A DNA stretch of 57,854 nucleotides, filler included, from Malacoraja senta (Eukaryota), in assembly GCA_038087875.1 (NCBI GenBank). It is 3 parts of 3 records of this genome, joined end to end, with 100 filler letters (N's around TTAATTAATTAA, not from the genome) between each part and the next. Parts side by side here need not be neighbours in the genome. Positions count along the whole stretch, not along the records: positions 1 to 20,834 come from JAXLNO010005225.1; 2 more parts are not named here. One strand, given 5' to 3'. Below are positions 1-57,854 of the stretch, one piece after another. The position numbers and the translations under genes are program-made. Each line of letters starts with the position of its first letter. The stretch's first letter is position 1. Under the pieces are notes generated by a model. That model was not told where the DNA came from. It searched no databases and saw only the letters and a program-made list of their open reading frames with translations.

Positions 1-236
1 TTACGCAGAGAGTGGTGAATCTCTGGAATTCTCTGCCACAGAAGGTAGTTGAGGCCAGTTCATTGGCTATATTTAAGAGGGAGTTAGATGTGGCCCTTGT
101 TGCTAAAGGGATCAGGGGGTATGGAGAGAAAGCAGGTACAGGATACTGAGTTGGATGAACAGCCATGATCATATTGAATGGTGGTGCAGGCTCGAAGGGC
201 CGAATGGCCTACTCCTGCACCTATTTTCTATGTTTT
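1..236 (+). mobile_element. CR1-type LINE 3' end
   Basis: Same 3' sequence (gagagtggtgaatctctgg...gggccgaatggcctactcctgcacc + ctatgttt-type tail) recurs at 12479-12730 (minus) and 39620-40425, where it follows a CR1 RT C-terminus ([10 protein letters not shown]). Confidence 0.8.
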
Positions 237-424
237 CTCCAGCACTTTTGTCTACCTTTGATTTTCCAGCATCTGCAGTTCCTTCTTAAACACTCAGTTT
301 AGTCAGTTCATTTTATTGTCACGTGTACCGAGGTACAATGAAAAGCTTTTGTTGCGTGCTAACCATCTGCACTTCAGTGGACTGAACCTGGAAGCTTCCT
401 TGATTTTCGTTTTTCAGCTTCTTC

Positions 425-730
425 TTCTGTCGTATGTCTTTTAGACCTGCAGCTCCGTTGAGGCGAGCCAGGCCAACGTGTCATCGTCCAGGTCAATCAG
501 ACCTCGTTCACCATTCGGTGGCCGGTGTTTGGGGCAACTGGTGACTATGTGTTCCACTGTCTGTGTTGGGTCCCCACACTCGCACGAGGCGCTGTCCATG
601 AGGCCCCACAGCTTCATCGCTACTCCATAGTTTCCGATGCCTGTCCTCAAGCGGTTGAGGGTTGTCCACTGCTTTCGGGGCTGGCCCTGGCCAGGGACGT
701 TTTACTGCAGTTGAATGATAATCAGTGCTA
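425..730 (-). mobile_element. Vingi/Ingi-like LINE 3' fragment
   Basis: ORF 441-650 reads (LN)RMRTGIG..WG...CECGDPTQTVEHIVTSCP, the C-terminal zinc-knuckle region typical of Ingi/Vingi-type LINEs; gaagaag tail; second copy at 39788-40120. Confidence 0.65.
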
Positions 731-907
731 TTGACCGGGAATAGGTGCAGAAGAGATTCACCAGGATGTTACCTGGGTTTGGGGACTTGAGTTACAGGGA
801 GAGGTTGGATAGGCTTGGCACTTTTTTATTTGAAGCGGAGGAGGCTGAGGGGTGACCTTATTGTACATGATCATGAGGGGCATGGATAAAGTGAACGCAC
901 AGTCTTT

Positions 908-1489
908 AGGCTCTGTCTTACGTGTTTGCGGTCATCGGCGGTGAAGCGCGGCTTCGCCTGTAGAGTGGACCGCACGGCAACGGTGAGAGCGCCGAGCCTA
1001 TCCACGGGAGCGCCGCACGGAAGCTGCGCGGGGGCCGAGTTATTCAAATACGGCTGGTCCCACGTGCATGCGGTAAGTAAAAAAAAGGGCGGGCCGACAG
1101 CGATGACGTCGGCCCGCCGCACGTGACTCACTAGCGGCAGCTGTGGCGGCGGCCGTCCTGATTGCGGCGCTGTAGCCGTGGCTGTGCCTGCGGCCGTGCC
1201 GCACACGTGCCTCACTGGCGGAGGCTGTGGCAGTGCAAGTTTGACGCACGGCGCTCGAGCCACACTGGCGGCGGCCCGTGCGGGCGGCCATGCCGCACTC
1301 GTGCATCACTGGTGGAGGTTGTGCGGTAGGAAAATATTTTTCAACAGTGTAGGTTTTAATTTAGCACCGTGCGGTGTTGGGAACACCGCCGCACGGCCCC
1401 GGAATTGTACGTTCTCATGAGTGCGCGGTCTATGGCGGCAGATTCTTCCCGTTTCGCCGCCAATGACCGCAGACTCGTGAGACAGGCCT
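908..1489. mobile_element. GC-rich non-autonomous TIR element (PIF/Harbinger-like MITE) inserted in a CR1 fragment
   Basis: About 35-bp imperfect TIRs (aggctctgtcttacgtgtttgcggtcatcggcgg / revcomp aggcctgtctcacgagtctgcggtcattggcgg); ttt on both sides; CR1 sequence continues across it; about 4 internal gcac(a)cgtgnntcactggcgg motifs. Confidence 0.6.
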
Positions 1490-1531
1490 TTTTTTCTTAA
1501 GGTAGAGGATTCTAGAGATTTTCCAGTGAGT

Positions 1532-1830
1532 GGCACGGTGGTGCAGCGGTAGAGTTGCCGCCTCACAGCGCCAGTGACCCAGGTTCAATCCTGAGCGCAG
1601 GTGCTGCTTGTATGGGGTTTATACATCCTCCCCGTGACCGCGTGGGTTTTTTACGGGATCTTCAATTTTCTCCCACACCCAAAGATGTACAGGTTTGTAG
1701 GTTAATTGGCTTGGTATAAATGTAAATTGTCCCTAGTGTGTGTAGGATAGTGTTACTGTGCAGGAATCGCTGGTCGTCGCGGACTCTGCGGGCCGAAGGG
1801 CCTGTATCTCTAAAACTAAAAAACTAAAAC
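1532..1830 (+). mobile_element. tRNA-derived V-SINE (HE1-like); representative of many copies
   Basis: A box (tggtgcagcgg), B box (ggttcaatcc) and V-SINE-type core (gtgggtttt...ttttctcccacacccaaag). Other copies near 2857-3030, 5990-6260, 10231-10505, 20190-20390, 21780-22070, 23800-24075, 28630-28950, 29030-29310, 30212-30500. Confidence 0.75.
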
Positions 1831-1884
1831 GAAATAGTTTTAAAAAGGAATCAAAGGTCATTCCTAGGTCAAAGGAATCAAAGG

Positions 1885-2715
1885 TCATGCGCCGTCCTGT
1901 GTGGTATGGCTGCCCAGCCTGCAGCTGTCCGTTTTCATCTTTAAAAAAAAAATTTAGTTAGTTAGTTGTTTTGGTTTTAGGAGTTCTATTCTTTTTTATG
2001 TGGGGGGTGGGGGGAACTACTTTCTAGGGTCCATACCTGGTCGGAGAGGCAGCTTTTCTCCGGGCTGCACTTTCGACCTGTCCTCGCGGCCTACCAGCAG
2101 GCCTGGAGCAGCGTTTCCTGAGGGGACCGCTCAGGACCTCGGCTTCGGCAGCGGCACAGCGCTGGAGCGCTATCGCGGAGCGGGCGATGCCTTGCCCGGG
2201 TCGCCGCGCTGGAACTCCGGTGAGCTGGGACCGCCGGTGAACATAGCGGAGCTGCAGGTCTGTGGAGCAGTCAGCTGCGGGCGGCGGCTGAACTTTACAT
2301 CGGGAGCCTGGGATCTCGCGACGAGATCGCCAGTGGTGGAGCTCCATCGAGCGTGGCCTGTCGGCTTCGGAAGCAGCGGACTCCGGTAGGGAGACGGCCG
2401 TTCCAGGTGTCCCAAGCTGCTGAGAGGGTTCTCCCGATGCCGGAGCACCATCAGCCGGCGAAGAAGGGCCTGTAACATCGGCCCCCGTAGCGGTGACTGT
2501 GGAGGCCTATATAGGCCAGACTATGGGTGGACAAGGGGATTATGGGCTGGACTTTGTGCCTTCCCCCACAGTGGGATCCATTGTGGGGGGATGTTTTTAT
2601 GTTTTATGTTAAATTTCTTTAATATTTGGTCTATTTGTGCTGCATGGCAAGAACAAATTTCACTACACCATTTGGTGTATGTGACAATAAATGTCCTTTG
2701 TCCTTTGTCCTTGTC
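1885..2715 (+). repeat. GC-rich interspersed repeat family with LINE-like 3' tail (copy 1 of 4)
   Basis: Shares the motif gtgccttccnncacagtg, a TG-rich segment and a gtgacaataaa-type end plus short tandem tail ((tgtcctt)n here) with 15260-15960, 18360-18740 and 37740-38600. Confidence 0.55.
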
Positions 2716-3030
2716 CTAATCACATTTTCCTGTACAACAAATGTGAAACCTATTCATTTATTAATTTAGTCAAATTCAATTAGAAATATAAAATTATGAG
2801 AAGCATTGCAGGCTACACAGTCAGAAACTTTTTCCCAGGGTGGAAATGGCAAGCCACACAATGACAAAGCGGTAGAGTTGTTACTGCCTCACAGCGCCAG
2901 AGATCCGGGTTCAATCCTGACTGCGGGTGCTGTCTGTACAGAGTTTTTATGTTCTCCCTGTGACTACATGGGTTTTCTCCGGGTGCTCCGGTTTCCTCCC
3001 ACACTCCAAAGGCGTGCACGTTTGTAGATT

Positions 3031-3178
3031 AAGCGTAGCTAATGTAACCCCCCTTTTTAAGCGTAGCTAATGTAACCCCCCTTTTCAAAGGGTAGCTAAT
3101 GTAACCGCCCTTTTTAAAGGGTAGCTAATGTAACCGCCCTTTTTAAAGGGTAGCTAATGTAACCGCCCTTTTTAAAAA
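3031..3178 (+). repeat. 5 x ~29-bp tandem repeat derived from CR1 coding sequence (RVANVTPLFK)
   Basis: aag(c/g)gtagctaatgtaacc(c/g)cccttttt repeated 5 times; the last unit runs directly into CR1 RT ([14 protein letters not shown]). Confidence 0.85.
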
Positions 3179-3671
3179 GGGAGTGAGAGAGAAAACGGGG
3201 AATTACAGACCAGTTAGTCTAACATCAGTAGTGGGGAAACTGCTGGAGTCAGTTATTAAAGATGGGATAGCAGCACATTTGGAAAGTGGTGAAATCATTG
3301 GACAAAGTCAGCATGGATTTACGAAAGGTAAATCATTTCTGCCGAATCTTATAGAATTTTTCGAGGATGTAACTAGTAGAGTGGATAGGGGAGAACCAGT
3401 GGATGTGTTATATCTGGACTTTCAGAAGGCTTTCGACAAGGTCCCACATAAGAGATTAGGATACAAACTTAAAGCACACGGTATTGGGGGTTCAGTATTG
3501 ATGTTGGTAAAGAACTGGCTGACAAACAGGAAGCAAAGAGTAGGAGTAAACGGGTCCTTTTCAGAATGGCAGGCAGTGACTAGTGGGGTACCGCAAGGCT
3601 CAGTGCTGGGACCCCAGCTATTTACAATTTATATTAATGAGCTGGATGAGGGAATTGAAGGCAACATGTCC
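3031..3671 (+). mobile_element. CR1 LINE reverse-transcriptase fragment, inverted relative to the adjacent 5' part
   Basis: ORF 3183-3758: [16 protein letters not shown]...QHGF...[13 protein letters not shown]...[18 protein letters not shown]. Confidence 0.9.
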
Positions 3672-5964
3672 TTGTTCCCCATGATCAATTCACCTGTTTC
3701 TGACTGCAAGGGACCTGCATTTGTTTTAACTAATCTTTTTCTTTTCACATATCTATAAAAGCTTTTGCAGTCAGTTTTTATGTTCCCTGCCAGTTTTCTT
3801 TCATAATCTATTTTCCCTTTCCTAATTAAGCTCTTTGTCCTCCTCTGCTGGACTCTGAATTTCTCCCAGTCCTCTGGTAGGTTGCTTTTTCTGGCTAATT
3901 TGTACGCTTCATCTTTTGTTTTGATACTACCCCTGATTTCCCTTGTTATCCATGGATGCACTACCTTCCCTGATTTATTTGTTTGCCAAACTGGGATGAA
4001 CAATTGTTGTAGTTCATCCATGCAGTCTTTAAATGCCTTCCATTGCATATCTACCGTCAACCCATTAAGAATCTGCCAGTCTATCTTGGCCAATTCACTT
4101 CTCATACCCTCAAAGTTACCTTTCTTTAAGTTCAGGACCCTTGTTTCTGAATTAACAATGTCACTCTCCATCCTAATGAAGAACTCAACCATATTATGGT
4201 CACTCTTGCCCAAGGGGCCACGCACAACAAGACTGCTAACTAACCCTTCCTCATTACTCAATACCCAATCTAGAATAGCCTGCTGTCTCATTGGTTCCTC
4301 TACATGTTGGTTTAGAAAACTATCCCGCATACATTCCAAGAAATCCTCAGCACCCTTGCCAATTTGATTCACCCAATCTATATGTAGATTGAAGTCACCC
4401 ATTATAACTGTTTTACCTTTGTTGCACGCATTTCTAATTTCCTGTTTGATGCCATCCCCAACTCCACTACTACTGTTAGGTGGCCTGTACACAACTCCCA
4501 CTAGCGTTTTCTGCCCCTTAGTGTTTCGCAGCTCTACCCATATCGATTCCACATCCTCCAAGCTAATGTCCTTCCTTTCTATTGAGTTAATCTGCTCTCT
4601 AACCAGCAACGCTACCCCACCTCCTTTCCCTTTCTGTCTATCCCTCCTGAATATTGAATATCCCTGGATGTTCAGCTCCCAGCCTTGGTTACCCTGGAGC
4701 CATGTCTCCGTGATCCCAATTATATCATAGTCATTAATAGCTATCAGCACATTCAACTCATCCACCTTATTACGAATGCTCCTTGCATTGAGACACAAAG
4801 CCTTCAGGCTTGTTTTTACAACACTCTTACCCCTTATACAATTATGTTGAAAAGTGGCCCTTTTTGATTTGTCTGACTGCCACTTTTACTTTTCACCTTG
4901 CTACCTATTGCTTCTGCCCTCATTTTACACCCCTCTGTCTCTACGCTCACACATTTAAGAAACCCTTTCCCTTTAACTCGATCCTCAACTATCCCATTCG
5001 ACACCCCACCCCCTTATTCAGTTTAAAACCACCCGTGTAGCAGTGGCAAACCTGCTTGCCAGAATGCTGGTCCCCCACCTGTTAAGATGCAATCCGTCCC
5101 TTTTGTACAGTTCCCTTTTACTCCAAAACAGATCCCAGTGATCTAAGAATCTAAATCCCTGCCCCGTGCACCAGTTCCTCAGCCACACATTCAGGTCCCG
5201 TATCTCCCTGTTCCTGCTCTCGCCAGCACGAGGAACTGGAAGCAAACCGGAGATAACAACCCTGGAGGTCCTGCTTTTCAGCATTTTTCCGAGCTCTCTA
5301 AAGTCACGCTGCAGAATATTCATCCCCTTCTTTCCGACATCGTTTGTGCCGACATGCACTACCACTTCCGGCTGTTCACCTTCGCCCTTGAGGATTTTCT
5401 GCACTCTGTCGGTGACATCCTGGATCCTGGCACCAGGAAGGCAGCACTCCATCCTTGAATCCTGTCTGTTGCCGCAGAAACCCCTGTCCGTACCTCTCAC
5501 AATGGAGTCTCTCACTACAATGGCGTTGCCTGACTTTGGCCTTTTTGGTTTTGGCTCAACAGCCCCATTCGCATCGCAAGCCAGTCTGCCGCTCAGTGTT
5601 AAAACGTCTTCTGTCCCGACAGCTTCTAAGTGGGTGAACCTGTTCACAAGAGGTACAACACCCAGGGACGTTTGCATTCCATGCTTCCCTCCCTTTCTCA
5701 CTGTCTCCCACCTTCTCTCTTCCAGTACCTTAAGTGTAACAATCTTACTGTAGGACTTGTAGAGGAACGACTCCGTTTCTCGGACAGACCTGAGGTCATC
5801 CACTTGCTTCTCCAGTTCCCCAACACGGTCCTTCAGGAGCTGTACCTGGATGCACTTGTCACATTTGTAGCAGCCAGAGGCACCAGCAGTGTCCTTGACC
5901 TCCCACATACTGCAAGCATCACACTGAATCAGCTTGCCTGACATCTCCTTCTTTCGTCTCTCCC
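3665..5964 (-). mobile_element. CR1 LINE 5' part: ORF1 with SGNH/GDSL-type esterase and ORF2 APE endonuclease
   Basis: ORF 5018-5944 has an N-terminal CxxC..CxxC, VVRDSIVR, HVGTND and DGLHLN motifs; ORF 3629-4798 has CLNARS, GITETWL, YRPPNS, GDFN and SDHN endonuclease motifs. Confidence 0.9.
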
Positions 5965-6298
5965 TTGGATAGCATGGAACTGTACCTGGAAAGTTGCTGC
6001 CTTACAGTACCACAGACCAAAGTTCAATCCTGACAATGGGTGCTGTCTATATAGAGTTCATATATTCTCTCTGTGACCATGTGAGTTATCTCCGGGTGCT
6101 ACAGTTCCGTCACATTCAAAGAAGTGCAGGTTTGTAAGTTTTTTGGCTTCTGTAAATTGTCCCTAGTGTGTAGGGTAGAACTAATGTTTGGGTGGTCGTT
6201 AGTCAGCACGGGTTCAGTGGGCCAAAAGGCCTCTTTCCATGCTGTACCTCGAAACTAAACGTGACAATAATAATCCGAAACTTATCCCTGTGCCTATC

Positions 6299-6463
6299 TG
6301 TAGATTAGTGTCACTCATACTGTGGCTCCGCCCACAGGCTTATTAGACAGCTCTCTCTCTCTCTGGTAGACTGGTAGTAAGCATGCGTGTTTCCTCTGCA
6401 GAGTTACTAATAAAAGACTATGGATTCTAACCACTATGTGTGAGTTTGATCATTCTTCCAACA
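6299..6463 (+). mobile_element. Solo LTR related to the Gypsy LTR at 54615-54796
   Basis: tgtagattag...ccaaca (TG..CA); shared block catactgtggctccgcccacagg; 5-bp TSD ctatc (6294-6298 and 8718-8722, after the inserted hAT). Confidence 0.85.
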
Positions 6464-8712
6464 GGGCTCGAAATTAGCAGTTGCCCGGTGCCAATGGCAA
6501 CCTAAAAGCCATGCCATTTTGCCCGGCTTGGCAAGCAACCGGGACACCTGCCCGCCCGCCATCCGTGTCTGGGTCTCGGGTTCCGCTCAGCAAGGCCGGC
6601 CGCCGAGCCCTGCACATGCGCACTGCCACAGCAACTGGTCGGCGTCGGCCACTTTCTCCCTCCCTTTGCATTGTGGGAGTTCTGGCCGCCATTGCTGTCC
6701 GGTCGCTGCCTCAGCTGGAGTAACTCTTGCTTCTTGGTTTCCAGGTCCTCCAAAAATATTCGAAATGGAATTTAAACTGGTGGAACCACCACCACCAAAC
6801 TCCAAACTGAAAAATAACAGCCTATTGCATTTTATCCGTTTATTTATTGTGTATATATATGGTCTATAGTATAGAGACACACTGAACTTTTATCTCCTGT
6901 TCTGTATTATGTTTACATATTCTGTTGTGCTGCAGCAAGCAAGAATTTCATTGCCCTATCTGGGACACACAACAATAAAACTCTCTTGACTCTTGACTTG
7001 GACTTAAGCAAAAAAGGGTTCTTGGGGGAAAAAAAACTACCTTAAATTTAGTTGCATCTGGTTGGGTACCTATAGTAGGGTGACAACTATTCCATGCTTT
7101 AATTGTGCGGGGGAACTCCATGGAGCAGCCAGCATCTCTGGATAGAAAAAATTGGGTGACATTTCTGGTAGAAACCCTTCTTTACATTTCCTCTGGTTTT
7201 AGTGTTTTTAGTTTAATTTAAAGATACAGTGTGGAAGCAGGCCCTTCGGCCCACTGAGTCCACGCCGACCACCGATCACCCGTACTCTAGTTCTATCCCA
7301 CACATCAGCAACGTAAGTCAAGATTGTTTTATTCTCTCACGTCCCAGTTAGAACAATGAAATCCTTACTTGCAGCAGCACAACAGAATATGTAAACATAG
7401 TACTCTGTAAACAATGTTATAAACGAGAAAACAAAACTCCACACAGACAGCACCCATATTCAGGATCAATTCTGGGTCTCTGGCAATATTAGGCAGCCAA
7501 TTTATGGGCAATGTACTGCCCCAATAGCCTTGAAGTGAATTAAAGCATACAGTAGCTGTAAAGGGGGACATAGCGTCACTTAGAGATTTAAGACTGAAAA
7601 TGGATAGTTTCTTTTTTTTAGTAACCAAAGTTATCAACGTATAATTTTTTGTGTGTTGGAAAATAAAATATAATGGCACAGCTGGTAGACTTGCTGCCTC
7701 ACATGCCAGAGACCTGTGTTCAATCCTGTTCTCGGGCACTGTCTGTGTTGAATTTGCACATTCTCCCTGCAATCATGTGGGTTCCCTCCCACATCCCAAA
7801 GACGCATTGGCTTTGTAGGTTAACTTTTCTCTGTAAAATTGCCCCTAATGTGCAGGAGTGGGTGAGGAAAGTGGGATAACAGAACTTGTGTGAATGGGTA
7901 GACACAAATGCTGGAGAAACTCAGCAGGTGAGGCAGCATCTATGGAGCAAAGGAAAAAGGCGACGTTTCGGGTTGAGACCCTTCTTCAGACTGATGTCGG
8001 GAGGAGTGGGGGGCGAAAAAGAAAGGAAGAGGCGGAGACAGTAGGCTGTGGGAGAGCTGAGAATGGGAGGTGGGGGGAGGGAGAAAGCAAGGACTATCTG
8101 AAATTGGAGAAGCCAATGTTCATACCGCTGGGGTATAAACTACCCAAGCAAAATATGAGGTGCTGTTCCTCCAATTTGCGGTGGGCCTCACTCTGGCCAT
8201 GGAGGAGGCACAGGACAGAAAGGTCGGATTCGGAATGGGAGGGGGAGTTGAAGTGCTGAGCCACCAGGAGATCAAGTTGGTTATTGCGAACTGAGTGGAG
8301 GTGTTGTGCGAAGCGATCGCCATGCCTGCGCTTGGTCTCACCGAGGTTGATCATACGCTGAATAACCATATTTTTGTTTGGAAGTGGAAAGAGATAATAT
8401 AAATTGCATTCATTGCAACGTGTAAACAGAGATGAGATACTGTATTGTAATTTTGATGCATGTCATTGTGGTATATATCATGTCTTCATTGGTGAATATG
8501 TTTAGTTTGTGACTTTATTTGAAGCAGAAATAATATGTGAATGTTTCATTGACCATAATTCTGACTGGTAACTACGCACTTCATCCGAGCACATTATCGC
8601 ACGCGTCATGCAAGCCATCTTAAATGACCACCTAAACTGTCATTTGGCAACCTAAAAAGCTGCCGAGGTTGCCCGGCTGGCAACAGGGAAAAAAAGTTAA
8701 GCGAGAGCCCTG
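6462..8712. mobile_element. Composite non-autonomous TIR element, copy 1
   Basis: Termini cagggctc...gagccctg; absent from the duplicate segment (empty site around 23550-23565); internal SINE, Rex tail and Penelope pieces. Confidence 0.85.
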
Positions 8713-11066
8713 CAACACTATCTCTTGTGTTGTTCCGTCTCTGGAACTAAGTGGTAGCTGCGCTTAACTGTTGTAGCATAACTGTTTATGCTGAACAATT
8801 CATGAAAAAAGTCTAAAAAGGATTAAAAAACAAGTGATTCCAGCATGTTGAAAGATAATTGGGACTGATACGTAATCGGTGGCACTGCGACACAATTCCA
8901 GTGACGAGGGTTCGATCACATCTTGAAACAGAAAATCTTAAACTGAGGCAGGCGCCTCTACTTCATTAATCCAGTGCTGTTATGACACTGGGCCTTAACA
9001 TGAGAATATGAGAAATTGGGTATTTCCTTGGGGCAAAATCAGACTTTTCAGAGACTTGGAAGCTGCAAGATAGTCCTGAAATGTGGTGGATCTCTGCGTG
9101 CTTTTCCAGAAGAGGACGAATTGTACTTATGTACAGTATGACTTGACTGGAGAGAATGCAGAACAACCATTTCACTGCAGATAGACACAAAAAGCTGGAG
9201 TAACTCAGCGGGACAGGCAGCATCTCTGGAGAGAAGGGACGGGGTGTCCAGCATCTGCTGTTCCATCCGAACCATTTCACTGCATCTCTGCATGCATGAA
9301 ATTAAACAGAGTTATATAAAATGCAGACATACTGCAGTACTCAAGTAGGTCAGGCTGTCCTCATTTGGCAGGTGGATAACTTAACTGTAATTAAAAAAAA
9401 CACAAAAACGTGCAGGTGTAACTCAGTGGTTCAGGCAGCATCTGGAAGACATGGTTACGTAATGTTTCAGCTTGGGATCCTGCTTCATACTTCTTGCATC
9501 TTGTCTTTCTGTCTTCAACTTAACAGTTGAAATGACCAGTTCTTTTATCGACAGGGAATGCAACTCGTTGAATGTGGAATTGAGTTTGAAAGGCTGCAAC
9601 ATGTCCAGACAGAAGCTGAGTTGTTGGTCCTCAAGGATACTTTCACCCTTGTTATCCTAGTGTAAGAGGTACAGATGGATGGATCATGGTGGGTGTTGAA
9701 TGGAGAATTAGAGTGGCAGGAATTAGGAATCTTAGAAAGTCCCATGGATTGAATGCGGGTTCTCCAGAAAGCAGCCATTCTATTTGTTTCATTGATGCAA
9801 TGTGGAAGATTACGTCATGAAAACCAAATGCAGTAGATTTGACTGGAAGTGCTTGTGTTTCACGCTGTTTCACTTTGAAGAACTGCCTGGGTCTATGGAA
9901 AGTGGTAAATGGATGGATGTTGCTTGCACCAAGACAGGAAAGTAGAGGAAAGTTGTGGGGATAGTAGACAGACCAGGGAGCGAAAAAGGGAATGACTACT
10001 TCAAAATATAGAATGGGGATCAGGGCAGGAGGGGAGGGAGAAATGGATTGACTAATTGAATCAGATTTAAACTGGGAGGAAGTATTCAACATGGAGGCTG
10101 GAGGAGTGGAAAACATATCCCTGCCCTGTCCAATGAGAATATATAGAACATAGAACAGTACAAGAACAGGACTTTCAGCCTGCAATGTCCATGTGGAACA
10201 GGATACCAAGTTAAACTAAGGCAACACAGAGGCACAGTGATAGAGTGGCTGTCTTACAGCATTAGAGACCCGGGTTTGATCCTGACTAGAGTGCTGTCTG
10301 GACGGAGTTTGTACGTTCTCTCTGTCACCCTGTGGGTTTTCTCTGGGGGCTCCGGTTTCCTCCCAAATACAAAAGACATGCAGGTTAATTGGCTTCTGTA
10401 AATTGTCCCTAGCGTGTAGGACAGAAATAGTGAATGGGCAATTGCTGGTCAGTGTGGACTCAGTGGCCCAAGGTTCCTGTTTCTCTAAACTAAACCAAAA
10501 CTAATCTCCACTGCCTGCATGTGATCCATATTCTTGTATTCCCTGCATACCCACAAGCCTGTCCAAAACCTTCTTAAGCACCATTATCATGTCTTCCTCT
10601 ACCACCACTCCTGGTAGCGCATTCTAGGTATCAAGCTCTCTCTGTGCAAAAAAACACTTGACCTGCACATCTCGTGTAAATTTTGCCCTTCGAAGCTTAA
10701 CGCTGTGCTCTTTTGAGATGTGTGATAGACATGCAATCCCATTAGGGGCTGTCAACTGTGGTCAAGAAAATCCATGGTTAACTAATATGAAAGACATCAA
10801 TTGCATTTTCTCCCTGTCAAACAGGGATGTAATGCTGAGGTTCTATAAGGCACCAGTCAAGCCACATTTGGAGCATTGTGAGCAATTTTCGGCACCATAT
10901 CTGAGGAAGGATGTGCTGGCTCTGGAGAGGGTCCAGAGGAGTACAAGAATGATCCCAGGAATGAATGGGTTAACATATGATGACCATTTGATGTCAGTGG
11001 GCCTGTACTTGCTGGAGTTTAGAAGCATAAGGGGGGACCTCATTGAATCATACAAAATAGTGAAAG

Positions 11067-12433
11067 ACTGTTTGCTTTTGAAATTGGTTCGATTATGTTT
11101 GCTCCCACAAAATTGCATTAAAAAACCTATAGTGAAAATCATATAATATATAGTGGTATACGAATTTGGAAACAATTAAAAAAGACTTTAAAATTGGATA
11201 ATTTATCACTCTGTCTCCCCATTATAAACAACCCTTTATTCAAACCTTCCATGTTGGATAAAGGCTTTACACAATGGAAAAATTATGGAATTAAAAAGAT
11301 GGGTCATCTTTATAGGAAAGGCACTTTTCTTTCATTTCAGGAGTTACAACAGATTTACGGACTACACTCAAATAACTTTTTCAGATATTTACAACTTAGA
11401 GATTACATTAAATCAAATACACAAGATTACAGAACTAGGGAACCAGAAATCCTTGATGAATGTTTGAATAAACATCCTAATACAGAAAAATTAATATCTC
11501 ATATTTATAATACCCTCTTAGATAGTGAGGTCCTGCCAACGGATTTATATAGACACACATGGGAAAATGAATTAGGCCAACCCATAACGAAAGATATTTG
11601 GGACGAAAGTCTACAATATATACATCAATGCTCGTTAAATGCCAGACATGCCTTAATACAATTTAAAGTATTACATAGATTACATTATTCTTAAACAAAA
11701 TTAAATAGAATCTTCCCACATATCTCTCCTATTTGTGATAAATGCCAGCATTTAGAGGCTAACCTTTGTAAATTGTATAAAAATCAAAAATTTCTGGAAG
11801 GACATTTTCAGAATAATTTCTGAAGTAGTCAATACCCAATTGGATCCCGACTCAAAACTAATAATATTAGGAATATCAGAACAAAGCCTAAGACTTACAA
11901 TAAACCAAAGAAGCTTTCTTGATTATAGTATAATAATTGGGAAAAAATTAATATTAAAATTTTGGAAAGGTCCTATAAACCCCACAATTAAAATGTGGAT
12001 TATGGAAATGTCAGAGACCTTACATTTGGAAAGAACTAGACTTGTCTTAATTGACAAACATGAATTATTTAATGGAATATGGTCTCCATGTATTGATTTT
12101 TTGAAAGGGTAAATTGGTTCAGCATGGGAATCTGACTGAAATCCAAGCTCAGGATTAGATGAATAGTTATGCTTTATAACTTACGGACCTATCTCCAAAG
12201 TTGTATTATTGGTAAATTATTCCATTCTTCTTTATCATGCTTTTAAATTTCTCACTTTCTATCTATAAAACAAAACTAAATAGAAGCAGATTTAATATAC
12301 AATTGATAAAGGAGGACCACTATTATTTTGATAGCTGGACTCCCACCTATTAGCAAAGTAGGATTGACATATAAGAAATGTTTGTATTATGATATGCACA
12401 TGCTTCTAATAAAAATATTTAAAATAAATTTAA
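11067..12433 (+). mobile_element. 5'-truncated L1-clade LINE (ORF2 C-terminus, 3' UTR, A-rich tail)
   Basis: ORF 11194-11694 (IINNPLF..W...GI...NFFRYLQLR...QFKVLHRLHY) and downstream frames; 13-bp TSD aaaatagtgaaag at 11054-11066 and 12434-12446; empty site in the duplicate around 21225. Confidence 0.85.
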
Positions 12434-12478
12434 AAAATAGTGAAAGGCTCGGATAGATGTGGATGTGGAGAGGATACA

Positions 12479-12730
12479 TAGATACATAGAAATTAGGTGC
12501 AGGAGTAGGCCATTCGGCCCTTCGAGCCTGCACCGCCATTCAATACGATCATGGCTGATCATCCAACTCAGTATCCCGTACCTGCCTTCTCTCCATACCC
12601 CCTGATCCCTTTAGCCACAAGGGCCACATCTAATTCCCTCTTAAATATAGCCAATGAACTGGCCTCAACTACCCTCTGTGGCAGAGAGTTCCAGAGATTC
12701 ACCACTCTCTGTGTGAAAAAGTTTTTCCTC
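12479..12730 (-). mobile_element. CR1 3'-end fragment inserted antisense into an older CR1
   Basis: Reverse complement of the CR1 3' end with (ctatgtat)n tail; host CR1 resumes at about 12731 (ggatgtctccaatggtgggagagtc). Confidence 0.75.
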
Positions 12731-13322
12731 TGGATGTCTCCAATGGTGGGAGAGTCTACGACGAGAGGTCATAGTCTCAATATTAAAGGACATTCCTTTA
12801 GGAAAGAGATGAGGATGAATTTATTTTGTCAGAGGGTGGTGATTCAATGGATATTTTTAATTCTTGATTAGTATGCACGTCAGGGGTTATGGGGAGAAGG
12901 CAGGAGAATGGGGTTAGGAGGGAGAGATAGATCAGCCATGATTGACTGGCGAAGTCGACTTGATGGGCCGAATGTTCTAATGCTGCAGCCATCACTTATG
13001 ACCTTATGACTCAGTTGGCTTCCTCCATGTGCTCCAGTTTTGTCCCATATACCAAAGACGTGCCAGTGAGTTAGTTGGACATTGCAAATTATCCGTCGTG
13101 GAGCTGAATGTAAGGAGAATCCGAGGGAGCTGAGTGCAAGTTGTGAGAGAGAGCAGTGGAACGGTTTGTCGACATTGCATAGAAAACTAGCATAGAATCA
13201 ATGGGCCGAATGACCTTTCCCTCTGTCATGATTGGGTCAGAGATAATATGACTCATTGCCTCAGAGTGAAATATTACTCATTGCCTACCATCACAAAACA
13301 ACATCCTTTGTTCTGAACTCAC

Positions 13323-13598
13323 CTTTTCTGGTCAGGTATGTCTTTCCAATTGCATAGTATGTAAGCCATAGATCCACACAGTCATGTTCTAACAAGCTCT
13401 TGAAATAACGGTTCATTTTTTCATTCTTGTCCCATTTCTCTTTGAAGGTCTCAGCTATTGGATCATGCACCGTCCACTTTAGTTTGTCCTTATCAAAACT
13501 AAATGCATATCTTCCATCAAAAGCCAACTTCAATATCCCTACAGTGGGACTGTGATCGTCCACCTCACAACCAAACTGTCCTTGAACGTAGTGATAAT
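13323..13598 (-). CDS. MHC class I-like alpha-2 domain exon (non-classical)
   Basis: 276-bp phase 1-1 exon, acceptor atttttatttcag, donor G|gtgagt; no stops. DYHYVQGQFGCEVDDHSPTVGILKLAFDGRYAFSFDKDKLKWTVHDPIAETFKEKWDKNEKMNRYFKSLLEHDCVDLWLTYYAIGKTYLTRK has the class I alpha-2 pattern H..Q...GC, A.DG, W, KW, LE..C, Y...GK. Confidence 0.93.
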
Positions 13599-13759
13599 CT
13601 GAAATAAAAATAAAAATCATTATTTGATTAATTGTTATGACTGGGTAATTTCTGAACACCAGGGTACAAGTTATTTATATATGTCACAAGTAGCAAGGGT
13701 CACAGCATAGATCCCTGTGACAACTCTACTTGTCACTGAACTACAGCCTGAATATTTGG

Positions 13760-14215
13760 CCTTCCGTACAACTGTAGAGACCATATTATTGTATGGGTGT
13801 GATGCATGGACTCTCACTCCAGCACTGTCCTAGTCTCTTGATGGTACCTACACCCGAATGCTCGGAAAAGTTTAAAATGTCAGATGGAGGGACCACATCA
13901 CCAACGCCCAGCTCTATGGGGAGAATCCACCTCTGACCGAGAAGATCACGTTGAGAAGGATGAGGCTCGCAGGTCACTGGCTCCATTACCCAGAAATGCC
14001 AGCGAACAAGGTTGTGCTGTGGGAACCCACCCATGGAAGACTTGACCCACGACGGCCAATCAAGATGATGGTGAAGACGTTGATGGAAGACGCATGTGTA
14101 GAGATAAAAAAGGCGCTTGCCAGTTGCATGAAGGAGAGATGTGTGGTGCATCCGTCACCGTGCCCGTCGGAAACCAGCACGGCACTAATGTTTTCAATGA
14201 TTATTATTATCATCC
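13760..14215 (+). mobile_element. Decayed RTE-type LINE 3' fragment
   Basis: VETILLYGCDAWTL...TRML...RRMRLAGHW...KVVLWEPTHG pattern across frames. Confidence 0.6.
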
Positions 14216-14335
14216 ACTACACCCCTCTGTCCTGAGGATTTATCCACATTTCTCTTCAAGTGATCCAACATCTTCTTCTTGCTTAACTTCAAAGTGTCCC
14301 TGCATGTTAGCATTCTCCACATTGATTCTCCATGT

Positions 14336-15162
14336 GTAAGAAAGAACTGCAGATGCTGCAGATGTTAAAATCGAAGAGAGACACAAAATGCTGGCGTAAC
14401 TCAGCGGGTCAGGCAGCTTCCCTGGAGAGATGGAATGGGCATCGTTTTGGGTCGAGACCCTTCTTCATACTGATGTCAGGGGAGGGACAAAGATAGAATG
14501 TCGGCGGAGACAGTAAGACTGGTGGGAGAATTGGGAAGGGGGAGGGGATGGAGAGAGAAATCAAGGGCTATCGAAAGTTATAGAAGTCAATGTTCATACC
14601 GCTGGAGTATAGACTACCAAAGCGAAATATGAGGTGCTGTTCCTCCAATTTGTGCTGGGCCACACTCTGACAATGGAGGAGGCCCAGAACAGAAAGGTCA
14701 GATTGGGAATGGGAGGGGGAGTTGAAGTGCTGAGCCACCGGGAGATCGGGTAGGGTAGGACGGACTGAGGGGAAGTGTTCAGCAAAACGATCGCCGAGCC
14801 TGCGCTTGGTCTCACTGATGTAGAGAAGTTGACAACTGAAACAGTGGATACAGTAGATGAGGTTGGAAGAGGTGCAAGTGAACTTCTGCCTCACCTGGAA
14901 AGACTTTTGGTCCTTGGACGGAGTCGAGGGGGGACGTAAAGGGACAGGTGTTGCATCTCCGGCGGTTGCAGGGGAAAGTAGCCGGGGAGCGGGTGGTTTG
15001 GGTGTGAAGGGACAAGTTGACCAGGGAGTTTCGGAGGGAACGGTCTCTGCGGAAAGCAGAAAGGGGTGGAGATGGGAAGATGTGATCAGTAGTGGGATCC
15101 CGTTGGAGGTGGCAAAAATGATGGAGGATTTTATGATGTACGTACTATTAATAGTCCTTACT
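14336..15162 (-). mobile_element. Penelope-like element fragment with GIY-YIG endonuclease
   Basis: ORF 14568-15221: FTCTSSNLIYCIHC..C.LLYISETKRRLGDRFAEH...AQHFNSPSH; putative 11-bp TSD attctccatgt (14325-14335, 15163-15173). Confidence 0.75.
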
Positions 15163-15259
15163 ATTCTCCATGTCTTCCTTGGTGAAACCAAACCTCGCCT
15201 ATATCCACAAACTCCAAGCACATATTCCCTTCTATATCCTTAAGCAATCCACCTTTTGC

Positions 15260-15960
15260 TGCAATGGTTGCCTCGCCAACAGTATGTCTGTCCCTTCCTT
15301 CTTTGTGTCCATTTTGTATGTGTTAAATGTATATTCTTTCGTGTTCTTTTGCTTGTTTTGGGGGGGGGGGGGGTTGGGGGAGTTGTGGGAAACTTTTCCT
15401 AATCTCTTACCTCGACGTTGATGCGATATTTTCTGTATCGTATCTCCGTCCACAATGCGGCCTAACATTGAGGAATGGCGGCCTTTGCTAGAGATCGACC
15501 GGGCGATCCATCGCAGGAGCCTGTGGACTTACCATCATGGAGCTCGCGATCCCTGTCGGGGATCGACTTTAGGGCTCCAACTGTGAGAGCCTGCAAGACT
15601 TTAACATCGCGGAGCCCGCGGTCCCAGGTCGAGACCGACATCCGGGACCTCCAAGCCGCAGGAGTTTCGACCGCTCCGACCGCTCCGATGTGGGAGTTTT
15701 GATTCCCCAACGGGGGTTTCGACCACCGACTGCAGATTGTTTGACTGCCCCGACCGCGGGAGATAAAGAGGAAGGAGATTAGACTTTATTGCCTTCTATC
15801 ACAGTGAGGAACGTGCGGGCTCCTCTGTTGTGGATGTTTATGTTAACTTTTACGTTATTGTGTGTCTTGTTGCTTTCTTTTTGTATGGTGTATGGTAGTC
15901 TGCATTTCAATGTACCTTAATTGGTATATGTGACAATAAACTAACCATGAAACCTTGAAA
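15260..15960 (+). repeat. GC-rich interspersed repeat family (copy 2)
   Basis: ttgccttctatcacagtg motif and gtgacaataaa end, as in 1885-2715. Confidence 0.5.
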
Positions 15961-16165
15961 AAGATGTGGGATTTTCTGTAATCCGACTCACTAAAGCCAC
16001 TTTGTGGCCTTTATTAGCCCCTTTGGTTTTAAGCTTTAGAGCAGTGGTTCTTAATCTTTTTGGCCCCACGACCCCATCAGGCATTCTTGATCAGTACCGT
16101 GACCTCTAAAACAAAATTTGAAAAAAAACAGCCTGATTTATTAAAACATGTCTGCCAATGCTCAG

Positions 16166-17918
<1,753 letters not shown>

Positions 17919-19385
17919 GGTTCACAACACACACTGTTTGTGCGTGTATACGCAGGGCCTCACAGGAATTTTATCAGTGGGTACAAAGTTTCTTTTGGCC
18001 CCCCTTCCCTTCTCCATTAGTCATCCTGTTTTTATCCACTATGCTACAGTTTTATGCCATGAGCTGTAGCCTGCACGGCAAAAAGGGGTATGGAAGATGA
18101 GAGAGGGGTGGATGGGGCGCTCTGTTGATTTTCTGCATTTGAGGCCTTATGTCCCTATACACCCTCCATGATAAATATAAATACATATAAATAACATAAA
18201 AGGATCAGCAAGCACATTTGTTTTCCTTCACTCTATAGGATGCTGCCTCACCCATTGAGTTTCTCCAGCATTTTATCTACCTTTGTTTTGAACATCTTTG
18301 TTTATGCTACAATACAGATAAGGAGAAAGAATTCACATTGAAACATCCTTTTATATTTAACCGCAAAACCGCTGGCCTGTGGCCTATAACATCCTGAAGC
18401 TGCGGTCTCCAGTAGGAAAGTGCCGAGTCGGGACCTCCAAGCCGCAGAGTGTGTTTGTCCGTCCCAACATCGGAGTTTGGATCATCCTGACGAGAGGGCC
18501 TTGTACATTGGTCCGTCCCTAGATGCGACTACGGAGGGGTTATGGCCCCGAACACAGGTGAACAAAGGAGGAGGACTGGCTGAAACTTGTTGCCTTCCAC
18601 CACAGTGAAGAATGCTGTAGTGGATGTTTGTGTTCAATTTTATTGTGTATTGTGTGTTCTTTTTACGTGTATCACTGCTGGCAAATTCACTTCACTGCAC
18701 CTTCGGGTGTATGTGATGAATAAAACTGACTTTAACTTTGAATACTTAGCCTGGCCAAATCCACAAGACGTTCATGAGACATTGTCGACCTTAAATAATT
18801 CTTAATCAGCTTGAGTTTGCTAAATGACCTCTGCAGAAGCTACTGTTTGCTGGAATTGTTAAATAGTATTCTGAAGCTAACACAAACATTTGGAAACAGG
18901 TTACCAAGTCAATAGTCTGTTAACAAGTTCAACAGATCTAATGGTTTTAACTTCATTTATAAAATTCACCCTCCCACTAACACACATACACTCAGACACA
19001 CACTCACTCACCTACTCACATACACCCACACACATCCACACACACACACACACACCCTCACCCACTCACTCACACCCACCCATCCACACACTGACCCAAA
19101 CCCAGGCCCGGACCACTGAAACAGCCGCGGCTCCTGACTCTCACCACCTCCCCGGGCGAGGCCACCGCAGCCACTGTCGCCAACCTTCACCGTCTTCAGA
19201 AAGCCAATGATGCTGCTGCCTATATCTCTACTCCAGCTCCCCACGGGCCTCCACCAGCGACTCTGCCGACCCTCGCCTCTCCACCTGCCACCAGCGGGCC
19301 AGAGCCGTCACCTCACCAGAGTTCCCAGCATAGCACCAGGCCCACAACCTAAACCATGCAGACAGCACATGGTCCGATTGCTGGC

Positions 19386-19743
19386 TCCTAGTGCTCTCCC
19401 CTCCTTCTCCTACAGGGAAGATCCATCAGTATTGATGACTCTGTTGGGTCCTAGTGCTCCCCCCCCTCCCTCCTACAGGGAAGACCCATCAATAGTGATG
19501 ACTCTGCTGGGTCCTAGTGCTCTCCCCCCTCCTACAGGGAAGATCCATCAGTAGTGATGACTCTGTTGGGTCCTAGTGCTCCCCCTCCCTCCTACAGGGA
19601 AGACCCATCAGTAGTGATGACTCTGCTGGCTCCTAGTGCTCTCCCCCCTCCTACAAAGAAGATCCATCAGTAGTGATGACTCTGCTGGGTCCTAGTGCTC
19701 CACCCCCGCGCCCTCCTACAGGGAAGATCCATCAGTAGTGATG
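19386..19743. repeat. Minisatellite, 6 x ~59-63 bp
   Basis: tcctagtgct-(C-rich)-ctcctacagggaaga(t/c)ccatcagtagtgatgactctg(t/c)tgg repeated six times. Confidence 0.9.
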
Positions 19744-20834
19744 GGTCTTCCCCTTCCCCCTCTTTTAATCAGGTTACCCCGACCACACACCCGCCAGTTA
19801 AAATTCCCTGCTTTATTACGGATCACAATTTCTACGAATTACGATATATAAAACTCTGAAGGCACAAAATGTGAATGCTAGTCTTCACAAAATATATGTA
19901 AACATTTTCTGAGATTTCACGAAATTCCCACCCCCCCTCCTTCAGCTCCAGGGCTCCTATTGGACTCTGGGCCCGGGTACGATGTACCCCCTGCACCCCC
20001 CCTCTCATAGGCCCTATGTATATGTAAGCGCATACGTGAACAAAATACTGTGTGTGGTATGTACCTTTGTTAGGTTCCTAAAAATAGGCTCAACAAATTG
20101 ATGTTCTTTACAACCCCTTCATGACCCCCGGAAAAACCCCAAACGGCCCCCATGGGGGTCATGACCCCCAGGTTAAGAACCACTGCTTTGGAGATACAGT
20201 GCTGAAACAGGCCCTTCAGCTCACACTAGGGACAATTTACAATTATACCAAGCCAATTTACCTACATCTCAGAGAAAAGCCACACAGGTTACGGGGAGAA
20301 CATGCAAACTCCGTACAGTCACCACTCGTAGTCGGGTTCAAACCCGGGTCTCTGGTGCTGCAAGGCAGCAACTCGTGTAAGGCCACGATCTCTTGGCTTT
20401 GCTTATAGTTATTATCATGTTTTATCTTCTATTGTGTTCTTTTTGCTTATTGCATATAAACAAATGTAAAGCTGCACATAAGGTTGGATCTTTTCGAGGC
20501 CCGAGCTGACCCATCTTTTACCACAAATATCTATATTTAGAGAAACATAGATATAATAAGGCTCACCCCTCATGGGCATTGAAGGCTCCATATTTCTATA
20601 AAATATGGAGACCATTAAGCTGTTCACTGCCAAGTTTATTTTTCACTATTGGCCATGATCCCTAGTGTACTCGGCGGTGGCATTGAACAGGTTAAGGATA
20701 TCCAGTGATGTGTAGCTGCGCTACCCTTCCTTGGTATTTTTAAGGGCCTGTCCCACTTACGTGTCCTTGGCACACAAATTATGCGACCTCGTGGTGGCGT
20801 TGAGGCTCACGGGCATCGTATGGCCGCGCGGGAC

Positions 20835-20934
20835 NNNNNNNNNNNNNNNNNNNNNNNNNNNNNNNNNNNNNNNNNNNNTTAATTAATTAANNNNNNNNNN
20901 NNNNNNNNNNNNNNNNNNNNNNNNNNNNNNNNNN
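20835..20934. other. Assembly gap / artificial contig spacer
   Basis: 44 N + TTAATTAATTAA (stops in all six frames) + 44 N; identical to 40661-40760. Confidence 0.95.
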
Positions 20935-21188
20935 CTCAACTTTGTCCCCCTCCGTCCCCACCTCAATGAGTTTCGCGCCCGCCTCGATTTGGAGCTCTTC
21001 TTCCCTCGCCTCCGCCTCACACCGTTCTTCCATGGGAAGGAGTCCTCGCCCCCATTGATGATTCCTTTTCCCGTCTCGAACAGACCCCATCCTCTTGTAC
21101 CCCCCCCCCCCCTCATGGCCATTGGGATAGTCGATGACGGAGTTGAAGGAAAAGAGAGTAAAGGGAGGGTTAATGACCCCCAGAATTG
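20935..21188 (+). mobile_element. Penelope-like element fragment (pre-RT region) cut by the contig end
   Basis: LNFVPLRPHLNEFRARLDLELFFPRLRLTPFFHGKE resembles the F.R..RL..FF region of Penelope-like ORFs. Confidence 0.5.
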
Positions 21189-24100
21189 ATCCTCTCCACA
21201 TCCACTCTATCCAAGCTTTTCACTATTTGGTATGATTCAATGAGGTCCCCCCTTATTCTTTTAAAATCCAGATAGTACAGGTCCACTGCCATCAAATGCT
21301 CATCATATGTTAACCCATTCATTCCTGGGATCATTCTTGTACACCTCCTCTGGACCCTCTATAGAGCCAGCACATCCTTCCTCAGATATGGTGCCCAAAA
21401 TTGCTCACAATGCTCCAAATGTGGCTTGACTGGTGCCTCATAGAACCTCAGCATTACATCCCTGCTTGACAGGGAGAAAATGCAATTGATGTCTTTCATA
21501 TTAGTTAACCATGGATTTTCTTGACCACAGTTGACAGCCCCTAATGGGATTGCATCTCTTTCACACATCTCTATAGAGCATCGCGTTAAGCTTCGAAGGG
21601 CAAAATTTACACGAGTTGTGCAGGTCAAGTGTTTTTTTGCAGAGAGAGCTTGATACCTAGAATGCGCTACCAGGAGTGGTGGTAGAGGAGGACATGATAA
21701 TGGTGCTTCAGAAGGTTTGGACAGGCTTGTGGTTATGCAGGGAATACAAGGATATGGATCACATGCAGGCAGTGGAGATTAGTTTTGGTTTAGTTTGGAG
21801 ATAGAGTATGGCAACAGGAACTTTGGGCCACTGAGTCCGCACTGACCAGCAATTGCCCATTCACTATTTCTGTCCGACAAGCTAGGGACAATTTACAGAA
21901 GCCAATTGACCTACAAACATGCACGTCTTTTGTATTTGGGAGGAAACCGGAGCCCCCAGAGAAAACCCACAGGGTGACAGAGGGAACGTACAAACTCCGT
22001 CCAGACAGCACTCTAGTCAGGATCAAACCCGGGTCTCTAATGCTGTAAGACAGCCACTCTATCACTGTGCCTCTGTGTTGCCTTAATTTAACTTGGTATC
22101 CTGTTCGACATGGACATTGCAGGCTGAAAGTCCTGTTCTTGTACTGTTCTATGTTCTATATATTCTCATTGGACAGGGCAGGGATATGTTTTCCACTCCT
22201 CCAGCCTCCATGTTGAATACTTACTCCCAGTTTAAATCTGATTCAATTAGCCCCCATTCTATATCTTGAAGTAGTCATTCCCTTTTTCACTCCCTGGTCT
22301 GTCTACTATCCCCACAACTTTCCTCTACTTTCCTGTCTTGGTGCAAGCAACATCTATCCATTTACCTCTTCCCTTCCCACTGTCCATAGACCCAGGTAGT
22401 TCTTCAAACAGCGTGAAACACTAGCACTTCCAGTCAAATCTACTGCATTTCGTTTTCATGACGTTATCTTGCACATGGCATCAATGAAACAAATTGAGTG
22501 GCTGCTTTCTGGAGAACCCGCATTCAATCCATGGGACTTTCTAAGATTCCTAATTCCTGCCACTTTAATTCTCCATTCAACACCCACCATAATCCATCCA
22601 TCTGTACCTCTTACACTAGGATAACAAGGGTGAAAGTAACCTTGAGGACCAACAACTCAGCTTCTGTCTGGACATGTTGCAGCCTTTCAAACTCAATTCC
22701 ACATTCAACGAGTTGCATTCCCTGTCGATAAAAGAACTGGTCATTTCAACTGTTAAGTTGAAGTCAGAAAGAACAGATGCAAGAAGTAGGAAACAAGATC
22801 CCAAGCTGAAAGATTACATAACCATGTCTTCCAGATGCTGCCTGAGTCACTGAGTTACACCTGCACGTTTTTGTGTTTTTTAAAATTACAGTTAAGTTAT
22901 CCACCTGCAAAATCAGGACAGCCTGACCTACTTGAGTACTGCAGTATGTCTGCATTTTATATAACTCTGTTTAGTTTCATGCATGCAGAGATGCAGTGAA
23001 ATGGTTTGGATGGAACAGCAGATGCTGGACACCCCGTCCCTTCTCTCCAGAGATGCTGCCTGTCCCGCTGAGTTACTCCAGCTTTTTGTGTCTATCTGCA
23101 GTGAAATGGTTGTTCTGCATTCTCTCCAGTCAAGTCATACTGTACATAAGTACAATACGTCCACTTCTGGAACAGCACGCAGAGATCCACCACATTCCAG
23201 GACTGTCTTGCAGCTTCCAAGTCTCTGAAAAGTCTGATTTTGCCATAAGGAAATACCCAATTTCTCATTTTCTCATGTTAAGGCCCAGTGTCATAACAGC
23301 ACTGGATTGATGAAGTAGAGGCGCCTGCCTCAGTTTACGTTTTCTGTTTCAAGATTGTGATCAAACCCTCGTCACTGGAACTGTGCCGCAGTGCCACCCA
23401 TTACGCATCAGTCCCAATTATCTTTCAACATGCTGGAATCACTTGTTTTTTATCCTTTTAGACTTTTTTCATGAATTGTTCAACATAAACAGTTATGCTA
23501 CAACAGTTAAGCGCAGCTACCACTTTGTTCCAGAGACGTAACAACATAAGAGATAGTGTTGGAAGAATGATCAAACTCACACATAGTGGTTAGAATCCAT
23601 AGTCTTTTATTAGTAACTCTGCAGAGGAAACACAAGGTGCTTTCTTCTCAGCATGCTTACTACCAGTCTACCAGAGGGAGGGAGGGAGAGAGAGAGAGAG
23701 TGAGAGAGAGAGAGCTGTCTAACAAGCCTGTGGGCGGAGCCACAGTATGAGTGACACTAATCTACAGATAGGCACAGGGGTAAGTTTTGGTTTATTATTG
23801 TCACGTTTAGTTTCGAGGTACAGCATGGAAATAGGCCTTTTGGCCCACTGAACCTGTGCTGACTAATGACCACCCAAATATTAGTTCTATCCTACACACT
23901 AGGGACAATTTACAGAAGCCAAAAAACGTACAAACCTGCACGTCTTTGAATGTGACGGAACTGCAGCACCCGGAGATAACTCACATGGTCACAGAGAGAA
24001 TATATGAACTCTATATAGACAGCACCCATTGTCAGGATTGAACTTTGGTCTGTGGTACTGTAAGGCAGCAACTTTCCAGGTATAGTTGCATGCTATCCAA
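21189..24100 (+). repeat. Copy B of the duplicated intronic segment (upstream of the alpha-3 exon)
   Basis: Reverse complement of 5965-12478 without the hAT and L1 insertions. Confidence 0.9.
23557..23766 (-). mobile_element. Solo LTR (counterpart of 6299-6463), uninterrupted
   Basis: tgttgg...tctaca flanked by 5-bp TSD gatag (23552-23556, 23767-23771); expanded GA microsatellite inside. Confidence 0.88.
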
Positions 24101-25336
24101 TTGGATGAGATAACAACATACATATATATGATCAAGTCAACTCAAGTACTGAAGGTAGAGCAAAGGGGAAGGTACAGAGTGTGGCATATAGTTCTCAGCA
24201 ATGTAGCACACCAGTTCCATTAGATAAGGGTTTCGACACGAAACGTGACACATTCCTTCTCTCCAGAGATGCTGCCTGACCCGTTGAGTTACTCTAGTAT
24301 TTTGTGTCTATCTGCAGTTTAAACCAGCATCTGCATAGTTCTATAAACAAAGTCCACTGTCTGTAATGGGGTAGTGGTCAATTGGACAGTACCCTAGCTT
24401 ATGGAACGATCATTCAGAAGCCTGATTTTCTCCTCAGTTATCAAGTAAGTCATTTGGTCCTCTAACCTGCCCACCATTCAATATGACCATGGCTGACGTT
24501 CCTCAGGCATCAACTCCTGTTCGGTGCCAGTTCCTCATTGCACTCAATTCTCCAATCTTTCAAAAGTTTAACTACCGCCACATTAAATACTTCCAATGAG
24601 TTTGTCTTCACAAATCTCCGGAGTCAAGAGCGCCAGAGAATGACCACACTCTGCAAAAATAGATTTTGTAAACAAATGACTGGTCTCTTTTATCTCTTAT
24701 TGAAGAGTGAAAATACTGCCAATTTTAAGCTTGTCCCTCCCCAATTGGCCCTCATTTCATAACTTGTCAATTATTTATTATTGTCAATAATGTGCCCTAG
24801 TGAAAAGATTTGCCGTTGGTATTAGTTTATTATTGTCACATGAACTGAGATATAGTCAAAAGTTTGTCTGTGTTATCCAATCAGATCATACTACACATGT
24901 GCAATCAAGCCATCCACAAGTAGATCCGTGCAAAGAGAAAAATATTCAGAGTGCAGAATATCGGGTTACAATATCATAGCATTACAGTTACAGAGAAAGT
25001 GCAGATCACAAAGAGTTGCAAGGATCACAATGAGATTGGTTGGAAGTTCAGGGCAACATCTTATCTTACATGAGAATCATTCAGTAGTCCAATAACAGCG
25101 GGGAAGAAGCTGTTCCTGAATTTAATGGTACGTACTTTCAAACTTCCTTGTGTACTGTCTTAACAGGGAGCATACAATCCCTTTTAAACCACATGGTTGG
25201 TTGATGGGACGAAAGAGGCAAAACGGGGTAGATGTAGACAGTAACTTGGTTGTTGTAGTAGACTGAAGAATATTTTGTGGTGGGTGACTGTGCAAGTTTT
25301 ACTGAAGATGAAAATAACCATCTTACTGTCTTGTAG

Positions 25337-25603
25337 TTTCCCCTGAGGTCACTCTCGCTGCCCGCCCTGATGATCATTCAGTCCTGTACTGCACTGTGTT
25401 TGGATTTAACCCACCGGCCATCAATGTCAGCTGGTTGCAGAATGGTCAACATGTCTCTGAGACCAAATCTTCTGGGGTCATACCCAACAACGATGGAACA
25501 TATCATCTAAGGTCTGTCCTTGAGTATGATCCGTATGATGGGAAACAGTATTCCTGTCATGTCGATCACAGCAGCCTGCCCGGTGGGAAGATCATCATCT
25601 GGC
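25337..25603 (+). CDS. MHC class I-like alpha-3 (Ig C1-set) exon
   Basis: 267-bp phase 1-1 exon, acceptor tcttactgtcttgtag, donor C|gtaaga; (V)SPEVTLAARPDDHSVLYCTVFGFNPPAINVSWLQNGQHVSETKSSGVIPNNDGTYHLRSVLEYDPYDGKQYSCHVDHSSLPGGKIIIW has C..GF.P, W, PN.DGTY and YSCHV.HSSL motifs. Confidence 0.93.
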
Positions 25604-25869
25604 GTAAGAACGTTAAATATTCTTTCATAGATAATCATTATCTTCTGTTGTATCCATTTTAATCATCGTGAATACATCCCATATTCCAAGATGCTTAAAC
25701 TTTCTTTGTTTTGTGGTGTTGCTCTAAGTAATCACGTAATCAGCACCCACTCTCCACATGAGCAGAAGACTTTGTCAACAGAACATTTATCAAAAGTAAA
25801 TAAATAACTAATATACAAGGAAGGAGTATTTGGGATTCTCAGTGGTGGAACTGATATCCATGAAAGGTA

Positions 25870-26640
25870 TGTTTAAATAATAAATGAATCTTGATGTGAT
25901 TAACAGCAAGGCACTGGGGGAGTACATGCCCCAATCCAAATCAATGGTCCGAAGTGGAAATGATTGAGAGCTTCGTGTTCCTTGGCATGAATTTATCCAA
26001 TATTCTGTCATGGACTGGCCACATAGCCAAGGAGGCACACCAACACCTCTACTTCCTCAGGAGACTGAGGATATTCATCATGTCTCTGGTGACTCCAGCA
26101 AACATCTATAGATGCCGCTAGAGAAAGCATGTTGTTGGGTTGCATTACATCTTGATTTGGGAACTGCACTGCCCAAGACTGCAAGAATATACAAAGAGTT
26201 AAAGATCATCACACAGCCCAGACTTCCCACTATTGACCCAATCTACACCAGGTTGCCTTGGAAAACGAGACTTATCCCACCCCGGTCATTCCTCCTTCCT
26301 TCTCCCATCAGGCAATAGGTACTGAAAGTTGAAAATATGCACTGCCAGACTCAGGAACACCCCCTTTTCACCTGTTATCAGGCTTCGGAAGGGTCCTTCC
26401 ATAATGTAGGTTTAAAGCCCGATTCACCTCAACCTCATTGCACATTGAACATTGTCTATGGAACTGATGTGTTATAATGCTGAGAACTATATTCTGTACT
26501 CTGTATTCTCCTCTTTGCTCTATCTATTGTTTTTGAGTTTGTATTTATGTATAGTTTTTATAATTTGTTTGGATAGCATACAAAACAAACCTTAGCTCTG
26601 TATTTTGAAACATCTGGCATTAATAAAACAAAACCTAATG
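25870..26640 (+). mobile_element. Decayed Rex1/Babar-like LINE 3' fragment in the alpha-3/TM intron
   Basis: Degenerate match to 49560-50250 (aaggaggcacaccaacacctctacttcctcaggagactgagg vs gaaagcacatcagccccactacttcctgagaagattacgg). Confidence 0.55.
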
Positions 26641-28277
26641 AAGTAAGTTCCAGGACGCAAGTTACAGATTCAGCAACGAAAAATATAACTGCCTGACAAA
26701 CAGCGATCGTACTAGTTTGATTCCAGGTATGCTGCACGAACCTACACAAATGTTCACTTTTGAAGATTCCCTCGAACAATGCACAACTAAGGAATCTGAT
26801 GTTTCACTCTGAAGACTGTTGACATACTCCAGAACTTAATTTCCAACCTATCTATGTATCATCAGCAATCTAGGCTACAGCGCCATCAGTCCCTTCATCT
26901 GCTCTTAATACCTACGATAAGTAGTTCACTTTCTTGCAATGATTCCCAACCTGCAGTTGCAGTTTCCCAACCTGAACACTCCTTTAAGACAACTCTCTGC
27001 TTGCTCTTAATTGTTTTTCCATTCATGCTAATTATTACCCCCAATGTCATAAGCCATGTGCCTTTGCAACACTTGATCAGATATCTTATGAAAATCCAGA
27101 TATTGTGGCGACATCTGGTGGTCAGGCCACTTATTGCTAGAACCCTCGTCAGGGGAGCTGGGACTATCACGTGAGTGACAGGGTTTTGGTGGGAGTTGGT
27201 GATGAGTTAATCGCCAGTCAACTGGTGTGCCCGATTACAACGGCAGGAACTTTGCTCAAGTCCTTACTAAACATGAATGTGCCAAAACTGTATTTCTGTA
27301 AAAAAAACATTGATTTGTTCACGACGTTTGGATCTCTACAATATATTGTATTTCTTTTGTTTCTCATTCCAATTTTGTTACCTATTCTGCTTTTCCATCA
27401 TTTTGTTTTTGAATTTTAGGCGTTTCACACCTGCTGCTCAAATATACATTGTCTACGGGTTCCTGTTGCATTTTCAAAGAATTCTAATCAATTTCTCAAA
27501 CAAAGTTTGAAGAAGGGTCCCAAAATGAAACGTCACCTGTCCATGTGTAAGAAGAAACTGCAAATGCTGGTTTACACCGAAGATGGACACAAATTGCTGG
27601 AATAACTCAGCTGGTCAGGCAGCATTTCTGGAGAAAAGGAATAGGTGATGAATCCATGTTCGCCAGAGATGCTGCCTGTTCCGCTGAGTTACTCCAGCAT
27701 TTTGTGTCTATCATGTATATTCTTTCCACTGACTGATTAGCACGTAACAAAAGCTTTTCACTGTACCTCAATACATGTGACAATAAACTAAACTAAAGAT
27801 TTTGTGTAAATCAGTATCTGCATCTCTTTCTTTCTACAATTTTCCTGTTAATGCCCTGATAATACACTTTATTGTTTTGTTATTACTTAAATGTTCTGCC
27901 ATTATTGAAAGGAATCCAATGTTAGTTTATATAGGGTTAAAGCTTTCTGCTTCCAATTCACCTTCTTTCTTGAATTAAGTTGTGACTGTGATGGTGCCAT
28001 AGATCATAGAGTTGTACAGAACATATATTGTCCCTTTGCCATGCTTCAGAACTCCGTGATTCAAAACACCATATCATCTTATATACCTTGAAAAGTGCCA
28101 AAGATAGACACAAAATGCTGGAGTAACTCAGCGGTCAGGTAACATCTCTAGAGAAAAGGAATAGATGGCATTTCGGGTCGAGACCCTTCTTCACTCTGAA
28201 GTCTTCAGACAGTGCCCATCTATTTAGCTGCACAGCTTAACAATTGATTTGTAAAATTATGCATTCTTATTTTTCAG

Positions 28278-28385
28278 AAGGAAATAGGAAGAAAGAAAGG
28301 CACATAGGCCTTATTGCCGTGTGTGTGCTGATATTGCTGGCTATTGCCTTGGCAGTAATTGTTTGGTGGAGAAAAAAGAGGAGAG
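28278..28385 (+). CDS. Transmembrane exon of the MHC class I-like gene
   Basis: 108-bp phase 1-1 exon, acceptor ttcttatttttcag, donor G|gtaaga; (Q)GNRKKERHIGLIAVCVLILLAIALAVIVWWRKKRRG = hydrophobic span plus basic stop-transfer; in frame with alpha-3. Confidence 0.85.
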
Positions 28386-31300
28386 GTAAGATGGAAAAAT
28401 TGTGACGCACTGTTGCTAGTAAAGGTATTGGGCTTGAAGAAATGAACGATCTCAAGTAGGATAAGGCAGCAGCTACACCTGAAATGCCTCGACAGTCACC
28501 ACTGTCAACTAGCCTTTGTGCTGTTGTTAAATGTTTCTGATAATCAGATATTTAAAAATTGTGAATTCAGTGTAAAAAAATGTTATACATTATGGATTCA
28601 CTGCCCCAAATCCTAGAAATATCAACGAGTCATTATAAAGTACAGCATGGAAGCAGTCCTTTCGGCCCACCGTGTCCATGCCAACCACCAACCCACCTGT
28701 TCTCATGAATTCTATCTCATTGCACCTTCTCATCCAGTCACCCACCCACTAGGGGAAATTTACAGTGGCCAATTAAACTATAAACTGACACATCTTAGGA
28801 TGTGTGAGGAAACCGGAGCCCCTGGAGGGATCCAATGCGGTTTCACGGAGAACGTGCAAACTCCACATAGATGGCACTCAAGGTCAAAATTGAACCCGGG
28901 TCTGTGTCGCTGTGAGGCAGCAGCTCTACGAGTTGTGACACTGTGCTGATCTGTTGGGGGCTCGCACTGTTCATGATCCAAGTCAGCTATGAGGCAGATT
29001 GGTTGCAGTTTAACATTTACTAGTTTTGTTTAGTTTAATTTAGAGATACAGTAACGAAACAGGCCCAGCGCTGACCAGTGATCCCCGCACATTAACACTA
29101 TCCTATACACGCACACCAAGCCAATTAACCTACATACCTGTACGTCTTTGGAGTGTGGGAGGAAACCTTAGATCTCGGAGAAAACCCACGCGGTCACGGG
29201 GAGAACGTACAAACTCTGTACAGACAGCATCAGTAGTCGGGATCGAACCCGGGTCTCCGGTGCTGCAAGCACTGTAAGGCAGCAACTCTACCGCTGCACA
29301 CAGTAGCTGCCACCAAGGCCGCTGTTGCTGGAAAACTCCAAATTAAGTGGGAATGTGAGTAGTGGGAGAAATGGTTCAAGGTGGAAAGCCGAATGAATGA
29401 GCAACAACATGACAGGTGGACTACAATGTGAAACAGGACAGCACAGAGACAGAGACCTGAATTAAATACCGACATCGGCTGTTGTATCTGTAGAGTTTGC
29501 ATGTTGTTCCTGTGACCATGTGGGTTTCCCCAGGTGCTCTGGTTTCCTCCCACATCCCCAAAACATTGTTTGGTAGGTTAGTTGTCCCCTAGATTGTGCA
29601 TGATACAATGTGGGGAGAGCTGATGAGAATGTGGGACAACTATAGGATTAGTGTACATGAATGGTTGGTGCAGGTCAGTGGGACAAAGGCCATGTTTGTA
29701 TGCTGCATATTTCCATGACTCTATATGATGTAGAAAGATGTTGACTATTTTTGATTTATAAGATTGGGAAAGACTGTGAGGGACAGTGCTATAGTAACTC
29801 AGCAGGTCAGGCAACATCCCTGGAGACCATGGATAGGTGACAATCTGGTTCGAGACTCTCCAGGCAAATTACAATGGGTATTCCTCCGCTTATGTCTGAC
29901 AGTAGTGTACAGATGCACCTCAACCACTGACTTGCTCAACAAGTGCTTAAATTAGTTGACTTAAAGTATGTTTGGAGTAACATGCAGCAGTCCTTAAAAT
30001 CTACCATTTCCCAAATCCCAAGAGAGCTGGATGATCAGGGTTTTAGTGTAATCTATATCACTGGTTTCTTGCCTGTGATCACACTGTTGTAAGATATATT
30101 CTGGTGATGAATTGCAGTTCACTTTCCTCCTGTGTAAAGGAGTTATTGTGTTGAATATAACAAGTGGAAGGGAAAGTCAGTGTAGGATTTAGAGTTTGTA
30201 CATAATGCAGCATGGTGGTGCAGCTGGTAGAACTGCTGCCTCACAACGCCAGAGACCCAGGTTCAATCTGGACCTCGGGTACTGTCTACGTGGAGTTTGC
30301 ACGTTCTCCTTGTGACTATGTTGGCTTCCTCAGGGAGCTCCGGTTTCCTCCCATATCCCAAAGATGAGCAGGTGTGCAGGTAATCATCCTCGGTAAGTCA
30401 CCCTGATAGTGTAGGGGTGGATGGGAAATCTATTATGAATGGGTGATTGCTGGTTAGTATGGATTTGGTGGCACAAATGGCCTGTTTACACACTGTATCA
30501 CTGTTTTCAAGAGAGAGTTAGATTTAGCTCTTAGGGCTAAGGGAGTCAAGGGATATGGGGAAAAAGCCAGATCAGAGTATTAATTTTGGATGATCAGCCA
30601 TGATTGTATTGAATGGCGGTGCTGGCTCAAAGGGCCGAATAGCCTATTCCTGCACCTATTTTTTTATGTTTCTATCTTTCTATTAAATAAACTAAATTGG
30701 AAGACAGAAGGTATGGACTGATGCATCTTCACGCCAGCTGTAAATGTCATAAACTGTGAGAATTGATTGCAAATGTTATACAATGTTATAAACTAAACTG
30801 GGTGATCAAAATGACAGGATGGATGAAGAGCAGAGTTTTCATTGAAATAACAGACGTGCAGCTTTCTCGAGCACTTGGCCTTGGTTGTGTATAATTTCCT
30901 CTTCAAAATACATTGCTGGTCTGAGACACCATTCAGCAAGTATATTTCCTGAAATTGAGATTCTGCTTTCATGGTATCAAGATGTCTAACATCTCCAGCA
31001 CCCAGATCAGAGCCTTGCCAAAACTAAGAATGCAGCAACAATTTAGTCATTGAACATCAACGACATGCATATTTGAACTGAGGCAATGGTTAGCTTATTA
31101 TCACTGTAAACCAGTCATGGTCATGGGTCTGCCATTGTGGTCACTATTAGTGAGGGTGATTAACTATCATTTAGCAGTGAAACGGAAAAGAATTGGCTTT
31201 TCAAGCCCACGGAGCCATAGAGTCATACGGCATGGAAATGGGCCCTTTGCCTCAACTTGGCCATGCCAACCAAGATGCCATGTTTAAACTACAATTTTCC

Positions 31301-31759
31301 TGCAATTGACCCATATCTCACTGAACCTTTCCTATCTACAGTGTGTACCTGTCCAAGTGTGTTCTAAATGTTTTTTAATACCTGCCTCAACTCCTTCCCC
31401 TGGAATGTTCTTCCATATTTCCACTTCCTCTGGTTCCGAGTAACTCGTTTCCTTCTCACCTTAAACCTAAGTCCTCTGGTTCTTGATTACATAAGGCTGG
31501 TTAAAAGATTCTGTGCAATCAATCTATCTATGCTCCTTGATTTTATAAACTTCTATAAGATCACCCCTCAGCCTCTTGCGTGCCAAGGACTAAAGTCCAA
31601 GCATTGTCATCCTCTCCCTGAGTCGCAGGCCCTGTTAATGACATCCTTCCGATAGTGGAGTGACCAAAACTTAACACAATACTCCAAATGTGGCCTCACC
31701 AACATCTTGTATAACTGTAGCAGAACATCCCAACTTTTTTATTCAGTACCTTTCTTTTA

Positions 31760-34700
31760 CAATTTTTTAATTGTTTTTTTTCCAAAAAACAAAAACAAAA
31801 ATAAAACATAAAAAACAGAGCAAAAAGAATAATGATAAACATAACAATGGTATTGATACATAGGGATCAGGATTAAACACATTAATAACAGGTATAAACT
31901 AATATGAGACCAGTGTCAAAATACACAATGAATTTAGACCTCTCGGTCTCTATGTAAATATAGTTAAATCTTTAAAAGGAAACATAAATGTAAAAAAAAG
32001 GAAAGATAAAAAGACAAAAAGGAAAAGAAAAAACAAAACACCCCTAAACTAAAAAAAAGGTTTTAAAAATTGATAATAATAAAATAAGAATAAAAATAAA
32101 ATAAATAAATAAAACAAACAAAACAGAGCAAAACCGAATCTGAACTGAGAAATTCAACAATTTAAGTCTGTTTGTCGTCAAGTCCGTTCCACCCTATGAA
32201 GGTAAAATAATTTTTATAACGGTTAAAGAGGGATCAATTTATGTTGTATGAAAGTGTTCAATAAATTTTCCCCAAGTCTTATCAAATTTAACCAAGGGTT
32301 CAACAATGTCACCTGATTTTTTCTAAATTTAAACATGATATCGTTTCAGAATACCACTGGAGTGTGGTCGGAGGGTTGGAATCTTTCCATTTAAAGAAAA
32401 TAAATCTTCTGGCAATTTATGTGGTAAAAGCAATCAACCGATGGGCAGAGTGGGACAAATGAATAGAATCTAACATTGGTAACCCAAAAATTGCAGTAAT
32501 AGGATGAGGTTGTAAATCTATACCTAAGACTACCGAAATAGTATCAACAATTTCTTTCCAATATTTTTCCAAAAGAGGGCAGGACCAAAACATATGGGTC
32601 AGTGATGCCACTTCAGAGTTACATCTGTCGCAGGTAGGATTTATATGACGAGAAAAACGAGCTAACTTATCTTTTGACATATGAGCTCTGTGGACCACCT
32701 CAAATTGTATCAAAGCGTGTCTTGCACACATTGAAGAGGTATTAACTAATTGAAGGATCCTCTCCCATTTCTCTATAAAGAAATTTGGAGTTCTCATTCC
32801 CAGTCATTCTTAATTTTATCAAATGTATCTATTTGTAATTTTAAAATCAACTCATGAATAGTCGTTATTAATCCTTTCTGATAAGGGTTCAACTGTAAAA
32901 AAAATTCCCAAATTTCGGGTTGATGTGGTAGCGGAAAAAGGAGTAGTTCCTTTTGTCTAATTTGTAAATATCAAAAAAAATGTGAAGTAGGTAAGTTATA
33001 TTTATTGGAGAGTTCGAAAGACATAAAACAACCCTCCAAAATCAAATCACGAAAAGCTACTAATCCCTTCCTCTTCCATAACAAAAAAACTTGATCAGTA
33101 CTAGATGGTTGGAAGAGAAATTTGGATAAAATCAGATAGTCCAAAAAACTTACGAAATTGAAACCGTATTCGGAACGTATGTCTTATTATTGGGTTAGTC
33201 ATATATTTATTCAATCTCATAATTGTAAAAGGTAACGAGGTCCCTAGAATAGAAGCCAATTATAGCCCTTGTAAGGAATCACGTTCTCGGTTTATCCATC
33301 CAGGGCATTAGGTATCTTCTAAATCTTTTGTCCAAAATGTTAAATAACGAACATTGACTGCCCAATAGTAGAGTCTAAGGTTCGGCAATGCCAAACCACC
33401 AACTTTTTTTGATTTCTGTAGGTATATTTTACCTAGTCTGGGATTTTTATTCTGCCATATATATGAAGAAATTTTAGAGTCTATAATATCAAAGAAAGAT
33501 TTGGAAATAAAAATTGGTATCGTCTGAAATATATACAGAAATTTAGGTAAAATGAACATTTTAATAGCATTGATTCGGCCAATTAAGGATAAGGACTTTG
33601 GTGACCATTTAATAATAATAATAATAGATTTTATTTATACAGCGCTTTTCAGGACTCAAAGTCGCTTTACATTGAGAGTCAGGAATAAACAAAACAAAAT
33701 AGAGCAGTAAGACAGAGATGCAAAGGGGAGGGGAACATGGGACTAAGGGTATGCAGAGATGAAGAGATGGGTCTTGAGGCGGGACTGGAAGATGATGAGG
33801 GACTCAGAATTTCGGACCAGTTGTGGGAGGGAATTCCAGAGCCTGGGAGCTGCCCTGGAGAAGGCTCTGCTTCCAAAAGTGCGGAGGTTTGATTTCGGAG
33901 TGGAGAGATGACCAGCTGATGTGGATCTGAGGGACCGTGAGGGTTGGTAGGGGGAGAGGAGGTCAGTGAGATAAGGGGGGGCCAAGTTGTTGAGGGCTTT
34001 GTAGGTGAGGACCAGGATTTTGTAGATGATCCGGTGGGAAATGGGAAGCCAGTGAAGTTCTTTGAGAACTGGGGTGATGTGGTGCCAGGATTTGGTGTGG
34101 GTAATGAGTCGAGCGGCTGCATTCTGGACCAGTTGGAGTCGGTTGATGCTGCTGGAATTGATTCCAAAGAGAAGTGAGTTACAGTAGTCCAGTCGGGAGG
34201 AGATGAAGGCATGGATGAGTCTTTCAGCAGCGGGGGGTGTGAGAGAGGATCTGCTTTTGGCAATGTTGCGGAGGTGAAAAAATGATGTTTTGACAACATG
34301 GCGGATGTGAGGCTCAAGGGAGAGGGTTGAGTCAAAGATCACGCCAAGGTTGCGGGCCTGAGGAGATGGGGAGACAATGGTGCCGTCAATAATGAGAGTG
34401 GGGTTGTTAATTTTAGTGAGTGTTGATTTGGAGCCAATGAGGAGAAATTCTGTTTTGTTACAGGATGTTATGGTTGATGGTATCGAAGGCTGCACTCAGG
34501 TCGAGGATGAGGATATTGAGGGAGCCAGTGTCAGCAGAGGTAAGGAGGTCATTGAGGACTTTCAGGAGAGCAGTTTCTGTGCTATGGAGGGGACGAAAGC
34601 CAGATTGGAGGGGTTCGAATAGGTTATACGCGAGGAGGTGGGAATGAAGTTGTGACGCGACGATACGCTCCAGGGTTTTTGAAAGATAGGGGAGGTTTGA

Positions 34701-37670
34701 GATAGGGCGTTAGTTAATGAGAGAGGAGGGATCAAGACCAGGTTTCTTTAAGATTGGTGTGACAGCAGCAGTTTTGAAAGCAGAGGGGACAATTCCTTGG
34801 GACAATGAGGAGTTGAAAAGATTAGTGAGGTAGGGGCAGAGAGCAGGGAGGCAGGACTTCAGCAGGGGAGTGGGGAGAGGGTTAAGGGAGCAGGCAGTGG
34901 GTTTGGAAGAGCTGATGAGTTTGGAGATTTCAGTAGGGGTGACCGGGTCAAACTGGAAGAGGAAGCAGTGAACCGATTTAGTGAACTGATGTTTAATATG
35001 GTCAATTAAAGGAATAAAATTAGCTTTAAATTAATCCTTGTGTTTCTTGGTGATCTTAATACCTAAATAAGTAAAACTTTCGGTAGTCCATCTAAATGGA
35101 AACTGTCCATAACTCGAAACAAAATTATTTAATGGGGAGGCTCACCCGTACTAAGATTTAGTTTATAACCAGAAAAACTACTGAATTGATTAAGTAATGC
35201 TACTATTGCCGGAATAGATTTCTCAGGGTTAGAAATAAATAATAACAGATCATCTGCATCAAGAGATATCTTATGTGTCTTATTCCCGCGGACAATACCA
35301 AAAATATTAGGGGATTCCCTAATAGCAGTGGCTAAAGTTTCCAAAGCAATATCAAATAGTAAAGGACTTAAGGGACAGCCCTGTCTAGTACCTTGAAAGA
35401 GCCTGAAAAAAAGGGGATCTCTGATTATTAGTAAATACAGAAGCCTGAGGTATAAGATATAGCAGTTTGATCCAAGAGATACATTTTGGACCAATCTTAA
35501 CTTTTTCAAGTATATTGAATAAGTATTCCATTCTACTCTATCAATAGCCTTCTCGGCATCAAGTGAGATAACACATTCTGGGGTTTTATTAGACGCTGTA
35601 TATACAATATTTATTAATCTCCTAACATTAAAGAATGAGTAACGATTTTTAATAAAACCTGTCTGATCTTCAGAGATAATTTGCGGTAAAATCTTTTCCA
35701 ATCTCATAGGTAATATTTTGGAAAGAATTTTAAAATCTACATTTAACATTGATATAGGTCTATATGATGTCACTTCAGTAGGGTCTTTATCTTTTTTTTA
35801 AATTAAAGAAATAAAAGCTTCATAAAAAGATTGTGGTAATCTATTCCTTAAAAAGGCTTCTTTAAATACCTTGCATAGCCATTGAGACAATAAATTTGAG
35901 AAATACTTTAAAAATTCTACTGTTAACCCATCTAAACCGGGAGCTTTACCAGAATTCATTGAAAAAATTGCTTTCTGTATTTCTTCTTCCGTGATGGGTT
36001 CATCTAACAACAGAGACTCATTGTATGGTAAATGTGGTAAGTTCAGTTTCTTTAAAAACTCATGCATTATATTGGAATCAGTAGGAAAATCTGATTGGTA
36101 TAGGGAGGTATAAAATTCCTGAAAGGATTTATTAATTTCGTCATGGTCTACAGTTACTGTACCATCCCGTTTACTCACTTTAGTAATCTGACGCTTGGCC
36201 AACACTGCTTCAATTGATTAGCAAGTAATTTACCAGATTTTTAGCCATTTATATAAAATTTACTTTTGGTTTTAAGCAACTGGTTCTCAATCGGTGATAC
36301 TAATAACAAATCATATCTCAATTGAAGTTCAACTCTATTCTTATAGAGCTCTAAACTAGCTTTTGAATATTTTTTATCAATTTCTTTAATCTCGTCAGCC
36401 AATGTGCGTATTCCTTTTTGTGTTTGTTTTTTTAATCCCGCGGAGTATGAAATAATTTGTCCACGAATATATGCCTTAAAAGCATCCCAAACTATACCAT
36501 TGGATATCTCTTCATTAGAGTTTGTCAAGAAGTAAAAAGCAATCTGATCTTTCATAAACTTAATAAAGTTTGAGTCTTGAAGCAAAGTAGCATTAAATCG
36601 CCATTGTTTAGCACTAAACTTGGAATCAGGTAGTTTGATCAATAGTTTCACTGGTGCATGATCAGAAATAGCAATTGTATCATACTCGCATGCAATGACC
36701 GATGGAACTAGCCGAGAATCTAGTATAAAATAGTCGATCCTAGAATAACTATGAAATACATGAGAGAAAAATGAAAATTCTTTGTCATTTGCGTGTAAGA
36801 ATCTCCAAATTTCTAACATTCCCGAGTCAAGTAAAAAAGAATTAAAAAAATTAGCTGATATATTTGGAAGCACATGATCAGATGTAGACCTATCAATCGA
36901 GGGATTCAAACAGCAATTGAAGTCTCCATCCATTATTAAAAAGTGTTCATTTAAATTAGGAAAGGATGCAATTAACTGTTTAAAAAACTCAGGGTGATCA
37001 ATATTTGGTGCATAGACATTCACCAAAGCCACTTTTTTCCTAAAAAGGACAGCGGTAATCACCAAGAATCTGCCATATGGATCAGAAATTGTTTCATGGT
37101 AAACAAACGGAATTGAGGAGTCAATAAAAATAGAGACTACCTTTCACCTTAGCCTGTAAATTTGAATGAAACTGCTGTCCTCTCCAAAACTTGAAAAATC
37201 GTGACTTGTCATCTTGCCTTACATGAGTTTGCTGAACAAAGATAATCTGAGCATTAAGTCTGTGAAGAACTTTAAAAAAAAAAATCCTCTTAATGGGATG
37301 GTTCAAGCCATTCACATTCCATGAAAGGATATTAGTAACTTTATCCATATTGCTTGTAAAAATCATGTGGGATGTAATGGGTTAATTTCTTGAAGCCTAA
37401 AAGTTCATAATACTGGATGTAGAAAAATCTAGGGCGGAGCCAGAAGTGATGACATTTCAGCCAACTTTGTAGTTCAGAATTTGCACAAATGGAGTTCACT
37501 AAATAGGGAACAAAAGACCCCTCCCCCCTCCCACCCCTGTAGAACCCCAAACTGACCAATGGACAGTCAGCAAACTACCTAATCCCCTCCCCGATCCCAT
37601 CTCTCCCAGTAACAGCGCTCAGCATAAAAAGAATAATATTTAACCACTACGTCATAACACATTCGTTATT
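31760..37670 (-). mobile_element. L1-clade LINE, near-complete decayed ORF2, 5'-truncated before ORF1
   Basis: ILSWNVNGLN (37121-37366), GDFN..YSRIDYF..SDH (36241-37065), KAPGLDG, YRPISMLNVDFKILSK..QGCPLSP..ADD (35129-35773), CDRC..HMFWSC (32417-32797); A-rich tail. Confidence 0.88.
33611..34975 (-). mobile_element. L2-clade LINE fragment nested in L1, with internal RT deletion
   Basis: KTEFLLIG..RNLGVIFD..HAFISSRLDYCNSLL..LQLVQNAAAR..HITPVLKELHWLP; (att)n tail; L1 frame rejoins across it (IKHQFTKWSPKSLSLIGR). Confidence 0.85.
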
Positions 37671-37739
37671 ATCTCTTTGAGAGAGAAGGAAAAAAAATAC
37701 AGACTGGCATGGAATGCTGCTTATTATTATTCAAGGTCA

Positions 37740-38600
37740 GGGTAGGGGGCGCTGCTCTGGGCAGCAGCCATGTCAGTTTTTTCAACTTTTTCTTATTTTT
37801 TAGTATGTTTTAAAGTATGTATGGTGTGTTGCTTTGTGTGTCTTGTGGGGGGGGTGGTGTGGGGGGGTAAGGGGGAAACCGCTTCGGTCGCCTCCTCCAT
37901 GGAGAGGCGACTTTTTCCTGGTCGCCTCCCCCGTGGCCTAACATCAAGGATCGGCGCGGCCTTTCCCGGAGACACGCCCGGGGCTTCAGCGGCGGGCGCA
38001 GCGTGGACTCTCGGCGTGGAGCGGGTGAGCCCTCGCTGAAGGGAAGCGCTCCGTTTCGCTGGCCCGGGGCAGCCGGCAGCCTGAAGTCGCAGCCTGAAGT
38101 CGCGGTCTGCAGAGCTCCAGCTGGTGCGGCGTCTACAGCCCGGGATCCCTCGTGGGGGACCCGGTGGGGGAAGAAGAAGCCATCACTGCCGGCCCGCGGC
38201 CAACTTCTACCGCGGGGCCGGCATGGACTTACCAACACCCCTGCAGGGGAGCTTCGACCGCCGGCCCTGCAGTCTACGGTGCTTGTGGCTGCGGCGGAGA
38301 CTTTAAATCTCGACAGCCGGCCTGCGGCCTACAACAACTTAAAGCCGCGGTCTCCGGTGAGGAAGAGCCGATCCTGGACTGACTCTGGACTCTGGTCCTG
38401 TTCACGGAGGGGAAATGGAGGAGGATTGGCCAAATTTTTGTGCCTTCCACCACAGTGTTGAATGCTGTGGTGGATGTTTGTGTTACATTTTTTTTTTTTA
38501 TTGTGGTTGTGTGTTCTTATTATTGTATCGCTGCTGACAACCCAAAATTCCACCAGCTTGGCTGTGTGGTCATTAAAAATACTATACTATACTATACTAT
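37740..38600 (+). repeat. GC-rich interspersed repeat family (copy 4)
   Basis: gtgccttccaccacagtg motif, TG-rich segment, (actat)n tail. Confidence 0.5.
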
Positions 38601-39270
38601 CTAAAAAGTTTCAGAAGTGATAAATCTGGCTGTAAAATTTTAAAATCGCCCATGGTTCTGAAGTGGGTTTGTACATGCAAAAAGGAAATGCTTCTGAAGC
38701 TAAATTTATCATTAAAGAAATCTCCAGACTTACGAGTGATGTGTAGAAAGGTTTTCTATCATTATGCTATTGAGATGTATATTTTGGCAAATAATAAAAT
38801 GTCCTGACAGCTTAAACACCCACTGTCCTTCAATAGGATATTGTCAATTTGCTGAGGTTGATTATGTCCAATTAACAGCTAACAATTATGCCATTCCTTG
38901 GCTTGCATCTGAGTAAAATGTAATTTGGGTGATCACAGAGGAAGAGGACTTAACCTTTTGATGCCGTGGACAGTGGAACATTTTGATTCTGTTGTGGGGG
39001 GAAGTTCATGTTGAATTCTATAATGTGTTGTGTCATTATTTCTTTTATGTAAAGCACTTTGGTTTCAACGCGAGTTGATTTAAACATGCTATATAAATAA
39101 AATGTACTTACTTACTTACGTATGGTTTGTGATTTTTTTACCCACACCCACCTAAAACCACCCTCACCCACTCGAAACCACCCTCACCAACCACACCCAC
39201 CCTCACCCACCGGAAACCACCCACACCCACCCGAAACCACCCTCACCCACCCGAAACCACCCTCACCCAC

Positions 39271-40425
39271 GCTTACAGGGTCTTGGTGAGACCACACCTG
39301 GAGTATTGCGTACAGTTTTTGTCTCCTAATCTGAGGAAAGACATTCTTGCCATAGAGGGAGTACAGAGAAGGTTCACCAGACTGATTCCTGGGATGTCAG
39401 AACTTTCATATGAAGAAAGACGGGATAGACTCGGCTTGTACTCGCTGGAATTTAGAAGATTGAGGGGGGGATCTTATAAAAACTTACAAAATTCTTCAGG
39501 GGTTGGACAGGCTAGATGCAGGAAGATTGAACCCGATGTTGGGGAAGTCCAGAACAAGGGGTCACAGTTTAAGGATAAGCGGGAAGTCTTTTAGGACCAA
39601 GATGAGAAAAACATTTTTTTTTCACACAGAGAGTGGTGAATCTGTGGAATTCTCTGCCACAGAAGGTAGTTGAGGCCAGTTCATTGGCTATATTTAAGAG
39701 GGAGTTAGATGTGGCCCTTGTGGCTAAAGGGATCAGGGGATATGGAGAGAAGGCAGGTACAGGATACTGAGTTGGATGATCAGCCATCTTCTTCTGTCGT
39801 GTGTCTTTTAGACCTGCAGCTCTGTTGAGGCGAGCCAGGCCAATGTATCATCGTCCAGGTCAATCAGACCTCGTTCACCGTTCGGTGGCCGATGTGTGCC
39901 CCACTGTCTGTGTTGGGTCCCCACACTCGCAGGAGGCACTCGCTGTCCACGAGGCCCCCACCTCTTCATCACTACTCCATAGCGTCCTCAAGCGGTTGAG
40001 GGTTGACCACTGCTTTCGGGGCAGGTCCTGGCCAGGGACGTCCATGGGGTCATCGATGTAATGGTGTAGCCTAGATGTTTCCGCTGACTTCAACTGGTCT
40101 CTCCATCTCGTCTTGACCAGCTGGTCAAAGACAGCCTCTACGCGGCCTCCTCTACGAGTAGCTTACAGGATCATAAGCCCAACAAGCGAAACCAATGTCT
40201 TTACCACGTCTGCAGACCGCTAAAAGCCATGCCTCCCCAGGCCAGGCGGCACCGTTAAATGCCGCCAACTGTCGAGGTTTAGCGCTACTGCAGCTCAATG
40301 TTGAAGGCCTTACCACCGCCAAGCTCAACGTCATCGAACAGATGATCAGCCATGATCACATTGAATGACGGTGCTGGCTCGAAGGGCCGAATGGCCTACT
40401 CCTGCACCAATTGTCTATGTTTCTA
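39271..40425 (+). mobile_element. 5'-truncated CR1 LINE 3' portion
   Basis: [31 protein letters not shown]; CR1 3' UTR and ctatgttt tail; interrupted by the Vingi-like insertion. Confidence 0.85.
39788..40340 (-). mobile_element. Vingi-like LINE insertion with 5' inversion
   Basis: 13-bp TSD gatgatcagccat (39775-39787, 40341-40353); 3' part on minus (QWSTLNRLR..CECGDPTQT); 5' part on plus (LLQLNVEGLTTAKLNVIEQ, endonuclease N-terminus). Confidence 0.75.
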
Positions 40426-40660
40426 TGAAACCGCCCTCACCAGAAACCACCCACAAAACCACCCTCACGCACCCACACTCAACCACCCACACCCACCCAC
40501 CCGAAACCACCCTCAACCACCCACACCCGAAACCACCCTCACACCCGAAACCACCCTCAACCACCCACACACCCGAAACCACCCTCACCCACCCGAAACC
40601 ACCCTCACCCACCCGAAACCACCCTCACCCACCCACAACCACCCACACACCCGAAACCAC

Positions 40661-40760
40661 NNNNNNNNNNNNNNNNNNNNNNNNNNNNNNNNNNNNNNNN
40701 NNNNTTAATTAATTAANNNNNNNNNNNNNNNNNNNNNNNNNNNNNNNNNNNNNNNNNNNN
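40661..40760. other. Assembly gap / artificial contig spacer
   Basis: 44 N + TTAATTAATTAA + 44 N. Confidence 0.95.
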
Positions 40761-43323
40761 TAAACCGATGCCCACAGGTTTTAGACATCAATTATGTAAA
40801 ATATTTTCTGCTACCTGTCAAAGATCTTATAATTTTGAATACCGCAATCAAATCTTCCCTCGCCCTTCTTCACTCCAATGAAAACAAACCTAGCCTATCC
40901 AGTCCCTCCCATTACATGCAACATCCTGGCGAATCTCTTTTGCACACTTTTCTGTTGGCTCAAAGGGCCGAATGGCCTACTCCTGCACCTATTGTCTATT
41001 GTCTATAATTGTTTTGAAACCTTTTGGCCACTTGCATGACACCATGCTGATTGTATGTTTTAAAAGAAAATATGCTTATGATGTAACACATTAAAACTGT
41101 AATAACAAATAGTATGTATATAATGCCTTATTAACATTGCAAAACACCCCAAATGTTTTCATAGCATTATTGAATAAAGATTGATTTTCAGTCATATAAG
41201 GAAATACCAGGACAGATAACCAAATCATGGTCAGAGGTTTTAAGAGGTTCTTTAAGTCTATGGATGTTGAGGGAAGGAATTCCAGAGGTTTGGCCTTTGC
41301 CAACTAATAATACAACTATTGGTATTGCATGATTTGAAATATGGGATTTTCAAAGCCATAATTGGAGAGATATGGTTCAGGAGATTACAGAGATGGAGAG
41401 GATTTAAATCCTAAGATTTGAAAACAAGTACAGCATTTTACTGGGAGCTAATATAGGTCATTGGATGTTGGGGCATAAGCAGTTGGGTTCAGATGGCCTT
41501 GGGTTTACGGAAGGTAGCAAGTGGAGAAACTTCACTACTGGGTTGGAATAGTCAGATTAAGACCAAAGACAAGTCTTCGGCCTTTGCTCTATTTAATTGG
41601 AAGAAATTTCAAATTTATTGGTCCAGTTGTCCGTTAACATATTGATAGATTTAAAACTAAAAGGCAGAAAAGGCATGACACACTCATCATGATACTCATC
41701 AGTTATTTTTGGGTGGTTGGTTGGTGGATAGTGCCATCTAGGCATAATTATTGATTGCCATTGAATAGTTTGAGTAACCACTACATTTCTGTTCGTCTTC
41801 CAAAAGCATGGCATCACTTTTCGAAAAACGGGTATTTCTGTGTATTTGGATTAGAGATTGGTAAGGAGTTTATTGGCATAGAAAGCGAAGTGCTGGAAGT
41901 ACCCAGCAGGTCAGGCTGCATTCTGTGGCGGGAACAGAAAGTAAATATTCCACTTTGCCTGTGGGTGGTGGAGGCAGATAGTTTCACAACGTTTGGAAAG
42001 TATAATCTGAGTGCTAGAAAGTGTGATTCGAATAGTTGGTTATTTGGAGACCAGCATGGATATGGTGGGCCAAATGCCTGTTTCCCTGCTTTATATCTGT
42101 ATGACTTAACATTTCAGATCAATGACTCTTCATCAGGTGTGGGAAAATTATTGATTTAGCATTTGCCCATTTCATCAAAATTTAAATTCCCATCTTTTCA
42201 AATGAGGGTGGCAATTCTTGCCGACAGGTGGAAAATCTACTTTGTATATCTTTCAAGTCAGGCATGTTCCTTAACGAGGTCCACTCAAAACTGTTCTGAA
42301 TAAACAAGGCCACTTTGCACTGACCTTGGTAATTAAATGCCTTCACTAATTTCCCCAAAAGTCCTCGGATCCTGATAAGTTAACAGATATATACTCGTCT
42401 CTGGTCTGAGAAGTAGGAATCACGCAATGTTTGTTCCAGCAATTTGGTGAAGTCCAGGCGCTCAGGTTGGCTGAAGTCTTTAAATTATTTTACCCAAAGT
42501 TTAAATGTGTTGCTTTCAGAACAAAGCAGTCCAGGTGGGAGACAGTCGGCTGATGCTTGTAGATATTTCTGATATTGTGAGCATCATACCTGATTTTTCT
42601 ATTTTGACCTGCAATATTTGGCTTGCATTGTTTTTGATAGTTTGTTTGGCATCACCAAAATTTGTATCATTATGTCTTCATATTTTTTAGTAGAATAAGA
42701 AATTCATATTGTCTGGTAGAAAACTCGTATGATTTTTGTTTTTCCCTCGGTGGTTGGTGGAAGAAAATGCAAGAGAACCAGGAACAGGTTGTACTCCTTT
42801 TAGTTTGATGTATCAAATTTAGTGAGATTAATGAAAACTTTAAATCTGGTAGTTTCTTGGTTGGCCATGGCACCAACATGTTGCAAATTTGCAATGGATT
42901 TTACCAATGCAGAAGAAAATTCCAGTTGATCTAAGTTTAATTTTAATGACTGTATTGTACAATCACTAGATCTGAAAGTGTTCATTGAAACAAAGAATTG
43001 TAAGTAGACAATAGCTTCCTGGCAGGAACATGATCAAAGATAGACACAAAATACAGGAGCAATTCAGCGTGTCAGGCAGCATATTTGGAGAAAATGGATA
43101 GGTGATATTTTGGGTCGGGACCCTTCTTCATACTGATTGTGGTGGTGGGGGGAGGTAGAACTGGAAACAAGAAGAGACCAGAACTGGCAGCAGATGATCT
43201 CCTGATGGGCTCATTGTTTGGACACATCATTGTGAACTGTGGAACTGGGTAACTGTTGGATTGACATAACACACACAGTGATTAGGATCCAAAGACTTTT
43301 ATTAGCAATTCAGCAAAGGTAAC

Positions 43324-46300
43324 ACTTGGAAGGTTTTTGTTGGGACGCAGTCCTCCACACATTTCTTTATTAAGTCTGTAACGACTGTGGCATATCAGGG
43401 CTCGAAATTAGCGGTTGCCTGGGTGCCAATGGCAACTTACAGTCCCGCCAGGCAAACTAAAAGCCATGCCATTTTGCCCGGCTTGGCAAGCAACCGGGAC
43501 ACCCGCCCGCCATCCGTGTCCGGGTCTCGGCGCTCAGCGCTAGCTCTCGGCGCTAGCTCTCGGCTCGGCTCTAGGCTCTCGGCTCGGCTCTAGGCTCTCA
43601 GCTCGGCTCTCTGGTCCCCGCTCGGCTCTCGGCTCGGCTCTTGGCTTTCAGCTTGGCTCTCGGGTCTCCGCTCGGCTCTCGGGTCTCCGCTCGGCTCTCG
43701 GGTCTCCGCTTGGGTCTCGGGTCTCCGCTCGGCAAAAAGGGTTCTTGGGGGAAAAAAAGCTACCTTAAATTTAGTTGCGTCTGGTTGGTACCTTTGGTAG
43801 GGTGAAGACTATTCCATGCTTTAATAGTGCGGGGGAACTCCATGGAGCAGCCAGCATCTCTGGATAGAAAACATTGGGTGACGTTTCGGGTAGAAACCCT
43901 TCTTTACATTTCCTCTGGTTTTAGTGTTTTTAGTTTAATTTAAAGATACAGTGTGGAAACAGGCCCTTCGGCCCACCGAGTCCACGCCGACCACTGATCA
44001 CCTGTACTCTAGTTCTATCCCACACATCAGCAACGTAAGTCAAGAGTGTTTTATTCTCTCACATCCCAGTTAGAACAATGAAATCCTTACTTGCAGCAGC
44101 ACAACAGAATATGTAAACATAGTACTCTGTAAGCAATGTTATAAACGAGAAAACAAAACTCCATACAGACAGCACCCATATTCAGGATCAATTCCGGGTC
44201 TCTGGCAATTTTAGGGCAGCAAATTTATGGTCAATGTACTGCCCCAATAGCCTTGAACTGAATTAAAACATACAGTAGCTGTAAAGGGGGACATAGCGTC
44301 ACTTAGAGATTTAAGACTGAAAATGGATAGTTTCTTTTTTTTTAGTAACCAAAGTTATCAACGTATAATTTTTTGTGTGTTGGAAAATAAAATATAGTGG
44401 CACAGCTGGTGGACTTGCTGCCTCACACGCCAGAGATCTGTGTTCGATCCTGTTCTCGGGCACTGTCTGTGTTGAATTTGCACATTCTCCCTGCAAGCAT
44501 GTGGGTTTCTTCCCACATCCCAAAGACGCATTGGCTTTGTAGGTTAAATTGTCTCTGTAAAATTGCCCCTAATGTGCAGGGAGTGGGTGAGGAAAGTGGG
44601 ATAACAGAACTTGTGTGAATGGGTAGACAAAAATGCTGGAGAAACTCAGCAGGTGAGGCAGCATCTATGGAGCGAAGGAAATAGGCGACATTTCGGGTCG
44701 AGACCCTTCTTCAGACTGATGTCGGGAGGGGTGGGGGGCAGAAAAAAGAAAGGAAGAGGCGGAGACAGTAGGCTGTGGGAGAGCTGGGAATGGGAGCGGA
44801 GGGAGGGAGAAAGCAAGGACTACCTGAAATTGGAGAAGCCAATGTTCATACCGCTGGGGTGTAAACTACCCAAGCAAAATATGAGGTGCTGTTCCTCCAA
44901 TTTGCGGTGGGCCTCACTCTGGCCATGGAGGAGGCCCAGGACAGAAAGGTCTGATTCGGAATGGGAGGGGGAGTTGAAGTGCTGAGCCACCGGGAGATCA
45001 GGTTGGTTATTGCGAACTGAGTGGAGGTGTTGTGCGAAGCAATCGCCAAGCCTGCGCTTGGTCTCACCGAGGTTGATCATACGCTGAATAACCATATTTT
45101 TGTTTGGAAGTGGAAAGTGATAATAGAAATTGCATTCATTGCAATGTGTAAAAAGAAATGAGATACTGTATTGTAATTTTGCTGCATGTCATTGTGGTAT
45201 ATATCATGTCTTGATTGGTGAATATGTTTAGTTTGTGACTTTATTTGAAGCAGAAATAATATGTGAATGCTTCATTGACCATAATTCCGACTGGTAACTA
45301 CGCACTTCGTCCGAGCACATTATCGCACGCGTCATGCAAGCCGTCTTAAATGACCACCTAAACTGTCATTTGGCAACTTAAAAAGCTGCCGAGGTTGCCT
45401 GGCTGGCAACAGGGAAAAAAAGTTAAGCGAGAGCCCTGCGTATTCGTTCAGATACGTTGCCAAGTCCCTGAACATTGCCCAGTCTACAGACTCCAAACAG
45501 TCCTGGAGTTGTTCCTCTGCCTCCCCCGACCAGCTCTGTACAGTCCTCACCTCTGGGGGTGCGCTCTTCAATTGCTGGCTGTAGGCAGGAAGCAGCAGCA
45601 CCGCAGTATGGTCGGATTTACCGAAGTGAGGGCGAGGGATAGAGCGATAGGCGTCTTTGATGGTCGTGTAGCAGTGGTCAAGGGTGTTTGATCCTCTGGT
45701 GCTGCAGGAGACATGTTGGTGGAAGTTAGGGAGCGATTTCTTCAGGTTGGGTTTGTTGAAGTCCCCGGCTATGGTGATAAATGCCTCGGGGTAAGCCGTT
45801 TGTGCTTGTTGACCACGGTATGCAGCTCCCCAGTGCCAGATGGACATCAGCCTGGGATGGGATGTAGACCGCTGTCAGGATGATGGAGGTGAATTCCCTC
45901 GGTAGGTAGAAGGGACGGCACTTCACAGCCAGGTGTTCCAGGTGTGGAGAGCAGGAGTTGGATAGGACTGCCACGTCTGAGCACCACGCAGAGTTGACCA
46001 TGTGGCAGATGCCCCCTCCTCTCCCTTTCCCAGATGCCAGTGTACGGTCCATGCGATGAATGGAGAAGCCTTCAGGCTGGACTGCTGAGTCTGGGGAGCT
46101 GGGGGTGAGCCACGTCTCTGTGAAACAGAACACAGAGCATTCCCTCAGCTCCCTTTGGTAAAGCAGCCTTGCCCTTAAGTCCTCCACTTTGTTTTCAAGG
46201 AACTGTACATTGCCCAGTAGGATGGTAGAGAGAGGGGGTCGAAGTCCCCTGCGCTTCAGTCTGACCTGAAGTCCTGCCCGTCGGCCACGTTTCCGGACAC

Positions 46301-46765
46301 AATGGAGGCCTCTCCGTTGTTTCCAGGTACTGTGTTTACTGTACCTGCTGTTACTGCAAACCTGCGCTGGAACGGGGATTCCCTTGCAGACGGCAGCTCC
46401 AGCTCGTTTGCGATCGGGGATTCCCTCACAATCGGCAGCTCCAGCTCCGTTGCTCCTGGGAGATCCTGCCTGTCGGCTCCAGAGGTCTTCCCAGTGTTTC
46501 CAGGTACAGTACCTGTGATCCTCAGTCGGGTCGGGTGTTTTCCAGCGATCGAGGGGTCGTTTACAGTCGGGGGCTCCTGCAGCTGCGGGAGATCACGATA
46601 TCGCTTGTGCCTTCAAGTGCACTAGCAGCTTTTCCGTTACGGCGCCAATTTCTGCCGTTTCTCTAATCCAGGTGAGTTGGGTGAAGTTATAAATAATTCT
46701 CTTCTGTTGAGCTGCTGGCAAAATGTCACCACAGGCAGGCGCCATCTTAATTTTTTTTTCTTTTC
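43324..46765 (-). mobile_element. Rex1/Babar LINE 5' part (5' UTR + APE endonuclease), inverted; interrupted by TIR copy 2
   Basis: FCFTETWL..GRGGG..CRPFYLPREF..AVYIP, IAGDFN, LDHCY..FGKSDH motifs (ORFs 45726-46187 and 45332-45847); continues past the TIR element at 43324-43395. Confidence 0.85.
43396..45438. mobile_element. Composite non-autonomous TIR element, copy 2
   Basis: cagggctc...gagccctg termini; 5-bp TSD catat/cgtat (one CpG-type mismatch); LINE frame (DLATYLNEYA-TVVTD) rejoins across it. Confidence 0.85.
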
Positions 46766-47047
46766 TCTGCAATTGGATCCTCGACTTCCTCATCCACAGC
46801 CCACAGTCTGTCCGTATTGGTGGAAATGTGTCATCCTCGATAACAATCAGCACAGGAGCACCTCAAGGCTGCGTGCTCAGCCCCCTGCTGTACTCACTCT
46901 ATACTCAAGACTGTGTAGCTGGACATAGTGCGAACTCCATCAAGTTAGCCGACGACACAACTGTTGTGGGACAAATCACTGATGGTGATGAGTCAGAGTA
47001 TAGAAGTGAGATCGACCGATTGACCAAATGGTGCCAGCACAATAACC

Positions 47048-49513
47048 CACGGCTCGAAATTAGTTGCCCGGGTGCCAAAGGCAACTTACAGTCCCGCCGG
47101 GCAACCTAAAAGCCATGCCACTTTACCCGGCTTGGCAAGCAACCGGGACACCCGCCCGCCATCCGTGTCCGGCTCTCGGCTCTCGGTTCTCCGCTCGGCG
47201 CTAGCTCTCGGCGCTAGCTCTCGGCTCGGCTCTCGGGTCTCCGCTCGGCTCTTGGCTCTCCGCTCAGCTCTCGGGTCTCCGCTCGGCTCTCGGCTTGGGT
47301 CTCTACTCGGCTCTCGGGTCTCGGGTCTCCGCTCGGCTCTCGGGTCTCCGCTCGGCTCTCGGGTCTCGGGTCTCCGAGCACATCATCGGCCGTGGTTGTG
47401 CGCATGTGCGGCCCTGCACATGCGCACTGCCACGGCAACTGGTCGGCGTCGGCCCCTTTCTCCCTCCCTTTGCATTGTGGGAGTACTGGCTGCCATTGCT
47501 CTCTGGTCGCTGCCTCACCTGGAGTAACTCTTGCTTCTTGGTTTCCAGGTCCTCCAAAAATATTCGAAATGGAATTTAAACTGGTGGACCCACCACCACC
47601 AAACTCCAAACTCTGAAAAATTACAGCCTATTGCATTTTATCTGTTTATTTATTGTGTATATATATGGTCTATAGTATATAGACACTGAACTTTTATCTC
47701 CTGTTCTGTATTATGTTTACATATTCTGTTGTGCTGCAGCAAGCAAGAATTTCATTGCCCTATCTGGGACACATGACAATAAAACACTCTTAACTTGGAC
47801 TTAAGCAAAAAAGGGTTCTTGGGGGAAAAAAAGCTACCTTAAATTTAGTTGCGTCTGGTTGGTACCTATGGTTAGGGTGAAGACTATTCCATGCTGTAAT
47901 AGTGCGGGTGAACTCCATTGAGCAGCCAGCATCTCTGGATAGAAAAAATTGGGTGACGTTTCGGGTAGAAACCCTTCTTTACATTTCCTCTGGTTTTAGT
48001 GTTTTTAGTTTAATTTAAAGATACAGTGTGGAAACAGGCCCTTCGGCCCACCGAGTTCACGCCGACCACCGATCGCCCGTACTCTAGTTCTATCCCACAC
48101 ATCAGCAACGTAAGACAAGAGTGCTTTATTCTCTCACGTCCCAGTTAGAACAATGACATCCTTACTTGCAGCAGCACAACAGAATATGTAAACATAGTAC
48201 TCTGTAAGCAATGTTATAAGCGAGAAAACAAAACTCCATACAGACAGCACCCATATTCAGGATCAATTCCGGGTCTCTGGCAATTTTAGGCAGCAAATTT
48301 ATGGCCAATGTACTGCCCCAATAGCCTTGAACTGAATTAAAACATACAGTACCTGTAAAGGTGGACATAGCGTCACTTAGAGATTTAAGACTGAAAATGG
48401 ATAGTTTCTTTTTTTTTAGTAACCAAAGTTATCAACGTATAATTTTTTGTGTGTTGGAAAATAAAATATAGTGGCACAGCTGGTGGACTTGCTGCCTCAC
48501 ACGCCAGAGATCTGTGTTTGATCCTGTTCTCGGGCACTGTCTGTGTTGAATTTGCACATTCTCCCTGCAAGCATGTGGGTTTCCTCCCACATCCCAAAGA
48601 CGCATTGGCTTTGTAGGTTAACTTGTCTCTGTAAAATTGCCCCTAATGTGCAGGGAGTGGGTGAGGAAAGTGGGATAACAGAACTTGTGTGAATGGGTAG
48701 ACAAAAAATGCTGGAGAAACTCAGCAGGTGAGGCAGCATCTATGGAGCGAAGGAAATAGGCGACGTTTCGGGTCGAGACCCTTCTTCAGACTGATGTCGG
48801 GAGGGGTGGGGGGCGGGAAAAAGAAAGGAAGAGGTTGAGACAGTAGGCTGTGGGAGAGCTGGGAATGGGAGGGGAGGGAGGGAGAAAGCAAGGACTACCT
48901 GAAATTGGAGAAGCCAATGTTCATACCGCTGGGGTGTAAACTACCCAAGCAAAATATGAGGTGCTGTTCCTCCAATTTGCAGTGGGCCTCACTCTGGCCA
49001 TGGAGGAGGCCCAGGACAGAAAGGTCGGATTCGGAATGGGAGGGGGAGTTGAAGTGCTGAGCCACCGGGAGATCAGGTTGGTTATTGCGAACTGAGTGGA
49101 GGCGTTGTGCGAAGCGATCGCCAAGCCTGCGCTTGGTCTCACCGAGGTTGATCATACGCTGAATAACCATATTTTTGTTTGGAAGTGGAAAGAGATAATA
49201 GAAATTGCATTCATTGCAACGTGTAAAAAGAGATGAGATACTGTATTGTAATTTTGCTGCGTGTCATTGTAGTATATATCATGTCTTGATTGGTGAATAT
49301 GTTTAGTTTGTGACTTTATTTGAAGCAGAAATAATATGTGAATGCTTCGTTGACCATAATTCCGACTGGTAACTACGCACTTCGTCTGAGCACATTATCG
49401 TATGTGTCATGCAAGCCGTCTTAAATGACCACCTAAACTGTCATTTGGCAACCTAAAAAGCAGCCGAGGTTACCCGGCTGGCAACAGGGAAAAAAAGTTA
49501 TGCGAGAGCCCTG
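47048..49513. mobile_element. Composite non-autonomous TIR element, copy 3
   Basis: cacggctc...gagccctg termini; perfect 5-bp TSD taacc (47043-47047, 49514-49518). Confidence 0.88.
48762..48794 (-). ncRNA. Minimal hammerhead-ribozyme-like motif of a Penelope-like terminal repeat
   Basis: Minus strand tcagt-CTGAAGA-A-GGGTC-TC-GACCC-GAAA-CGTC: CUGANGA core, 5-bp helix II, GAAA, palindromic ACGT helix III, GUC triplet. Confidence 0.55.
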
Positions 49514-50358
49514 TAACCTGGCTCTCAATACCAGCAAAACCAAGGAACTGATTGTGGACTTTGTAAGGGATAGGATAGGGACCCACAATCCCGTTTATAT
49601 CAACGGGACGATGGTGGAAAGGGTCAAGAACTTAAAATTCCTGGGTGTGCATATTTCCAAAGATCTTTCCTGGTCCCAGCACACTGATGCAATTATAGAG
49701 AAAGCACATCAGCCCCACTACTTCCTGAGAAGATTACGGAGAGTCGGTATGTCAAAGAGGACTCTCCCGACCTTCTACAGGTGCACAGTAGAGAGCATAC
49801 TGACTGGTTGCATTGTGGCTTGGTTCGGCATCCAGGAGCGGAAAAGAATGCAGAAAGTTGTGACCACTGTCCAGTCCATCATCGGCTCTGACCTCCCCAC
49901 CATCGAAGGGATCTATCGCAGTCGCTGCCTCAAAAAGGCTGCCAACTTCATCAAGGACCCACACCATCCTGGCCACACACTCATCTCTCCGCTGCCATCA
50001 GGTAGAAGGTACAGGAGCCTGAAATCGGGTACATCTTCTTCCCCACAGCCATCAGACTATTAAACTCGCCATCAAATAAACTCTGAACTATAACAGCCTA
50101 TTGCACTTTATCTGTTTATTTATGTGTTTATATCTGGTCTATGCTATGTAGACACATGTTCTGTATTATGCTTACAATACTCTGTTGCGCTGCAGCAAGC
50201 AAGAATTTCATTGTCTTATCTGGGACACATGACTTGACTTGACTTGACTTCATCTTAACATACAGCTCAAGACTGAGAGAGAAAGGGAAAAAGGCTTTCC
50301 ATTTAACCTGTGGGCGGAGCCACAGTATGACTCATAACATGAGTGACACTGAACTACA

Positions 50359-53300
50359 TCCTCCCTCTTAAAGAATTAAATGTAAATACAAAACTATTGA
50401 CTAAATAAGGCATGCATAGTAAATGATAATATGCTGGAGGAAAGTCAAACGTAGCCCGGGTACTTTACGGTGGGCTTGCAAGCACGACCAACACGTGTGC
50501 GATATAAACCATTTCCCTCCTTCGTCACCTGGGACAGTCGGTGGTATAAATGGTGGCGGTGATTGATATGGCATTCCCGGTGACAAAACAGGGGACTTTG
50601 GTACAGGCGGAGGAGACGTCGCCATTGTCAAAGTAACCGTTTCAGAAACAGGTTGTTGTGCGGGTACAGGCGGGTCGATGCCGCTGGATGTGGATGGAAG
50701 TACACTTGTACGGTCAGGATAATACGGAGGTGGAGCTGGCTCATTCACAGGCAGGATATGTTGCCTATTACGTCTGTTGGTGCCGCCATCAGCATTGACC
50801 AAATATGAGCGTGGCTCAGAGGCAGTTCCAGAAATCACACCGATACGGTCATGACCTTTGTCGGTTTGCAAACGAACCACCTGCCCCTCGGTTAATGCCC
50901 CTCGGCAGCGGTCTGCTTGTTTTATCATACCACTGTTTTTTAATGTCACGCATTTGTTGCAGTCTGGACTGGACTTCCGATGGTGGGACCACCTGCGGGA
51001 TTAATGCCTGATCTGCTACAGGCACTGTGTCTCGGGTCTGTCTTGATAATAAACGTTGAGCAGGTGAACCCAAGATGGGGTCGCGGGAGATGTTGAGCAG
51101 GTCCAGTTACACATCGGAATTAGCTCTGTGGGATCATTCCATTAATTGTTTGGCACTCCTGACAGCCCGTTCAGCCAGTCCATTCGACTGAGGATATTCA
51201 GGGCTGCTGGTGATGTGGCGAAAACCCCAGTGTGCAGCAAATTCTTTGAAATGCTGGCTGGTAAATTGACTGCCATTATCAGATAGCAGTTGACAAGGAG
51301 GTCTGTGGTCTGCAAAATGGCGAGCGAGTTTTAGAACTACCCCGGGAGAAGTGGGGCTACTAACAAGATCGATGTCAAACCAGCCGGAATACGAGTCGAC
51401 AAGAACCAGGTACTGCTTGCCATGCCACTCAAATATGGCAGTTGCCACTGCAGACCAAGGGAGGGCAGGAGCCAGGTGTGAGAGAAGTGGTTGCTTTTGT
51501 TGATGAGGTGCCAAACCGTTACACACTACACAGGATGCCACATTCTCAAGAATGTATTCAGCCATACCAGCAGTAAAACATGTTTTTTGCTCGTAGGACA
51601 GTTGCTTCAGCGCCTGGGTGCCATGCATGGACAGCATTAAAATACGTGCTGTGTAAAGAAGCAGGGACTATAGCCTTGTGGCCTTTTACGATAATACCAT
51701 CTTGTAGTACGAGTTCATCACAGATGGCAAAGAAGGGTCGAACTGGAAGCGGTACATTGTAATGCTTGTCAGGCCTGCCACACTTAATGATGGAGGCGAG
51801 TGACCGTAAGGTATTGTCAGCAACAGTATGGGCAACCAGGTCCTCCACACAGGACGAGGGAATAAAAGACAGTCATTATTACAAAGTCATCATCCGGTGA
51901 GGGCAGACCCTCGCAGATCTTTCGGGGAGCACGCGAGAGGGTGTCAGCCAGGTGCATGTCCTTACCATGTTTGTAGGTCAGAACAATGTCATACTTTTGA
52001 AGTTGAAGCAACATCCGTTGAAGGCGTCCTGGAGAGGCATGAATCGGTTTGTTAAGGATGCTGACCAGGGGTGGTGGTCAGTTTCAATCATGACTGTATG
52101 TCTGAAGATTAAGTCATTAAACTTCTTGCAGGCGAAAACGACTGATAGCCGCTCCTTTTGAATTTGGGCGTAGCGTTGTTCTGTGTCAGTCATGGTGCGC
52201 GAGGCATAGGCGACAGGCTTGCTGCCACTACCGTCATCTTGAAGACATGCTGCGCCTAGTCCGTGTTGTGAAGCGTCACAAGTCAGTGTGACCGGTCGTT
52301 TAGGATCAAAATAAGCGAGAGTAGGGGCACAAGACATTTGCTGCTTAAGAGTGTCAAACGCCCTCTGCTGTTGCTCGTGCCAGGCCCAAACAGTGTCTTT
52401 GTGGGTAAGGTGGCGCAGCAGGGCTGATATTTCATTGAAGTTCGGAATAAATTTACTCAGGTAGTTTACCATGTCAAGGAATCTTTGCAGACTAAGCACG
52501 TCTGTGGGTGCTGGTAATTCGTTGATAACAATGTTTTTTGCTGGATCAGTTTTTAGGCCATCTTTAGTGAACACATGGCCTACGTAGTTCACCTCACTTA
52601 TTCTGAATTTGCATTTTTAAGCGTTTAACTTGAGGTTGATTGCAGGATCTTTGTTAGATTAGCATTGTGTTCTTGGATAGTTCGTCCAGCAACGAGGATA
52701 TCATCTACTACAATGGAGCATGGGTAACCTGCAAACAATTGTTCCATAGCCCGTTGAAATACTTCACTAGCAGAGCTTATGCCAAAAGGCATGCAAAGGA
52801 ATCTGTATCGCCCGAAGGGTGTGCTGAAGGTAGCTAACTTGGAGGAGTTGCGTTCCAGAGGAATCTGCCAGAATGAACTCTTGGCATCTAGTACTGTGAA
52901 TACAGTTGCTTCAGCCAGCTGCGCTGCAATCTCATCCACTGTGCACATGGGATAGTGTGGTCGTTTAATGGCTGTGTTTAAGTCCTTGGGATTGATGCAA
53001 ATCCGTATTTCATCCTTGTTCTTCTTTGTTGCCACGACCATGGGCGAGACCCAATCCGAGGGGACAGTGACGGGGGCAAGATACACCATTCTGTTGAGTT
53101 CACTTTGAACACGGTTCCGCATAGCATGGGGAATCCTGTGTGCCGAACGGACAACTGGAAGTACCTCGGGGTTAATCGTAATTGTGTACTTGACAGGCAA
53201 CCTGCCCAGCTTGTCATCAAACAAATTTTGGTATTGTGTCAGGATTTGTTGAGTAAAGTCACTAGTTGTAGTCAGATGACAAACAGAAGCACTGAAAGTG

Positions 53301-54550
53301 ACCAGTCCCAGCTCGTGACAAGCCTTAACACCCAGCAGGGATGGCACATTTTCACGAACAATATAGAAACTCAGGCTGTGGACACGTGAGTCAAGACAGC
53401 ATTGTAACTCGACTTGACCGATAGGATGCACTGGACCTCCTGCAAATGAAAGAAGGGAGGCAGCCGTAGGATTGATAGTCTCTGTTTTTCGTATTTTCTT
53501 CAATTCAGATAAAGACATCACATTACACTGAGCACCTGTGTTGATTCTCAGAAAAAAACTCTTGCCATTAACGAGCAAAACAACCTTGGGATCTTGAAGT
53601 TTATGAGGCAAGTCAGACAGGGAATGTACATCCATATCAAGATCCTCGTTAGCAGACAGCAAGTCCGTAGGAGCCGTTTGAGAGCGCCCAGAGTCCATGT
53701 TCCCATGGTCGAGTGAATTGACAGATTGTCTTGTTGCTATGTGAGCGGCAGTATCGGAAAAAATGGTTGCGTTTTTTAACAGAAGTGACAAAGCTTTCCA
53801 TAAGCCGGGCAACGGTCACGGACAGCAACATGCGAACCCCTACAATTAAAACAATTGTTTATGAGTTTAACGGCAGACCTGTCGGGCACTTGAGGAAATT
53901 GGCGAGAAGCTTGATAAAGTGTGCTGGCAACATTAACATCGTGGGCAGAGTGGGGGCCATGTCCCAAGATTTTAGCATGAGCATCAGCCATTTTAGCAAT
54001 GCGACAGCAGTTTTCAGCAGTCTCCAGAGTGAGTTCAGTATCGCGTAGCAGCTCATCACATAATTTATCATTGAGAATACCATAGACCAGACGGTCACGA
54101 ACTAGGCTGTCACATAAATCGCCAAAGGCACATCTACTGGCAATGTGTTTCAAAGTACTAACGTATGTTTCAACAGGTTCGCCATGTCTTTGGCCGCGAA
54201 AAAAATATGTCTCTCCATTACTAGATTAGTACATAACTCACATAACTGTCGAAATTTGTTTAGCAGGCAGTCGGAGTACAGATGGACTCAGCGGGAGCAA
54301 TCTGGACACAAGCCAGATCAAATCTAGCTGGTTCATAATGAAATCTTCTGGCACGCCGAGCAGCTTCTGTGCCCGCTAGGTTGAGGATAATAGAGGCACG
54401 AACATCTGGAGCAGCAGCCGGGTGAGCCGCGTGTATATAAATGTTGAAATCTTCTTCAAATATGCGCCACCGGTTGGCAAGGTCTTCATCAAACACCAAA
54501 GGTTCTGATTTTCTGAGAGAAGAGGCCATGGTAAAACATATACTGGACAA
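50359..54550 (-). pseudogene. Gypsy gag-pol (PR-RT-RNaseH-IN order), disrupted
   Basis: gag with CxxC (CFNCRGSH, CHFC); PR site degenerate (RINTGAQ); RT (RICINP, DAKSSFWQIPL, PFGISSA, VVDDILV); RNaseH (LTCDAS, YAQIQKE); IN (VDSYS, SDNG, PQSNGLAERAV). PPT aagagggagga at 50359-50369. Confidence 0.9.
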
Positions 54551-54602
54551 AACCCCCCCCTAAAATAAATGCAATAGAATTAGGCAAGGAGTGAGTCCGA
54601 GT

Positions 54603-54614
54603 CTTCTGACACCA
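54603..54614 (-). promoter_or_regulatory. Primer-binding site, tRNA-Leu type
   Basis: tggtgtcagaag immediately after the 5' LTR; complementary to the vertebrate tRNA-Leu(CAA) 3' end (..CUUCUGACACCA). Confidence 0.7.
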
Positions 54615-55979
54615 TGTTGGATTGACATAACTCACACACAGTGATTAGGATCCAAAGACTTTTATTCGCAATTCAGCATAGGTAACTTCATCTTAACATA
54701 CAGCTCATGACTGAGAGAGAAAGGGACAAAGGCTTTCTATTAAACCTGTGGGCGGAGCCACAGTATGACTCATAACATGAGCGACACTGATCTACAGTAA
54801 CTGACTTTTAGTAGGGGGGGGGGAGTGTAAGGGAGGAAGAGTGGGGGAAGGAGTGGTTGTCGAAGTTACCTAAAATTAGAGAATTCAATGTTCATACCGA
54901 TGGGTAGTAAGATACAGAAGCAGAATATGGGATGCTGTTCCGCCAATTTACGTGTGGCCACACTCTGGTAACAGAGGAGGCCCAGGACAGAAAGGTCAAT
55001 GAGGGAATGGGAAGGGGTGTTAAAATAGTTAGCATCCGTGAGACCCAGTATGTAAGTGTTCAGAGAAACGGTCGCTGAATCTACGCTTGGTCTCACCAAT
55101 GTACAAGAGCCCACATCGGGAACATGATTACCTTCTGTAATTTGTTTCACAGAATAATTTGAAACATTAGAGTTGCACACTTTGTTCATCATCCTTGTGA
55201 TATTTTATTATTCAAGGCTGACTATTGAAAAGTTTCTTCCACATGTCTGACTCTTTATGCTGTAGTCGCAACTGAGTTGGTGACCTTCAAAAACGTACAT
55301 TCTTTGTGAAATCCCTTGTTAAAAGAAGAGGGAAACTTTTATGACATGTCTGCAGTTAACGCAGAGAGAGAGAGAGAGGGAGATTCCTTGTATTAAGAAA
55401 TATGTTTTGATTTAAAAGTAAAGATGATAGCTTGCCCAAGAATTTACAGTTCACTTCCTTAAACCCCTGTCTCACGGTGCGAGCTGACCCACGAGGTACC
55501 CTGAGCTTAAAACAAATTTAACTCGTGTTAATCACGTACGATTAACGTAGCGGGAACGTCGGAACTCGTGGACGCAACTTAGCGACTCTTGGCGCTAACG
55601 GCAGGTACCCGTGACACTTGATAACTCTTGGAAAAATTCAAACATGTTTAAACTTTTCCACGAGTAAAATGTACTCTTGAGGTTAAAAATTGAAACATTT
55701 AAACACGTTGTAAGAACGTAGTGGCCCGTGCGTTTGCCTTAGTGACTCGTGAGTCTACCGTGGGAACTCTTTAACTCAGCGGGCAGGCAGCATCTCTGGA
55801 GAGAAGGAATGGGTGATGGGATGACATATCCAAATGGGGGGAGTGGGGGGTTGGAGGAGGGAGGGGGGGTGGAGGAGAGAGGGTGGAGAGTGGAGGGAGA
55901 GGAGGGGGAGACAGATGGGGGTGTCTTCATTCACTAGCGGCGGGTGCCGGTCACTGAAACAGGCAGGTGAGATTTCACA

Positions 55980-56680
55980 TCCACCTTGTGTGTGTGTGTC
56001 TCTCTCTCCCTCTCACACAGGCTGAGAGACTCTGCCTCTGTGAGTGTACGTCTCTTTGTCCCCCTCTCCCACACACAGTAAGACTGAGGTAAGTCCGTCT
56101 GTGTAAGTCCATCTGTGTCTCCCACATACACAGTAAAACTCTGCTTTGTGTGTATATACGTCTCCCCCCATTTCTCTCTTTCTCCCCCCCGCCACCTCTC
56201 TCTTTCTCCCCCCCACCTCTCTCTGTCTCCCCCACACACAATAAGACCGATGTATTCTGCTTAGTTTCACTTCCCTCCCACACACAAAGATAGACCGTCC
56301 TGTGCGCTCTTTCTCTCTCCCCCACAGTCACGCTGAAGTACACCACACTGCCTCTGTGCCTCTCTCTCTCTGTCTCTCTCCCCCTCTCTCCTTCATATAC
56401 AGTCAGAGGTCCACACTGTCTCTGTGTCTCTCTCTCCCCTACACACACACACAGAGACTGAGGTACACACTGCCCGTTGTGTTTGTGTGTGTGCCTCTGT
56501 CTCTCTCTCCCACACACACAGTTAAAGGTACTCCACGCTGCCTGTGTGTGTGTGTCTCTCTCTCTCTCTGTCCCACCCCCCACACCCACACACAGTCAGT
56601 CAGTCAGTCAGAGGAACTCCACACTGTGTGTGTGTGTGTGTGTGTGTGCGCCTCTGTCTCTCCCTATCACAGTCAGAGTG
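55980..56680. repeat. Mixed (TG)/(CT)/(CA) microsatellite-like array
   Basis: Direct reading; similar CA-rich tracts at 18980-19100 and 57700-57854. Confidence 0.85.
56263..56274 (+). promoter_or_regulatory. ISRE/IRF-E-like motif
   Basis: agtttcacttcc, close to the class I-type ISRE AGTTTCACTTCT, about 600 bp upstream of the leader ATG. A short motif that can occur by chance. Confidence 0.35.
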
Positions 56681-56866
56681 AGGTACTCCCCCCGCAGTCT
56701 CTCCACGGCCTCTCCTCGGGCAGGGCGCATCTGCCTCCCTCAGGCTGCCCAGGCAGTCAGACATGACTCCGGTGGCGGGCACCATGCACAGCTCCTGCCG
56801 GCCGGCTGGGAGCGGCGACGGAGGACAGAGGGAAGTTGGCCACCAGCGGGGCAGTCTCGGCTCTCC

Positions 56867-56918
56867 ATGCAGTCCGAATCTCGCTGGATCCTCGTAATCC
56901 TCTGCCTCTGTCAAATGG
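56867..56918 (+). CDS. Putative signal-peptide (leader) exon of an unidentified secreted or membrane protein
   Basis: ATG in a CpG-rich patch; MQSESRWILVILCLCQM-G; 52 nt ending in phase 1 at a strong donor G|gtgagt, the architecture typical of MHC and Ig-superfamily first exons. Confidence 0.55.
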
Positions 56919-57854
56919 GTGAGTTTAACCTGAACCCCCACCCCCCCAACCTCCCTCCACCTCAACTCACGCCTGGGCACCAAAGCAGCTCAGGAGGCGA
57001 ACCCTGAGCTCCGTCTCCCAACAATCTGATGTGCGCATCCGTGCACATTCAAAGATATCATCTCCAGTCTCCCCGCAGTGTGTAGACCTGGCAGTAAATT
57101 CAATTAAAATATAGCAAACCTCCGCCTGCTGGTCTTCTAACTACGTGATGTGTGTTTCAAACAAATCATCAGTATAACTGCTCTGGCACTGGACGGTGCG
57201 CATTTTCCCTTTGTAGGTCACATCAATAGATGCGGCCGCGCTGAATTCTATCTTTAACTCAAAGCCGCAGGATGGAGATGTTGCTTATTAAAACAGACCT
57301 TCATTGAAGGTTGGCTCAAGAGTAACTCGGGAAAGGAACTTGTTAACTCGGGAGACGAACTTGGAACATCGCAGAAATGACAATTAACGGCAAACTTGAG
57401 TCATACCCGTGGGAACTCGGTTTAACTCTTGATCATACACTTGGAATCTCGTGCACAACCACGAGTCTTTCGCTCGGGGTACCTCGTGGGTCAACTCGCA
57501 CTGTGAGACAGGGCTTTAATTCCTTACACTGTTTGGCTTTAACATTTTGTGTGTTTTCTTTGTCATCAGTTCTACACATTCCATAAATTATTTTACATTT
57601 ATATTATTACTAGACTAAGTAGGACCCGTTGGGTCCCAGCTTCACACGGGAGGGCTGGTCCCCCAACGCAATATTCCACCTTCCACCAATTCCAATATAC
57701 ACACAGACTCACATACACACACACACCCATGCACACACACTGACACACTCACACACATACTGACACCCTGCACCTCACCCACACATACACTCACTCACAC
57801 ACACACACACACTCACTCACTCACACACACACACATACACTCATACGCACACAT

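What the first reader, a model, noticed from the sequence alone, without database searches (positions are those of the whole stretch)
13323..13598. Intact but strongly non-classical MHC class I alpha-2 exon with a hydrophobic groove signature
Seen: open 276-bp exon with canonical splice sites. Established: classical class I alpha-2 keeps T143, K146, W147, Y159 and Y171 as peptide anchors (HLA-A2 numbering). By manual alignment, K146, W147 and Y171 are kept but T143->F, Y159->L, W167->L and Y123->A; floor positions 99/114/116 are F/L/L; the beta2m-contact D122 is Y. Inference: not a conventional peptide presenter, possibly a lipid or other hydrophobic-ligand binder (CD1/EPCR-like logic) and possibly an unassigned chondrichthyan class I lineage.
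Basis: partly seen in the sequence, partly recalled or inferred. Interest (0 to 1): 0.72.

Follow-up and report, generated by a model that had tools for sequence, protein, structure and literature searches.

The report
Skate UGA class I alpha-2 exon

Summary
The exon is real. It lies on the minus strand at 13598..13323: 276 bp, open in one frame, phase-1 start, with a polypyrimidine-AG acceptor and a GTGAGT donor.

It is not an unassigned lineage. Its best solved match is PDB 9CH4, titled "shark nonclassical MHC class I, UGA" (E 8e-35). It is 95% identical to an Amblyraja radiata RefSeq protein and 92% to a Leucoraja erinacea one. In a tree it sits inside a strongly supported elasmobranch-wide clade, among the skates.

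Only alpha-2 is in the piece. That is expected, because the Amblyraja gene spans 78 kb and the window is collinear with its introns 2 and 3.

- **Selection:** alpha-2 dN/dS is 0.15-0.44.
- **Splicing:** the splice sites are conserved in four batoids, and a Logan cDNA contig stops matching the window exactly at the donor end and within 2 nt of the acceptor end.
- **Groove:** seventeen alpha-2 groove positions are nearly invariant across the lineage and much more hydrophobic than in other class I sequences.
- **Tail:** orthologues carry a YxxI/V cytoplasmic tail motif.

A 2025 review reports, as a personal communication, that UGA and UFA bind CD1d-type lipids. Verdict: ordinary member of a recently named lineage, functional inference supported, lineage novelty refuted.

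The parts
13323..13598 (-). Alpha-2 domain exon (276 bp, phase-1 start and end, 91 full codons) of a UGA-lineage nonclassical MHC class I gene
   Evidence: Open frame. Pfam MHC_I 2.7e-13. 9ch4_A E 7.9e-35. 95% identical to Amblyraja XP_032898133. A cDNA contig matches exon bases 3 to 276, ending exactly at the last exon base.
13599..13618 (-). 3' splice acceptor: polypyrimidine tract plus AG (gatttttatttttatttcag)
   Evidence: Read directly. The same context is found in Amblyraja, Rhinoraja and Pristis orthologues.
13317..13322 (-). 5' splice donor gtgagt
   Evidence: Read directly. It is conserved in three orthologous loci.
13599..20834 (-). Part of intron 2 (between the alpha-1 and alpha-2 exons). 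The alpha-1 exon is not in the piece.
   Evidence: Window 13892-15152 is collinear with Amblyraja L001 53086-51450. tblastn finds no alpha-1 match. Amblyraja intron 2 is 11.3 kb against 7.2 kb available here.
1..13322 (-). Part of intron 3 (between the alpha-2 and alpha-3 exons), interrupted by transposon insertions. The alpha-3 exon is not in the piece.
   Evidence: Collinear blocks are 12732-13244, 9004-11009, 8713-8935 and 5988-6463. They match L001 60315-59755, 66751-64754, 72371-72148 and 72854-72367. Collinearity ends at the LINE at about 3148-6001. Amblyraja intron 3 is 20.4 kb against 13.3 kb available here.

Best explanation
The segment is the alpha-2 exon of a skate gene of the UGA lineage. 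UGA is an MHC-linked, nonclassical class I heavy chain conserved in sharks and rays.

Shown here:
- It is a bona fide spliced-type exon under purifying selection.
- It encodes the second half of the ligand-binding platform: four beta strands of the floor and the alpha-2 helix, with the C101-C164 disulfide.
- Its groove-facing residues are the lineage's near-invariant hydrophobic set: V95, G97, F99, L114, L116, A123, F124, F143, Y155, F156, L159, L160 and L167.

Inferred, from the 9CH4 title and from a review's personal communication:
- The complete protein pairs with beta-2-microglobulin and holds a lipid tail in this hydrophobic groove.
- It is sent through endosomes by a YxxI/V tail motif that I see in the orthologues, and it shows the lipid to T cells.
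- In other words, it works like CD1 without being a CD1 by sequence.

The other exons lie outside this 20.8-kb piece because the gene's introns are 10-20 kb long.
For: - **Exon anatomy:**
- **Family:** Pfam MHC_I scores above threshold.
- **Lineage by sequence:** 9ch4_A is the best solved match at E 7.9e-35, with MR1 next at about 1e-12. Foldseek gives the title of 9CH4 as 'Crystal structure of shark nonclassical MHC CLASS I, UGA'. The Amblyraja orthologue P0154 aligns to 9ch4_A over the whole ectodomain at E 8.6e-118.
- **Lineage by tree:** the UGA clade has 99% SH-aLRT support, batoids 99% and skates 100%, with the window inside the skates.
- **Gene structure:** the Amblyraja gene spans 77.7 kb, and the window is collinear with its introns on both sides of the alpha-2 exon, at 94% identity next to the exon and 80-94% in the blocks further out.
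- **Selection:** dN/dS is 0.15-0.44 among four batoid alpha-2 exons.
- **Expression of the orthologue:** a 3.4-kb Logan contig (SRR11241640) carries the uninterrupted 334-codon CDS. Its match to the window covers exon bases 3 to 276 and ends exactly at the last exon base.
- **Groove:** the 17-position signature is identical to the skate consensus and hydrophobic, 1.50 against 0.21, Mann-Whitney p 4e-12.
- **MHC linkage of the lineage:** the sawfish orthologue lies at 14.02-14.06 Mb on chromosome 34, between brd2 (13.0 Mb) and rxrb (15.5 Mb). That is the class Ib cluster of PMC10751288.
- **Tail:** YxxI/V is present in nearly all orthologues.
- **Literature:** PMC10751288 and PMC12562908.
Against: - Only one exon of the gene is visible, so I cannot show that this particular copy is complete.
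- Skates carry several UGA copies, with four confirmed loci in Rhinoraja. This copy could therefore be a paralogue of unknown status.
- Against Amblyraja there are 6 nonsynonymous and 3 synonymous differences (dN/dS 0.44). That is too few to exclude relaxed constraint on this copy.
- Lipid binding itself rests on a personal communication in a review and on a PDB title. No primary paper is in the searchable library.
- By sequence and predicted fold the protein resembles classical class I and MR1 more than CD1. No CD1 chain appears in the Foldseek top 50.
- The hydropathy test is not phylogenetically independent.
Confidence: 0.85

Rival explanations
1. The exon belongs to a dead or partial UGA copy: a pseudogene, or a solitary duplicated exon on a short scaffold. 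Its intactness would then reflect a recent duplication rather than function.
For: Only alpha-2 is found in 20.8 kb. The lineage is multicopy in skates. The window differs from Amblyraja by 6 nonsynonymous and 3 synonymous changes. Collinearity with the Amblyraja intron is broken by a LINE about 1.3 kb short of where alpha-3 would be.
Against: The frame is open over 91 codons and both splice sites are intact and conserved. All 17 groove positions and both disulfide cysteines match the lineage consensus. The absence of the other exons is fully explained by the 11-kb and 20-kb introns of the orthologue. Intron transposon insertions are common in all the orthologous loci.
Confidence: 0.1
2. The molecule is a nonclassical presenter of peptides or small polar metabolites, in the manner of MR1 or HLA-E, and not a lipid binder.
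For: K146, W147 and Y171 are kept here, and Y7 and Y59 are kept in the orthologues' alpha-1. After 9CH4, the best solved sequence matches are MR1 chains. The Foldseek neighbours are classical class I and MR1, not CD1.
Against: T143, Y159, W167 and Y123 are replaced by F, L, L and A. R97, H114 and Q155 of the classical pattern are replaced by G, L and Y (the HLA-A2 states are from my own knowledge). The position that aligns with the Schiff-base lysine K43 of MR1 is T in the orthologue (alignment). The position equivalent to 84 is not conserved in the lineage (consensus). The review reports lipids by mass spectrometry.
Confidence: 0.05

Closest known systems
Shark UGA (PDB 9CH4, 'shark nonclassical MHC class I, UGA', released 2026-03-18)
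   Same: It is the same lineage. Identity is about 64% in alpha-2 by my count of the printed alignment, and 58% between the Amblyraja model and 9CH4 over the ectodomain (Foldseek). The groove signature is the same: F99, L114, Y122, F143, K146, W147, L159, L167, Y171. The two fall in one clade.
   Different: The window is a skate (batoid) copy, whereas 9CH4 is closest to orectolobiform shark sequences. Differences include L116 against F, A123 against I and W168 against L. Skates have several copies, while the review calls the gene single- or low-copy.
[quoted passage not shown]
   Same: They are orthologues or very close paralogues: 95% and 92% identical in alpha-2, with the same splice sites and collinear introns.
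   Different: There are five amino-acid differences from Amblyraja: E/Q, D/N, T/N, T/P and L/N. One of them falls at the most variable helix position of the skate copies. The RefSeq name is generic and says nothing about lineage.
CD1 (mammalian, avian and reptilian lipid presenters)
   Same: It works alike, by inference. Both have a hydrophobic groove, lack part of the peptide-terminus anchors, and carry a tyrosine-based YxxI/V tail motif in the orthologues. The CD1b, CD1c and CD1d tails are recalled from my own knowledge. Lipid ligands are reported.
   Different: It is not a CD1 by sequence. The CD1-type Pfam model MHC_I_3 scores below threshold (17.8 bits against 35), while MHC_I passes. No CD1 chain appears in the Foldseek top 50. 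It is MHC-linked in elasmobranchs.
MR1
   Same: MR1 is the best non-UGA solved sequence match. It has the same loop lengths in alpha-2, with an ungapped alignment over residues 91-178 apart from one position.
   Different: The lysine that captures MR1 ligands (K43) aligns with T, and W156 aligns with L. MR1 is known only from mammals (PMC12562908, table 2).
Leucoraja XP_055486430 (P0014), the neighbouring class I-like gene
   Same: It is the sister branch of the UGA clade (98% SH-aLRT), with a partly similar groove set, and it lies on the same 127-kb contig as a UGA copy.
   Different: It is only about 39-43% identical, with C99, V114, C124 and W167. It may be UFA, but I have no named reference to test that.

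Membership tests
MHC class I superfamily (alpha-1/alpha-2 platform, Pfam PF00129) | Alpha-2 sequence matches the family profile above the curated threshold | tested here: met
   50.3 bits against a cut-off of 28.3, profile positions 93-178
MHC class I superfamily (alpha-1/alpha-2 platform, Pfam PF00129) | Alpha-2 intradomain disulfide cysteines (C101 and C164) | tested here: met
   Cysteines at exon residues 10 and 73, invariant in 17 relatives
MHC class I superfamily (alpha-1/alpha-2 platform, Pfam PF00129) | One domain per exon, 276-bp phase-1 exon with AG and GT boundaries | tested here: met
   The orthologue's cDNA match covers exon bases 3 to 276 and ends exactly at the last exon base.
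MHC class I superfamily (alpha-1/alpha-2 platform, Pfam PF00129) | Alpha-3 C1-set domain, transmembrane segment and beta-2-microglobulin pairing in the same gene product | not testable with these tools
   The other exons are outside the piece. Orthologues do have a C1-set domain.
UGA lineage (elasmobranch nonclassical class I) | Closest to the named UGA reference and in one clade with its shark orthologues | tested here: met
   9ch4_A at E 7.9e-35, more than 20 orders of magnitude better than the next match. Title. Clade support 99% SH-aLRT.
UGA lineage (elasmobranch nonclassical class I) | Lineage-specific groove residues in alpha-2 | tested here: met
   17 of 17 positions equal the skate consensus, and 12 of the 17 are identical in at least 28 of the 30 lineage rows
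UGA lineage (elasmobranch nonclassical class I) | Location in the MHC class Ib cluster | tested here: inconclusive
   Met for the sawfish orthologue. The window's own chromosomal position is unknown.
UGA lineage (elasmobranch nonclassical class I) | Binds lipid | not testable with these tools
   Rests only on the personal communication in PMC12562908
Classical (class Ia) peptide presenter | Conserved peptide-terminus anchors T143, K146, W147, Y159 and Y171 in alpha-2 | tested here: not met
   F143 and L159 replace two of them, and K146, W147 and Y171 are kept
CD1 | Sequence membership (CD1-type profile PF16497) | tested here: not met
   17.8 bits against a cut-off of 35 for the exon. There is no hit for the full Amblyraja protein, and 29.8 bits for the Stegostoma protein.
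CD1 | Tyrosine-based endosomal sorting motif in the tail | tested here: inconclusive
   YxxI/V is present in most orthologues, but the tail exon of this copy is not in the window
MR1 | Ligand-capturing lysine at position 43 | tested here: not met
   It aligns with T in the Amblyraja orthologue (alignment). Alpha-1 of this copy is not visible.

The most novel reading that the evidence does not exclude
In skates, UGA would not be the single- or low-copy gene the review describes. It would be an expanded, diversifying family of lipid presenters, a CD1a-e-like isoform set that arose independently. The window would then hold a distinct paralogue whose private changes mark a different ligand or receptor specificity, for example L at the most variable alpha-2 helix position.
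Probability: 0.2. Interest if true: 0.5.

Novelty: new member of a known kind. Interest (0 to 1): 0.3.

Why it matters
UGA and UFA push lipid presentation by MHC-like molecules back to the origin of jawed vertebrates. Batoid sequences such as this one show which groove residues have been held fixed since sharks and rays split, and so help define what the lipid-binding groove needs. The exon itself adds a skate copy to a lineage that already has a name and a crystal structure. It does not open a new question. The multicopy state in skates, and the groove-divergent paralogues in sawfish, are the parts a specialist might want to follow.

Tried and rejected
- **Plus-strand reading:** rejected, because stops occur in all three frames.
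- **Other exons in the window:** a motif scan for an alpha-3 Ig domain and tblastn with ten relatives down to E 10 found nothing, and a word-size-7 blastn with the Amblyraja alpha-3 region found only short repeat matches and no match to the exon itself.
- **Primary literature on 9CH4, UFA and UGA:** six searches found only a 2023 remark and a 2025 review.
- **The Almeida 2020 and 2021 lineage papers:** not held in the library. I therefore could not put named UDA or UEA references in the tree.
- **The supplement of PMC10751288:** it carries no protein accessions for these genes. I used coordinates instead.
- **Leucoraja XP_055521885 (P0156):** no gene with exactly this product is on record in the collection, so no genomic locus could be fetched for it.
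- **Predicted structure:** moderate confidence (pLDDT 79.6). I used it only for a fold search. The high TM-score to zinc-alpha-2-glycoprotein (0.81) probably reflects the alpha-3 orientation in a model built without beta-2-microglobulin, so I did not read function into it.
- **Source species:** not identified. The exon and its flanks are closest to Amblyraja (94% over 663 bp), then Leucoraja (88%), then Rhinoraja (86%). That fits either another rajid genus or a paralogue.

Full report
**1. The observation**

The three plus-strand frames are full of stops. On the minus strand, one frame is open for 91 codons over 13596..13323.

With the two leading bases of a split codon, the exon is 13598..13323, or 276 bp. 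It is preceded by a polypyrimidine tract ending in cag and followed by gtgagt.

The peptide matches Pfam MHC_I at 50.3 bits against a cut-off of 28.3, over profile positions 93-178. It also matches a Leucoraja erinacea protein at E 1e-52. This is a real class I alpha-2 exon.

**2.

I anchored the alignment on H93, C101, D119-G120, W133, K146-W147 and C164. This exon has one residue fewer in the 104-108 loop and one more between 147 and 164.

Under that alignment the exon shows F99, L114, L116, Y122, A123, F143, K146, W147, L159, L167 and Y171.

In my set of 38 other class I sequences, the usual states are T143, K146, W147, Y159, W167 and Y171.

**3. What it belongs to**

The best solved match is 9ch4_A at E 7.9e-35. 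MR1 chains come next at about 1e-12. Foldseek gives the title of 9CH4 as "Crystal structure of shark nonclassical MHC CLASS I, UGA", released 2026-03-18.

An exhaustive HMMER search found close relatives:

| Relative | Protein id | Identity to the window's alpha-2 |
|---|---|---|
| Amblyraja radiata XP_032898133 | P0154 | 95% |
| Leucoraja erinacea | P0001 | 92% |
| Rhinoraja longicauda | P0164 | 91% |
| Pristiophorus japonicus (two proteins) | P0002, P0003 | about 71% |

A word-indexed search with the Amblyraja protein found one family across elasmobranchs. It includes skates, sawfish, manta rays and a stingray. Among sharks it includes cow, bullhead, saw, zebra, whale, cat, basking and white sharks and a houndshark.

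A maximum-likelihood tree of 68 ectodomains gives this family 99% SH-aLRT support, the batoids 99% and the skates 100%. The window's alpha-2 sits inside the skates.

The orectolobiform members (Stegostoma, Rhincodon) are the ones most like 9CH4, at about 88% by my hand count of the printed sequences. So the clade is the UGA lineage.

**4. Why only one exon is visible**

The Amblyraja gene spans 77.7 kb for a 341-residue protein. Its alpha-1, alpha-2 and alpha-3 exons lie at 41.9, 53.5 and 74.2 kb of locus L001.

The window aligns collinearly with that locus on both sides of the exon. Identity is 93.7% over the 663 bp that include the exon and 80-94% in the blocks further out, with transposon insertions and deletions in between.

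The piece offers 7.2 kb upstream and 13.3 kb downstream. The orthologue's introns are 11.3 kb and 20.4 kb. No alpha-1 or alpha-3 match exists in the window. Collinearity stops at a LINE insertion at about 3148-6001.

**5. Is it alive?**

- **Splice sites:** the acceptor and donor are conserved in Amblyraja, Rhinoraja and Pristis.
- **Selection:** pairwise dN/dS for alpha-2 among the four batoids is 0.15-0.44.
- **Expression of the orthologue:** a 3.4-kb contig assembled from run SRR11241640 carries the uninterrupted 334-codon coding sequence of the Leucoraja-type protein. It must therefore derive from spliced RNA.
- **Exon boundaries:** when the window exon plus 150 nt of intron on each side is aligned to that contig, the match covers exon bases 3 to 276 and ends exactly at the last exon base.

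All of this supports a functional exon in the lineage. For this particular copy, the evidence is the open frame, the intact splice sites and a perfect lineage signature. The 6 nonsynonymous and 3 synonymous differences from Amblyraja are too few to say more.

**6. How it most likely works**

*Groove.* Seventeen alpha-2 positions that line the groove in classical class I read, in the window: V95, G97, F99, L114, L116, A123, F124, F143, K146, W147, Y155, F156, L159, L160, D163, L167, Y171. The pocket lists are from my own knowledge of the HLA-A2 structure.

The same set, with only conservative swaps, is found in all 30 members of the clade. Mean Kyte-Doolittle hydropathy is 1.50 for the clade and 0.21 for the 38 other sequences. 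That p-value (4e-12) ignores relatedness.

Small residues at 97 and 123, and the loss of the tyrosine hydroxyls at 99, 116 and 159, fit a deeper, greasier cavity.

*Tail.* The orthologues' cytoplasmic tails end in Y-x-x-I/V. Examples are DYQNI in skates and YNVI or YNAV in sharks. This is the kind of tyrosine motif that sends CD1b, CD1c and CD1d through endosomes (my own knowledge).

*Literature.* PMC10751288 mentions a new CD1-like lineage, UFA, in the class Ib cluster. PMC12562908 states, as a personal communication, that UFA and UGA are CD1-like, MHC-linked and single- or low-copy. It adds that crystal structure and mass spectrometry suggest lipids like those of human CD1d.

*MHC linkage.* The sawfish orthologue lies at 14.02-14.06 Mb of chromosome 34, between brd2 at 13.0 Mb and rxrb at 15.5 Mb. 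That is the cluster the paper describes.

I therefore take lipid presentation as the most likely function. The anatomy is shown here. The ligand is inferred from others' unpublished work.

**7. What it is not**

- **Not a CD1 by sequence.** The CD1-type Pfam model stays below threshold. No CD1 chain is among the 50 best Foldseek matches of the predicted Amblyraja ectodomain (pLDDT 79.6).
- **Not MR1-like in chemistry.** The position aligned with the ligand-capturing K43 of MR1 is T.
- **Not a classical presenter.** T143 and Y159 are lost, although K146, W147 and Y171 remain, as do Y7 and Y59 in the orthologues.

**8. Verdict**

This is a genuine exon of a recently named lineage. Interest is modest. 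The more interesting side observations are listed separately. They are the multicopy state in skates, the groove-divergent sawfish paralogues, and a sister gene next door that may be UFA.

Noticed in passing
L003, L006, L007, L008 (Rhinoraja longicauda CM130181.1 at 26.42, 41.36, 34.07 and 31.61 Mb): UGA is multicopy in this skate. Ten gene models fall in one 90%-identity cluster. Four that I looked up lie at separate places spread over 15 Mb of one chromosome. The review calls UGA single- or low-copy.
   Followed up: partly
Pristis pectinata proteins P0165, P0171 and P0174, all on CM019888.1: These are three sawfish paralogues with different groove residues. P0171 has L143, R146, R155 and N163. 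P0174 has A97, V116, S143, Q163 and L171. This looks like isoform divergence of the binding groove.
   Followed up: partly
Leucoraja erinacea contig JAMYXN010000384.1 (L004 covers part of it); protein P0014, XP_055486430: A second class I-like gene lies on the same 127-kb contig as a UGA copy. It is 39-43% identical to UGA and is the sister branch to the UGA clade (98% SH-aLRT). Its best solved match is also 9CH4, at E 3e-60. It may be UFA. No solved structure is closer to it.
   Followed up: partly
Callorhinchus milii proteins P0029, P0035 and P0037: Elephant-shark class I-like proteins, named ZAG-like or F10-like by RefSeq and UniRef, form the next branch out from UGA plus its neighbour (97% SH-aLRT). 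They also have hydrophobic groove positions. They may be a holocephalan counterpart.
   Followed up: no
window 13365-13367 (minus strand; exon residue 78, equivalent to HLA position 169): This is the most variable position among 13 skate UGA sequences, with five states: K, N, H, R and L. The window has L. It sits on the alpha-2 helix next to the conserved L167.
   Followed up: no
Leucoraja erinacea RefSeq models LOC129716032 isoforms X1-X4 (P0152, P0153, P0155, P0169): These gene models of 574-663 residues join UGA exons to a GPR139-like receptor, and Pfam finds 7tm_1 plus MHC_I in one of them. They look like read-through or merged annotations of two neighbouring genes.
   Followed up: no
window 3148-6001: A LINE insertion sits in intron 3. 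On the minus strand there is an endonuclease ORF (3632-4885, Exo_endo_phos) and an ORF with a GDSL-esterase-like domain (5021-6001). A reverse-transcriptase fragment lies on the plus strand (3183-3758), so the element is rearranged or nested. A 94%-identical copy lies elsewhere in the Amblyraja intron.
   Followed up: partly
window 8097-8462 and 14571-15239 (minus strand): These are two related open reading frames sharing a long motif (…ETKRR.GDRFA.H..SVR… NSPSHS… LEEQHLIF.LGSL…). They are copies of one repeated element that is also present many times in the Amblyraja locus. Pfam finds no family.
   Followed up: no
window 16169-17471 (minus strand): Several adjacent ORFs of 110-200 residues have no Pfam match and no counterpart in the Amblyraja locus. 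They are probably a decayed transposase or another insertion private to this copy.
   Followed up: no
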